A stretch of DNA of 64,000 nucleotides from Octopus sinensis (lineage: Eukaryota). This document shows positions 1 to 64,000 of this stretch, piece by piece (the stretch's first letter is position 1; each line of letters starts with the position of its first letter). Under the pieces are notes generated by a model. The model had not been told where the DNA came from and did no database searches. It saw only the letters and a program-made list of their open reading frames with translations. The stretch covers positions 1 to 64,000 of the forward strand of contig NW_021832383.1 of NCBI RefSeq assembly GCF_006345805.1. Reading direction: 5' to 3'. Position numbers and translations under genes: made by a program.

Positions 1-145
1 GCTGTGTGTGTGTTTGTGTGTAGGTTACATAAATATTTTATGTATTCAAATAATATATATCATATACAGAACGCATATAATATGTATATAATAGTATATA
101 ATATTATAATATATATACATACATATAATTATATATACATATAAT

Positions 146-232
<87 letters not shown>

Positions 233-397
233 TATATAGATGGACAGATATATATATATATATGAAACATATGTGCGTGTGTATTTGTATGTATTTGTAT
301 AAGTATATATATGTGTGTGTGTGTGCGCGTGTATGTATAAATGTGTGTATATAATATTGTGTGTATGCACGTATGTGCGTGTATATAAATCTGTGTA

Positions 398-433
<36 letters not shown>

Positions 434-720
434 TGTATGTATGTATGTATGTATGTATGTATGTATGCATGTATGTATGTTTGTATGTGTATGTGTTTGT
501 ATATATGTATTTATATATGTATTGCGTATATATATATATATATATATGTATATGTATTATCATCTTATTTTCAATGTCATTGTCTATTTCTAGTAACTAT
601 ATGTGTAAGTGTATGTATATATGTGTGTACATATGTATGCACGTATGTATGTATGAGGATATATGCGTATGTTTCTATGTATGTAGATATTAACATACAT
701 ATATACGTATAACAACTTAT
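1..720. repeat. Compound (TA)n/(TG)n/(TATG)n microsatellite; many similar tracts across the window (e.g. 10755-11065, 18320-18770, 19030-19710, 26470-26940, 49840-50070)
   Basis: Direct inspection. Confidence 0.95.
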
Positions 721-1657
721 TATTAATATCATTTTCTATTTCCAGTGGCTGGGTGTATAAGTGTCTATGTATGTACGTATGTATCTGTGCATAGGTGAGT
801 TTATATTTGCGTATATATACATATATATATATATTAATATATGTATGTATATATATATATATGTATTATGTCCATATACATAAAAGTATTATGACTTATT
901 ACCCATATCGTTTTCTATTTTAAGTCGCCTCGTGTAAAAGCCTCTGCGTGTGTGTGTGTAATTTTAGATAACAGATATTACATAAAGAGATAGCATAATT
1001 CTTATATTTTTATCAATAACCTCAATATCTGTTTGACTCTCGTCAAAAACTATCAAATATGAATGACTTCATTGAATCATGGCTGTACGTTTGTTCAATT
1101 ATTTCTAAATTTCAGTTTATTTTTCACTGCTTCTCTGTTCCCACTTACATTTCTTTCTTTTTTTATCTTTTATTTAACATTCTCTGTCATCGTTTAAAGA
1201 AATAATGTTCTGACAGTTTTAGAAATTTACGATGCTGGGTTATAGTGTTTGATCAAATCACTATGGGTAATGATTAGAATATAGACGTGTACAATTACAT
1301 TTAATACGCCAGTGTACACTCAAACGTGGGAAGATCTTTGCTATAGAAACTGCTTCGGGCAAGAAACTTTTTCTAGACAACGTACGTGAAAACACACCGA
1401 GCTGAGCTATAAATGACGTTATTGGATTATAAGACTAGTTTCTTTGTTGTCTACCAAGTTCATCGTTCATCACTAAGAGCTGTCGATATTATATGTAAAC
1501 AGCAAATAATAAACTTGCTGGTGTATGCAAAGCTTTGTCAAGCTTGAATTTATTAATTAGCGGCTCACTAAGCTGCACTGAATGAATTATGTGAACAGTT
1601 ATATTTAACACGCTTATGTACACTCAAATTTGGAAAGACTTTCGCAGCAGGAACTGG

Positions 1658-2040
1658 GAAGCACTCCGTCGGTTACGACGACGAGGGTTCCGGTTGATCC
1701 GAATCAACGGAACAGCCTGCTCGTGAAATTAACGTGTAAGTGGCTGAGCACTCCACAGATACGTGTACCCCTAACGTAGTTCTCGGGGATATTCAGCGTG
1801 ACACAGGGAGTGACCAGGCCGGCCCTTTGAAATACAGATACAACAAAAACAGGAAGTAAGAGTGAGAGAAAGTTGTGGTGAAAGAGTACAGCCGGGATCA
1901 CCACCATCCCCTGTCGGAGCCTCGTGGAGCTTTAGGTGTTTTCGCTCAATAAACACTCACAACGCCTGGTCTGGGAATCGAAACCGCGATCCTACGACCG
2001 CGAGTCCGCTGCCCTAACCACTGGGCCATTGCGTCTCCAC
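1658..2040 (-). mobile_element. tRNA-derived SINE, family D
   Basis: TGGCCCAGTGG A box and GGTTTCGATTCC B box; near-identical to 29698 and 56330; degenerate TSD. Confidence 0.85.
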
Positions 2041-2470
2041 TATCGCAGCGGGTACTATCACAGGGGAGAAATTTCCCTTATAAACAGTGTTCGAAAAAAT
2101 ACACCAGCGAGTCATGAGTGACATTACTTGTTGCTTAAAGATAAGAAAGACATGAATTAAATTAATATTTGCACATGAAACATCCTTAGTTTAAAATACC
2201 GATATGTACATTTATAATATATACAGGACCATCTTAGCAACATTATAGGTCCCTGAGGGGCAAATCAATGCCCTGAGCTTTATAGTGTTTACTTATTGAC
2301 AGCAAACCTCAATATACATAGATCAGAATTGAACCCCTAAACACGTGACGCTCCCGCGCAACTTCCAAGTGAGCCGATGCTTTAGGACGTCACTGAATGT
2401 AAATATACAAATATAGTGTGGCACTAGCTCAGAGTGCCGGTGACATCCCTTTTCACAGAGTACCGGCGGA

Positions 2471-2516
2471 TCACCAGACACATCGTTTCGACCTGATTTG
2501 ATCCCCTCAGTGATGA
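2471..2516 (-). ncRNA. Minimal type I hammerhead motif (A9G variant)
   Basis: TCATCA-CTGAGGG-GAT(CAAATCAG)GTC-GAAAC-GATGT-GTC-TGGTGA; 6-bp stem I, GUC site. Confidence 0.6.
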
Positions 2517-3496
2517 ATGTCTCAGACATTTACTGATTTGTGCGAAGGTTAGCTAAGCTGTTTCAAGTACTAAAATAGTACTTGAAACAGCTTGAGATTA
2601 AAACAACAGAGTATGTAACATTTATGATGTTTGTCCTAAATGTAGAATGGTTTTAGTTATGATATTTTATCCCAGAGAATCTTCTCCAAGTAAGTGGGGT
2701 ATAGTAATAGTGACAGAACGAGGAAAGGTGTAATAATTGGGTGGTGGGTGTCAGTTTAGAAAGCGAGGGGTAGAGAGGGAGCGATGAGAAGAGGAGAAGG
2801 GAAGTGCTGCAATAATTAGGGCGGTAGGTGTGCTTAGTTATTTAATGGAGAAGAAATATTTTCTTCACAGGGTTCCTACATTCGAGTAATTTTAAATTTC
2901 TTGGAGAGAAGAGACTACAGAAGACTGACGTTTCAGGAATTGACCCATCGACTACGACAGAGAGAGAGGGAGGAAGAGAGAGAGAGGAGAAAAAAAAACA
3001 GAAAGAAAGAAAGAAAGAAAGAAAGGAAAAGACATAGAAAGAAAAACAGAGAGAGAGATGAGGAAACCTTTTTTACAGATGAAAGAACAACTTCGAAACG
3101 TCAAAATTCTACGAAATCACTTATTTCAACTCACAAATCCTGTTGTATAATTGCTTTACCGACGCAGACCACCACCATCACCACCACCGCCGCCGCCACC
3201 ACCATCACCACTTTCCTCGGTCTGCGAGTGTCCTTTATCTCTTTCCCCTCGGGCAGCATCCTTGGCTAATCTTCCTCCTTCATCTTTATGTTCCTCTAAC
3301 CATTGTGGAGCACAGTTTAACTCACCAGTCTACCAGTCTGCGAATGGTGCTTCTTCCTTCTCTTCAAAGATTTAAGTATTTATTTCCAAAAACTGCTCAA
3401 AACCATTCCGTCTTTTGACGTCTCTTACCTCTGGACTCTAACCATTGTTTATTCAGTCCCATTGGTCATCATTCTTTGTTGTTGGGGTGGTTTAAT

Positions 3497-3923
<427 letters not shown>

Positions 3924-4237
3924 TTGTTGTTTCTGTTTGTGGCTGTCGAACTTCAGGAAATTTATTTTCATGTGTCAGAAACTGATTTCACCTGAAAGTA
4001 CATTTGCAGGAGCCAATACGGCAGCGAGAAACGCAACGTCAATCGACCGTGAAAATGTCTCTACGAATTTTACCAATAAAATATTGACGCTTAATGATAT
4101 AACAAAATCGATCACGTTCTACTGGCAGCGATCGCCTGTCCAAGAAATAATGTAACAGCCAGCCATGTTTCGTTTTGCTTCGATCTGGTTTTGTTTTGTT
4201 TTGTTTTTTTTGTTGTTGTTTTTCTCACTGATCTAAT

Positions 4238-4794
<557 letters not shown>

Positions 4795-5139
4795 TATAAA
4801 CAAACCAACATTTGTTTTTTTAAAGCGTCGAAATCTGTATTGTACGATACAGATAAAATGATATATTTTTCGAACGCAGAATCACCGTTAGAAGAGAAGA
4901 AAAACTGGTTAAATCACCCTTATCCCTTGACTGTTTGTTGAAGAATTTCTCCGCTTTGTAAGGGTAATTTACCCAGGATTTCTGCTGTCCTAACGGCAAT
5001 TCTCTATTGGAAAATCTATATATCACCTTATTTGTATCATACAATATACTTATATAAAAGTCAGAAACTTTTCAGCACCCCCTCGTATGTGTGTGTGTGT
5101 GTGTGTGTATAGGAAATTTAAAAAGGAAAATACGCACTC

Positions 5140-5925
5140 TTTACTTAGTTTTAATATAATTTTTAATATATCGACCGGTTTCGCTATCGCTATTCATGAT
5201 GTTATGTTTTACTTATTTGAATATGTATATGAAGAAATTTTGTCCATGTTGTGTGTGACGATATTTACGAGTGACTAACTTCCCAAGTAGAAAAATAATG
5301 GGAGGTAATTGGTTATCGTTATTATTGTTATTTATCGTGGGTAAAGGAGATAACTGTTCAGCTTTCGGTAATGAGAGAGGAATACATATGTACACACAAA
5401 AACAGGTTTCGAAAAACTTGCTTAGTGGGGGGATTTATGTACAGTGATGTAATCGTGAATTGAAATATGTAGAAAGTTGGTTATATGTGCATATTAAGAC
5501 GTGTTCTGTATTTTTCAATGAAAAAAGTTTCTTTATTTAAACGTTCTTGTGGAGAGATTGTATATTTGCACTGGTAGAAGGGGAAGACTGTGAAATTTGG
5601 TTTGATGCTATCTGCACATTTTTCTATATGTTTACTGAGAGGAATTTGTCTGTATTGCGGGAAACAGATTTGCTCTTCGTGTAGAGTGGTTCTCTTTCTC
5701 AAAGTCATACCCGTCTGTCCAATATAGTTGTATCCGCAACCCGAGCAGGTTATTACATAAATTAGGTTCTCAGAGGCACAAGTGAAACTAGTTTTAATTG
5801 TGAACCTCTGTCCTTATTCAAGCAGATTGGGGCAGGTTCCACGGTTTGGGCGTCCACATTTTTCAATCGTTGGTTTCGTGGTTGTTTTGTAAAGCTTCGC
5901 ATTTGTTAGTAGTCGCATTTGTTTG
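5140..5925 (-). pseudogene. Penelope-like element 3' remnant: GIY-YIG endonuclease (5481-5925) plus 3' terminus
   Basis: RLLTNAKLY...KCGRPN...FTCASENLIYVITCSGCGYNYIGQTGMTLRKR...ERLNKETFFIEKY; one in-frame stop; hammerhead remnant downstream. Confidence 0.88.
5168..5202 (-). ncRNA. Decayed minimal hammerhead at the 3' end of the Penelope remnant
   Basis: ACATC-ATGAATA-GC(GATA)GC-GAAAC-CG-GTC-GATAT; palindromic ACCGGT stem III, CTG of the core missing. Confidence 0.45.
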
Positions 5926-5990
5926 TAGTTTCTTTATGTATATAAATAAATACAAAAATAATTATATATATATATATATACATACATACA

Positions 5991-6051
<61 letters not shown>

Positions 6052-6206
6052 AACCTTTACATAAATAAATAACATGAAATACACGAAGGGACGAACAAAA
6101 AGACAAACGGGTCATTCAAAGCCTTCATTCTTCAGTCAGAAACTGATCCCTCATCGCAGATTTCGGCTGTTTAATTCTGAGATCTGCTCTGATATATATA
6201 TATATA

Positions 6207-6376
6207 TGACGGACTTCTTTCAGCTTCCGTCTATCGAATCTACTCACAAGGCTTTGGTCGGTTCGAGGCCATTGTAGAAGGACACTTGCCCAAGGTTTCG
6301 CGCAGTTGGACTGAACCTGGAACCATGTGGTTGTGAAGCAAGCTTTTTTTTTTTACCACACAACCGCCCCTGCCTC
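6207..6376 (-). mobile_element. Family A SINE, 5' half
   Basis: Sequence match to other copies. Confidence 0.75.
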
Positions 6377-7065
6377 TATGGTTGACATTTTTAAAAGTTC
6401 GTTGCATTACATGGTTAACACTGATTTAACTATTCGTTTTAAGCTTTGGCCTGATGACCTTTATCAATTTTTTTACTCGTAAATGTCACGATAATTGAAG
6501 AAATGTAACTCCGGAAAAAGCTAATAAAATAACGGGTTATATGAAAGAGGTTAACTGCAGATTTCTGGGCAAATTTCGGTGATGAATCGCAGATGACAGT
6601 GACGGGGGTGGTTTTTGGCCGTAGTTTGAACATTACTTTTGAGCAAGACTAATTATTTTTCAAACCGTAGTATTCAATCTATTTCGTTACTTGCGGCTAA
6701 TAATATTCCATCTTTGTCGATTGATTGTCGCTCGGACAAACAACTGCCATCGACAGATATATGGAATCGAGAAGCACAGCTGGAATTTACAGAACAGTGT
6801 TGCTTTAGAGATAGAAATAATAGGAAATAGTACACAATTCATTTGCTTTAGGAATGTGGCTATAATTATTGTGTAGAGGTGTGTATATATGTGTGTATGT
6901 ATATAATATATGAATGTATGTATATGTATGTGTGCGAGCGTGCGTATGTATGTGTAAGTGCATATTATGTAAGAATGAAAGTATATATACAAACATATGT
7001 GCATGTGTTTATACATATATATATACATGTGTGTATGCATGTGTATCATACATACATATATATAC

Positions 7066-7136
<71 letters not shown>

Positions 7137-7227
7137 CATATAAACATAAATATACAAACATGCATACATATATATATATATGTACACACATACATTTACA
7201 TGTGTGTGTAAGTATATGTGCATATAT

Positions 7228-7636
7228 TCTTTTATTCTTTTACTTGTTTCAGTCATTTGACTGCGGCCATGCTAGAGCACCGCCTTTAGTCGAAGAAATC
7301 GGCATCTAGTAAGCCCAATACTTATTCTGAGCCTAATTCTTATTCCATCGGAAATCTTTTTGTCGAACCGCTAACTTACGGGGACGTAAACACACCAACA
7401 TCGGTTGTGAAGCAATGGTGGGGGTGGGGGACAAAGACAGACACACAAATAGATCCATGTGTATACATATATACGACAGGCTTCTTTCAGTTTCCGTCTT
7501 CCAAATCCATTCACAAGGCTTTGGTCGGCCCGAGGCTATAGTAGAAGACACTTGCCCAAGGTGCCACGCAGTGGGACTGAATCCGGAACCATGTGGTTGG
7601 TAAGCAAGCTTCTTACCACACAGCCACGCCTGCGCT
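7228..7636 (-). mobile_element. Family A SINE
   Basis: Complete two-part structure. Confidence 0.85.
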
Positions 7637-7643
7637 TATACAC

Positions 7644-7711
<68 letters not shown>

Positions 7712-7715
7712 CTAT

Positions 7716-7747
<32 letters not shown>

Positions 7748-7793
7748 AAAAAAAAAAAATATATATATATATATATACAAACATGCAAACGTT

Positions 7794-8034
7794 GGGTGCA
7801 AAAGTAGGTATACAGTATCACATCAATGTTGAAGTACTCAATTCATTAAAATTATTAACAAATTAAATTAGTTAGGCTCATTTTTGATATTTTCAGTGTC
7901 ATTAATCATAATCATGCATTTATCATAACTATAATAATATTTTTATCTTAACTTTCAATGTTTTTTATGAAAATAAATGAGTATTGTACGTGTTTTCTTT
8001 TTTATAACTGTATACCAACTTTTGCACCACCCTA
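7794..8034. mobile_element. Tc1/mariner-like MITE
   Basis: Imperfect TIRs GGTGCAAAAGTAGGTATACAGT/ACTGTATACCAACTTTTGCACC. Confidence 0.65.
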
Positions 8035-8424
8035 TGTGTGAGTGTGTGTGTGTGTGTGTGTAAATGTATGGTGTGTATGTGTGTGCATAACTAAATTTGA
8101 TTGATAGATATACATGTCTGTGTGTGTTGTCTCTGTCTTTACGAAGGCGTGTATGTATGTAAATAAAGAGTGTGTGTGAATAATGTGTGTGCGATTGGAA
8201 TTGTATATGTAGCATTGTTTGAGACGATCAGCGATCAAAGATCAAACTCATTCTTTCCACCCCCGTCCAACCCCCACCGCTCTGAATATGAATAGTTCTC
8301 TCCCTTTGACACTTTTGAAAGTAAATTTCATTAACACTCTTCAATTGTTTATCTGATTATAATTTTAAAACATTAGATTGATTAGATACTGGTCTCAAAG
8401 TCTGTCACGAGGCAATTTCGGGTG

Positions 8425-8772
8425 AGGTAGTAAGTCGATTACATCGACCCCAATACTCATCTGGTACTTATTTTATCGACCATGAAAGGCAAAGTCGACC
8501 TCGGTGGAATTTGAACTCAGAGCATAAAGGCAGATGAAATACCTATTTCTTTACTATCCACAAGGGGCAAAACACAGAGAGGACGAACAAGGACAGACAA
8601 ACGGATTAAGTCGATTATATCGACACCAGTGCGTATCTGGTACTTATTTTATCAACCCCTAAAGGATGAAAGGCAAAGTCGACCTCGGCGGAATTTGAAC
8701 TCAGAACATAAAGACAGACGAAATACTGCTAAGCATTTCGCCCGTCGTGCAAACGATTCCGTCGGCTCGCTG
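8425..8772 (-). mobile_element. Family B SINE with reiterated 3' part
   Basis: GGCAGAAACGTTAGCAC-type head; GCCTTTCATCCTTTCGGGGTCGATAAA-type central box (resembles a widespread metazoan SINE central domain, from memory). Confidence 0.8.
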
Positions 8773-9176
8773 TCCTAACTTTAGTTGTTATGAATGACTT
8801 AATAGCTATCGTAATGGTTGCGTCATATTTGGTTTTGAAATCAGTTTAGAAATAAAATATTATTTATAGCGTTTCTGTTACTCGTAATTTTACTCAACGA
8901 ACTTAAATCTAGCTTTTGGTTGTTATTAGTACCTTACTAAACTTAAATCTTGCAGTCATGACTAAGAACTTTACTCACTAAAGTTAAATCTAGATTTTGC
9001 TAACAATAGCAGGAGTGGCTCTGTGGTAAGAAGCTTGCTACCCAACCACATGGTTCCGGGTCGTCTACCATAGCCTCGGGCCGACCAAAGTCTTGCGAGT
9101 GGATTTGGCAGACGGAAACTGAAAGAAGCCCGTCGTGTGTGTGTGTGCGTGTGTGTGCGTATGTGTGTGTGTGTGG

Positions 9177-9207
<31 letters not shown>

Positions 9208-9313
9208 TGTGTTGTGTGTGTCTGTGTGTCTATCGTACTGGGTTCAAGTAATCGAGTGGCCCACTCCCCAAATATTTTGGGCCTTGTGCTCAGAGTAGTA
9301 AAGAATATAATGA

Positions 9314-9540
9314 AAGTGGCGAGCTGGCAGAAACGTTAGCACGCCGGGCGAAATGCTTAGCAGTATTTCGTCTGCCGCTACGTTCTAAGTTCAAATTCCG
9401 CCGAGGTCAACTTTGCCTTTCATCATTTCGGGGTCGATTAAAAAGTACCACTTACGCACTGGGGTCGATATAATCGACTTAAACCGTTTGTCTGTCTTTG
9501 TTTGTCCTCTTTGTGTTTAGCTCCTTGTGGGCAATAAAAA
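9314..9540 (+). mobile_element. Family B SINE
   Basis: Full-length match. Confidence 0.85.
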
Positions 9541-9544
9541 GGGT

Positions 9545-9888
9545 AAAAACCCCCTTCGGTCATGAGTGACCATGGGTTTGCACCTAGAGAGCTACCCTCT
9601 GAGGCACAAGTCTGGGCAAGGTTGTTTTTTTTTTTTAATTTTTTTATGGAAGGCCAGTAGTCGCCCATGCATACCGGCCTCCCCTCTCCACGCCACCAGT
9701 GTTATCCAAGGGAAAGACAAAGGTCGGTACAGCTTGGCACCTGTGACGTCGCAACTCATTTCTACAGCTGAGTGAACTGGAGCAACGTGAAATAAATTGT
9801 CTTGCTCAAGAACACAACACGCAGCCCGGTCCGGGATTCGAGCTCACAACCTCACGATCGTATGCTCGACGCTCTAACCACTGAGCCA
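9545..9888 (-). mobile_element. tRNA-derived SINE, family D-related
   Basis: TGGCTCAGTGG head and TGTGTTCTTGAGCAAGAC central box; relatives at 36585-36905 and 55848-56085. Confidence 0.75.
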
Positions 9889-10881
9889 TAATAAAGAAAT
9901 TGAAATAGGTATTTTTATATTGATCACCCGAAGGAATGAAAACCCAAGTTGACCTGGGTAGAATTTGAACTCAGAGCGTAGAGCTCCAGTGCAACTACAG
10001 CGATGTAATTATTGTCCAAAGCTCTAACGACTTGGCTAATTTGCCGCTTGAGCAACCAGAAATTACAAAAATTTGTACAAAGCCTCTGAGTATAAACTCG
10101 ACACCGGAGCATTATATAAAAGCCAAAGTGTTTTATTGTGATTATTTCCTAAACTTCAAAAACTCAGCACAGAGATAATAATATAAGTTAATTGTGACCG
10201 TAAATTTTGAAAGCCCGGCTTGCTATGTACAATTGATGACATTCTCACTGAATCGAGACATCAACTAAATTATATATTATTATTCTCTAATTCCAGTTAT
10301 TTCCTAATGGCGTTCTTTTTAATATCAGTTGGCTTTCACCGCCGGGAGGAGACATTTTGTTTTTTTTTTATGCATACCGTTTTATGTTTTATGTAACAAT
10401 GCGATATCGTTTCGCTTCACTAATTTCGTATTTTATTTTTATTTTTATCATCGCTCGTATTTTAAACCACGCTCGAAAATTAGTATTGTGTATAAAGTTT
10501 CTTATTTAAGTTTCACTCTTTGTTATGTTTTTTTTGTTTTTTTTTGTTTTTTTTTTTTTTTTTTTGCTTTCTGCTGTGTTTTACAAAGTGGAGAGAACTT
10601 TACTCCCGACGTTATAACCTTTCTAATGTTTTATTTATCAGTTGGGATGCCGGGACACAGCCACCGAGAGACTTTCGTTGATAATATCAACCTTATGCAA
10701 CACCGGTTTTACACCGGTAAACATAATCGCAGACACCGGTATGGACACAGACTGACATACATACATACATACATACATACATACATACATACATACATAC
10801 ATACATACATACATACATTTATATATATATGCATACATACATGCATACATACATCATACATACATACTAACGTACATACTA

Positions 10882-10912
<31 letters not shown>

Positions 10913-11068
10913 CATACATACATATATACATACATACATACTAACATACATACTAACATACATACATACATACATACATACATGCATACATACATACATA
11001 CATACATACATACATACATACATACATACATACATACATACTAACATACATACATACATACATACATA

Positions 11069-11360
11069 TGTGACATCGACTTCACTAACTGGGAGGAAAC
11101 GGCAAAAAACAGACCACTCTGGAAAACCACCATCCACGAGGGAACGGCGACTTTCGAGTCGAAAAGGTCTGCAGAACTGGAGGAGAAAAGACGACGATGG
11201 AAGGAGCGCCAACAACAACCACGTGCGACTCTCCTTTCCGGCACTAGATGTCCGCACTGCGACCGATCTTTTCAAGCAAGAATTGGTCTTATCGGTCACC
11301 TACGGACTCATCAGTAAATTTGCGCTAAGACCATCATCCTCGACCTTGAGGGATTGCCAT
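11069..11360 (+). mobile_element. 5'-truncated RTE-clade LINE 3' end with C2H2 finger
   Basis: 11069-11317 reads CDIDFTNWEETAKNRPLWK...CPHCDRSFQARIGLIGHLRTHQ*; short 3' UTR; embedded in (ACAT)n. Confidence 0.8.
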
Positions 11361-11399
11361 CAATCAAAATCACATACATACATACATACATACATACAT

Positions 11400-11433
<34 letters not shown>

Positions 11434-11455
11434 GCACACATACATACATACTAAC

Positions 11456-11497
<42 letters not shown>

Positions 11498-11521
11498 GCA
11501 CATACACATTATATATATGTT

Positions 11522-11932
11522 TAGGTGTAGGAGTGGTTGTGTGGTAAGTAGCTTGCTTATCAACCACATGATTCCAGGTTCAGTCCCACTGCGTGGCACC
11601 TTGGCCAAGTGTCTTCTACTATAGCCTCGGGCCGACCAAAGCCTTGTGAGTGGATTTGGTAGACGGAAACTGAAAGAAGCCCGTCGTATATATGTATATA
11701 TATATGTATGTATGTGTGTGTGTGTGTGTATGTTTGTGTGCCTGTGTTTGTCCTCCCAACATCGCTTGACAACCGATGCTGGTGTGTTCACGTCCCCGTA
11801 ACTTAGCGGTTCGGCAAAAGAGAACGATAGAATAAGAACTAGGCTTACAAAGAATAAGTCCTGGGTCGATTTGCTCGACTAAAGGCGGTGCTCCAGCATG
11901 GCCACAGTCAAATGACTGAAACAAGTAAAGAG
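11522..11932 (+). mobile_element. Family A SINE
   Basis: Complete two-part structure. Confidence 0.88.
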
Positions 11933-12005
11933 TATATATACACACACACACATATCTATACATACACGAACATATATACATATACGTGTGTGTGCACGTA
12001 CGTAT

Positions 12006-12036
<31 letters not shown>

Positions 12037-13430
12037 ATATATACGATGTATGTGTGTATTTATATGTACATATGTGCACACGATGAGTTTCGGTGAACCC
12101 GAGGCGATAGGTAAGTTGCCTGAGGTGTTGCGATATTTAAACCAGAATAACATGGTTACAAAACGAACTTGTGAACCACACCATTTTTAACGACAAATGT
12201 ATATTTTTTATTAATTCGTCTTAATCTTAATTCTATTTTTCTCGTTTATCATTTCATTTCTGTAAGATAAAGTTTGTAAAACCTTTTCCATTATTCTCTC
12301 ACACCGTTTTGTCTCATTCCCTTTTCCGTATTTGTATTCTAACTCACACACGTTTCTCAAATTCTATCAGCTCTCATCCATTATAATTTATTTGCTTCGT
12401 ATTTTTTCTCTTTCGGTTTAATCATAAGTATTTGTGCTATATCTCTTCACAATTTAACTTTAACTGAGCTTAAGCTTAATACATTATACCTATACCTGTT
12501 GGAAATCATAGGAATATTCTCAGAGATAGCAACAATAATGGATTATATATCATTGTTCAATCATTCCAACAGAAAACAAACCTCTTCCGATCTTACTGGT
12601 ACAATAATACAAGAGTAGTTAGGCTGGTGTGTTTTTTGAAATAGAACTATTATTCAAGCATAGTATACAACAGATCTATCTTACCTAATGGTGTGAGGCG
12701 GCGAAATGGCAGAACCGTTAACATGCCGGGAAAAATATTTATCGTCCGTCTCTATATTATAAGTTCAAATTACGCCGAGGTCGATTTTGCTTATCGTCCA
12801 TTTCTGGATCGATAAAATAAGTGCCAGTTAAGCACTGAGGTTGATGTAGCCGATGTTGCCTTGCGCCAAAATTTGAAGATAATTTGCATAACGGCGTTTG
12901 GAAATTGTATAGGTTCGTATTTTACAATGTTAATTGGATAACTTTTTTTGTTGCAGGAAATTTGTTACAAAAATTGCCCTGACAGAAAGAAGTGCAACAG
13001 CAGGGGAGCCTAAAAACGCATAAGAAATGGGCCTTAAGCAAATCTTTTTGCACAGCTGTTGTCTTGTTATGGCTGTTAAAATGCATCAAACCAAGTTTCC
13101 TGCAGTCAGTTTAAACATTCACACTTGATTTTTCTCGTGATTAACTGGACGAGGACGGCACAAAGTTATGTATTGAGGATAATCTGCGTATGATAATCAA
13201 TTACTTTTTCGCATTCACTAGAAATAGTTCTAGAGACGGAAATACAGCTGTGTGGTTCGAAATTTTGTTTTTGCAACCTCCTTGCTGATCCAGGTTCAAT
13301 TCACTCGTGCGTCACCTTCGACAAGTCTTTTATTTTCTTAACTTGCAGTTGATGCATACCTTGTGAACAGAATTTGGTAGGCGAAAACTTTGCAGAAACC
13401 CGTCGTGCACACATACACACACATATATTT

Positions 13431-13610
13431 ATTTATTTATTGCACACAGGGAGCTAAACATAGAGGGGACAAACAAGGACAGGCAAAGGAATTAAGTCGA
13501 TTACATCGACCCCGAAAGGATGAAAGGCAAAGTCGACTTCGGCAGAATCTGAACTCGAAACGTAACGGCAGGCGAAATACCGGGATCCTAACGATTCTGC
13601 CAGCTTGCCG

Positions 13611-13612
<2 letters not shown>
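13431..13612 (-). mobile_element. Family B SINE with internal deletion
   Basis: Sequence match to other copies. Confidence 0.75.
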
Positions 13613-13674
<62 letters not shown>

Positions 13675-13745
13675 TGTGTGTATATATATATGTATATGTA
13701 TACTTGTGCGTATATGGGCGTATATATATATGTACGCTTGTGCGA

Positions 13746-13794
<49 letters not shown>

Positions 13795-14020
13795 CATATA
13801 TATATATACATATATACATATATATATGATTAATAATAATGCACATATGTATGTTATCATTAACATTAATTTAATGTATAAATTGCCTATAAATTTTTAT
13901 AGCATGCTGACTACCTGATAAAAGTCATTAACGTGATTTGTATCCTTATATTCTTATATACATACATATGTATATACATGCATATATATACATATATATA
14001 TATACACTTGTGCGTATGTA

Positions 14021-14062
<42 letters not shown>

Positions 14063-14151
14063 TACACACAAGTGTATACATATATACGCATATATTTGTG
14101 TGTGTGTGTGTGTCTGTGTCTGTGTGTGTATGTGTGGGTGTGTGTGTGTGT

Positions 14152-14200
<49 letters not shown>

Positions 14201-14495
14201 CCACATCTGTTTTTTTCTATTTATGCTATAAAAACGCTTCGACAACCCGAAAAGCTTTATAATGAGGTCCAGTTGGAAATAAATTAGTGAGGAGACATAA
14301 AGGGCTAAAAAAAATAGATAACTGCATTTACCTCCAGCATGGCCGCAATCCAATGATTGAAGCCTGCTAAATGAGTGAAAGAGAGAAACTTTAATAAGTT
14401 GCCGTATCTGTTTCTGAAATGATGGGTTTTCGTCGTTAAACGAAGCGGACTTTGTTGCTTGGTAACTAAATTCCCTGTCACTGAATTAACGTGTC

Positions 14496-15022
14496 AGTGT
14501 CTGAGTATTCCTCAGATCCATGTGCCATTCCAGCTGTGACCATCAGTGTCTGAGTATTCCTCAGATCCGTGTGCCATTAATGTGCCATTCCAGCTGTGAC
14601 CATCACACCCGTTTTTTTATTTTTCAGACATAGTGTATCTAAGACTACGCTATCGAATGAGTCCTATAATTTCCAAAGATAGTAGAATGTAATTTGAATT
14701 AATGTGTAAGTGTCTGAGTATTCCTCAGATCCGTGTGCCATTAATGTAGGACATTCCAGCTGTGACCATCACACCCGTTTTTTTTTTTCAGACATAGTGT
14801 ATCTAAGACTACGCTATCGAATGAGTCCTATAATTTCCAAAGATAGTAGAATGTAATTTGAATTAATGTGTAAGTGTCTGAGTATTCCTCAGATCCGTGT
14901 GCCATTAATGTAGGACATTCCAGCTGTGACCATCACACCCGTTTTTTTTTCAGACATAGTGTATCTAAGACTACGCTATCGAATGAGTCCTATAATTTTC
15001 AAAGATAGTAGAATGTAATTTA
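14496..15022. repeat. Tandem ~165-bp repeat (about 3 copies plus a short internal duplication)
   Basis: GTGTCTGAGTATTCCTCAGATCC recurs four times; resembles a decayed family D segment. Confidence 0.85.
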
Positions 15023-15034
15023 TTTTCTTTTGTT

Positions 15035-15429
15035 TTTTATTTGTTTCAGTCATTAGACTGCGGTCATGCTGGGGCACCGCTTTGAAGAACTTTTTAGTCG
15101 GATGAGTCAACCCCAGTACTCTTTATTTTTAAGCCTGGTATTAATTATATCGATATCTTTGCCGAACCTTTCGGTCACGAGGACGTAAACACATTAACAC
15201 CGGTTGTCAAGCGGTAGTGGGGGCAAACAGACACATACACACATATACATCATCTATATACACACACACGACGGGCTTCTTTCAGTTTCCGGCTAACCAA
15301 ATCTACTCACAAGGCTTTGGTCGGCCCGAGGCTATATTAGAAGATATTTGCCCAACATGCCACGCAGTGAGACTGAACCCAGAACTATGTGGTTGGGAAG
15401 TAAGCTTCTTACCCCACAGCCACGCCTGA
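15035..15429 (-). mobile_element. Family A SINE, diverged
   Basis: Complete two-part structure. Confidence 0.8.
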
Positions 15430-15584
15430 ACCTCAAAATTTTACGCTATTTTTCTTGGAAACCCAGTTATAATAAATGATAAGTATAGTTATTCTTAATA
15501 TGTTCCGGCAGGTCTGATCGCAAAATACGCTCGTCGCTGTTGTATATGTCACTGGAGAATAATTTCCCTCCTTTACAATAAATG

Positions 15585-16678
15585 TGTTTACGTAAAACTT
15601 TACAATGAATGACTAATGATTAATGATTGCCGATCATCTGGTCTGGTTTTAATAAAACAATTTTCTCATTAATATTCAGAGTGGATTGACGTGTAAGTCA
15701 AGCGCCTCAAGCGGTCTCGTTCGTTCGGAAACGTACATGAATGATGGCGGTTTTGTTTCTCGACGACATAGTGTATTCTGTGTTTTATGAATTATTAAAA
15801 TCTTCGAATAAAACCTGGAGATATAGAATAATAAAAAGAAAGACAGAAAAGATCTTTATACACAACATGCGAAACACCGGTCTCAAATACATAAGCATAT
15901 ATATGGATGCATTGTGCGGAAAATGTTATTTACGAACACACTGCCGACGTAAAAGAGAAGTAGTCCTCCTATGACAATAAGTGTGTTCATAATAGACTTG
16001 GTTCATTAGCGCCAGGGATTCTGGGACACCCATATTTCGATGGGTTGTGTCTTGTCAGCCATAAGCAGCCGCAGACCTTTTGAGCCTAAACAAGCCGCTG
16101 CCTTTGTTTATAACTTCAGCGAACAAAACTGTTTGCTGATCAGTATTTATATCTGCCAGCCAATAATAAAAAAAAAAACTATTCATTCTACTGTGTACAA
16201 TGAGATCTGAAAAGATGATTTGTATATTCGATCTTAATACGTCTTGACAGGTTTGAACGCAGAATATGTTAGTCGCTGTCGTGTAGATCATAAGAGGACA
16301 ATTCTCTCTTTTACGTCGACAATATGTTCGTAAATAACATTCTCCGCACAATGCGTCCATATATATGCTTATGTATTTGAGACCGGTGTTTCGCATGTTG
16401 TGTATAAAGATCTCTTCTGTCTTTCTATTCATTATTCTATATCTCCGGGTTGTATTCAAAGTTTTTAACCATTCATAAAACACAGAATACACTATGTCGT
16501 CGAGAAACAAAACCGCCATCATTCATGTACGTTTCCGAACGAACGAGACCGCTTGAGGTGCTTGACTTACACGTCAATCCACTCTGAATATTAATGAGAA
16601 AATTGTTTTATTCAAACCAGACCAGATGACCGGCAATCATTAATCATTAGTCATTCATTGAAAAGTTTTACGTAAACA
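15585..16678. repeat. Long inverted repeat: arms 15585-15974 and 16288-16678, ~313-bp spacer
   Basis: Arms reverse-complementary at roughly 90% by eye; the ORF track shows the same MMAVLFLDDIVYSVFYE on both strands. Confidence 0.92.
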
Positions 16679-17159
16679 GTGAAAAAGATTAGTCTGTGTG
16701 TGTTTTTTGACTCACTGTAGTCCTTTCCTGCTTATCATACGATAATAGATGATAGATGTATTTCAAGATGGCGGAGGAGGAAATATTCGGATGAAGAGCA
16801 GATTATATTAAACTGTTCATATAATAAAGTAATGAAGTTGTCAGGAAATGTCTAGCAATTTGCTATGATATATTGTCTAATCCAGATGTTGTCTTGTCTT
16901 CTCTTCTCTTAGCACAGATAAGATGGAAGTCTTTCTCTAGCAAAAGAAAAATGTCGTAGCTTCTGCATTATTTCAATTTACGTATCCGACATTTTCTTAT
17001 TTCTTCAACTTTCTTGTTTAATTTTCCGTTTCTTTTCTTTGTTTTTTTTTTTTGTTTTTTTCCTTCTCTTTTAAGTTCTTCTTTTGTGGAAAATAATTAT
17101 TTGTTAATAAAATTTTGTAAACGTTTCGCCATATTCTTGCTGCTGTAGTTATTTGTGGT

Positions 17160-17250
17160 AGTGGCGGCGGCGGCGGTGGCGGCGGTGGCGGCGGTGGCGG
17201 CGGTGGCGGCGGTGGCGGCGGTGGCGGCGGTGGCGGCGGTGGCGGCGGTT
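17160..17250. repeat. (GGCGGCGGT)n repeat
   Basis: Direct inspection. Confidence 0.9.
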
Positions 17251-17437
17251 GGTGGTGATGGTTGTGCTCGTTATTGTTGCTGTTCATGATGATGATGATG
17301 ATGTTGGTGGTGATGGTTGTTGTTGTTAGTGGAGGTGGTGGTGGTGGTGGTTGGTGGTGGCTACGGTGGTGGTGATGGTTGTTGTTGGTGGTGGAGGAGA
17401 AGGTGGTGGTGATGGTCAGCTCGTTTTTGTTACTAAC

Positions 17438-17817
17438 TGGCACTCCGTCGGTTACGACGATGAGTGTTCCAGCTGATCCGATCAACAGAACAATCCGCAC
17501 GTGAAATTAAGGTGCAAGTGGCTGAGAACTCCACAGACACGTGTACCCTTAACGTAGTTCTCGGGAGAGATTCAGCGTGACACAGAGTGTGACAAGGCTG
17601 GCCCCCTTTGAATTACAGGTACTACTTCATTTTTTACCAGCTGAGAGACTGGAGCAACATGAAATAAAACGTCTTGCTCACGGACACAACGTGTCGCCGG
17701 GAATAAGTACTGGGCTTACAAAGAATAAGTTCCGGGGTCGATTTGATCGACTAAAGGCGGTGCTCCAGCATGGCCGCAGTCAAATGACTGAAACAAGTAA
17801 AAGAGTAAAAGAGAGAG
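17438..17817. mobile_element. Family D SINE 3' part (minus) joined to a family A 3' part (plus)
   Basis: GCACTCCGTCGGTTACGACG tail, then GGGCTTACAAAGAATAAG...GAAACAAGTAAAAGAG. Confidence 0.7.
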
Positions 17818-18361
17818 AGTAACACCTCTAAATGGGACAAAAGTGTTTTGAAGAAATCACACAGCAATTAAATTGTACTTCGATAAATTTCCTTATTTAA
17901 TGCCAAACCCGTGGACACAAGGCTGCGGGAGGGAAGAGCAAAACAATTTGGTTCCTTATAGACTTGTTAACTATGATGTACTATTTCCTGTTAACGCTAA
18001 AGAAGAGCAGATAAAATTAATTGAGTCACTTAAAAGCGACTATAAATACTCATCGCCCGTTCTATAGTCACTAACTTCTCTGAACTGACTGTAAAGATTG
18101 TACAAGACATCGTTGGATAATAAATAATAAGAAATAATGATGTGTGATTCTGTGAGATCTCTTAATGAGGGCAGGCGGTAAAAACGTTGCCTGCGAAGAG
18201 AATAGAGATTGATTAATAATCTGCTCTGCCCTCGTGCATTCTCGTTCTCATTCTTCCTTTCTTTCCTTCCTTCTTCCTTCCTTTCTTTCTTTCTCTGTCT
18301 CTCCCTTTCCCCTCTCTCTCTGTATATATATATGTATAGAGTATATATATACATATATATA

Positions 18362-18393
<32 letters not shown>

Positions 18394-18602
18394 TATATTA
18401 CATATTTATAACATATATATATACTCTATATATATAGGATATATACAGTATATACATATATACATAATATATATCATATATATACCTAATATATATATAC
18501 ATATATATATATATATAATATGTGTATATATATAACCATATATATATACATTATATATATATACACATACTATATACATATATATAATATAGAATATATA
18601 TG

Positions 18603-18640
<38 letters not shown>

Positions 18641-19668
18641 TATATATATACATATCTATATATACATATAGATTACATACATACATAATATATATATAAC
18701 ATATATATACATGACATACATACATACCTAATATATATTTATATATCTTATATATATTAGCATATATAGAATTGAGACTGATTATGTATTAGCCCACTTA
18801 TTCTCATTCTTTTCCCTTTCTTTTCCTTCTTTCTCTTCCTCTTTCTCCCTCTCTCCATCTCTCTCTCTATCTCTCTCTCCGACTCTCTTTATCTCTAACT
18901 CTTTAATTCTCTCTGCTTCTTTATGGCTGGTTGTGTATTTGAGCGTCTTGTGTATATTTTAAAGCACATTCAAAGATACTCGTTAGTGGGGGCGTGTGTG
19001 TGCGTGTGCATGCATCTTGGCAACAACTTTCTCTCTATATATATATACTATATATACGAACGTAGATACATACACACATATAAACATACATATATACGTG
19101 TATATATATATATATATAATCTATCTATATATATATATATGCATACATGCGTACATACATATATATATATATATGCGTACACACATACTTACATACACAG
19201 ATACACACACACGTACATAAATGCAGGCATATTTGTGTGTGTAAGTGTCTTTGTTGCTATGTATTTACTTATATGTGTTCCTGTATGTGCACATCTAAAT
19301 GTAAGTACATATATATATACGCACGTATGTATGTATATACATATACATATATGTGTGCGTATGTTCATACATATATATGTATATCTATATATACATATAT
19401 ACATATATACATACATACATTCATACATACATGCATGCATGCATACATACATACATACATACATACATGCATACATATATACATACATACATGCATACAT
19501 ACATACATACATACATACATACATGCATACATACATACATATATGCATACATACATACATACATGCATATATACATACATAGATACATGCATGCAGCATA
19601 CATACATACATACATACATACATACATACATACATACATACATACATACATACATACATACATACGTG

Positions 19669-19710
<42 letters not shown>

Positions 19711-19842
19711 AGAGAGGGGAAAGAGAGTGAGGAAGAGAGGGGAGAGAGAGTGGGGGAGAGATAAACTAGATCATACGATCGAAGAAATCCATGATGTTAA
19801 GAACAAAGCAGATTTATTTCAGTCGGCTTTTCGATACAAATT

Positions 19843-19880
19843 GGCCATTATGTTTCGACTATCGCCTCTTCAGAGAAAGC
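19843..19880 (-). ncRNA. Hammerhead core without stem I
   Basis: CTGAAGA-GGC(GATA)GTC-GAAAC-ATA; no pairing flank found. Confidence 0.4.
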
Positions 19881-20642
19881 TAAAAATTACTTAATGTTTT
19901 CGTCATAGATGATTATTCGGAGTAAGATATGTATAAAACAAAAAGAAAACATACTTTTAAAATGTGTGTGTGTGTGTAAATAAAGCGAATATGGGAGATA
20001 AAGGAGGTGGCGTAGGGGTGGGATTAAGATGAGAGAAAAAAAACATGAAGGAGAATAGAAAAGATGAGAAACGGAAGGGAAAAAAATACAATGGAAAGAC
20101 GTCGTTAGTGGAAGCAGCTTGGTAAGAGATTTAAATGACACCGATTGAAAATGGAAGGAAGATGTAAGATGAAGGGTTTGTGATGAGGAGGTGGAGAAGA
20201 GGTATTTTGAAAAAAAGAAAACCGCAAAACTGTAAAGAATATGTTGGGAAAAAGATATTGCGAAAAAAAATATAAAAGTCGTTAAGTTTGTCATACGAAG
20301 TAAAAGTTACAAGAAATAATAAGAATTGAACCGTCGACAATCAGCTTCGCTGATGAGAGATTGATATGCGTTTATTTTCTCAGAGATGTGAATTTAAATG
20401 GAGAAAAGGAGATAATTTGAATAATTTTTGTATCGGAATTCTCGGCAAGTTCCGCTGAGATGATCTTTGAAGTTTATAAATTGGTAAATAAATAAATAAA
20501 TATTTGAAATGTTTGATCGACTGAAGTCGTCTGCTCGAATACTAAGATGACAGATATTGTCAAGCGGTTAAATATGGCGTACTTGGTTTACACGTACAGA
20601 GAGCGATATATACAATGCATATACAGACCGGTAAAAAGAAAA

Positions 20643-21073
20643 GTGGCTGTAGGATAAGAAGCTTGCTTCCCAATCACATGGTCCCCGGTTCAGTTCCACT
20701 GCGTGACAACTTGAGCCAGTGATTCCGACTCTTTTCTGGGAATGACGAAAGACTTGTGGGCGGATTTGGTAGTCACAGTTGAAAGAAGTCTGTTATATAT
20801 ATTATATATATCATGAGACGCCATGATAGATCGTTAGCCACTACACACATTTTTTTCTCTCCCTGTTTTCTGTGTCCCTTTCTGTAGAAGTGCGTAGGCT
20901 CGAAACGTAAAAGACTTTTTCTATTCCTGAGCGTTATACTAATACAGCTGTTTGTTTTGTACACCACCTGTCTTCGTCTTTTGTTGTTGTTTTTCGTCAA
21001 CTCTCCCTATTTATGTATATATATGTGTGTGTGTGTGTGTGTGTGGTGTGTGTGTGTGTGTGTGTGTGTGTGA

Positions 21074-21123
<50 letters not shown>

Positions 21124-21318
21124 CTGTGTGTGTATATGTGTGTGTGTGTGTGCGCGCGCGCAGGAATGGCTGTGTGGTAAGAAGCTTGCTTCCCAAACAT
21201 GGTTCCGGGTTCAGTCCCACTACGTGGCACCTTGGGCAAGTGTCTTCTACTGTAGTTTCGGGCGGACCAAAGGCTTGTGAATAGATATAGTAGACGGAAA
21301 CTGAAAGAAACCCGTCGT
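20643..21318 (+). mobile_element. Two family A 5' halves flanking an HHR-like repeat (about 20820-21005)
   Basis: Heads at 20643 and 21161; nested CATGATAGATCGTTAGC element. Confidence 0.7.
20877..20915 (+). ncRNA. Hammerhead-like motif (CTGTAGA core) in a ~200-bp repeat
   Basis: CCTTT-CTGTAGA-A-GTGC(GTAG)GCTC-GAAAC-GTA-AAAGA; second copy at 60753-60790. Confidence 0.45.
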
Positions 21319-21369
21319 ATATATATATATGTATGTGTGTGCCTATGTATATATAGTTGGAATTTACAA

Positions 21370-21850
21370 ATTTGAAGATACCCTAATAGTGGGGGGAAAA
21401 TTTGAAGCTATTCTTGCAGGAAGAAGTCAGATACAACAACTTACAAGCGCAGAACTAAGCAATGTAGATGTTGTCAAGCATTCGTGTGAAAATTGTGGAC
21501 GAATGCACCCACCAAGAAAGTGCCCTGCATACAATGATTCCTGCAACTTCTGCAACAAAAAGGGACACCGGAAAAAATTCTGTCATCAACGTAATAATCA
21601 AGATAGAACAAGGCAGAAAATTCCATATTATAGAATCAAGCTACAAGGCTCATACTGACTCAGGCGATGAGAACGGTTATCCTTACCACCGCATACAAAT
21701 TTCAAGCATGCAAAATGAAGCATTTGCAACATTGGATATCATATGTCCACAGAGAGAAAAGGTACGACAAATAATATTAAAGGTCGATACGGGAGCAGCA
21801 GGCAACACACTGCCAATGTGTGCATATCGCCAGATGTACAAATCAACTAT
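21370..21850 (+). pseudogene. Ty3/gypsy LTR-retrotransposon gag zinc knuckles and aspartic protease fragment
   Basis: CENCGRMHPPRKC...CNFCNKKGHRKKFC, then LKVDTGAAGN in another frame. Confidence 0.8.
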
Positions 21851-22314
21851 TATCAAAATTTCAGCCAAGTTTATGTTCCAAATATGTTAAATTTATATTC
21901 CAGTCACCAGCTTAATAACGACAAAGTTATTTTACTAAATTCCGCACAATTTTCTAAATTAATTGAATGAAAGGCGAAATATTTCAACGGAAATATGGTA
22001 ACAAAAGGATGAACTCTTTTGACACCAGTCTCCCGAGGTTGACCCTGGTTCTATGTTACAAACTTACTGTTTTAAAGTGATTTCATGCTAATTTGTGTTT
22101 CATAAACCAGCTTATTGATGACAAAGGTATTTTATAATATTGCTCATTATTTTCAGAATTAATTGAAACAAAAGCAGTGTATTTGAACAGTAATATGGTA
22201 ACAAAAGGATTAATGTTGCTTTTCTTCCCCCTTTCTTTAACCCGTCTTTTCGAATTCCATGTTTTACATATAGCGATTGCTAACTTCCATCAAGAATATC
22301 GTGATGTCTGCGAC

Positions 22315-22351
<37 letters not shown>

Positions 22352-24024
22352 AATATTCGCTATTATGGCAGGCAGTCATTTAACTGTTATAAATATTGCA
22401 TCAAAAGAGAACATGAAACGATAGAAACGGAATTCATAGAAATACTTGAAGTTTTCTTCAGATAATACTACTATCACATTATCCGCCAACCTACTCAGCT
22501 AAATCGATTTCAATCTGTACATCTGTAGAAGCAAACCTCAATGTTTCAACTTTTATTTCGTGTTTCGATGGATCAAATAGCGTTTCATTCAAAAAGAACT
22601 CGAAATTGGCTTAGCTAAAGTATTAACATGTCTAACTAAAGATTTACCAATGTATTGCCGTCTTTCTTCCAGTTCAATAATACACGAAATTAGCTGAGGA
22701 CTTGGTCTAATGCATCATAATATCGAAACATCGCAGAAGAAATCTTATATTCATTTGTAATAAATCTCTCCTTCAAAGGTTTTATCCCTGGCACAAAGCA
22801 TGGCTTCTTCTTTTACATTAATTATTTGGATAGGAATTAAGGCTGAAAAATCGATAAACAAACTTCAAAGAATTCGTAACGGGAAATATTATTTTTATAG
22901 CCGCTGCTAACGATATTTCTATTGACTCTATATTTGTTGAACTCCTGTTACGTAACATTGTGTAAGCTGTGATGTGACAGGTCAATTAATCGTTTCTTGA
23001 ACGGAGGATTATGACACCGGAATACTTAAAAACTAATGTTTTTACTTACTGTGGACAGTAAAACTACAAGAGACGTGTTTGCTGAACTCTAAGCCATTGA
23101 GTGAGTCTTGATGTAGTCGCACGACAAGCTAGAAATAGCAAGCAAATTCACTTCGAATCACACTTTACTGTCTTTAAAATTAATATATTTAAGGATATAA
23201 GTGTCTGGGTGCTTTGCCAGGTTATCGGCCCTTGACTGCTAAACTATGTCGTAGGGGCACCGTCGTGATATATGGTGGGACTTAAAAGATCTGGTGGAGT
23301 TCATCCATCACCAGATCTTATCACTGCTGATTTCTCCAAAGAAACAAACAAACACAAACAAACAAACAAACAAACAAACAAAGAAACAAACAAAGGATCA
23401 TACCCTTTGATTATACCCTCTTCCATCAAGGTCGGCCCTAGGGCTAATAAACTTCAGCTACGAATAGGAATGAATCCAATCTCCGAACCCTACACCGTTT
23501 CTATATGGCCCACTGCTTGGGGTTTCTAAATAATCCTTCTAGTTGTTATTTTAAAACAAAAACTCTGTAAGGAGCCACACAGTTAATATTTGTTGTCAAA
23601 CAACCAGCAGACAGCAGGAAACTGATATGAGGCTGCATTAAGTTTATTTCCCTGAACAGAACATGGTTTAAAATTAAAACTTGCAACCAAAGTGTAATTT
23701 AATCGTACGGTTGTGAGGGAGAATATTCTCTTAGTGGAACGAGTGATATACTTCGCCAGAAAAGCCGAAGTACATGAACAAGTTGCTTGAATATTTGTTT
23801 AAAGTATTTAAACAACACAGATATTTTAAGCAATGACACAAATACTCCATGTTAGCTTATTTGACCTCGTTACATATTATGCGCCTCTGTAAATATTACA
23901 TTTAGCTGTTACCCGGACTAGAAATAAATGGGTGCGTGAGTAAGGGTGTACGGTTGCACAAATGATTAAGAGGTCGATAGAAAATTTATAATGCTGCAGT
24001 GAAAATAAATACTAAACAAGACTA

Positions 24025-24780
24025 ACAGAACTTGTCTCCCAAACGGTGACCTGTTTCGCCCACGTCTAGTGCAGTGCGTGGTTTGCGAGCTACGGAGTGA
24101 ATTAGTTAGAATAGGGCTTTGTAGAGTAGGCTTTGTATGAGTGATGAAGGGACAAATAAGGTACTGAGTCTGGGACCATGGGGGGATGTCAGGCGTGGGC
24201 GAGAGAATTACTGACTAAAATGTTGCATTGATCCGCATCTCTTCCTAAGAATAGAAGTGGAGGTTTGGAGAAGATGGAGGCGGACTCGAATAGCAGAAAG
24301 TAAACGCTGCGAAGGTGGGAGTGCTGAAGAGACCAAGAGTGTCAGGGTGGAATCTGAGTGGGAGGAAACCCAAACTTTGAAAAGGAAAGTCCTAGCGTGA
24401 GTGCCACAGTATGGTTGGAGAGGAGGGGGCTCGGTGGAGGGACGCCCACCTCGACAATGTTGATGTATTCGCTTTTAACACATTTGTTTCGTCTTGGATA
24501 CAGCGTCAGAGTTTTGTTGCAAAGACGGTGGAGCTGGAGCAATGGTGAGAAAGGGTTGGTAAAATTTGATGTGGGATAGGCAGAGAAGAAAAGTCAAGGA
24601 AGGAGTAAGAATCTGTGTGTTTGTTGTAGTAGTAATAGTGTCCAGAAAATTCTCCGTAAACATTTTTGCCATTGAAAACTTTGCCCCATGAAAGAGTCAC
24701 ACAAACAGACTGTAAAGTAGGGAACTAATTCTAAAGAAATTACCATTCTCTAATTGGTAGGGTGGTTGATGAAGTTGTCA
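24025..24780 (-). pseudogene. Heavily decayed Penelope-like element (RT C-terminus to GIY-YIG)
   Basis: Frameshifted motifs YYNKHTDSYSFLDFSS, LLQLHRLCN and VGETGHRLGDKF. Confidence 0.6.
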
Positions 24781-24827
24781 TTTTAAGAAAACAGCTAAAT
24801 CATTTTGGATTTTGGGGGTGGTTTACT

Positions 24828-25043
24828 CTTTACTCTTTTACTTGTTTCGGTCATTTGACTGTGGCCATGCTGGAGCACCGCCTTTAGTCGAGCAAATCGA
24901 CCCCGGGACTTATTCTTTGTAAGCCCAGTACTTACTCTATCGGTCTCTTTTGCCGAACCGCTAAGTAACGGGGACATAAACACACCAGCATCGGTTGTCA
25001 AGCAATGCTAGGGGGACAAACACAGACACACAACACACACACA

Positions 25044-25129
<86 letters not shown>

Positions 25130-25370
25130 TATATACATATATATATATATAATATATATATTATATATATATATATAATATATATATATATAAATATATA
25201 TACATATATACGACGGGCTTCTTTCAGTTTCCGTCTACCAAATCCACTCACAAGGCTTGGTCGGCCCGAGGCTATAGTAGACAACACTTGCCCAAGGTGC
25301 CACGCAGTGGGACTGAACCCGGAACCATGTGGTTGGTAGACAAGCTACTTACCACACAACCACTCCTGCA
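24828..25370 (-). mobile_element. Family A SINE
   Basis: Complete, long internal (TA)n. Confidence 0.88.
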
Positions 25371-25944
25371 CCTTTCCAATTTATTTTGTTACCGTGAATT
25401 TTTTTTTCCCACGGCAAATATGTTTAAGGCTAAATTTCCTATAACCGTAATAGAGAATGGTGTGGAGAGGTGAAGGGTATCGAAGGGGGTAGAGGTGTCT
25501 CAATTGGCGTCACCAGCGGGAAATTAGACCAACCTTATCTCCAATGTTGAAAACATTTATGGCCGAGGTCCTAATGTGGAAGAAAGACATTTGATTGGTT
25601 TCGTCGAAGGAAACGCTCGGTTTCGACGCGTGTTTGAAACTCATCTACAAAGGATCGAATCGCTCAGCACCAGTAAAGACTATAAAAACTAAGAACTGTA
25701 TGCATCGCTCTCATGGGCCTGTGAATGAAAGGGAAAATGACCAAAGAATTGGTGGAGCAACCGCACTTTATAGTTGGTAAAAAAAAACACGAAGAATAGC
25801 GGTTTAAGATAATGGATGTATAAGACTACTGAATGGAGGAATTTGGGATGGTTGGGATAGGGGGAAAAAAAGACGGAAGGAATGTCCAACGTCAGGGTCG
25901 AAACTGAGTTGTTTTGGGGAACATGGACTGAGTAGGGAGCATTC

Positions 25945-26175
25945 CGTTTCTTTATTACCCACAAGGGCTAAACATAGAGGAGACAAACAAGGACAGACAA
26001 AGGATTTAGTCGATTACATCGACCCCAGTGCGTAACTGGTACTTAATTTATCGACCCCGAAAGGATGAAAGGCAAAGTCGACCTCGGCGGAATTTGAACT
26101 CAGAACGTAACGGCAGACGAAATACCGCTAAGCATTTCGCCCGGCATGCTAACGGTTCTGCCAGCTCGCCGCCTT
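25945..26175 (-). mobile_element. Family B SINE with 14-bp TSD AGTAGGGAGCATTC
   Basis: TSD at 25931-25944 and 26176-26189. Confidence 0.92.
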
Positions 26176-26545
26176 AGTAGGGAGCATTCGTAGATGAGAA
26201 GAGGCCGCGGGCGGAAGTTCGATTCGTGAGCGGGAAGTGACAGATTATTCCGGTAAGGAGGCGAAAGGTTGAGAATGGAGAGTAAGACTATGTGCAATGA
26301 TGTGAAGATGGAGACAAAGGCGGCTGAGGAAGCGAGTGGGACTAGAAAAATTGTGGTTTTGTTAAAGATGATGGTGAGAAGATTTAGAGTTGCGTGGCAA
26401 CAGGGTGAAGGCTATGTGAAGTATATATCTTTTGAGATCGTGTAACTCTAGACAGATCGATACAAAAACATATATGTGTGTGTGTGTGTGTGCGTGTGTG
26501 TATCCACACACATACATATATATGTATGTATATGTATATATATAT

Positions 26546-26594
<49 letters not shown>

Positions 26595-26611
26595 TATATA
26601 TACATATATAT

Positions 26612-26657
<46 letters not shown>

Positions 26658-26844
26658 GGAAAAAGATATGGCTCATGTTCATACATCTTACACACAAGCT
26701 AAGTACACTATCTCCATTCACACACATATATATATTATATATATACATACATACATACATACATACATACATAAATACATACATGTATAAATATGTATAC
26801 ATATACATACATATATATATATATATATATGCATATATATGTGT

Positions 26845-26909
<65 letters not shown>

Positions 26910-28154
26910 GCATATGTATATATATATATATGCATGCACGCGCTGATGCATGAGTCATGCTTTTGTGTAATAACTGGAGCCATTGTTTCCTTTAAGTCGT
27001 TTTATCTATTTTTAAGTTTGTAAAACAAATATGTGTATGCGTGTATATATATATATACTCATGTGTATATATATACATACATAAGAATGTATATACATAT
27101 ATAAGTAGTGTATGTATGTATATATGTATGCACGCATGTATTCGTTCCTTTTCATCCAGTACGATATAATTTTAATAACGTATCCATAGCAACGACTCTT
27201 TCAATATATATGTATATAACCTTTGTCTCTCGACACACATGTTCTAAATGTATACAACATGGAAACGAAGCACATGAAATAACGACTTAATGAGGGAACA
27301 CTATGTGGTCGCTTGTGGTGCTATAAATAACAACCAAATCCCTCTTCTAACGCACGCTCTTGCCTTAAAAGACGCATTAAGCACCGCGAACCACAGCCGT
27401 CACTCGCGAGCGGTTATGACCGGGTAGTATGTACCATGCTTTCGTTGATTGTTTTACGGCCTGTGTGGTCGCGAGCAGACGTAGGCCTTCCTGTCCTTTA
27501 ACCCTGTAGTAAAATCAGGATGTGACAGTTGCCGGGTGGTTCTTATTTACAGCTGAGTAGACTGAACCAACATGAAATAAAGTGCCTTGCTGAAGGGGGC
27601 AACGTGCCGTGCGACACATTCCTTCAGTATTGTTCTTTTGCTTTTATTTCTTCCGTTAGTCCCCAGTCTGAAGTCGAACCCCATTATCGAAAATGTCGGC
27701 AAAGCAGTTCTAAATTCTTCAGAGTTTTTAAGACTTTGACTTACGATAAGATTTCGCATGTCAGAAAATCAACCAAAAGGTAGATCTATAACCGAAATTT
27801 TGTCATGCTTATTCTGGAGAAAATAAATGAAATCCATCCAACTCCGGACCATTCCGCCGTAGCTGAATGTCTCGTTCCATTTCCATAGCACGACATAACC
27901 ATTCGTGTTCTGCTTATACAATGGAGTTCGTTTTGGCCACCAGTAGGCCTAATAAAGCACTGGAACTACAATTGTTCAGTGACCGATGGCGATTTTTGAT
28001 AATATAGGGCATTTCTTTGGACATCGGGGAAGGGGGGGTATAAAAAAGCCTGTTGGAATTTGAACCCCTTCCGTTAAGTTATGGGTTCGTTATCATAAGC
28101 GACCTACAGTTGGGGCATACAGTGCTTGTGTGAAAACCTTATTAATCAACCAAA

Positions 28155-28299
28155 TATTAGGTTGTCCCAAAAGTTCGTAAACACTTGCGAAAATTGAATT
28201 TTTACTCGCCAAGTACTAACAAAAGCAACAAAAATTATTCCTCAAAATAAAGACCATTATTTTCCAAGACTTTCTACGAACTTTTGGGACAACCTTATA
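28155..28299. mobile_element. Mariner-family MITE
   Basis: TIRs AGGTTGTCCCAAAAGTTCGTA/TACGAACTTTTGGGACAACCT, TA termini. Confidence 0.8.
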
Positions 28300-28684
28300 G
28301 TTTGCAGGCGATCAGGCAACCAGTTAGAACATCATCTTCAGATTCGAACCCGTTTTCTCTAGCTACAAAAAAATAAACCTGATCTTCTCATGGCATTCAA
28401 ACAAGACACAACTCAGCTCTCGCTCAGCAACTCAAAGACATAGCTTCAACAAGACTTGGTGGTTACGCATCCTCAAGATGACTGATGGCTGAGAAACCAC
28501 AGTTGAGTCGATCCTTATATTCTAGTCTCTCTTCCATTGAGGATTCTAGTCTCTCTTCCATTTATGTATGTATGTTTGGTCAACCTTTAAATAAATCTGT
28601 TGCTAAATACTCGGAGTTTTGCTTCCGTTGTAATATACGCAGCCAGCCTAATCTCATGCCATGATTACTACAACAACAACAGCT

Positions 28685-28860
28685 TTGGGGTGTAATGGCC
28701 CAGTGGTTAGGGCAGTGGACTCGCGGTCGTAAGAACGCGGTTTCAGTTCCCAGACCGGGCATCGTGAGTGTTTATTGAGCAAAAATACCTAAGCACCACG
28801 AGTCTCCGGCATTGGGGCGGTGAACCCCGCTGTACTTTTTTACAACTTTCTCTCTTTCTT
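28685..28860 (+). mobile_element. Family D SINE, 5' half
   Basis: Head matches 29698. Confidence 0.75.
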
Positions 28861-29021
28861 CCTACTTCTGCCACAAAGCAGAGGAACCATGGTGTAACCC
28901 ACTATGGTGTCTGTCTTTGTTGAATGCATGAAAACAGAAAATTTTTGCTTAAAATATAACTTAACACTTTCAATTTTTGCTATCCATACAACATTATAAA
29001 AGAAAACTAAATAATTAAAAT

Positions 29022-29580
29022 TATTGGGTTGTCCGGAATGTTCGTACCGATTTATAGTAGCTTACCTTTCGACTTATTTTAGAACATCGTTGAGTCCATA
29101 AAATAGGATTTGACTACACTTCCATTTAGAGCACAGTTTAAGCTATCTTTTCTTAGAAGAAGATTTATGTTCCTATAACCTGTGTTAATTCTGTAACCCT
29201 TTAAAATGGAAGATAAGAAAGTTCATTTTCGGCACTTGATGCTTTGGGAACCAGACAAAAATTGCTGCAGCTCGGCTGAGATGTGTTACCCCACCCTCCA
29301 TATTCACCAGATATTGCTCCTTCGGATTTCCACTTATTCAGGTCTCTGAAGAATAGTCTTAATGGTAAAAATTTCAATTCCTTGGATGACGTAAAACGAC
29401 ACCTTGATGAATTCTTTGCCATGAAATCACCTCAGTTCTGGGAAGAGGGTATTTTCAAGTTAAAGGAAAGATGGAGACGCATTGTGCAACAAAATGGTTC
29501 ATATTTGGTTGATTAAAAATGTAGTGGCAAGTATTTACTGACCTTTAAAAATCGGCATGAACTTTCCAGACGACCCAATA
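29022..29580 (+). mobile_element. Internally deleted mariner transposon
   Basis: TIRs TTGGGTTGTCCGGAA/TTCCAGACGACCCAA with TA at both ends; N-terminus MEDKKVHFRHLM fused to C-terminus HPPYSPDIAPSDFHLF...RWRRIVQQNGSY. Confidence 0.92.
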
Positions 29581-29697
29581 ATTTCATTTGCAAAATAAAT
29601 GTACGTCGTGGTGTCTTCTCCTCCTCCTCCACCGCCGCCGCCGCCGCCTCCTCGTTGTTGTTGGCAGGTGTTTACAGCTTCATTTACATCCGATCTA

Positions 29698-30088
29698 GTG
29701 GAGGCGCAATGGCCCAGTGGTTAGGGCAGCGGACTCGCGGTCGGAGGATCGCGGTTTCGATTCCCAGACCGGGCATTGTGAGTGTTTATTGAACGAAAAC
29801 ACCTAAAGCTCCACGAGGCTCCGGCAGGGGATGGTGGTGAACCCTGCTGTACTCTTCTACCACAACTTTCTCTCGCTCTTTCTTCCTGTTTCTCTTGTAC
29901 CTGTATTTCAAAGGGCCAGCCTTGTCACACTCTGTGTCACGCTGAATCTCCTCGAGAACTACGTTAAGGGTACACGTGTCTGTGGAGTGCTCGGCCACTT
30001 ACACGTTAATATCACGAGCAAGCTGTTCCGCTGATCGTATCAGCTGGGACCCTCATCGTCGCAACCGACGGAGTGTTTCTACTACTAC
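29698..30088 (+). mobile_element. Full-length family D SINE with 13-bp TSD TACATCCGATCTA
   Basis: TSD at 29685-29697 and 30089-30101; A and B boxes; (CTA)n tail. Confidence 0.92.
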
Positions 30089-30675
30089 TACATCCGATCT
30101 ACTCACACTGACAAATTTCATCGAACATAAAGTTTCTGAAATGTAATACCACGGCGCAAAAAAAAGACTTAATGGCGATTTTTTATTGAATACTTTCCCA
30201 CGCAACAAAAACAGTTTCTTGGGTCCTGTTCACATATTTTATTTTGGACCCTGCCGATTGAGAAGCCCTAACATTTAACTTGATTAACATATGCCAAAAC
30301 CTTGCACCATCTTCCATTCCACAACGGCTCCTGAGAATTCGCAGGACGTGTGCAGCAATTAGCAGCGGCTCCAAAAACTTATTGCATGTCGCCTCAACTG
30401 ACCTGCTCAATCCTATGATCTTACTAGCTTAGGGTCTTCTCGAAACCTTATGACATTCCTGCCACCCGATTCCTTCGGGAATAAAAATAAATCTTCATAT
30501 TGAGGACCGTCTCTTCTTCTAGAGTCAATAATCAACAACCCCAACCTCATCTCATTCGATGTACCCACATTCCTTAACCCAACCATTCTAAAACATTCTC
30601 TTTCCCAGATACTTCATTCCCAAGCACTTCGTACAAAATATTTCACCCAATCGTTCCCCCACCCCTTAACTAGAT

Positions 30676-31105
30676 GCCATCCCCGCCCACACGTTTCCCA
30701 CACGTTCTCAAACGTTTCCTACACGTTTCCCACACGTCCTCACACGCTTCCCACACGTTTCCAACACGTTTTCCACACGCTCTCACACGTTTCCTATGCT
30801 TCCCACACGTCCTCGCGCATTTCCCACACGTTCTCACACATTCCCACACGTTTCCCATACGTTCTCACACGTTTCCCACACGTCCTCACACGCTCCCACA
30901 CGTTTCCTACACGTTTCCACACGCTCACACGTTTCCTATGTTTCCCACACGTCCTCGCGCACTTCCCACACGTTCTCACACATTCCCACACGTTTCCCAC
31001 ACGTTCTCACACGTTTCCTACACGTTTCCCACACGTCCTCACACGCTTCCCACACGTTCTCACACGTTTCCCACACGTCCTCGCACATTGTCCACACGTT
31101 TCCCA
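30676..31105. repeat. Degenerate ~11-bp minisatellite (CCCACACGTTT)n
   Basis: Direct inspection. Confidence 0.9.
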
Positions 31106-31612
31106 CAATCATCAACGCACAGACATACAAATTAAACACTGACCCCCACTCGTTCCGAAAGACTATGGGCTTGGCATCGCTTCTTTATTTCTTTATTTAT
31201 TTTCAATGTGCAATAAAAGAGACTTAGCTCACACTATGGAGAAAATGAAACCACAGCTATAAAATCAATATAAAATCGATATAGCCAAATCAAGACACAC
31301 ATATCTTCCTGACCTATCCGAAAACAACAATTACATTTTTCTTTTGAATTCAATTCCTGACTGATTCCTATTAATTTTTATTGAGAGACCTAAGCTATTT
31401 CTCTCCTTTTATGTTCCAGTAGTTGTGTATGTATGTGGGTACATGTATATGCATATATAATATGTATGAGTGTGTCTATGTATGTACGTATATATGTATG
31501 TATGTGTGTATGTATGTATGTGTGTGCGTGTGTATATATGTATGTGTTTATATACCTAGACTATATTTTACAGTTACTAAATTCCATTACATTACGTATG
31601 TCTATTTATACG

Positions 31613-31671
<59 letters not shown>

Positions 31672-31929
31672 CCATATGCATACACACACACACACATATA
31701 AATATTTATACATACATATGCATACACACACACACGCCTCTATCTCGTATAACTTCTCTTTGAAGTCTTCCTCCTTTGGCACATCATCAGACTAGTCTTC
31801 TTGGTTCTTGCGCCGAACCCCCAACCCCCGCTCTAAAGCCACAGGTGCAGAGGTCGAACCATTTGCCACCATGAACTGTCTGCACTAATTGCCCCCTCAG
31901 CGTTTACCCCCTCCCCGCCTCCCGCTCTC

Positions 31930-32915
31930 CTAACCCTGACACATCAACACACCAAATATCGTTGATCTTCTCCTCACTTCCAATCCAAGACTAAGAAAAT
32001 ATTTACCAAATGCCGCAACAGCTGTCAGGTGTGCTACTGAAGACTTCAGAGAGAGAGAGAGAGAGAGCAGAGGAATCCTCATTGCACCGGACAGCTTGAA
32101 AGCTTTCCGATTCCCAACTTGTAGCAGACCTTCTTGGTCCCTTTTCAAGAAATCCCTACAAACGTTCTGGAATCTTTCTACCCGCCATTCACCGTTAATG
32201 ATACTCTGGCCTAATATTCTTTATCTTTATAAGTCCACCATTCACCCCTGCATTAAGTACTTATTTCTTTACTACCCACAAGGGGCTAAACACAGAGGGG
32301 ACAAACAAGGACAGACAAACGGATGAAGTCGATTATATCGACCCCAGTGCGTAACTGGTACTTATTTAATCGACCCCGAAAGAATGAAAGGCAAAGTCGA
32401 CCTCGGCGGAATTTGAACTCAGAACGTAACGGCAGACGAAATACGGCTACGCATTTCGCCCAGCGTGCTAACGTTTCTGCCAGCTCGCCGCCTTCATTGA
32501 GTACTGTTGTCACATATGGGCAGGTGCTCCAGCAGATTGTTTAACTCTGTTGGACCACACTCAATGCCATATTTGCAATGCTTATTGGTCCTGATCCGTC
32601 TTCTAAATTGGATCCACTCTCTCATCATCGTCGTGTGGCTTCCTTGTCTCCTCTCTTTAACTATTTCCATGGACATTGTTCAGCTGAGCTCTCTTCCCTG
32701 GTTCCTCCTTCAAAAACTTATCAGCGATCAGCTAAGACTTGCATCCAGTTCCCATCAATATACTGTGCCACCTCCTAAGTGTTCTAAACCGCTTTACAGT
32801 ACCAGTTTCCTTCCCTCGCACCTCTGAACTTTGGAGTTCCCTTACACAATCTTGTTTTCCTCTTCAATATGACCTCCTCCAGTCTTTTAAGTCTAATGTA
32901 CATCATCACCTATTG
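31930..32915 (+). pseudogene. Decayed CR1/L2-superfamily LINE fragments interrupted by a SINE
   Basis: NIVDLLLTSNP (endonuclease end) and PLSHHRRVASL...GHCSAELSSLVP...RTSELWSSL..FPLQYDL..FKSNV (RT C-terminus). Confidence 0.65.
32262..32494 (-). mobile_element. Family B SINE with 11-bp TSD CATT(A/G)AGTACT
   Basis: Inserted in the LINE remnant. Confidence 0.9.
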
Positions 32916-33019
32916 ACTTCTGTCCAACATCCATTTTATTCTAGTAGCTCTTTACGTTTTCGGTGGTCTAAGGACCTTGTAAGGAGCAAATGGTTAAAAA
33001 ACTGTTTTTAATTTAACAC

Positions 33020-33051
<32 letters not shown>

Positions 33052-33061
33052 TATATATATA

Positions 33062-33094
<33 letters not shown>

Positions 33095-34088
33095 GGTGTG
33101 TCTTATGTGTTCTATAGCTTACGTAGATGTATGTCTTGCATGTAGTTATATATATGTCCGATAGATAATGCAGATATCTATGACTTATACACGCCCTATA
33201 GACAACGAGTGTATGTATGTATGTATGTGGCAAGAAGTTTGTTTCCCAACCACATGGTTCAGGGTTCAGTCCCACCGCGTGGTACATCGAGCAAGTACCT
33301 TCTATTATAGCCCCAAGCCAACCAAAGCTTTGTGGGTAGATTTGACAGGCGGACTGGCATGCAGCCGTGAAAGTACAGCAGTGTTCACCACCACCCCCTG
33401 CCGGATCCTCATGGAGCTTTAGGTGTTTTCACTCAATAAACACTCACAACGCCCGACCTGGAAATTGAAACCGCTAGTCCGCTGCTCTAACCACTGGGCC
33501 CTTGCGCCTCCGCTATATATATATATATAATGTAGCTATATGTGTCCTATTATTCCTTTAAAATAAAGTCGTGAAATTCACTCCCACGTCTTTGATTACA
33601 AATGTAGGAGGTTGTTCAAAGTTTTAACTTTTAAGAGCAAAAACATTATAATGTTTGTTACACAACGATGGATGTGTAATAAAAGATAAGTGATGTAGCT
33701 TACGTTTTAGTAATTTTAGTATCATACTAACTTCATGTCAGTTAGTAAATAGTTTTTTATTTTATTGTTTCCTTATCTTTGTTTTGTATTCACTGAAGTC
33801 TGCAAACATTAGCTCACACTGGTTCCTGGATTAAATATATTCCAATATAAACAGGAAATCTATGTAATGGCAGACTTATTAAGAGACACAGGTACATACG
33901 TACCTACATACACATGTGCATATTTGTACATACACATTTATACATACATGTGGATATAAAATTAGTGTTCATTTAAACAAAAAAAGAGGTGACCCATAGC
34001 AGGTCGCCTTACATACTAGAAGGAACAGTCAAAAGTCCAAATCAGTTAAGAGCAATTTTGAAGAGAATGAAAAATAAAAACATTTACC

Positions 34089-34179
34089 ATGTTTTACAGC
34101 TGGACCTAGGTTTCGAACTTTAATTAGCAAATAAAATAACTTGCTAGGCGAAGTTCTCATCAGCGGGTACGCCAAACAT
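34089..34179 (-). ncRNA. Type I hammerhead with extended stem II and possible loop-loop contact
   Basis: CTGATGA-GAACTT...AAGTTC-GAAAC-CTAG-GTC; palindromic ACCTAGGT; distal stem I ATGTTT/AAACAT; GGCG in stem I can pair with CGCC in stem II. Confidence 0.75.
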
Positions 34180-34225
34180 TAACATATAATTTAGAGACAA
34201 AATAACACGTCTCATCATTATATAT

Positions 34226-34315
34226 TATAATTTTTCAAATCGACCGCGCAAGCGCAGTTTCAGTGGGCAACAAAATAAAACATATCGACTAACATCAGAA
34301 ATTACTAAAATCATA
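34226..34315 (-). ncRNA. Second hammerhead (A9U variant) upstream of the 34089 motif
   Basis: AATTT-CTGATGT-T-AGT...ACT-GAAAC-TGCGC(TT)GCGCG-GTC-GATTT. Confidence 0.55.
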
Positions 34316-34856
34316 TTCTTAAAATAATATAGGGTAGCAACTTTATAGATATTTTTCTACCAGTACATGTGGATATATGTGTGAGTGTGTGTGATCATTA
34401 TCATTATCATTGTTTAACGTCCGCCTTCGATGCTAGCATGAGTTGGACGGTTTTACAAGAGCAGGCCAGGCTACAGTGTCTGTTTTCACAGGGATTTTAC
34501 GGCTGAATGCCCTTGTTAGCGCCAACCACCTCACAGAGTGGACTGTGCGTTTTTTACATGGTACCAGCACAGGTGAGGTCAGTTTTGACATGGTCTTTAC
34601 AGCTGGATGTCCTCCCAGATGCCAACCACTTCACAGCGTGTACCAGATGCTCCTGAACCAGTTGTTATGCATCCCACCCGTGTGGGATCGATGCTAGATG
34701 TATCAAAACAATTATCATATCTTCCATCTTCCATCTCTCATTAACCGAGTGGAATCGATGCTAGATGTGCCGAAACAATTGTCGTATCTTCCATCTCTCA
34801 TTAACCAAATATATATGTGAGTATACATCTCTGAATATGTGTATGTCTGTATGTAT

Positions 34857-35272
34857 CAGGGACACGCCACCTAGGTAGGCAAGGTAGGCAGTGCCTACCC
34901 TGAATAAAATAGATCGATAACAACATTTTCCTTTATGGCAAAACATACACCTACTTCAATAAAATTATGAAGGTTACTCTGATTACTATGCATAAAATAC
35001 AAAATATTATATTTTTTTGTAGATTAGATAGGCATAATTCACCCCTGCTTTTCAATCTCAGTATTTAAGCTATGCATAGAATTGCTGTAGTACACATGCT
35101 GAGTGCATTCCTACAACAACGTTTTCTTTACGTGCTATAAAGGCAGAAGTAAATCTGCTTTCAACTCAGTCGCGCACCTGTGTTTCACTTAGATTTTGTG
35201 TTTCGCTTTCTTTTTTTACTACATAAACGTCACAACTGCCTACCCTGAGTAATTACTAACGGCACGTGCCTG
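34857..35272. mobile_element. hAT-type MITE with 8-bp TSD GTATGTAT
   Basis: CAGG...CCTG termini, subterminal GGTAGGCAG inverted repeats, exact 8-bp duplication. Confidence 0.75.
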
Positions 35273-35812
35273 GTATGTATGTATGTATGTATGTATGAAT
35301 ATATGCATAAATTTCCGGATGCATGTGTGTGTAAATACTTTAAATATGTATAAGCATACGCCTATATATGAGTGTATGTATATATGCCTAAATGTATGTG
35401 TATATATCTATATAAACAAGTACGAGAACATATACGCACTATACGCAGTTACGCAAGCATAAATATACATACATCTACGTACATATGTGTATAAATGTGT
35501 GTATATATGTATACATCTATGTATTTGCTTAATTAATTGCTAATTGTCAATTTTCGATATTATTATCGCTACAGCTTGTCTTTCTTACAATCCAAATTCC
35601 ATGTGTGCATATAATGACAATTAATTAATTACTGAAGTGGAATCTCATTAAATGTCTTTTAGTAATTCTGTCATGTCTTTTGGACAGCCATCTTTGCAGA
35701 GAACCAATTCTCTTCAGGGAAATTCTTGTATTAAAGTTTTCGAATCTTAGGTTTTAGAATAAAATATACCCACCTCTCTCTCTGTATTCTCTGTATGCGT
35801 GTATATATATAT

Positions 35813-36205
35813 ATTCTTTTACTTGCTTCAGGCATTTGACTGCGGACACGCTGGAGCACCGCCTTTAGTCGAGCAATCGTCCCCAGGACTTATTCTTTGT
35901 AAGCCTAGTACTTATTCTTTGTAAGCCTAGTACTTATTCTATCTGTATCTTTTGCCGAACTGCTAGGTTACGGGGACGTAAACACACCATCATCGCTTGT
36001 CAAGCGGTGTCGCGGGCACAAACACACACACACATATATATATATACAACGGGCTTCTTTCAGTTTCTGTCTACCAAATCCACTCACAAGACTTTGGTCG
36101 GCTCGAGGCTATAGAAGACACTTGCCCAAGGTGCCACGCAGTGGAATTGAATCCACAACTATATGGTTGGTAAGCAGGCTTCTTACCAAACAACCACTCC
36201 TGCAT
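35813..36205 (-). mobile_element. Family A SINE with a short internal duplication
   Basis: TTATTCTTTGTAAGCCTAGTAC occurs twice. Confidence 0.85.
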
Positions 36206-36584
36206 CTACATATATATATTATCTTTTGCTTGTTTCTGTCATTAGACTGTGGTCATACTGGGGCAACGTCTTGAAGAATTTTTAGTCAAACAAATCAACC
36301 CAAGTACTTTATTAAGCCAAGTTCTTATACATATAGATTGCTGCTTCTGTTATAGGTAGGATCAACAAAAAAGTACTCCATCCCCGGGGAAGTGGGGGCG
36401 ATGTAATCGATTTACTGCTCCTTATCCGAAATTGCTGGCCTAGTGCCAAAATGTGAAACCAATATACGAAGTATTTAAATGAACTACGAATAGTTTCATG
36501 CCTTGGAAACACAATAGTTTGGCAAGCCTATATAACATGCCTTGTGTAGCTCATATCTAAATATTATGTATATTAAATTAGTGA

Positions 36585-36905
36585 AGGTGCATGGCTTAGT
36601 GGTTAGGGTATTCGGCTCATGATCGTATGGTCATGAGTTCAATCCCAGGCGACGCGATGTGTCCTTGAGCAAGACACTTTATTTCACATTGCTCCAGTCC
36701 ACTCAACTGGCAAAAAACAAGTTGTACCTGTAATTCACCAGGGCCAGTCTTTTCACATTCTGTATCATAATGAATCTCCCTAAGAACTACATTAAGGGTA
36801 CACGTGTCCGTGGAATACTCAGCCACTTGCACTTTAATTTCACGAGCTGGCCATTCCGTTGATCAGGTCAACTGGAACCCTTGTCATTATAACCGATGGA
36901 GTACC
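36585..36905 (+). mobile_element. Family D-related SINE
   Basis: TGGCTTAGTGG head, GTGTCCTTGAGCAAGACAC box, family D tail. Confidence 0.7.
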
Positions 36906-36990
36906 ATAATACATCTTGTGTGTCTGTGTGTGCGCGTGCGTATACACGTGTTTTTTCACGTCCCTTTTTCTATGCCGGCATGGGTTAGAC

Positions 36991-37139
36991 TAGGCATGGG
37001 CAATCTTTTTCAAGAAGTAGGCCACATGAAACATGGTTCATTATCAGGTGGGCCATGCAACTAAAAACAAAACTCCAATGTGACTTTTCATGACAGCGTG
37101 CCATTCAGAAAGTACCGTGTGCCGCAGGTTGCCCCTGAA
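36991..37139. mobile_element. Possible second hAT MITE
   Basis: TAGGCATGGGCAA ... GTTGCCCCTG ends; no TSD seen. Confidence 0.35.
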
Positions 37140-37149
37140 TGAGTTAAAC

Positions 37150-37430
37150 CAATGGTTCCCAAAGTGGGCGGTATTGCCCCCCCACCCCCCACCCCGGGGG
37201 CAGTGGAAAGTTGCAAGTGGGTGTTGAAGAAATGTGGGGCAATAACAGGGTAGCAATTCATGTAAAAACAACAAAATAATGGGTTCATTAAGTTATATTT
37301 GTGAAATACAGTTGCTTTGAATTTGCTTCAGAAAGAGGTCTATGTTTGTGATGGTTTGTTGGGGTGGGGACGCTAGGCATGTGGCCTGGGAGTAAGGGGG
37401 TGGCAGCCCGAAAAAGTTTGGGAACCACTG
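37150..37430. mobile_element. hAT (Charlie-like) MITE
   Basis: TIRs CAATGGTTCCCAAA/TTTGGGAACCACTG; TSD AGTTAAAC/GGTTAAAC. Confidence 0.8.
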
Positions 37431-37566
37431 GGTTAAACGAATATGTTTCTGGGGTGCTGTTTTCACAGTTGGGTCAGATGTGTGTCCCTTCCAGACACTA
37501 ACTCTTACTTACAATATTTACATTATTTACATTTGACGGATATTTGTCCTTATCTTGTTTGTTGTT

Positions 37567-37613
37567 AACACAACGTTTCGGCTGATATACCCTCCACCCT
37601 TCATCGGGTGTCT
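37567..37613 (-). ncRNA. Minimal type I hammerhead in the tail of a tRNA-headed element
   Basis: GACAC-CCGATGA-A-GGGTG(GAGGGTATAT)CAGCC-GAAAC-GTT-GTGTT; palindromic AACGTT; the sister copy at 38031-38070 has the perfect stem II GGCTG/CAGCC. Confidence 0.7.
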
Positions 37614-37693
37614 TGGGGAAATTTCGAACCTGGGTTCTTGTTCCTAAGGTATTTTTCTATGTTGTTGTTATTATTATTATTATTATTATTATT

Positions 37694-37868
37694 CATTTAG
37701 CGTCCGCTTTCCATGCTAGCATGGGTTGGACGGTTCAACTGGGGTCTGTGAAGCCAGAAGGCTGCATCAGGCCCAGTCTGATCTGGCAGTGTTTCTACGG
37801 CTGGATGCCCTTCCTAACGCCAACCACTCCGTGAGTGTAGTGGGTGCTCACTCACAGAGTGGTTGGCG
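37694..37868 (-). mobile_element. Family C SINE 3' part
   Basis: GGCGTTAGGAAGGGCATCCAGCCGTAGAAAC...CATGGAAAGCGGACG; inserted in an (AAT)n tract. Confidence 0.8.
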
Positions 37869-39557
37869 TTATTATTATTATTATTGTTGTTCAGGTCACT
37901 GCTTGGAATCGAACTCAGAATCTTGGGGTTAGTAGCCTGTGTTTTTAACCACTACGCCATATGCCCACAGGCATATGGCGTAGTGGCTAAGTGGCCATAT
38001 GGCATAGTGGTTAAGTGACCATATGGCGTAGTGAAGAAGGCTGGAGGGTATATCAGCCAAAACATTGTGTTAACAACAAACAAGATGAGGACAAATATTT
38101 GTCGATTGTAAATAATGTAAATAATTCCTCGTCTCTTAAATATAGAACTAACCGTTACTTGTTTCCCACAACACTTTTGAAAATCCAAAGCAAAGCAAAT
38201 GAAGCAAATGATTTATTGGCAGAAGTTCCACCAACTCCACCCTTTAATAATTGGGTGAGGAGTGGACGAGAGAATGTGACCAGAGGAGTTGATACAGGGT
38301 GGGTAGGGTAGGAAAGTTCACGAGGGCATGAAAGGGGGAGAGTGACAGGGACAGTGGTGAATGCAGGAGAGGGTGAACAACGAGTGGATGCATGGTCAAT
38401 GATGAATATTGGTTTGGCAGGGTGGAGGTGGGTGAAGGAAATAGAAGCGGGGGGGACAAGGAAGAGGAAAATGGGGGTGGGGAGTAAAAAGTATAATAAA
38501 ACTATTGGTAGATGGGAGCTAGGGAGATGAGGGGGTGAGGGAGGGATGCGCAGTGATAGAGAGGGGAGCTTAGAGAATCATCATCATCATCATCATCATC
38601 ATTTAAAGTCTGCTTTCCATGCTGGCATGGGTTGGATGATCTGAGAGGGACTGGTTAGGCGGAAGACTACACCAAGATCAGCTGCCTGTTTTCGTGTGGT
38701 TTCTAAGGATGGAAGCCCTTCCTGATGCCAAACACTTCAAAGAGTGTAACTGGGTCTTTTTCTTTTATGTGACACCAGCAGCGGTGAGGTCATTGAGTAA
38801 TTTGCAAGACAAGACCCTCTCAATTGGTGGTGGGGGGGGGAGAAGTATTGAGGGACAGAAGAGGGGTCTTGCATTAGAAGAGAAACATGGCTACCTCAAA
38901 TGCAGAGGGGGGGTGGAGAGGTTGTAAAGATGTAACAGTGAAGGGATCAGGAGCCGTACGCTCAAATTACAAGGAGGTGTATATAATGAAGTAGAAGAGA
39001 AAAATGGGGAAGATTACATGGGGAGGGGGCAGAGGTCAGCAGAAATTAGGGAGTGAGAAATGAAGGCAAGGGTGACAACCTATTAAAAGCTGGTATGAGA
39101 AGGTGTTTAGGGAAAAAGGGGTTTCAGCGGGAAATGAGATGGTAAGGGATGATACTGAAAGTGGGAGAGGGGACAAAATGAAGTGGTTTAAAGGAGAGAG
39201 ACATAATTGAGGGCATAGAAGGGAATCATTTAATTACAACAAGAGAGAGTAAGTGCCATAGAGAGGAGAGTGATGAATGTTCGGAAGACGAATTTTACAA
39301 TATGTGTAAAAATAATCAACATGCTTCAAGACTTCCAGCTCAGAAAAATTCCACCCGGAAGCATTCTTTCATTTATTTCCTGACTTTGTTTTTTTTCTGT
39401 TTTTTTTTTTATCCTTTGTGGAAAATCAATTTTTCACAATTAATGTGAAATTTTAAGTCCATCCAATAAACCATATATATATATATATATACCGGAGTAA
39501 ACACATAAATGTGAAACAAGGTGGAAAAAAGAGTACTCAAATACCAGGGGTAGAGTA

Positions 39558-39671
39558 ATATGCTTTATTCTAAAGCAGCAGAAATTCAACAAAAAGTGTC
39601 CGACGAACGGGAACGTGAAACTCAGAGTAACAGGTTTTGTTGAATTTCTGCTGCTTTTAAATAAAGTATAT
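39558..39671 (+). ncRNA. Type I hammerhead on a long stem I
   Basis: 23-bp perfect stem 39572-39594/39635-39657, extended by about 12 bp; TGT-CCGACGA-ACG(GGAA)CGT-GAAAC-TCAGA-GTA-ACA; predicted cut at 39629/39630. Confidence 0.8.
39564..39569 (-). terminator. Candidate AATAAA poly(A) signal of the TRF-like gene
   Basis: AATAAA on the minus strand about 270 nt after the stop, lying inside the arm of the HHR-bearing repeat. Confidence 0.3.
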
Positions 39672-39675
39672 ATAT

Positions 39676-39736
<61 letters not shown>

Positions 39737-39841
39737 GCACACATATATACATATATATATATAATCTGTCCTTCCTCCCTCACCAGCTGTTTGAGGAATC
39801 AACCAAGAAAGAAACAATAAAGGCACTCCCCAGCTCCCTAA

Positions 39842-40134
39842 TCACGAGGAAACGGGACCAAACTTAGCACTCAAGGCTTTCATCCTCCCCGTTTGTATGA
39901 AACTCCTCCATTTATCTTTCAGGTTAACGTTGCTCCGCTGTGTGCCCAAATAGTCTCGAATTTCAGCCCATTTACCAACTCCCATGAGCTTCACAGCCTC
40001 ATAGAACTCTTCTTCTTGTTCCTCTGTCCACAATTTTCGGTACATTTTGTCTCCGGATTTTTTCTTTGGCGATGGTCTGTATTTCAAACTTTTTCTCATT
40101 TTTAATGGTTGCAACTGTGGATATCTGTCGTTAA
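39842..40134 (-). CDS. TRF: TRF-like last exon with telobox Myb/SANT domain (KLWTEEQEEEFYEAVKLMGVGKWAEIRDYLGTQRSNVNLKDKWR)
   Basis: Telobox signature W-T-x-E...G-x-G-x-W...R-x2-V-x-LKDKWR; acceptor ttttattcacag phase 1; stop TGA at 39842-39844. Confidence 0.93.
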
Positions 40135-40293
40135 CTGTGAATAAAAAAATAACAAAAGACAATAAACTTTAGTAATACAGAATTGTCTGAGCATAAAACT
40201 GATCGTGAAATAGTATTTCATGGGTTGTCTAGAGCTTCAAATACAAAAGAAAACAATTTATCAAGATTTAACCGTTTAGCATTCAGATTACTT

Positions 40294-40743
40294 CCGTGCC
40301 GGTGGCACATAAAAAGTACCATCCGATCGTGGCCGTTGCCAGCCTTGCCTGGCCTCCGTGCCGGTGGCACGTAAAAAGCACCATCCGACCATGGCCGTTT
40401 GCCAGACTTATCTGGCACCTGTGCAGGTGGCACGTAAAAAGCACCATCCAATCGTGGCCGTTGCCAGCCTCGCCTGGCCTCCGTGCCAGCGGCACGTAAA
40501 AAGCACCATCCGACCGTGGCCGTTTGCCAGACTTGTCTGGCACCTGTGCAGGTGGCACGTAAAAAGCACCCACTACACTCATGGAGTGGTTGGCGTTAGG
40601 AAGGGCATCCAGCCGTAGAAACATTGCCAGATCAGGCTGGGCCTAGTGCAGCCTTCTGGCTTCCCAGACCCCAGTTGCACCGTCCAACCCATGCCAGCAT
40701 GGAAAGCAGACGCTAAACGATGATGATGATGATGATGATGATG
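40294..40743 (+). mobile_element. Family C SINE with five tandem ~62-nt head modules and a (GAT)n tail
   Basis: Units GTGCCGGTGGCACGTAAAAAGCACC repeated five times. Confidence 0.88.
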
Positions 40744-41094
40744 ATTACTCTCTCAAATGTAATCCTTATTTATTCACATTGATTTGAATTAATCCTGCAT
40801 TATCTCGTAGCTCTCAGACTTCAAAAATGTAATTGTTTACTTTTAGAATGACATTGTTGGGTAGGTGTGAGAAGCCAGATCTTGCCAGTTTGAACATAAA
40901 ATGGGTAGGAAATTGTGGGACGGATGATAAAGGGACTTTTTTTTCATTTATTTCTTTATCTGTTTAATAGCTTAGTTGCATCATGTCCGTATCATTACAT
41001 TGTTTCAATATAAATCCAGGAAACCTTAAAGACTTTTAAGTGTTTTTGCATTCAAAATTTTGTGAAATTTAGGTATTTAGGATTTTTTTGAGCG

Positions 41095-41400
41095 AGGTCG
41101 TTGCCAGTGCTGCTGGACTGACTCCTGTGCAGGTGGCACGTAAAAATCACCACTTGAGCATGGCCATTGCCAGTACTGCCTCACTGGTCCTCATGCCAGT
41201 GGCACGTAAAAGCACCCACTACACACTGCGAGTGGTTGGCGTTTAGGAAGGGCATCCAGCTGTAAAAACTCTGCCAGATCAGATTGGAATCTGGTGCAGC
41301 CATTTGGTTCGCCAGTCCCCAGTCAAAATCGTCCAACCCATGCTAGCATGGAAAGCGGATGTTAAATGACGATGATGATGACGATGATGATGATGATGAC

Positions 41401-41433
<33 letters not shown>
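41095..41433 (+). mobile_element. Family C SINE (two head modules)
   Basis: Sequence match; (GAT)n tail. Confidence 0.8.
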
Positions 41434-41579
41434 ATGGCCAGTTTAAATCCTAAGGGATCAACATACAGCATAATTCAAATAGTTCTGCCAACACAGAAGG
41501 AAACAAGTATTCATGGCAAGTCATCTGTTACCTTTGCAGAATTGACCTTATTCTGCAGGAAAAACACCTCAATCAGCCG

Positions 41580-41930
41580 GCTTGGTCAATCATATTTCCA
41601 CCCCTTTCATGTCTTGGTTAACCACATTTAGACCTCTTTCATACTTTGGTCTATCACATTTAGACATATAGCATACCTTGGTCTATCATATTCAGACCCT
41701 TTTCATGTCTTGGTTAACCACATTTAGACCTCTTTCATACTTTGGTCTATCACATTTAGACATATAGCATACCTTGGTCTATCATATTCAGACCCTTTTC
41801 ATGTCTTCGTCTGTCACATTCAGCCCTCCTCCATATCTTGATCTATCACATTTAAACTTCTTTTACACCCTGGTCTGTCTCGTTTACGTCTCTCCCATGA
41901 CTTGGTCTGTCAGATTTGCGACTCAACTAT
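41580..41930. repeat. ~96-bp tandem duplication built from TTGGTCTATCACATTTAGAC subrepeats
   Basis: Direct inspection. Confidence 0.75.
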
Positions 41931-42396
41931 TTACCCCTGTAGCAGTTGAAATTGGGACACACATCTTTGTCTTTCCTTGAAAAGTCTGGTGCTCATTACT
42001 CAAAACCAGACAGAATAGAATGAAGAGTGTCGAGTTGTAGAAACCATTCCAGAGCAGACAATGATGCCTGGTGCGGGCCCTGGCCTTACCAGCTCTGGTC
42101 AAACTGTCCCACCCAAGCCAGCATGGAAAATGGACATTAATCGATGATGATGATGAGGAGGAGGATGATAAAATGCTTTCCATATGATTGATCATTGTAT
42201 CGGCCAGACTATGGGATGTTGCTATCTATTGCTGACTACAATGTGCTTCCTCGCATTGTTGCAGCTATCAAATGATGCCGCCCCCAACTGGGTAGGTGGG
42301 CAAACCAATGTTGCCCCTGAATGGATCGCCAGTCTGTCAGAGGGTCACCCATTTACAGCAGAGTGGACTGGGACAACATGAACACAATGCAACACC

Positions 42397-43262
42397 TATT
42401 TCTTCACTACCCACAAGGGGCTAAACACGGAGAAGACAAACAAGGACAGACAAACGGATTAAGTCGATTATATCGACCCCAGTGCGTAACTGGTACTTAT
42501 TTAATCGACCCTGAAAGGATGAAAGGCAAAGTCGACCTCGGCGGAATTTGAACTCAGAACGCAGCAGCAGACGAAACACTGCTAAGCATTTCGCCTGGCG
42601 TGCTCACGATTCTGCCAGCTCGCTGCCTGTCTGGGAATTGAAACCATGACCTTGCAATCTTGAGGGCAGCACCCTAACATTATCATTAAAAGGCGGCAAG
42701 TTGGCAGAAATGTTAGCACGCTGGGCAAAATGCTTAGCGGTATTTCATCTGCTGTTACGTTCTGAGTTCAAATTCCGCCGAGGCCAACTTTGCCTTTTAT
42801 CCTTTCAGGGTCGATAAATTAAGTACCAGTTACACACTGGGGTCGATGTAATCGACTTAATCCCTTTGTCTGTCCTTGTTTGTCCCCTCTGTGTTTAGCC
42901 CCTTGTGGGTAGTAAAGAAATAGGTATTTCGTCTGCTGTTACGTTCTGAGTTCAAATTCCGCCAAGGTCAACTTTGCCTTTCATCCTTTCGGGGTCAATA
43001 AATTAAGTACCAGTTATGCACTGGGGTTGATGTTATCAACTTAAACCCTTTGTCTGCCCTTGTTTGTCCCCTCTGTGTTTAGCCCCTTGTGGGTAGTAAA
43101 GAAATAGGTTCCGCCAAGGTCAACTTTGCCTTTTATCCTTTCAGGGTCGATAAATTAAGTACCAGTTACACACTGGGGTCGATGTAATCGACTTAATCCC
43201 TTTGTCTGTCCTTGTTTGTCCCCTCTATGTTTAGCCCATTGTGGGCAATAAAGAAATGAAGA
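42397..43262. mobile_element. Head-to-head family B SINEs: minus 42397-42628; plus 42690-43262 with three reiterated 3' parts
   Basis: Sequence match; junctions GAAATAGGTATTTCGTCTG and GAAATAGGTTCCGCC. Confidence 0.85.
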
Positions 43263-43309
43263 AATAATTATGATTAATAAGGAAAGGAAATTAAACTTAA
43301 ATCGCATAC

Positions 43310-43347
43310 CTGGAGACACCAGATCCTGGAGCGTCTTCTGAATATTT
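43310..43347 (-). CDS. TRF: TRF-like exon 10 (NIQKTLQDLVSP)
   Basis: Acceptor tgtgtatttgcag, donor CAG|GTATGC, 38 nt phase 2->1, in frame with the last exon. Confidence 0.65.
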
Positions 43348-43449
43348 CTGCAAATACACAAAGACAGAGAAAAATAACATCTCACACCAATAACAAAACA
43401 ATTTACCAAAAATTTCCAAAACTTCGAAACAAAGAACAAAGCGTTATAC

Positions 43450-43510
43450 TTAATCTTAGGATTTGGTATTGCTGGAGTCTTTGAATGTTGTTTGGGTGGG
43501 GCAGCAGCAT
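43450..43510 (-). CDS. TRF: TRF-like exon 9 (DAAAPPKQHSKTPAIPNPKIK)
   Basis: Acceptor ttctatttgtag, donor AA|GTATAA, 61 nt phase 1->2. Confidence 0.6.
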
Positions 43511-43707
43511 CTACAAATAGAAAGTGGGAGACAGCAAACGTTTTGATAATGATGATGATGATGATGATGGGTAATAATGATGAAGATGATGGTGATGATG
43601 ATGGTGATGATGGTGATGATGAAGATGAAGATGATGTGACAGCTGAAATGGCAAAAAACAACTCTTACTTTCTAGCATTGAGTTTGGTTTTCATCTTCTT
43701 GTCTGGA

Positions 43708-44075
43708 CCTGTACATACGCACACACCTGTACACACACACACACCCGTACACATGCACACACCCGTACACACACACCCATAAACACCCGTACACACACAC
43801 ACCTGTACACACAGACACACCGGTACACATGCACACACCCGTACACATGCACACACACCTGTACACACGCACATCCGTACACACGCACACACACACCTGT
43901 ACACACACACACCCTACACCCACACCTGTACACACACACACCTGTACACACACACACCCGTACACATGCACGCACACACCCATACACACGCACACACCCG
44001 TACACACGCACACACCTGTACACACACCTGTACACACACACCCGTGCACACGCACACACCTGTACACACACACAC
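43708..44075. repeat. CA-rich minisatellite (CACACC(T/C)GTACA)n
   Basis: Direct inspection. Confidence 0.85.
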
Positions 44076-44298
44076 ACCATCATCATCATCATTAGACATC
44101 TGTTTTCCATACTGGCATGAATTAGACAATTTGACTGGGATTGGTAACCAGAGAGCAGCACCAGGTTCCACTCCGATTTTGGCATGGTTTCTATGGCTAG
44201 ATGCCCTTCCTCACGCCAACCACTCTGAGAGTGCAATGGGTGCCTTTTACATGCCAGACACAGACACACATACACATATACTCATGCATATAAAGGCC

Positions 44299-44333
<35 letters not shown>

Positions 44334-44457
44334 ATAGCCAGTTGTTAGTGAGTGAATACAGGTGTACATATGTAAACACAGGTGAATGCAGGTAAATTGC
44401 AAAAGCATATATTTGATTACAAATAAACATGAATACAGATAATTAAGAGATAGATAC

Positions 44458-44518
44458 CTGGATGAATGAATGTATTTTCTTCAAAATTTTGTATATTTTT
44501 AAAATATTCTTCTCTACC
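44458..44518 (-). CDS. TRF: TRF-like exon 8 (GREEYFKNIQNFEENTFIHP)
   Basis: Acceptor tttctttttttcag, donor CAG|GTATCT, 61 nt phase 0->1. Confidence 0.7.
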
Positions 44519-44734
44519 CTGAAAAAAAGAAATGAAGAAATTCTAAATTGTTTAAATGTGTTGACACGGGGACACACACACACACACACACACAGATATA
44601 GGTAGCCTTGTGAGTGGATTTGGTAGATGGAAACTAAAAGAAGCTCCATGTGATGAATTGTAGTGAAAAATATATAAAAACGCAAAATGTACAAAAATTT
44701 TATGTTGGACAAAATACATATATATATATATATA

Positions 44735-45264
44735 TATTTATATTATTTTGAGGGTACTACTATTCATAGACACCGCACGCTAAGAGGGACCAATGCGGTC
44801 AAAACTACTAAAATAAACAAAATTTTACCGAATGCAAAACTTCAAAGCAAGTCATTTAAAAAAAGAATTTAGTTACATATCACCTGTGATTTCGCAATTA
44901 ATGCAGAATATGCATTCTATGTTCATCAGTGCAACAAACTCAAGACATATAAGAAAAAACATAACGTTACAAACCCGATAGCCAACCGTAGAATTCGTCG
45001 TAGCATTGTACGAATGTTTATCTTTACATATCTATGAAAATGGCGGGCTTATTCGCAATGCATTTCGGTAACAAATTGCTTACTCGGAACAAAAATTCAG
45101 TATTGAACTATTCCGGTTAAAATATAAATTTACAATTGAGGATAAAATCTTTATAAGAAATTATCAGTAGTTAGCATGAAAAACCTTGTAAGAGGAAAAA
45201 ATCCGTAAATTTTTCCACTTTGAAAATATTTATTTATATTATATTGAGGGTACTACTATTCATA
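44735..45264 (-). mobile_element. 462-bp HHR-bearing insert flanked by 34-bp direct repeats
   Basis: TATTTATATTAT(T/A)TTGAGGGTACTACTATTCATA at 44735-44768 and 45231-45264. Confidence 0.7.
44865..44941 (-). ncRNA. Near-intact type I hammerhead in a TRF intron, sense strand
   Basis: GTTGCA-CTGATGA-ACA..AATGCA(TATTC)TGCATT..TGC-GAAA-TCAC(AG)GTGA-TA-TGTAAC; AUA site, predicted cut at 44878/44877; the main core defect is an A.C mismatch at 10.1-11.1. Confidence 0.8.
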
Positions 45265-45661
45265 TATAAAATAAAATACAAAATGGGACAAGAACGCAAA
45301 ACATCCGGACAATTATGTGATACAAGAGGGGACAACAAAACATCCAGGTAGACGATACAAAAAAACAAGGCCAAGTAATTTGAAGCCTTTTATCTTCAGT
45401 CAAGAACCAGATCATCCTCGCAATTTTGGCTGACCAATCTTGAGATTGCTCCAATCTGGCCAGCCCCAAGGAAAAACTAAGCTATGAGCATTAGATTCCT
45501 TGGAGAAAAGCATCGAATGTATACGAAACAAGGACAGAAAAACAGACGATGTTACACGAATATAAATACAAAAATAATACAAATAAAACAATAATAATAA
45601 TAATAACAGGACATAACAACAGGCATCTTTTGACTATATATATATACACATACATATATAT

Positions 45662-45962
45662 TCTTTTATTCTTTAACTTGTTTCAGTCATTTGGCTGCAG
45701 TCATGCTGGAACACTGCTTTGAAGGGTTTTAGTTGAACAAATCAGCCCCAGAACTTATTTTTGTAAGCTTAGTACTTATTCCATCAGTCTCTTTTGCTGA
45801 ACCACTAAGTTACAGAGACAAACACACCAACACCAGTTGTCAAGCAGTGATGGGGGACAAACACACACATACAGATACAGATATATATACATATATGACA
45901 GGCTTCTTTCAGTTTCTATCTACCAAATCCACTCACAAGGCTTTGGTTGGCCCAAGGTCATA
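45662..45962 (-). mobile_element. Family A SINE, 5'-truncated
   Basis: Sequence match to other copies. Confidence 0.75.
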
Positions 45963-46264
45963 GTAAAAGACACAGTCGACTGGTTTCTCTTGTGCTAACC
46001 ATGACTAAGAAGTTAGTGATAATGTTACTATTTCAGGCTATCATCAGAAGTTTTCATTCCATGTTAGTAGGAGGAAGAGTATACTGTTCCTGTGTCTTGA
46101 CATGGCATGATATTTACAGACAAGTGTCACAGCTACACAAGTGATGTCCTTCATTTCCAATCATCTGTAGAAGCATATCTGATGATGGTAAAATGTTACC
46201 TTGCTTGGAAATAGGTGAGGGTTAATGACAGGAAGGGCATCTGGCTGTAGAAAATCCACCTCGA

Positions 46265-46505
46265 CAAATTCTGGCAAGGTTTCTACAGCTGGATGCCCTT
46301 CCTAATGCCAACCACTCCGAGAATGCAGTAGGTGCTTTTACGTGCCACTGGCACAGGAGCAAGTCAGGTGGGCCTGGCATTGATCATGTTCGGATAATGC
46401 TTTTTACGTGCCACTGGCACAGGGGCCAGTCAGGGTCCACTGACAGCGGCTACGTTTGGTTGGTGCTTTTTATGTGCCACTGGCACGAGAGCCAGTCAGT
46501 GGGTA
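46265..46505 (-). mobile_element. Family C SINE, diverged, about three head modules
   Basis: TTTTACGTGCCACTGGCAC repeats. Confidence 0.7.
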
Positions 46506-46547
46506 GTGGCATCATGAGAAGAAATGAAAATATTTGAAGTCATTTAC

Positions 46548-46676
46548 CTTTTTCCAGATGTTTCGAAGTTTTTCTTTGTAATGTCTGTCGTCCTCGTCTT
46601 TTAGATACAACGAAGGTGACAAGGTGTCTTTATGCAACAGTTTTGATGCTATGGTTTGAGTAATTCTGGAGAAAGC
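46548..46676 (-). CDS. TRF: TRF-like exon 7 (AFSRITQTIASKLLHK...KEKLRNIWKK), linker region
   Basis: Acceptor gcttatttcag, donor AAG|GTAAAT, 129 nt, open only in phase 0. Confidence 0.65.
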
Positions 46677-46732
46677 CTGAAATAAGCAGACACAAGTTCA
46701 ACTGAAGTAATTAGAAGGAATGGAATTAATTT

Positions 46733-47137
46733 ATTTCTTTACTACCCACAAGGGGCTAAACATAGACGGGACAAACAAGGACAGACAAAGGGATTAAGTC
46801 GATTATTTCGACCCCCAGTGCGTAACTGGTACTTAATTTATCGACCCCGAGAGGATGAAATGCAAAGTCGACCTCGGTGGAATTTGAACTCGGAATGTAA
46901 AGACAGACGAAATACCTATTTCTTTGCTACCCACAAGGGGCTAAACATAGACGGGACAAACAAGGACAGACAAAGGGATTAAGTCGATTATATCGACCCC
47001 AGTGCGTAACTGGTACTTAATTTATCGACCCCGAGAGGATGAAATGCAAAGTCGACCTCGGCGGAATTTGAACTCGGAACGTAACGACAGACGAAATACG
47101 GCTACGCATTTCGCCCGACGTGCTAACGTTTCTGCCA
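46733..47137 (-). mobile_element. Family B SINE with duplicated 3' part
   Basis: Same reiteration junction. Confidence 0.85.
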
Positions 47138-47180
47138 AGGGATATTCAAGCCAAAAATAGAAGGACGGGATGGAGGATAC

Positions 47181-47199
47181 ACGTAGAGGAGAACAGTGA
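47181..47199 (-). CDS. TRF: Candidate 19-nt microexon (exon 6, S-HCSPLR) of the TRF-like gene
   Basis: Long polypyrimidine tract tgtttttctttttctctctttccaaag, donor CGT|GTATCC; supplies the required phase 2->0 link. An alternative candidate lies at 47466-47505. Confidence 0.3.
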
Positions 47200-48231
47200 C
47201 TTTGGAAAGAGAGAAAAAGAAAAACACTGATGTTAAAAAATGTGTTCCAATAGTATACTTGTCTAACCCATTCTAGCATGGAAAAACAGAATTAAAAACA
47301 ACCTTTGTTGTCTTACGAAAGAAACAAAGCATTGGCAATGTAGTCCAATGAAAAAGCTGGAATGGTCATGGATGGATCGTCTTGATCAGGGCTGACCCTG
47401 GGCTAAATAACTACTGTGGTTATCGTTTATATCACCCAACGTGGATAAAACTCTAAAAGTGACACCTTTGTTGTCACATATAAAACTTTCATATTCTTAA
47501 GGTCGCTGCGTTTAGCATACAAAAGGCGTTCTAGCCATGACCACCTCCTGCTTTCTTTCACACTTAATGCATTTAGAACTACATTATCTTAATGTGCCCT
47601 TGCTTTTATTTTTTAAGACAGATGGCTGTGACTTTGCAGGTGATTTGACTGCTGTTTTTAATAAGTTGTGTCTCCCTTGCTGGACCGTTCATATTCATGT
47701 AGTGTGTCATGGTTGCCTACTTCAAAAAAAAAACACTCTCCGGAGTGAAGCACAAAGGAAATGAAATAGCACCACTAGGTATCGAACGCACACAGCAACA
47801 GATTCGGTCGGACGGTGTTCCTCTCATAAACAACTCCAGTAATTTAACGGTGTGTGTAAGGGCAATAACTCTCACTGTTAACTACAAAAGTTAACTTTTC
47901 CTGTTCACATCTAACGAGTATTTTTTTAAGGTTTTGGGTGGGTTTTCCTTCTTAATCTTCAAAGCTCGATCTATATCACAAAGCTATGAATATTTGGGGG
48001 GAATAACATAAGGAATCTAATCATAGAATCGATCTTCCATAGAATGAACGGCGAAGATAAACACGCCAGAATTTCAATTAGGAATTTGGGTAGGCTTAAC
48101 TACACACACCTGGCTGCATGGTAAAGAAGCTTGCTTTGTAACAACAAGGTCTCAAGTTCAGTCCCATTGCACGGCACATCGGGCAAGTATCTTCTACAAT
48201 ACCTTGTGAGTGAATTTGCTAGACGCTTCAG

Positions 48232-48563
48232 CCTCGCCTGGCCCCCGTGCCGGTGGCACGTAAAAGCACCATCCGAATGTGGCCGTTGCCAGCCTCGCCT
48301 GGTCCCCGTGCCGGTGGCACATAAAAAGCACCATCCGTCCGTGGCCGTTTGCCAGCTCCATCTGGCACTTGTGTGGGTGGCACGTAAAAAGCACCCACTA
48401 CACTGACGGAGTGGTTGGCGTTAGGAAGGGCATCCAGCCATAGAAACACTGCCAGATCAGACTGGGCCTGATGCAGCCTTCTGGCTTCACAGACCCCAGT
48501 TGAACTGTCCAACCCATGCTAGCATGGAAAGCGGATGCTAAATGACGACGATGATGATGATGA
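48232..48563 (+). mobile_element. Family C SINE (three head modules)
   Basis: Sequence match to other copies. Confidence 0.85.
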
Positions 48564-48953
48564 TATATATATATATATATATATATACAGATAAAGGGTG
48601 AAATATAATTAATTTAATAAAATCAACAAATTTCACCAAGTAGTGTTTCGGTATGGAAAAGGACCATATTCGGTAAAATTATATATAATTATAACAATGA
48701 GGATCGATACAACAGGTTGCTAGACCACATACCAAAAGTATTAGAAATAGCAGCCAGAAGACTGTTATTTCTTTTACTACAAAAATATGTCCCATATATA
48801 TATATACATCACCACGTATATATATATTAACAATTGTTTTTAAGTTCAATTATAATAAAAACAATTTTGCATTAATCCGATGGGTTACTCAATATTTTTT
48901 TTTAGAGTTCAAGTCTAAAACTAAAATTCTTAAACAAGAATGTTGTTGATAGG

Positions 48954-48988
48954 GACTTCGAAGTTTCTGCCAGCTAAGCCATCGTCAG
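48954..48988 (-). ncRNA. Hammerhead core with palindromic stem III, stem I lost
   Basis: CTGACGA-TGGC(TTAGCT)GGCA-GAAAC-TTCGAA-GTC; ACTTCGAAGT is a perfect palindrome. Confidence 0.55.
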
Positions 48989-48994
48989 ACAGCC

Positions 48995-49048
<54 letters not shown>

Positions 49049-49113
49049 TAGGTACAGGAAGAAATGGTGATAACTATATTACACTTCAAAATGTCACAGA
49101 CGTAACACATATT

Positions 49114-49345
49114 TATTTCTTTACTACCCACAAGGGGCTAAACACAGAGGGGACAAACAAGGACAGACATAGGTATTAAGTCGATTACATCGCTCCCAGT
49201 GCATAACTGGTACTTAATTTATCAACCCCGAAAGGATGAAAGGCAAAGTCGACCTCGACGGAATTTGAACTCAGAACGTAACGGCAGACGAAATACGGCT
49301 ACGCAGTTCGCCCGGCGTGCTAACGTTTCTGCCAGCTTGCCGCCT
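49114..49345 (-). mobile_element. Family B SINE with 15-bp TSD GACGTAACACATATT
   Basis: TSD at 49099-49113 and 49346-49360. Confidence 0.92.
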
Positions 49346-49407
49346 GACGTAACACATATTGATTTCTTCTCCTTTGAATATCAGACAGAAATTTATTTAC
49401 TTCAATA

Positions 49408-49569
49408 TAGGCGCAGGAGTGGCTGTGTGGTAAGTAGCTTACTTACGAACCACATGGTTCCGTGTTCAGTCCCACTGCATGGCACCTTGGGCAAGTGTCT
49501 TCTACTACAGCCTCGGGCCATCCAAAGCCTTGTGAGTGGATTTGATGATGGAAACTGCAAGAACCCATC

Positions 49570-49621
<52 letters not shown>

Positions 49622-49830
49622 TGTGTCTGTGTCTGTGTGTCAGTGTTTCCCCCCCTCCCCCCGCATTGCTTGACAACAGATGCTGGTGTGTTTACATCCT
49701 GTAACTTAGCTGTTCGGCAAAAGAGACCAATAGAATAAGTACTAGGCTTACAAGAATAGTCCTGGGTTCGATTTGCTAGACTAAAGGCGATGCTCCAGCA
49801 TGGCCGCAGTCAAATGACTGAAGCAAGTAA
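49408..49830 (+). mobile_element. Family A SINE
   Basis: Complete two-part structure. Confidence 0.85.
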
Positions 49831-49885
49831 CAGATATATATATATAAAAGAATATATATATAATATGTGTATATATATACATTAT

Positions 49886-49934
<49 letters not shown>

Positions 49935-49937
49935 GTA

Positions 49938-49971
<34 letters not shown>

Positions 49972-50005
49972 ATATATATATATAATATTATATTATATAT
50001 AACTG

Positions 50006-50038
<33 letters not shown>

Positions 50039-50196
50039 ATATAATATATGTATATATATATACACACATACAGAAGAGAGGTGGTTATTTTATTCTAAAA
50101 CCTAAGATTCGAAAACTTTAATACAAGAATTTTCCTGAAGAGAATTGGTTCTCTGCAAAAAAGTAAGAGAGAGAGAGAGTATCCATAGCAACATAC

Positions 50197-50267
50197 CTGA
50201 TTTCCTTTTGGCTGTCAAAGATACCAGAACTGTCTTGCTTCTCCGTTTCTACAGCTTTGCTGGCAGC
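50197..50267 (-). CDS. TRF: TRF-like exon 5 (AASKAVETEKQDSSGIFDSQKEI)
   Basis: Acceptor ctgtatttag, donor AG|GTATGT, 71 nt phase 0->2; continues PFLVQ-AASKA like TRF1 PYLLTMAKKA. Confidence 0.75.
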
Positions 50268-50796
50268 CTAAATACAGGAAACACACAACAGATACCATTT
50301 AAAGGCGCCACTTAGAATACGGTTCAGAAAATGTGATGTAAATAGATTTATTTATATCGATACAAAAGACCACAATCTATAAAAAGATGGGAGAGTTATG
50401 AGCTGGTAGAATTATTAGCTTCAAATTTTGGTACAAGACCAGCAATGTGGGTGGGGGCGACGAAGTGGTGAGAAAGGTTTTACAAAAGTTGGGACTCACA
50501 GAAGGGACGACAGGGAACCAAGACTCCTTGTGGTTTACTGTGCTTGAAAAGACATGTCAAGCTAAGGAAAAAGCATGGTAGCCCTTGCATACAGGTTTGT
50601 CCCCTGCAGCCCTCTCCAGGTGAGCATCCCTAATCTTGTGGGCTCGTAAACACTGGTGCCACATAAAAAGCACTTGTGCCAGTGCTGTGCAAAAATACCC
50701 AAAAGCAATTAATGATGCAGTTTCAAATTTAAACGAACTTTCTGTTTTTAAATTCTCATTTCAGAAATTAACAAGGGAGCAGTTTTAATTAATTAC

Positions 50797-50946
50797 CTGG
50801 ACTAGGAAAGGTGTGGATACAGTCGAAAGATATTTCTTGAGGTAGGTTGAGATCAAGCAGCTGATGTCATCACTGACGCTGTTCTGTAATTTCTCTTGGT
50901 TGGTATGAGTGGTCTTGAGAACTCCCAAGATTGAGGAATAGGAGAC
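50797..50946 (-). CDS. TRF: TRF-like exon 4 (VSYSSILGVLK...YLKKYLSTVSTPFLVQ), end of TRFH
   Basis: Acceptor ttttttaag, donor CAG|GTAATT, 150 nt phase 0->0; ends in PFL like TRF1 PYL. Confidence 0.85.
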
Positions 50947-51930
50947 CTTAAAAAATACAGGAGTATTAGGGGATTAAAACCAAAAAAAAAAAAAGAAAAA
51001 AAAAAGACATGTGACAATGAAGTAACAACTCCTATGAATGCAAAGAATATATTTGAAACTCCTGCGAATACAATCAATAGAGTAATACTCCTGTGAATGC
51101 AGGTTCGAATCTCTGACTGGGCGATGTGTGTGTTTATGAGCGAAACACCTAAGCTACATACAGCTCCGGTAGAAGGTAATGGCAAAACTTCTGCTGACTG
51201 TTTCGCCACAACTTTCTCTCACTCTTTCCTCCTGCATATTGCAGCTCACCTGCAACAGACCGGCGTCCCGTCCAGGTGGGGAACCTATATGCCAAGGAAA
51301 CCGGGAACCGGCTCTAATGAGCCAGGCATGGCTCAAGAAGGAAGGGTTTTCTTCAGTAGAGCAATGCAACACATATCTCAGCCCTCTGTCATCTCCTTCA
51401 TAAGGTTCAGTGAGTACCCTGATACTCACAATCATCAATAAACTTCTTTTACTCTTTTACTTGTTTCAGTCATTTGACTGTGGCCATGCTGGAGCACCGC
51501 CTTTAGTCGAGCAAATCGACCCCAGGTCTTATTCTTTGTAAGCCTAGTACTTATTCTATCGGTCGATAGATATGTAAACATAATAAATACACTGATACTC
51601 CTGAAAGCACAGTAAATGTGCTACTATTTCCTTGCTATCACCGATACTCCTGTGAACACAATAAATATACCCTATACTCCCTTGCTATTACTAATACCTA
51701 TTATACAACTAGCTGTAGTTGGTTAAAAATGGGGCTTAGTGGCATTTAGTACCAAGACTGAACTTGTGTACACAACAATGGCTTCTAAAACAGCAACATA
51801 TGGATATAGCAATAAAGGTTCCATCCTTGACTAGTCACAGATTGTAGTTACTCACATGATAATTACAATTACTATGGTTACTGTCATGGAACATTGCTTG
51901 ACTATGGTTACTAAGATGGTATATTTGACC

Positions 51931-52161
51931 AGCGGCGAGCTGGCAGAAACATTAGCACACCAGGCGAAATGCTTAGCGGTATTTCATCTGCCGTTACGTT
52001 GTGAGTTCAAATTCCGCCAAGGTCGACTTTGCCTTTCATCCTTTCGGGTTCGATAAATTAAGTACCAGTTACGCACTGGGGTCGATATAATCGACTTAAT
52101 CCGTTTGTCTGTCTTTGTTTGTCCCATCTATGTTTAGCCTCCTGTGGGTAATAAAGAAGTA
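51931..52161 (+). mobile_element. Family B SINE with 13-bp TSD GGTATATTTGACC
   Basis: TSD at 51918-51930 and 52162-52174. Confidence 0.9.
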
Positions 52162-52703
52162 GGTATATTTGACCGGCGTTACTATGGTAACTGTGATGGT
52201 ACATGACTGTCATTGCTATGGTTACTATATTGCTATGGTTACCACTATAGAACATTTGATTGCCGTTACTACAATTACTATCATGATACATTTGGCTGTA
52301 TTACTTCCACAGGACACATGTCTACGTGTACCATGTCCTCAGTAAGACATTAAACTGTATCTGGAAGTGTAGCTCCAGCTTGGACGTTCAGGGTGGTAAT
52401 GCATAACAAGGGCCCCAGTTATGGAGCAGATAGCAGACAATGGTTGTGTGGTCATAGAATACAGGAGTCAGAGTACCATCATAGCAACTGTAATAATCTA
52501 TTTAACAAAACACAGTCCAAAGAAAGTATACAATCAACGCCCCCCCCCCCCATTGAATTTCATCTCTCTTTCCTTTGCCCCCAACCTATACCTCCATTCA
52601 ATTATATTTCCCCACCTTTCCATATGAAACCTAGATTTTATAGGTGAGTAGTCAAATGAAAGAAAGTAGCACCTGACATATTTGGTACGAGTTGAATATA
52701 TTT

Positions 52704-52800
52704 TTAACAACAGTTTTCTCCATACATCTGATGAGGTAGACGTGGCTTAGACCCCCCATGAAACTTTGAGTCATGTGGAGCTAAGCCAAATTGTTATTAA
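52704..52800 (+). ncRNA. Type I hammerhead with stem I bulge complementary to loop II
   Basis: CTCCA(TA)CAT-CTGATGA...GAAAC-TTTGA-GTC-ATGTGGAG; bulge CTAAGCC pairs with loop GGCTTAG; distal stem TTAACAACAGTTT/AAATTGTTATTAA; stem II degenerate. Confidence 0.7.
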
Positions 52801-52833
52801 ATAGATAAACAAACGTGTACATGTGTGTATATG

Positions 52834-52876
<43 letters not shown>

Positions 52877-53659
52877 CCTTTTATTCCTTTATATGTTTCA
52901 GTCATTTGACTGTGGCCATGCTGGAGCACTGCCTTCAGTTGAACAAATCAACTCCAGGACTTATTCTTTGTAAGCCTAGTACTTATTCTATCAGTCTTTC
53001 TTGCCAAACCATTAAGTTACAGGGATGTAAACACAGACGCACAATCATATATACACATACATATGTATATATATGTGACGAGTTTGTTCCATTTTCCATT
53101 AAGTTGAGGTCCACCTTAAGCAAGTCCATGCTATTGGCACTTTCTTTATATACACATATAGTCATTTGAATGCGGCCATGTTGGAGCACCGCCTTCGAAA
53201 AAAAAAAATATATATATATACACACACACATATATTCTGACAGACACACAAGTGTATATGCATGTATGTACATATGTATACATATACACACACACACACA
53301 CATATATGCACACACATATACGTAGGTGCATGCCAGCTTGGAAAGCAAACGTTAAACGATGATGATGATAATATATTTCATAAATACTTCAAACCCATTA
53401 TCTGAAGGATAAAGATGGTGAGGCTTCTCTTTCTTACATGATTGAGCAACCTTGAAAAGCCTGATTCCTCTAATCCAAATTCATAAACTTTACTAATTAA
53501 CGTGGACAAATTAAATAGGAACTGAGAGAAAACGCGAATAGTAACATCCGAGTTGTCGAGTCTAAATTAGATGCTAGAGTTACTTCCCTTGAATAATATA
53601 TATACATTTAATGCAACAAAGATTTTTTTCGTTGTTCATGTGTTCCTTCGCACTAAACG

Positions 53660-53712
<53 letters not shown>

Positions 53713-54334
53713 GCCCTGATGCAGTACCAGGCAGTGGCTCTCATGGCTTCTGATCTTAACTGATTGGAAGCGTTACCATGTACATTGTTTTGTCTTGGTA
53801 TAAAAGATGGGCTACAGCAAATATTCTGCTCAATACCACAGATTTGCTTGTCAGTTGTTTGACTTTAACCAGTTGAGCATGTCCCTTAGTGGCTGATGAT
53901 ATGTGCATCTCTGATCACGAGCAGAAGTAGTGGGGGAGCATCATAGCCATGTGTTGAGAGGGATTCTTTGGGGTTTGAATAATTCACCTCTGGAAACATG
54001 GGTGATTCGTTCAACATCCTTAAACAACCCTTATTCTTGGGACCTTTTGAGCAGGATGGGTTACTCGACCAGAAGAAAATTCTAACTGGGCCCCACCTAC
54101 AAGGTCATGTGCTGTTTATCTTGATATGAAATCACCATGTCGCGCACATATGGTTGTGATGCATGTGCCTGGTGTACCCTTATCAGACGGGTAGTCATGG
54201 TGGGTATACTGGGCTTCGTATATTTTACCCCAGTGTCACTTTGATGGCATGCACTGCTCTCTCACTTAATAATAATAATAATGATAATAATAATAATAAA
54301 AATAATGATGAAATTATTATATACAGTGCTCAGG

Positions 54335-54600
54335 TGCACCACAACTTCTCAGAAGTGCGTAAAAAGCATATGCAGTAATGTACAAATGTCTGGGAAGTGA
54401 ACAGTGTATGAGTCAGATACATGCTTGTGTGTGTATGGAGGGGAGAAAATCAGGTGTAGTGTTGGCGAATCTCAGGAAGTATGGAAGTTTTGAAGGATGC
54501 AGTGCTCCGACAACTAACAACTGCTGCCGGCAGTTTGTTCCATACTTCAGCAACTCTTAGCATGAAAAACTGCTGGTCTGCACAGGCGTTGGGACTAGGT
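54335..54600 (-). mobile_element. CR1-like LINE 3' end
   Basis: FFMLRVAEVWNKLPAAVVSCRSTASFK followed by a 3' UTR and an (ATT)n tail. Confidence 0.7.
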
Positions 54601-55847
54601 CTTGGGGCCCTGAAAGAATCGGTTGGAACTGAAAGAATGGTAACACCAGAGTTGTCAATGAGTCTAAATCAGATGTACTCAGAAGGGCACAGGTTCAATT
54701 CTACTACATGGTACATTAGGCATACGTCATTTTCTTTAGCATGGAGTTAGTCGACTTTGTGGATGAAACTGAGGTTCATCAGGTGCGTTGCATTAGCTCA
54801 CCTTTCGTCAAAAATACAGGTATATTATCAACAATGTTTTAACGTCCACTTTTTCATGCTTGCATGGGTCAGAGTTTCTTGAGGCAGATTTTCGATGGCT
54901 GGATGCTCTTTCTGTCACCAACCCTCACCTGTTTCCAAGTAAAGTAATATTTCCCCACAGCCAGACATCTTGCAGAATATTGGAAATGAATAACATTGCT
55001 TGCATGGAGATGCGCATTTCATAATTATCATGCAATGTTAAGACAACGTTACACACACGCACGCACACACATACAAATAGTACTTTTTCAGTTTCCATCT
55101 ACCAAATCCACCTAGAGAGCGTTGGTCGACCCAGTGTTATAACAGATGATATTTGCCCAGGGTGCCACACAGTGGGACTGAACCTGGAACTATGTAGTTG
55201 GGAGGCAAAACTCTTACCACACAGCTATGTCTGTACCTGTGTGTGTGTGTGTGTGTGTGTGTCTTGACAATGTTCATTATCATTAAGCATCTGCTTTCCA
55301 TGCTGGCATGGGTCGGACAGTTTGACTGAAACTGATAAGCCAAAGAGCTGTACCAGGTTCCACTCTGATTTGGCATGGTTTCTACGGCTGGATGCCCTTC
55401 CCAACACCAAAATTGTAATTGTAAACGAGTGTCACTGTCCCACAAGCGGTGTCGTTCACTTCTAGTAGTCTGCAGGACGTGTCTGGCCATGAGGGAAATA
55501 TTACCTTACTTGGAAACAGGTGAGGGTTGATGGCAAGAAGGGCATCCGGCCATCGTAAATCCATCTCAATAAGCTCTGTCTAACCCATGCAAGCATGGTA
55601 AAAATGGACGTTAAAACACCACAGATGTTGATTATATACCAGTAGTTTCGACAATCGACAAACGCAAGGGAAACAACTAATAAAATATAATTTTTAAACT
55701 GAATTTATGTATTTAAGTCTCAATTGATTAAAATTAATGAAATAATTATGTACTTAAAGGAAGTATGGTCAAGTTTTAGTTTGTATTCCATATTCATGAA
55801 TGAAAAAAAGTAAAATCAAAAGGTCCTTCCTGACCCCTAGGCTCATA

Positions 55848-56085
55848 AGTGGAGGCGCGTGGGTTAGTGGTTAGGGTGTTGAACTTATGATCGTATGGTT
55901 GTGGTTTCGATTCCTGGACCGGGATGTGTGTTGTGTTCTCGAGCAAAACACTTCATTTTCACATTGCTCCAGTTCACTCAGCTGGCAAAAATGAGTAATC
56001 CTGCAATGGACCGGCGTCCCATCCAGGTGGGGAATTTCTACACCACTGAAACCGGCCCTTATGAGCCTGGCATGGCTCGAGCAGG
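55848..56085 (+). mobile_element. Family D-related SINE
   Basis: tRNA-like head and TTGTGTTCTCGAGCAAAACAC box. Confidence 0.65.
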
Positions 56086-56329
56086 AACTAGGCTCATAAG
56101 GTTGGTTCCCTGGATTCTGTGGCTTGTACTGTACATACTCGTCTAAGAGTCAAATTTTTTAGACTATTTTTTAAAGTCAAATTTATGGGGTCGACTATAA
56201 CATGGATAGTACTTCTGAGGGGCTGAAATTCATGCTAGAATCTGAAGTACCATATCAGCAGCAGAAACCCAACTGATCTCCAAACGAATAAAAACAAACA
56301 CAATGAATTACTGTAATATTACCAATTCT

Positions 56330-56697
56330 GGAAGCACTCCGTCGGTTACGACGACGAGGGTTCCGGTTGATCCGAATCAACGGAACAGCCTGCTCGTGAA
56401 ATTAACGTGTAAGTGGCTGAGCACTCCACAGACACGTGTACCTTAACGTAGTTCTCGGGGATATTCAGCGTGACACAGAGAGTGACAAGGCTGGCCCTTT
56501 GAAATACAGGTACAACAGAAACAGGAAGTAAGAGTGAGAGAAAGTTGTGGTGAAAGAGTACAGCAGGGATCACCACCATCCCCTGCCGGAGCCTCGTGGA
56601 GCTTTTAGGTGTTTTCGCTCAATAAACACTCACAACGCCCGGTCTGGGAATTGAAACCGCGAGTCCGGTGCCCTAACCACTGGGCCATTGCGCCTCC
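56330..56697 (-). mobile_element. Full-length family D SINE with 12-bp TSD ATTACCAATTCT
   Basis: TSD at 56318-56329 and 56698-56709. Confidence 0.92.
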
Positions 56698-56846
56698 ATT
56701 ACCAATTCTATGCATCAAAACACATGTCCTAGTGAATAACAAAACCCATAGACAAGACCACATGGCTCTTATATTTACACTTCCACTTTTTAAAAAAAAA
56801 TTTGCAGGATGTCATCTGCTGTGGTGCTTGCTGTTGTTTGCCAATA

Positions 56847-58430
56847 GTGTTGTCTGTGAAACACGCTTCTCACCGTGTAAAAAAGATGAATGTATGACGT
56901 GTTTACTGTATTTGGAGATGAAAAAAGTATAAAGATCACATGAGAACCACTGACCTAGCGATTAGTTGAATGGTTTTAGGCTTACCAAAGTCATGCCTTT
57001 GTATGAATTCAGACAGTGGCGTTTGCCAGTGTTTGCCAAGAGTGCTGTCTGTGAAACACGTTTCTCACCGTGTAAAAAAGATGAATGTATGACGTGTTTA
57101 CTGTATTTGGAGATGAAAAAGATATAAGATCACATGAGAACCACTGACCTAGCGATTAGTTGAATGGTTTTAGGCTTACCAAGTCATGCCTTTGTATGAA
57201 TTCAGACAGTGGCGTTTGCCAGTGTTTGCCAGAGTGCTGTCTGTGAAACACGTTTCTCACCGTGTAAAAAAGATGAATGTATGACGTGTTTACTGTATTT
57301 GGAGATGAAAAAGATATAAAGATCACATGAGAACCACTGACCTAGCGATTAGTTGAATGGTTTTAGGCTTACCAAAGTCATGCCTTTGTATGAATTCAGA
57401 CAGTGGCGTTTGCCAGTGTTTGCCAAGAGTGCTGTCTGTGAAACACGTTTCTCACCGTGTAAAAAAGATGAATGTATGACGTGTTTACTGTATTTGGAGA
57501 TGAAAAAGATATAAAGATCACATGAGAACCACTGACCTAGCGATTAGTTGAATGGTTTTAGGCTTACCAAAGTCATGCCTTTGTATGAATTCAGACAGTG
57601 GCGTTTGCCAGTGTTTGCCAAGAGTGCTGTCTGTGAAAACGTTTCTCACCGTGTAAAAAAGATGAATGTATGACGTTTTACTGTATTTGGAGATGAAAAA
57701 GATATAAAGATCACATGAGAACCACTGACCTAGCGATTAGTTGAATGGTTTTAGGCTTACCAAAGTCATGCCTTGTATGAATTCAGACAGTGGCGTTTGC
57801 CAGTGTTTGCCAAGAGTGCTGTCTGTGAAACACGTTTCTCACCGTGTAAAAAAGATGAATGTATGACGTGTTTACTGTATTTGGAGATGAAAAAGATATA
57901 AAGATCACATGAGAACCACTGACCTAGCGATTAGTTGAATGGTTTTAGGCTTACCAAAGTCATGCCTTTGTATGAATTCAGACAGTGGCGTTTGCCAGTG
58001 TTTGCCAAGAGTGCTGTCTGTGAACACGTTTCTCACCGTGTAAAAAAGATGAATGTATGACGTGTTTACTGTATTTGGAGATGAAAAAGATATAAAGATC
58101 ACATGAGAACCACTGACCTAGCGATTAGTTGAATGGTTTTAGGCTTACCAAAGTCATGCCTTTGTATGAATTCAGACAGTGGCGTTTGCCAGTGTTTGCC
58201 AAGAGTGCTGTCTGTGAAACACGTTTCTCACCGTGTAAAAAAGATGAATGTATGACGTGTTTACTGTATTTGGAGATGAAAAAGATATAAAGATCACATG
58301 AGAACCACTGACCTAGCGATTAGTTGAATGGTTTTAGGCTTACCAAAGTCATGCCTTTGTATGAATTCAGACAGTGGCGTTTGCCAGTGTTTGCCAAGAG
58401 TGCTGTCTGTGAAACACGTTTCTCACCACG
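56847..58430. repeat. Tandem array of ~195-bp units, 8 full copies plus a partial one
   Basis: Unit starts at 56847, 57042, 57234, 57429, 57624, 57816, 58011, 58205, 58400; copies differ mostly by 1-nt indels. Confidence 0.95.
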
Positions 58431-58544
58431 TAAACGAGTGTATGACGCATGTGTTTATTGTGCTTGAAGAAGTATACAGGTTTGCAACACATTCTGGGCA
58501 TATCGAAGTCGATTGACATCAATGGAAATTGCAGCTGTGATACC

Positions 58545-58995
58545 AGTGCCGGTGGCACGCAAGCGAACCATCCGATCGTGGCCGTTGCCAGCACCGCCCC
58601 GAATGGCCTCCGTGCCGGTGGCACGTAAAAAGCACCATCCGAACGTGGCCGTTGCCAGTGCCGCCCCAACTGGCCTCCACGCCGGTGGCATGTAAAAAGC
58701 ACCATCTGAATCGTGGCCGATGCCAGTGCCGCCTCGACTGGCTTCCGTGCTGGTGGCACGTAAAATGCACCAATCCGATCGTGGCCGTTTGCCAGCCTCG
58801 CCTGGCACCTGTGCATGTGGCACGTAAAAAGCACCCATTACACTCACGGAGTGGTTGGTGTTAGCAAGGGCATCCAGCCGTAGAAACACTGCCAGATCAG
58901 ACTGGGCCTGGTGCAGCCTTCTGGCTTCCCAGACCCCAGTTGAACCGTCCAGCCCATGCTAGCATGGAAAGTGGACGCTAAATGATGATGATGTA
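58545..58995 (+). mobile_element. Family C SINE (five head modules)
   Basis: Sequence match to other copies. Confidence 0.85.
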
Positions 58996-59134
58996 GCAGT
59001 TGAGTACTGGGGTTGATATAATCGATTTTCCCCCTCCCCTGAAACTGCTAGCCTTGTGCCAAAATTGGAAATCAATATTTACACAAGAAATAAGAACAAT
59101 GCTAAGCTGGTGTGTGTGGTCTTTCTGAACTTAC

Positions 59135-59221
59135 CTTGTTAAGTTCGTTTTCACTTGCCAGTGTTTTGTAGAGATTCTTTGCGGCAACAAAACCAACTTC
59201 TTGGGAGCAGAGAAGAATACA
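59135..59221 (-). CDS. TRF: TRF-like exon 3 (CILLCSQEVGFVAAKNLYKTLASENELNK)
   Basis: Acceptor ttttatatcag, donor AAG|GTAAGT, 87 nt phase 0->0; aligns by eye to TRF1 [20 protein letters not shown]. Confidence 0.85.
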
Positions 59222-59557
59222 CTGATATAAAAATGGAAAGAAATATTTGTAAACATAAATAGGAACTGGAAAAATGGAGGAAGAATATTAATAATCTTTG
59301 TTATTACAAACATGTGAGTGAGAACACTTTGAGATATTTTTGGTATCTAACATATGTCAGATACTGCGAGCGCTGCTTCTGATTGGTCAATCCATGGTGA
59401 TGACCCGAGGTCATGATGACAGCGCTGCTTCTGATTGGTCAATACATGGTGATGACCCGAGGTCACGGTGACGGCACTACTTTTGTCATTCATAAGTTAC
59501 AACTAAACGTGAAGAATTTAGTTATTGGATTAATAAAATATGGTCGTTTATTCGTGT

Positions 59558-59725
59558 GTAATAAATAAAATACCAAACTCATTCCCTATGGATACCGTAT
59601 TTATTACAACTTGTGGCTTGTAAACGTATCTAACGAGCGAAAGCGAGTTAGATACGTTTACAAGCCACTCGTTGTAATAAATACGGTATCCATAGGGAAT
59701 GAGTTTGGTATTCTCTATTTATTAC
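59558..59725. repeat. Palindromic element: 66-bp arms 59569-59634/59647-59712 around GAGCGAAAGCGA
   Basis: Only a 2-nt mismatch within the arms. Confidence 0.92.
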
Positions 59726-60027
59726 TGGTATTTTCTGAGGATGTCAATATCACCATGATGGTTTTTAACCATTTGCCTGTTCTCAATCTCACATTTCATA
59801 CAAAGGACATATTTCTCTGACAATGGCACTCCTGTTATTGAAGAGGAATATCCTGCAAGGGTCCTGTGCTAGCATCATGTAAAAGCATCCATAAAAAGCA
59901 TCTATCACACCTCTGTAAAGTGGTTGGCATGTTAGGAAAGGCATCCCGACACAGAAACCAAGCCAAGTTAGACTGAAATCTGGTGCAGCTCACAAGCTTG
60001 CTAGCGCTGGTTAAATCATCCAACCCA

Positions 60028-60265
60028 AAGGCGGCGAGCTAGCAGAATCGTTAGCACGCTGGGTGAAATGCTTAGCAGTATTTCGCCTGCTGTTACGTTT
60101 TGAGTTAAAATTCCGCCGAGGTCAACTTTGCCTTTCATCCTTTCGGGGTCGATAAATTAAGTACCAGTTACGCACTGGGGTCGATGTTATCGACTTAATC
60201 CGTTTGTCTGTCCTTGTTTGTCCCCTCTATGTTTAGCCCCTTGTGAGCAATAAAGAAATAAGAAA
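60028..60265 (+). mobile_element. Family B SINE with 16-bp TSD TAAATCATCCAACCCA
   Basis: TSD at 60012-60027 and 60266-60281. Confidence 0.92.
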
Positions 60266-60526
60266 TAAATCATCCAACCCATGCAGTGTGATGGCTTATT
60301 CTGATGTGGCTTTTTATGGGTGCTTCTACATGATGCCAGCACAGGAACTTTTTATGTGGCACCAGCACAGGGCTCTTGCAGACTATTCCTCTTCAGTAAC
60401 GAGAGTGACACAGCCAGAGGAATATGTCCTTTGTATGAAATGTGAGATACAGGACAGGCAAATGAGGATGATGATGATGTTTTTTTTCAACCACTTGAGA
60501 CTTGTGATAAGAAAGTTTCATATTAG

Positions 60527-60918
60527 GTGTAGGAGTGGCTGTGTGGTAAGTAGCTTGCTTACCAACCACATGGTTCTGGGTTCAGTCCCACTGTGTGGCA
60601 CTTTGGGCAAGTGTCTTCTACTATAGCCTCGGGCCGACCAAAGCCTTGTGAGTCGATTTGGTAGACGGAAACTGAAAGAAGCCCGTCGTACATCATGATA
60701 GATCGTTAGCTCCTACACGCAATTTTTTCTCTCCTTGCTTTTTTTCTGTGTATCTTTCTGTCAAAGAGCGTAGACTCGAAGCGTAAAAGACTTGTTCTAT
60801 TTCTATTCCTGGGCGCCATGCTAATACATTTGTTTGTTTGTACTCCACCTGCCTTCGTCTTTTGTTTATTTTCGTAAACCTTCCTGTTATATATATTTGT
60901 GTGTGTGTGTGTGTGTGT

Positions 60919-60952
<34 letters not shown>

Positions 60953-61080
60953 TGTGTATGTTTGTGTGTCTGTATTTGTCCCTCCAACATCGCTTGACAA
61001 CCGATGCTGGTGTGTTTACATCTCCGTAACTCAGCAGTTCGGCAAAAGAGACTGATAGAATAAGTACTAGGCTTCCAAAG
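60527..61080 (+). mobile_element. Family A SINE with nested HHR-like repeat (about 60692-60895)
   Basis: 5' half ends AAGCCCGTCG, insert begins CATGATAGATCGTTAGC, 3' half resumes after (TG)n. Confidence 0.8.
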
Positions 61081-61562
61081 AAAATCTGCCTCAACAAATT
61101 CTATGCAAGTATGGGGAAGTGAATGTTAAAGGATGACGAATGGAATCTCCTATTTCTTGCATTACAATGTAAGTGGCAGACTATTCTACAGACATTCAAA
61201 TGCTTACCGTAATCTTCAGGCAGAACGTGCATGACGCACAGTGTGTGACAAGGCCACATTTATGAATTACAGTTATAGTCTGTTCGATAGGCTTCCACAC
61301 AGTTTCCATGTACCTAACTTCACTGACGAGACTTGGATGAAATGGATGCAATGTTATAACAGAAGACAATTTGCCAAGGTGCAGCACAGTGGGGCTGAAC
61401 CCAGGAGCTCAAGAGTACTTAGAGAATTATCTAATCCTTTGGCTCTGTCTGCACTCCATATACACACACAAACACACACACAATCACACACATATACACA
61501 CACAAACACAGAACCACGCGTGCACAAAGACACACAAACACTAACACACATTAAATACTCAC

Positions 61563-61780
61563 TTGTTTCTTGAGCTGTGAAAAAAATTCAGTTGTCTCTT
61601 CCAACAAGGATTCGGGATAAAAATCTTTAATTGCATCCATACTCCGAATGATTTCCAAGAAAGATTCTTCATTCTCTTGCTTCTGCAGTCTAAACAGTTT
61701 TGGCAACCAACAGATAAGTTCCAGTTTGTACTGCAGCTCCTTGTTCAAGCACGTCACACCGGTGAGGGAGTCGATGTAAT
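61563..61780 (-). CDS. TRF: TRF-like exon 2, TRFH domain (YIDSLTGV...KLELICWLPKLF...FLEIIRSMDAIKDFY...FFSQLKKQ)
   Basis: Acceptor tttgtttcag, donor CAA|GTGAGT, 218 nt phase 1->0, open frame; helical pattern resembles the TRFH core. Confidence 0.85.
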
Positions 61781-61929
61781 CTGAAACAAACAAAAAAAAA
61801 ACCAGGTTCACCTCAAAATCCAAAGGTGTTGCACAACGAAACCAGTGTCTCGGACTCAGACGACGGAAAACAACGTCGATCTTCGTGGAACTGAAACTGA
61901 GAACGTAGAGAAGACAGAAATAAAAACCG

Positions 61930-62430
61930 TTGCCATTTTACTATGGTATTTCGTCTGCCATTACGTTGTGAGTTCAAATTCCGCCGAGGTCGACTTTGCC
62001 TTTCATCCTTTCGGGGTCAATAAATTAAGTACCAGTTACACACTGGGGTCGATGTAATCGACTTAATACCTATGTCTGTCCTTGTTTGTCCCCTCTGTAT
62101 TTAGCCCCTTGTGAGTAGTAAAGAAATAGATAAATTAAGTACCAGTTACGCACTGGGGTCGATGTAATCGACTTAATACCTATGTCTGTACTTGTTTGTC
62201 CCCTCTGTGTTTAGCCCCTTGTGGGTAGTAAAGAAATAGGTATTTCACCTGTCGCTACGCTCTGAGTTCAAATTCCGCCAAGGTCGACTTTGCCTTTCAT
62301 CCTTTCGGGGTCGATAAATTAAGTACCAGTTACACACTGGAGTCGATGTAATCGACTTAATACCTATGTCTGTACTTGTTTGTCCCCCCTGTGTTTAGCC
62401 CCTTGTGGGTAGTAAAGAAATAGGTATTCT
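61930..62430 (+). mobile_element. Family B SINE with three reiterated 3' parts
   Basis: Sequence match to other copies. Confidence 0.85.
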
Positions 62431-62937
62431 TGTCGTTTCTACCATTTCACCAGTTAGAAGACTGGCGTCGTTTTCCTGTATTCAGAGTTGTCTCCTTTGC
62501 TTCGTAGACCAGACACTATACGTAATAAAGTTAGCTCCCAATAATCTTTTCTACTCTAGGTACAACGCCTGAAATTTTATTCATGTTTGTGTGCGTGTAT
62601 AGACGACATTTATATTTACCCATATATATCTACCCCGTCATAAGGGACAGTCCATGTCACAACACATACAAACGACCAGAAATCTGCGTTTATAATGATA
62701 ATAATAACCAAAACACGAGGACTTACGAATGTATATAACATACAGAAAATAGCACTACAAAGTACCGGGGCACATCCTACGTAAAACACTTTCAATACAG
62801 TGAAACATAAGAGCACCACAACAAACCACAGCACCTGCCCAGGGTTCACAGAGCTGCGATCGGTTGTGCAGTGAAAGCAAGTGATAAAAATAAGACTAAT
62901 ATTATTTCAAATTTTTTGTCACAGGGGCAGCTTGGGG

Positions 62938-63290
62938 AAGATGAGTCGATTACATCGACCCCCAGTATTCAACTGGTACTTATTTTATCGACCCCGAAAG
63001 GATGAAAGGCAAGGTCGATCTCGGCGGAATTTGAACTCAGAAAGTAGCGACGGGTGAAATACCTATTTCTTTACTACCCACAAGGGGGCTAAACACAGAG
63101 GGGACAAACAAGGACAGACATAGGTATTAAGTCGATTACATCGACCCCAGTGCGTAACTGGTACTTATTTTATCGACCCCCGAAAGGATGAAAGGCAAGG
63201 TCGATCTCGGCGGAATTTGAACTCAGAAAGTAGCTACGGACGAAGTGCCATCAAGCATTTTGTCCGGCACGCTGACGATTCTGCCATGAA
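62938..63290 (-). mobile_element. Family B SINE with duplicated 3' part
   Basis: Sequence match to other copies. Confidence 0.8.
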
Positions 63291-63365
63291 TTGACGTTTG
63301 ACTGTCACCACACACAAAACACACACACCACATATTTAAGCAAATTTTAAGATAAAAAAACATAC

Positions 63366-63495
63366 TTCCAAGTTTGATATGGTTCGGTGACCACGGCTCG
63401 AAGTTGTGAGACCATTCCTGGAGGATGCGATCACAATAATAACCAGTAATCCATCCGTGAATCGTGTTCTCGATCATGGGACAATCCTCAGCCAT
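63366..63495 (-). CDS. TRF: TRF-like telomere repeat-binding factor, coding exon 1 (MAEDCPMIENTIHGWITGYYCDRILQEWSHNFEPWSPNHIKLG)
   Basis: ATG in AACAATGGC context; E-x5-W-x3-Y/F pattern resembles TRFH helix 1 of vertebrate TRF1/TRF2 (from memory); donor A|GTATGT is phase 1, matching the next exon. Confidence 0.8.
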
Positions 63496-63639
63496 TGTTA
63501 CCACTCCCCGCCATAACACATCGCATTTCAAAACACCGGTGACGCATTAATCATTGAACCCAATTGAAATAGTTCCACTTTCATTTTACACTCTTTCACT
63601 CCTTCGCTCTAGCTATCTTTCTTACTTTCTTTCTATCGA

Positions 63640-63642
63640 CCA

Positions 63643-63686
<44 letters not shown>

Positions 63687-63739
63687 GTCTATCCATCCAT
63701 CCGTCTATCTATCTATCTATCTATCTATCGATCGATCTA

Positions 63740-63831
<92 letters not shown>

Positions 63832-63935
63832 TCTATATATCTATCTATCTTTCTATCTATCTATCTATATATCTATCTATCTATCTATCTGTCTGTCTAT
63901 CTATTTATCTATCTATCTATCTATCTATCTATCTC
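63640..63935. repeat. (TCTA)n/(TCTG)n tetranucleotide tract about 150 bp upstream of the TRF start codon
   Basis: Direct inspection. Confidence 0.95.
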
Positions 63936-64000
63936 CCCCTTTTTCCTCTTTTTTCTTCCTTTTTCATTTTTCTTTTCTTTTGTTTCTTTTCTTTTTTCCC

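What the first reader, a model, noticed from the sequence alone, without database searches (positions are those of the whole stretch)
39490..39671. Hammerhead on a ~37-bp stem in the putative TRF 3' UTR, possibly donating the poly(A) signal
A ~180-bp element flanked by (TA)n carries a textbook HHR (GNRA-capped stem II, near-palindromic ACTC-A-GAGT stem III, GUA site) with a U4C core variant also seen at 37567. It is antisense to the TRF mRNA, so it would not cut the mRNA. The sense transcript would still form the long duplex (ADAR substrate), and the nearest AATAAA lies in its arm. An antisense transcript would be self-cleaved about 210 nt beyond the TRF stop.
Basis: partly seen in the sequence, partly recalled or inferred. 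Interest (0 to 1): 0.8.

Follow-up and report, generated by a model that had tools for sequence, protein, structure and literature searches.

The report
Ribozyme-like retroelement scar in a 3' UTR
The "hammerhead on a long stem" is one copy of a roughly 7,600-copy short mobile repeat that lands in TA microsatellites as two inverted partial copies; its ribozyme-like motif carries weakening changes, and it is an ordinary passenger in a gene's 3' UTR.

Summary
A 182-bp unit (39490-39671) lies between (TA)n tracts. It has a 37-bp inverted repeat around a three-way junction with 10 of 11 hammerhead core bases (C4 instead of U4) on the + strand. It is antisense to a spliced gene with a C-terminal Myb domain.

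It is not a locus-specific device. The 5' arm occurs at least 7,613 times in the genome and the core about 8,400 times, and every copy examined abuts (TA)n. The usual form is a head-to-head inverted pair of short units. The centre varies between copies and a 68-nt tail sits on one side only. This is the published insertion signature of Penelope-like retroelements, which are abundant here and also end in (TA)n.

In the window copy one unit is truncated before its core. The surviving core therefore sits in the "loop", and the 37-bp stem is the junction of the two units.

C4 is the family consensus. Stem II closes with A-U, not G-C. No Rfam hammerhead model scores the motif, even in a copy with U4. 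Activity is unproven.

RNA contigs continue about 1.3 kb beyond the element towards a distal AATAAA, so the arm's AATAAA is at best a minor poly(A) site.

This scan has noted similar TA-anchored foldbacks elsewhere in this genome.

The parts
39473..39491 (.). (TA)n tract on the left of the insertion. It is either the target microsatellite or the element's own (TA)n end.
   Evidence: Read directly. All 32 full-length copies, and nearly all of the 63 sampled copies, abut (TA)n.
39490..39557 (-). One-sided 68-nt 'tail'. It is the 3' part of the left unit, which reads on the - strand.
   Evidence: It is present on one side only in the family. Core->arm->tail occurs 1,981 times and core->arm->(TA)n 1,661 times. 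The architecture is seen.
39558..39594 (-). Arm of the left unit. This unit is 5'-truncated before its own core. The arm forms one strand of the 37-bp duplex and contains the - strand AATAAA at 39569-39564.
   Evidence: Fold. In most family copies an antisense core follows this arm; here it is missing.
39596..39634 (+). Hammerhead-like three-way junction at the 5' end of the right unit. Proximal stem I is 39597-39599/39630-39632. The core CCGACGA is at 39600-39606, stem II with GGAA loop at 39607-39616, GAA at 39617-39619, helix III at 39620-39628, A17 at 39629.
   Evidence: It equals the family consensus except for C->G at 39596, which removes one stem I pair. No Rfam hit.
39635..39671 (+). 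Arm of the right unit, which has no tail. It is the other strand of the duplex and contains the + strand AATAAA at 39660-39665.
39668..39766 (.). (TA)n/(CA)n microsatellite on the right of the insertion.
   Evidence: The RNA contigs break here.
39842..40137 (-). Last coding exon of the host gene. It holds a single C-terminal Myb/telobox-like domain, with the stop codon at 39842-39844. It is spliced to an exon at about 43313.
   Evidence: PF00249 at 2.2e-10. PDB matches to c-Myb, Terfa, TRF1 and TRF2. mRNA contigs leave the genome at 40137 and resume at 43313.
38200..39495 (-). Probable distal 3' UTR beyond the element, with AATAAA at 38217-38212.
   Evidence: Contigs at 38611-39383 (plus about 110 nt more) in all four runs, and at 38300-38569 (one reaching about 38200) in the three runs of organism A. 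The non-repeat stretch 41382-41917 has zero depth. Sequence. The strand and the continuity with the exon are inferred.

Best explanation
Window 39490-39671 is a dead insertion of a short, non-coding, very abundant retroelement-like repeat in a (TA)n microsatellite. The microsatellite lies in the 3' UTR of a Myb/TRF-like gene.

The insertion has the layout typical of Penelope-like elements (PLEs). Two copies of a unit sit head to head, each truncated at a different 5' point, and an extra tail (68 nt here) is present on one side only. Each complete unit begins with a hammerhead-like three-way junction.

In this copy the left unit lost its junction through 5' truncation. The right unit's junction is therefore unpaired, and it is flanked by the two 37-nt arms, which mimic a long stem I.

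The motif is most likely a hammerhead by descent. It has C4 instead of U4 and A10.1-U11.1 instead of G-C, both in the family consensus. It is probably weak or inactive, and not needed for the family's spread.

At this locus the element is a passenger. The host mRNA reads through it, which puts a 35-40-bp duplex into the 3' UTR, and mostly ends farther downstream.

Shown: family membership, architecture, consensus state, spliced host mRNA, and transcription beyond the element.
Inferred: mobilisation by a PLE enzyme, descent from a real hammerhead, low activity, and read-through as one transcript.
For: Copy number:
- At least 1,286 first-look candidates, and 40 scored full-length matches at 88-100% identity.
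- 7,613 matches to a 33-nt piece of the 5' arm; 0 in the reversed-pattern control.
- 3,581 plus 4,850 matches to the two core variants; 0 in the controls.

Flanks: every one of 32 copies is flanked by (TA)n.

Architecture, from 63 copies sampled through the 5' arm, irrespective of the core:
- 17 are tail + arm + antisense core + centre + sense core + arm.
- 15 have the antisense core only.
- 9 have lost both cores.
- The centre differs from copy to copy and the two sides break at different points.
- The tail is one-sided.

PLE context:
- More than 5,000 GIY-YIG candidates.
- An ORF with RVT_1 plus a C-terminal GIY-YIG domain.
- The PLE copies checked end in (TA)n, and many have inverted partial copies upstream.
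- 3 of 30 PLE loci carry this element in the (TA)n after their 3' end, where about 0.1-0.3 would be expected.

Published signature:
- Inverted 5'-truncated copies, a one-sided tail and (TA)n targets (PMC8557442).
- The enzyme extends both DNA strands and has two RT start sites, which explains the tail. Hammerhead cleavage is not needed in vitro (PMC11167929).
- PLE hammerheads have a small palindromic helix III and low activity (PMC4209133).

Core state:
- C4 in 86 of 100 and 98 of 100 listed cores.
- T4 (10%) is as frequent as C7->T7 at the neighbouring CpG, so T4 is decay and not the ancestral state.

RNA.
Against: - No sequence homology was found between the unit and the 3' ends of the 30 PLE loci sampled. 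The autonomous partner is therefore unidentified.
- The tail is 68 nt, longer than the 30-40 nt published.
- Tailed and untailed ends are almost equally frequent (1,981 vs 1,661), which a DNA foldback element would also give.
- (TA)n hides any target-site duplication.
- The variable centres could also come from deletions in an unstable palindrome after insertion.
- The hammerhead-like motif fails every Rfam model, and a relaxed descriptor gives 0.07 chance hits per 64 kb. Descent from a true hammerhead rests on the local 10-bp stem I in each arm plus the PLE context.
Confidence: 0.68

Rival explanations
1. It is a foldback DNA transposon or MITE-like palindromic repeat that targets TA, and the hammerhead-like string is a coincidence. 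The centres vary because long palindromes suffer deletions.
For: - Long near-perfect palindromes of up to about 415 bp exist (L129).
- Tailed and untailed ends are about equally common.
- Deletions fall between short direct repeats (AACAAAAC), as in the window-type junction.
- Rfam hammerhead models miss the motif even with U4.
- The relaxed descriptor gives 0.07 chance hits per window, which means thousands per genome.
- Subfamily B, the larger one, has an A.G mismatch where stem II should close.
Against: - The two termini are not inverted repeats of each other, because the tail is one-sided.
- Forms with both tails are rare: 2 of the 30 best full-length matches, 0 of the 60 loci sampled through the 5' arm.
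- Left and right units break at different points.
- No transposase is associated.
- Each arm holds its own local three-way junction with a 10-bp stem I, a GNRA-capped stem II in both subfamilies (GGAA, GCAA) and 10 of 11 core bases. The global palindrome does not require any of this.
Confidence: 0.2
2. One reading: an active hammerhead, folded on a dedicated long stem, that self-cleaves antisense transcripts. Its arm supplies the main poly(A) signal of the TRF-like mRNA.
For: - The hammerhead fold is within about 1 kcal/mol of the MFE in this deleted copy.
- A U4C variant keeps enough activity in vivo for viroid infectivity (PMC3088659).
- AATAAA lies in the arm on the mRNA strand.
- The far-side contigs have 10-50% of the depth of the exon contig. 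Contig depths are a poor measure.
Against: - The stem is an insertion joint.
- The core deviates at two conserved places, and this copy lost a further stem I pair (C->G at 39596).
- There is no evidence for a + strand transcript.
- Transcription continues to about 38200 next to a distal AATAAA, while the non-repeat intron stretch is silent.
Confidence: 0.1

Closest known systems
Penelope-like element (PLE) insertions and their hammerhead motifs (Cervera & de la Pena 2014, PMC4209133; Craig et al. 2021, PMC8557442; Frangieh et al. 2024, PMC11167929)
   Same: - (TA)n target.
- Head-to-head inverted, 5'-truncated copies.
- An extension ('tail') on one side only.
- A type I hammerhead-like motif with a short, near-palindromic helix III.
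- Very high copy number, and many solo or inverted motifs 100-700 bp apart.
   Different: - No RT/EN gene, and no demonstrated homology to the terminal repeat of a PLE.
- Tail of 68 nt instead of 30-40 nt.
- Core with C4, and A-U (or A.G) in place of G10.1-C11.1.
- Stem II of 3 bp, against the 6-8 bp typical of PLE min-hammerheads.
Metazoan non-LTR retrozymes (Cervera & de la Pena 2020, PMC7229834; Li et al. 2026, bioRxiv 10.64898/2026.07.22.740005)
   Same: Short (170-400 nt), non-coding units that carry a hammerhead and are thought to be non-autonomous derivatives of PLE terminal repeats.
   Different: Retrozymes are direct tandem arrays that give circular RNAs. Here direct tandems are rare (2 of 60 sampled loci) and the rule is an inverted pair. 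Circular RNA was not tested.
Natural U4C hammerhead variant in a viroid (cited in Perreault et al. 2011, PMC3088659)
   Same: The same core substitution. It is described there as considerably lowering activity in vitro while still allowing function in vivo.
   Different: In the viroid it is a variant of an otherwise canonical, selected ribozyme. Here C4 is fixed in a repeat family that also lacks G10.1-C11.1.
Foldback/MITE DNA transposons with a TA target
   Same: Palindromic structure, small size, TA context, and many internally deleted copies.
   Different: The termini are asymmetric and no terminal inverted repeat reaches both ends. No transposase partner was found.

Membership tests
Hammerhead ribozyme (Rfam RF00163 and related models) | Invariant core C3 U4 G5 A6 N7 G8 A9 / G12 A13 A14 / A15.1-U16.1 / H17 | tested here: not met
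   10 of 11 positions match. Position 4 is C in this copy and in 86% and 98% of listed cores of the two subfamilies.
Hammerhead ribozyme (Rfam RF00163 and related models) | Three helices around the core with junction strands of 7, 3 and 1 nt | tested here: met
   The descriptor finds the site. The hammerhead structure scores -47.0 against an MFE of -48.1 kcal/mol.
Hammerhead ribozyme (Rfam RF00163 and related models) | G10.1-C11.1 pair closing helix II (highly conserved, also in PLE hammerheads, PMC4209133) | tested here: not met
   A-U in subfamily A and A.G in subfamily B.
Hammerhead ribozyme (Rfam RF00163 and related models) | Score with a curated covariance model | tested here: not met
   No hammerhead family at the gathering score, or at E<=10 on 4.5 kb or 71 nt. 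None for copies with U4 either. The same RF00163 model finds canonical hammerheads elsewhere in this genome at 34-48 bits.
Hammerhead ribozyme (Rfam RF00163 and related models) | Site-specific self-cleavage | not testable with these tools
   Only assembled contigs were available, and they cannot show RNA ends.
Penelope-like element insertion (non-autonomous derivative) | Inverted, 5'-truncated partner copy joined head to head | tested here: met
   17 of 63 sampled copies carry an antisense and a sense core. The centres are variable and asymmetric.
Penelope-like element insertion (non-autonomous derivative) | 'Tail' extension at one end only | tested here: met
   The 68-nt tail is on one side only in nearly all copies examined. 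It is longer than the published 30-40 nt.
Penelope-like element insertion (non-autonomous derivative) | Microsatellite (TA)n target shared with resident PLEs | tested here: met
   Element flanks. The RVT_1 + GIY-YIG elements of this genome end in (TA)n.
Penelope-like element insertion (non-autonomous derivative) | Sequence homology of the unit to the terminal repeat of an autonomous PLE | tested here: inconclusive
   No homology to the 30 PLE loci in hand beyond adjacent independent insertions. Further loci could not be fetched.
Metazoan retrozyme | Direct tandem repeats giving unit-length circular RNA | tested here: not met
   Direct tandems at only 2 of 60 sampled loci. Circular RNA was not testable.
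MITE / foldback DNA transposon | Terminal inverted repeats at both ends plus a target-site duplication | tested here: not met
   The two termini differ. A duplication cannot be read inside (TA)n.
TRF (telomeric repeat-binding factor) host gene | C-terminal telobox Myb domain plus a TRFH dimerisation domain | tested here: inconclusive
   The Myb domain is found. PF08558 (TRF) gives no match in the genome, but that search found nothing in any control genome either.

The most novel reading that the evidence does not exclude
The C4 / A10.1-U11.1 hammerhead, fixed in about 8,400 cores of two successive subfamilies, is a working natural core variant. It would cleave (perhaps as a dimer through its near-palindromic helix III) in solo or truncated copies such as this one, where no antisense core locks it up. 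Deleted copies in UTRs would then become conditional RNA-cleaving or dsRNA/ADAR elements.
Probability: 0.15. Interest if true: 0.55.

Novelty: new member of a known kind. Interest (0 to 1): 0.25.

Why it matters
The main value is to prevent over-reading. A convincing "ribozyme on a long stem in a telomere-protein 3' UTR" turns out to be the joint of two inverted partial copies of a common repeat.

The family itself is a modestly useful example. It is very successful (about 7,600 copies), sits in (TA)n, and shows the Penelope-type insertion signature. Its hammerhead-like core has been fixed with U4C through two subfamily expansions. That fits published evidence that hammerhead cleavage is dispensable for spread of Penelope-like elements. 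It also gives a natural set of sequences for testing how far the hammerhead core tolerates change.

For the host gene the practical consequence is a 35-40-bp duplex and an extra AATAAA in a long 3' UTR. Both could matter for editing or for alternative polyadenylation, but neither effect is shown.

Tried and rejected
- Rfam at the gathering score on the whole window, and at E<=10 on 4.5 kb, 221 nt and 71 nt, including two copies with U4: no hammerhead hit.
- Second 'U4C hammerhead' at 37567: found neither by the descriptor nor by Rfam. By eye it lacks a proper helix III and cleavage site.
- Idea that C4 is a mutation of this copy: rejected, because it is the family consensus.
- Idea that U4 copies are ancestral: rejected. 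T4 is as frequent as CpG decay at the neighbouring C7, and rarer in the larger subfamily.
- Idea that the element is part of the PLE found next to it: rejected. Other copies of that PLE end in (TA)n without it.
- Looking for PLE genes beside canonical hammerhead loci: no long ORFs there.
- A by-eye U3-A8 hammerhead-like string in the PLE 3' region: not supported by Rfam.
Nothing matched among the loci in hand.
- Pfam TRF domain in the genome: no match, and the control was also blank.
- Reads: only contigs were available, so no strand, RNA ends, editing or poly(A) site could be read.
- My early MITE reading (105-bp terminal repeats, as in L017/L029): dropped once the sample anchored on the 5' arm showed such forms to be rare.

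Full report
**1. What is in the sequence**

Between two (TA)n tracts lies a 182-bp unit, window 39490-39671.
- Positions 39558-39594 and 39635-39671 are inverted repeats. They fold into a long duplex: -49.1 kcal/mol, z = -8.4, and none of 200 shuffles folds as well.
- Between them the + strand reads GUGU-CCGACGA-ACG-GGAA-CGU-GAA-ACUC-A-GAGU-A-ACAG. This is a three-way junction with the junction lengths of a hammerhead and 10 of its 11 conserved core bases. Position 4 is C.
- A simple three-helix descriptor finds this site and no other in the window. Dinucleotide shuffles give 0.07 hits per window.
- The hammerhead secondary structure is only about 1 kcal/mol above the minimum free energy.

The raw observation therefore holds. 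The 0.07 figure still means thousands of chance hits in a 2.7-Gb genome, so the motif alone proves little.

**2. Why it is not a textbook hammerhead**
- Helix II closes with A-U, whereas G10.1-C11.1 is highly conserved, also in PLE hammerheads (PMC4209133).
- No Rfam hammerhead model reports the site at the gathering score or at E<=10, even when only 71 nt are searched.
- Two family copies that happen to have U4 are missed as well.
- The same RF00163 model does find canonical hammerheads with a short palindromic helix III elsewhere in this genome, at 34-48 bits.

**3. It is a repeat**
- The 182 bp match at least 40 other places over their full length at 88-97% identity. One further match is a 100% identical 182 bp on another scaffold; the flanks there differ and look like the same locus with microsatellite indels.
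- A 33-nt piece of the 5' part occurs 7,613 times with up to 3 mismatches, and 0 times in the reversed control.
- The 27-nt core occurs 3,581 times in the window's form, subfamily A.
- A second form occurs 4,850 times: subfamily B, with CCGAUGA, a GCAA loop and A.G where helix II should close.
- All 32 full-length copies examined lie between (TA)n tracts.
- C4 is the consensus of both subfamilies: 86 of 100 and 98 of 100 listed cores. T4 (10%) is as frequent as the C7-to-T7 change at the neighbouring CpG, so U4 copies are decay products and not the ancestral state.

**4. The family's real architecture**

I sampled 60 loci (63 copies) through the 5' arm alone, so the sample is unbiased with respect to the core.
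- The commonest form (17 copies) is tail (68 nt) + arm (37 nt) + antisense core + short variable centre + sense core + arm (37 nt).
- 15 copies have only the antisense core. On the other strand each of these is a single unit of core + arm + tail.
- 9 copies have lost both cores.
- Longer copies extend the palindrome to about 415 bp.
- The centre differs from copy to copy, and the left and right halves break at different points.
- The 68-nt tail is on one side only. Core-arm-tail occurs 1,981 times and core-arm-(TA)n 1,661 times.

The basic unit is therefore (5') core - arm - [tail] (3'), usually inserted as a head-to-head inverted pair. In the window copy the left unit, which reads on the - strand, is truncated just before its core. 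The right unit keeps its core. The 37-bp 'stem I' is simply the two arms of the pair.

In complete pairs the core is locked against its complement. Forcing the hammerhead fold costs about 80 kcal/mol in L074.

**5. Which kind of mobile element**

This layout is the published signature of Penelope-like elements.
- Inverted 5'-truncated copies, an extension at one end, and (TA)n targets in some clades (PMC8557442).
- The enzyme nicks and extends both DNA strands and starts reverse transcription at two internal sites, which explains the tail. Hammerhead cleavage is not required in vitro (PMC11167929).

The genome is rich in such elements.
- More than 5,000 GIY-YIG candidates, with open frames of up to 883 codons.
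- One ORF has RVT_1 plus a C-terminal GIY-YIG domain.
- Copies of one family all end in (TA)n, and many have inverted partial copies upstream.
- Three of 30 PLE loci carry the present element in the (TA)n behind their 3' end, far more than its density predicts. Sister copies lack it, so these are separate insertions into a shared target.

I found no sequence homology between the unit and the PLE ends in hand. I could not fetch more loci. Mobilisation by a PLE is therefore inferred from the architecture and is not shown. A foldback DNA element remains a rival at about 0.2.

**6. Is the motif a hammerhead by descent?**

For:
- Each arm has its own local 10-bp stem I (AACAAAACUGU / ACAGGUUUUGUU). 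The global palindrome does not require it.
- Both subfamilies keep a GNRA loop on helix II.
- Helix III is short and near-palindromic, as in PLE hammerheads (PMC4209133).
- The context is PLE-like.

Against:
- C4.
- No G10.1-C11.1.
- No model score.
- The larger subfamily has a mismatch in helix II.

I put descent at about 0.75 and present activity at about 0.3. U4C is known to reduce activity strongly in vitro while still permitting function in a viroid (PMC3088659). This particular copy has also lost one stem I pair (C to G at 39596).

**7. Host gene and RNA**
- The - strand ORF 39842-40162 encodes a single C-terminal Myb domain: PF00249 at 2e-10, with PDB matches that include Terfa, TRF1 and TRF2.
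- In four runs, contigs of about 1.3 kb cover 39770-40137, leave the genome at 40137 and continue in sequence found at 43313. They are therefore spliced mRNA.
- The contigs run about 50 nt into the CA/TA repeat and stop there, as assemblies do at repeats.
- On the far side of the element, contigs cover 38611-39383 (and about 110 nt more) in all four runs. Contigs cover 38300-38569 in the three runs of organism A, and one of these reaches about 38200.
- The non-repeat stretch 41382-41917 has zero depth in every run, so these are not DNA reads.
- An AATAAA on the - strand lies at 38217-38212.

The simplest reading is a 3' UTR of about 1.6 kb that passes through the element. The AATAAA in the arm (39569-39564) would be at best a minor proximal signal. 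Contig depths drop 2- to 10-fold across the element, but such depths are unreliable. Strand, continuity, editing and RNA ends could not be read from contigs.

**8. Comparison and verdict**

This is a new member of a known kind: a PLE-type, hammerhead-bearing mini-repeat in a TA microsatellite. Earlier notes of this scan describe similar TA-anchored foldbacks elsewhere in the same genome, and they disagree on whether the hammerheads are credible. My own tests support the insertion architecture and leave the ribozyme doubtful.

The point about a duplex in the sense mRNA stands as an untested possibility.

Noticed in passing
L042:2680-2760 and L067:2540-2620 (3' region of a (TA)n-ending Penelope-like element): By eye, a string UUGAUAAG-GUUC...GAAC-CGAAAC-AUGU that would be a hammerhead with the known U3-A8 covariation. 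Rfam does not score it.
   Followed up: partly
L001 (another scaffold of the same genome, 12086-12267) vs window 39490-39671: The 182 bp are 100% identical on a second small scaffold. The flanks look like the same locus with microsatellite length differences, probably an alternative haplotype scaffold.
   Followed up: partly
window 40176-41381: The intron of the Myb gene holds repeats with extremely high summed contig depth in all four RNA runs (up to 10^4-10^5), so they are abundantly transcribed interspersed repeats. Their ORF-like translations recur within the stretch.
   Followed up: no
window 37812-37874: A perfect 23-bp-arm hairpin scores weakly as plant miRNA precursors on both strands (27 bits, far below the gathering score). 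It is probably part of a SINE-like repeat.
   Followed up: no
window 38470-38472: A>G plus an inserted G in the contigs of all three same-species RNA runs. This is most simply a strain difference from the assembly rather than editing.
   Followed up: no
L116 and L119 (chromosome-scale contig 3): Direct tandem pairs of the element, 270 and 407 bp apart, with identical internal deletions. These are local duplications or tandem insertions, the only retrozyme-like arrangement seen.
   Followed up: partly

What the first reader, a model, noticed from the sequence alone, without database searches (positions are those of the whole stretch)
44735..45264. Sense-strand, near-intact hammerhead inside a TRF intron, carried by an insert with 34-bp direct repeats
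The HHR at 44865-44941 has a perfect CUGAUGA/GAAA core, 6+6-bp stem I, 5-bp stem III and an AUA site. The main defect is an A.C mismatch at the base of stem II, whose proximal part is short. It lies on the TRF pre-mRNA strand about 360 nt upstream of exon 8, so residual activity would cut the nascent transcript between the TRFH and Myb exons, a potential regulatory or attenuating device. The host insert (44769-45230) has unusually long flanking direct repeats, a terminal hairpin (ACCGCA/TGCGGT) and a possible second eroded HHR near 45058-45090, which is retrozyme/PLE-like.
Basis: partly seen in the sequence, partly recalled or inferred. Interest (0 to 1): 0.85.

Follow-up and report, generated by a model that had tools for sequence, protein, structure and literature searches.

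The report
Hammerhead-bearing retrozyme copy in intron
This stretch is one ordinary copy of a 496-base, non-coding jumping element that occurs several hundred times in this octopus-type genome. It carries a self-cutting "hammerhead" RNA motif and happens to sit in an intron of a telomere-factor-like gene, with no sign that it regulates that gene.

Summary
It is the only hit to a relaxed type I HHR descriptor in the window, and 42 Mb of composition-matched random sequence gave no hit.

The "insert with 34-bp direct repeats" is not a one-off. It is 1.07 units of a ~496-bp repeat present in hundreds of copies. Across 66 insertions:
- all touch (TA)n microsatellites;
- each has one of two fixed 3' ends and a variable 5' end;
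- they are partial tandems, and half have a head-to-head inverted partner.

This is the layout typical of Penelope-like element (PLE) insertions, that is, an animal non-LTR "retrozyme".

The A.C mismatch at the base of stem II is not private decay. It marks the larger lineage (235 exact 16-mer matches against 34 for the G-C form). Changes fixed in lineages avoid HHR-breaking positions, whereas private mutations do not (p about 0.003), so the motif is selected in source copies.

The copy does lie, in sense, in an intron of a TRF-like Myb gene. I found no evidence of cleavage, RNA editing or gene regulation. The "second HHR" and "exon 8" were not confirmed.

Earlier notes of this scan describe 491- and 493-bp HHR arrays in (TA)n elsewhere in this genome. 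They may be the same family. Cleavage itself is untested.

The parts
44735..45230 (-). One full ~496-bp unit of a non-coding, AT-rich (31% GC) dispersed repeat family. The sense (RNA-template) strand is the minus strand.
   Evidence: The own-genome DNA search gives end-to-end matches at 92-100% identity on many chromosomes. Unit layout is, GC content. An identical copy lies on contig C11656.
45231..45264 (-). 34-bp partial second unit: a 5'-truncated upstream copy forming a partial tandem, in the size range of the 30-40-bp PLE 'tail'.
   Evidence: Direct repeat 496 bp apart. In other copies this partial unit is 34 to 366 bp long. The PLE 'tail' and partial tandems are described in bioRxiv 10.1101/2021.04.23.441226.
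44865..44941 (-). Type I hammerhead motif. Stem I 5' strand 44941-44930; CUGAUGA 44929-44923; stem II 44922-44894 (A10.1 at 44922, C11.1 at 44894); GAAA 44893-44890; stem III 44890-44879; A17 at 44878 (predicted cut 44878|44877); stem I 3' strand 44877-44865.
   Evidence: Direct reading. Descriptor scan and random control. The HHR fold is -13.9 kcal/mol against an MFE of -15.8, and the HHR fold is the MFE itself in a sister copy. Lineage-level changes avoid disruptive positions. No Rfam hammerhead hit.
44718..44734 (.). (TA)n microsatellite abutting the element's sense-3' end: the insertion target. A TATA remnant follows the other end at 45265-45268.
   Evidence: All 66 insertion blocks touch (TA)n, and 91 of 100 sense-3' ends abut it.
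44771..44800 (-). 6-bp hairpin (ACCGCA/UGCGGU, 16-nt loop) about 35-65 nt from the element's 3' end. Role unknown.
   Evidence: The two lineage-level changes in its arms give G.U pairs.
39866..40129 (-). Last coding exon of the host gene: a C-terminal Myb/telobox domain of telomere-repeat-factor type.
   Evidence: ORF. Pfam PF00249, E 1.5e-10. tblastn with P0001 residues 427-516, E 7e-24. The Myb of the 516-aa homologue P0001 best matches Myb domains of plant TBP1, TRF2 and Terfa among solved structures.
46548..46682 (-). Nearest homology-supported upstream coding exon of the same gene, so the insertion lies in an intron.
   Evidence: tblastn with P0001 residues 217-261, E 5e-4, colinear with exons at 63477-63358, 61751-61536, 59245-59129 and about 50900.

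Best explanation
The stretch is a solo insertion (one unit plus 34 bp of a second) of a ~496-bp non-autonomous retroelement of the Penelope-like (PLE) type, i.e. an animal non-LTR "retrozyme". It inserted into a (TA)n microsatellite in an intron of a TRF-like Myb gene and happens to be in the sense orientation.

Shown here:
- family membership and copy number;
- the PLE-type insertion layout;
- the presence of a type I hammerhead on the template strand;
- selection for that hammerhead in source copies.

Inferred life cycle, from what is known of retrozymes and PLEs:
- Source copies are transcribed as more-than-unit-length RNA.
- The hammerhead trims this to unit length. It may act as a dimer through its palindromic stem III.
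- The RNA may be circularised by a host ligase.
- A PLE reverse transcriptase/endonuclease then copies it into nicked (TA)n DNA, priming at one of two A/U-rich sites of the RNA. This yields the partial tandems, the inverted 5'-truncated partners and the short tail.

The window's copy matches its lineage's hammerhead exactly. It has only one ribozyme and the A.C mismatch at 10.1/11.1, so at most it would nick the intron slowly. Any effect on the host gene is unshown and, in my judgement, unlikely.
For: - Family size: end-to-end matches at 92-100% identity on many chromosomes. An anchor 16-mer outside the HHR occurs 320 times, and the two 16-mers spanning the HHR core occur 235 and 34 times, with 0 for reversed controls.
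- Layout: 66 distinct insertions all touch (TA)n, and 34 of 66 have a head-to-head partner. Sense-3' ends cluster at two sites (unit positions 1-8, n=52; 386-398, n=42), while the other end varies.
- This matches the published PLE hallmarks: partial tandems, an inverted 5'-truncated copy, a 30-40-bp tail and microsatellite bias.
- HHR not by chance: it is the only descriptor hit in the window, with none in 42 Mb of random sequence. My analytic estimate is roughly 1 chance hit per 1000 Mb per strand.
- HHR selected: of 12 variants shared by 3 or more copies, 10 are compatible with the fold or fall on the free core position N7 (U, A or C) or on 10.1. Of 63 private variants, 42 are disruptive, matching the 67% expected for random substitutions (Fisher p 0.002; 0.003-0.006 with stricter definitions).
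- The HHR fold is the MFE in a sister copy and within 2 kcal/mol of it here.
- The genome has canonical type I HHRs with the same short, near-palindromic stem III.
- A natural retrozyme HHR with a mismatch at the base of helix II (axolotl HHR_Amex2, U.U) still cleaves, better as a dimer (PMC7229834).
Against: - No Rfam hammerhead model reports this motif or its sister copies, even at E up to 10.
- Stem II is unusually long (29 nt), with an internal loop and, in most copies, an A.C mismatch where G-C is the rule. Catalysis is untested.
- (TA)n targeting is reported for Naiad PLEs, which occur in Octopus and lack hammerheads. The partner element might therefore not need a ribozyme.
- No autonomous partner was identified, and there is no sequence similarity to the genome's canonical HHR repeats.
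- The public runs gave contigs only. Contigs cross the predicted cut site, and the single "goes back 493" joint fits a tandem copy as well as a circle.
- Overall density of lineage-level changes in the HHR is similar to the rest of the unit.
Confidence: 0.8

Rival explanations
1. The element is a non-autonomous PLE-type repeat, but the hammerhead-like motif is a non-functional look-alike or a dead relic. The family would be mobilised by hammerhead-less Naiad-type PLEs, and the motif plays no part.
For: - Naiads target (TA)n, lack HHRs and occur in Octopus species.
- Rfam models miss the motif.
- The A.C mismatch at 10.1/11.1 is carried by the most recently amplified lineage.
- The HHR region is not more conserved overall than the rest of the unit.
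Against: - The chance rate of such a motif is very low.
- Lineage-level substitutions avoid core and pairing positions, while private mutations hit them at the random rate.
- The only core position that differs between lineages is the free position N7.
- The motif lies on the template strand.
Confidence: 0.13
2. One reading: this particular sense-strand intronic hammerhead has been co-opted to cut the nascent TRF-like pre-mRNA between the upstream exons and the Myb exon. It would act as an attenuator, perhaps switched on by A-to-I editing of A10.1.
For: - The intronic, sense position is confirmed.
- The motif has no private mutation in this copy.
- An intronic self-cleaving ribozyme that lowers host-gene output is known: the CPEB3 ribozyme (PMC10919898).
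- Public contigs show T>C at 44922.
Against: - This is one of several hundred equivalent copies, and sense orientation is a 50% chance event.
- In Xenopus, 42-44% of retrozyme copies overlap introns, so an intronic copy is ordinary.
- The copy has about 1% private divergence spread over the unit, with nothing locus-specific.
- The T>C at 44922 and nearly all other contig differences are alleles of other genomic copies.
- Contigs span the cut site.
- There is a single HHR with an A.C mismatch and no evident loop-loop contacts, so fast cleavage is doubtful.
Confidence: 0.04
3. The stretch is a DNA transposon or MITE bounded by the 41-nt inverted repeats at 44604-44644 and 45902-45942, or a simple local tandem duplication or satellite.
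For: The inverted repeat is 41 nt long and 95% complementary. A 496-bp direct repeat is also present.
Against: - Other copies of the 496-bp unit have unrelated flanks, (TA)n plus unique DNA, and never these arms.
- The arms are pieces of a separate, extremely abundant repeat, with contig depth 10^5-10^6.
- Copies are dispersed on many chromosomes, with fixed 3' ends and variable 5' ends.
Confidence: 0.02

Closest known systems
Animal non-LTR retrozymes (Cervera & de la Pena 2020, PMC7229834; Li et al. 2026 preprint, 10.64898/2026.07.22.740005)
   Same: - Small non-coding AT-rich unit with one type I hammerhead per unit.
- Tandem or partial-tandem copies dispersed in the genome.
- Link to PLE-type insertion features.
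- A precedent for a mismatch at the base of helix II (axolotl HHR_Amex2).
   Different: - The unit (496 bp) is above the 170-400 nt RNAs first described, though within the 51-972 bp range of the 2026 preprint.
- Most copies here are 1-2.5 units rather than long arrays.
- Stem II is long (29 nt) with an internal loop and A.C at 10.1/11.1 in the main lineage.
- Rfam models do not detect the motif.
- Linear and circular RNAs were not shown here.
Penelope-like elements and their pseudo-LTR hammerheads (Cervera & de la Pena 2014; Craig et al. 2021, 10.1101/2021.04.23.441226 / PMC8557442)
   Same: - Partial tandems, an inverted 5'-truncated partner and a 30-40-bp tail.
- Microsatellite insertion bias.
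- A hammerhead with a short, near-palindromic stem III of the kind said to act as a dimer.
   Different: - There is no RT/GIY-YIG ORF, so the element is non-autonomous.
- The (TA)n preference is the one reported for Naiads, which lack hammerheads.
- The partner clade is unknown.
Intronic self-cleaving ribozymes of vertebrates (hammerheads HH9/HH10; CPEB3 HDV-like ribozyme, PMC10919898)
   Same: A self-cleaving-ribozyme motif on the sense strand of an intron of a protein-coding gene, probably retroelement-derived.
   Different: Those are single-copy and conserved across species at one locus, and CPEB3 has measured effects on its host gene. This is an unremarkable member of a repeat family with several hundred copies, with no evidence of locus-specific conservation or effect.

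Membership tests
Hammerhead ribozyme, type I | Conserved core: C3 U4 G5 A6 N7 G8 A9 and G12 A13 A14, A15.1-U16.1, and H17 that is not G | tested here: met
   CUGAUGA at 44929-44923, GAAA at 44893-44890, A15.1-U16.1, A17 at 44878.
Hammerhead ribozyme, type I | Three helices around the core, with stem I open (type I topology) | tested here: met
   Stem I 6+6 bp, stem III 5 bp (2-nt loop), stem II 2 bp proximal plus 6 bp distal. The HHR fold is within 2 kcal/mol of the MFE here and is the MFE in copy L078.
Hammerhead ribozyme, type I | G10.1-C11.1 pair closing stem II | tested here: not met
   A10.1 (44922) opposite C11.1 (44894). This A is the allele of the larger lineage: 235 exact 16-mer matches against 34 for the G form.
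Hammerhead ribozyme, type I | Match to the curated covariance model (Rfam RF00163 and clan CL00010) | tested here: not met
   No hammerhead hit at the gathering score or at E up to 10, for the window or for three sister copies. The same model finds 7 canonical HHRs elsewhere in the genome.
Hammerhead ribozyme, type I | Site-specific self-cleavage | not testable with these tools
   Only contigs of public runs were available, and they cannot show RNA ends.
Animal non-LTR retrozyme | Small non-coding AT-rich unit carrying a type I HHR, in tandem or partial-tandem genomic copies | tested here: met
   496-bp unit, 31% GC, one HHR per unit. Blocks are 1.07 to about 3 units. Only short chance ORFs are present.
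Animal non-LTR retrozyme | Expressed as unit-length linear and circular RNA | tested here: inconclusive
   Runs guessed to be RNA hold pieces of the unit. One contig joint goes back 493 nt, which fits a tandem copy or a circle. No raw reads were available.
Penelope-like element insertion (non-autonomous) | Fixed 3' end with variable 5' truncation, partial tandem (pseudo-LTR), inverted 5'-truncated partner, short tail, microsatellite target | tested here: met
   66 of 66 blocks touch (TA)n and 34 of 66 have a head-to-head partner. 3' ends lie at two sites and the other end varies from 34 to 366 bp. Features are as described.
Penelope-like element insertion (non-autonomous) | Sequence shared with the 3' end or pLTR of an autonomous PLE in the same genome | not tested
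No similarity to the canonical HHR repeats L031-L037.

The most novel reading that the evidence does not exclude
The family's usual A10.1.C11.1 mismatch keeps the hammerhead nearly off. A-to-I editing of that A is plausible in a cephalopod, and the frequent head-to-head copies would form double-stranded RNA. Editing would create an I-C pair and switch the ribozyme on. The sense-strand intronic copy would then become an editing-gated cutter of the TRF-like pre-mRNA, and the family an editing-gated retrozyme.
Probability: 0.03. Interest if true: 0.75.

Novelty: new member of a known kind. Interest (0 to 1): 0.3.

Why it matters
It adds a cephalopod family to the animal retrozymes and non-autonomous PLEs. 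It also shows that a hammerhead with a long, looped stem II and an A.C at the base of that stem can stay under selection in source copies while escaping the standard covariance models. This is useful for people who annotate ribozymes and repeats in mollusc genomes, and for the open question of what hammerheads do for PLEs. For the host gene it matters little: the copy looks like an ordinary intronic repeat.

Tried and rejected
- **Rfam.** I searched at the gathering score on the whole window, and at E up to 10 on 1.2 kb around the motif and on three sister loci. There was no hammerhead hit on the family.
- **Canonical HHR repeats.** A sensitive blastn against the genome's canonical HHR repeats (L031-L037) found only low-complexity matches.
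- **Public reads.** All listed runs were contigs, with kind only guessed as RNA. No ends, no strand and no clear circle could be read.
- **Editing.** The variants seen in contigs match alleles of other genomic copies, so the editing reading was dropped.
- **Second HHR at 45058-45090.** Rejected.
- **MITE reading from the 41-nt inverted repeat.** Rejected.
- **TRFH domain.** Pfam finds only the Myb domain in the 516-aa homologue, so "TRF" remains "TRF-like".
- **Polarity of A versus G at 10.1.** It cannot be settled without an outgroup.
- **Earlier notes by sequence.** The search was blank.

Full report
**The motif.** Read on the minus strand, 44941-44865 is GAGUUUGUUGCA CUGAUGA [29 nt] GAAA UCACAGGUGAU A UGUAAC U AAAUUC.
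- Stem I has 6+6 bp with one bulged U. Both conserved core blocks are present.
- Stem III has 5 bp with a 2-nt loop, or 4 bp with a CAGG loop. A17 is at 44878, so the predicted cut is 44878|44877.
- Stem II begins with A (44922) opposite C (44894). It continues with 2 Watson-Crick pairs, a 3x3 internal loop, 6 pairs and a 5-nt loop.
- A descriptor as loose as this motif requires found only this site on both strands of the window. The descriptor was CUGANGA, an 8-40-nt stem II with any 10.1/11.1 and at least 2 proximal pairs, GAAA, a stem III of at least 4 bp, H17 not G, and a stem I of at least 6 bp.
- The same descriptor found nothing in 42 Mb of first-order Markov sequence with the window's composition. 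By multiplying component probabilities I estimate about one chance hit per 1000 Mb per strand.
- Rfam reports no hammerhead here at the gathering score or at E up to 10, nor in three sister copies. The long stem II probably accounts for this, although I did not test that. The same Rfam model finds seven canonical type I hammerheads elsewhere in this genome.
- Those canonical copies have a similar short, near-palindromic stem III (ACAUGUGU) but a compact stem II. They share no sequence with this unit.
- The hammerhead fold costs -13.9 kcal/mol against an MFE of -15.8 for this copy. It is the MFE itself in copy L078. The shuffle z-score is unremarkable, at -1.1.

**The "insert".** The 530 bp match end to end, direct repeats included, at 92-100% identity on many chromosomes of the 2.7-Gb assembly.
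- One match is a 100% identical copy on contig C11656, probably the same locus assembled twice.
- A conserved 16-mer of the unit outside the hammerhead occurs 320 times, against 0 for the reversed control.
- The two direct repeats lie 496 bp apart. They are simply the start of the unit and the start of a second, truncated unit.
- In 66 distinct insertion blocks, every block touches (TA)n and 34 have a head-to-head inverted partner.
- The end that is 3' on the hammerhead strand falls at one of two A/T-rich sites: unit positions 1-8 (52 ends) or 386-398 (42 ends). Of 100 such ends, 91 abut (TA)n.
- The other end is variable, with a partial unit of 34 to 366 bp.
- The window's copy follows this pattern. 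(TA)n abuts its 3' end at 44718-44734, and a TATA remnant follows the other end.
- This is the insertion layout described for Penelope-like elements: 5' truncation, partial tandems forming pseudo-LTRs, an adjacent inverted 5'-truncated copy, a 30-40-bp tail and microsatellite bias (bioRxiv 10.1101/2021.04.23.441226).
- It also fits the recent view that animal retrozymes are non-autonomous PLE derivatives (10.64898/2026.07.22.740005).
- The hammerhead lies on the strand with the fixed 3' end, which is the template RNA strand.

**Is the hammerhead a property of the family?** I aligned 84 distinct copies of the motif.
- Variants shared by three or more copies reflect changes in source elements. 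They fall on N7 (U, A or C in different lineages), on 10.1 (A or G), in the stem II internal loop, in loop III, or give U.G in stem I. Only 2 of 12 break a pair or a core base.
- Private variants reflect decay after insertion. Of 63, 42 are disruptive, the same as the 67% expected for random substitutions under this model.
- Fisher's one-sided p is 0.002, and 0.003-0.006 when "shared" means 3 to 6 or more different loci and gaps are left out.
- I read this as purifying selection on the hammerhead in the elements that made new copies.
- Caveats: the model was drawn from the window's copy, and the overall density of lineage-level changes in the motif is like that of the rest of the unit.

**The A.C mismatch.** It is not a private defect of this copy.
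- The 16-mer with A10.1 occurs 235 times and the one with G10.1 occurs 34 times.
- A tree of 44 near-full-length units separates a G10.1 clade from a ladder-like A10.1 lineage. The youngest, nearly identical copies of that lineage carry A.
- The window's copy sits at the base of the A10.1 ladder. It has 5 private changes in about 450 nt, none of them in the hammerhead.
- Which state is ancestral cannot be told without an outgroup.
- A natural retrozyme hammerhead with a mismatch at the base of helix II (axolotl HHR_Amex2, U.U) cleaves weakly alone and better as a dimer (PMC7229834). A mismatch there therefore does not by itself mean a dead ribozyme.
- In the A10.1 ladder's younger copies stem III plus its loop is a perfect 12-nt palindrome (AUCACAUGUGAU). 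This suits dimer formation, though that is inference.

**Host gene.**
- The ORF at 39842-40162 (minus strand) ends in a Myb domain (Pfam PF00249, E 1.5e-10).
- The best library relative, P0001 (516 aa, 65% identical over this exon), also has a C-terminal Myb. That Myb best matches Myb domains of plant TBP1, TRF2 and Terfa among solved structures.
- tblastn of P0001 places colinear exons on the minus strand at 63477-63358, 61751-61536, 59245-59129, about 50900 and 46682-46548, with the Myb exon at 40129-39866.
- The insertion is therefore intronic and in the sense orientation, between the upstream exons and the Myb exon.
- Pfam does not detect a TRFH domain in P0001, so I call the gene TRF-like.
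- No homology-supported exon lies about 360 nt downstream of the motif. The ORFs there are repeat-derived.

**RNA evidence.**
- All runs offered were contigs whose RNA nature is a guess. Laid on 44600-45400, they hold short pieces of the unit. Several contigs cross the predicted cut site, and no end clusters were reported.
- One joint "goes back 493", which fits either a tandem copy or a circle.
- T>C at 44922, which would be G or I at 10.1 on the RNA strand, does occur in contigs. So do many other differences.
- Of the 31 contig differences I checked, 27 are alleles present in three or more of my 44 genomic copies. The G10.1 allele is in 12 of 44.
- There is therefore no evidence for editing or for cleavage, and none against low-level cleavage.

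**Other claims.**
- The "second eroded hammerhead" at 45058-45090 reads CCGAGUA-type in all copies, with two invariant positions wrong and no stem I. It is, however, next to the best-conserved stretch of the unit (45052-45069).
- The ACCGCA/UGCGGU hairpin near the 3' end is kept through G.U-compatible changes. Its role is unknown.
- The 41-nt inverted repeat around the region (44604-44644 and 45902-45942) belongs to another, extremely abundant repeat. It does not accompany other copies.

**Verdict.** The stretch is a known kind of element, an animal retrozyme or non-autonomous PLE-type repeat, represented here by a family whose hammerhead is atypical. The atypical features are a long looped stem II, A.C at 10.1/11.1 in the main lineage, and invisibility to Rfam.
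- Earlier notes of this scan describe 491- and 493-bp hammerhead arrays in (TA)n in the same genome. These may be the same or a sister family. I could not check that.
- In Xenopus, 42-44% of retrozyme copies overlap introns, so an intronic copy is ordinary.
- The proposed attenuation of the TRF-like transcript has a precedent in kind, the CPEB3 ribozyme (PMC10919898), but no support here.

Noticed in passing
window 44604-44644 (+) and 45902-45942 (-): Two inverted 41-nt pieces (95% complementary) of a separate, extremely abundant repeat. Contig depth there is 10^5-10^6 in all four runs, and the loose ends continue into a shared sequence. It is probably the tail of a very high-copy SINE. The same peptide-like signature recurs near 49500.
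   Followed up: partly
window 45275-45365: Another high-copy repeat immediately beside the insertion, with contig depth 10^3-10^4 and many variant contigs. The intron here is a patchwork of repeats.
   Followed up: no
G000:C11656:17331-17860 (L001): A second contig carries a 100% identical copy of the 530 bp, with at least 50 bp of identical flank on each side. It is probably the same locus assembled twice (haplotig or duplicate contig).
   Followed up: partly
L036/L037 (G000:C16:25146363-25146839) and L031, L034, L035: Canonical Rfam-positive type I hammerheads (CUGAAGA core, GACCC/GGGUC stem II, ACAUGUGU stem III) in other repeats. These include a tandem pair 431 bp apart and an inverted pair in L034. 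They represent further retrozyme/PLE families in this genome.
   Followed up: partly
L072:545-636 (-): A weak, sub-threshold match to Rfam Hammerhead_HH9 (22.9 bits, E 0.048), outside the 496-bp family block of that locus.
   Followed up: no
window 45052-45069 (minus strand ACCGAAAUGCAUUGCGAA): The most conserved stretch of the unit among 31 full-length copies. Its function is unknown; it could be a signal for transcription or for the reverse transcriptase.
   Followed up: partly
window 63477-39866 (minus strand): Exon map of a TRF-like gene by homology to a 516-aa protein with a C-terminal telomeric-type Myb. Pfam does not detect a TRFH domain in that homologue.
   Followed up: partly
Neither the Rfam gathering search of the window nor my type I descriptor flagged anything there.
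   Followed up: no
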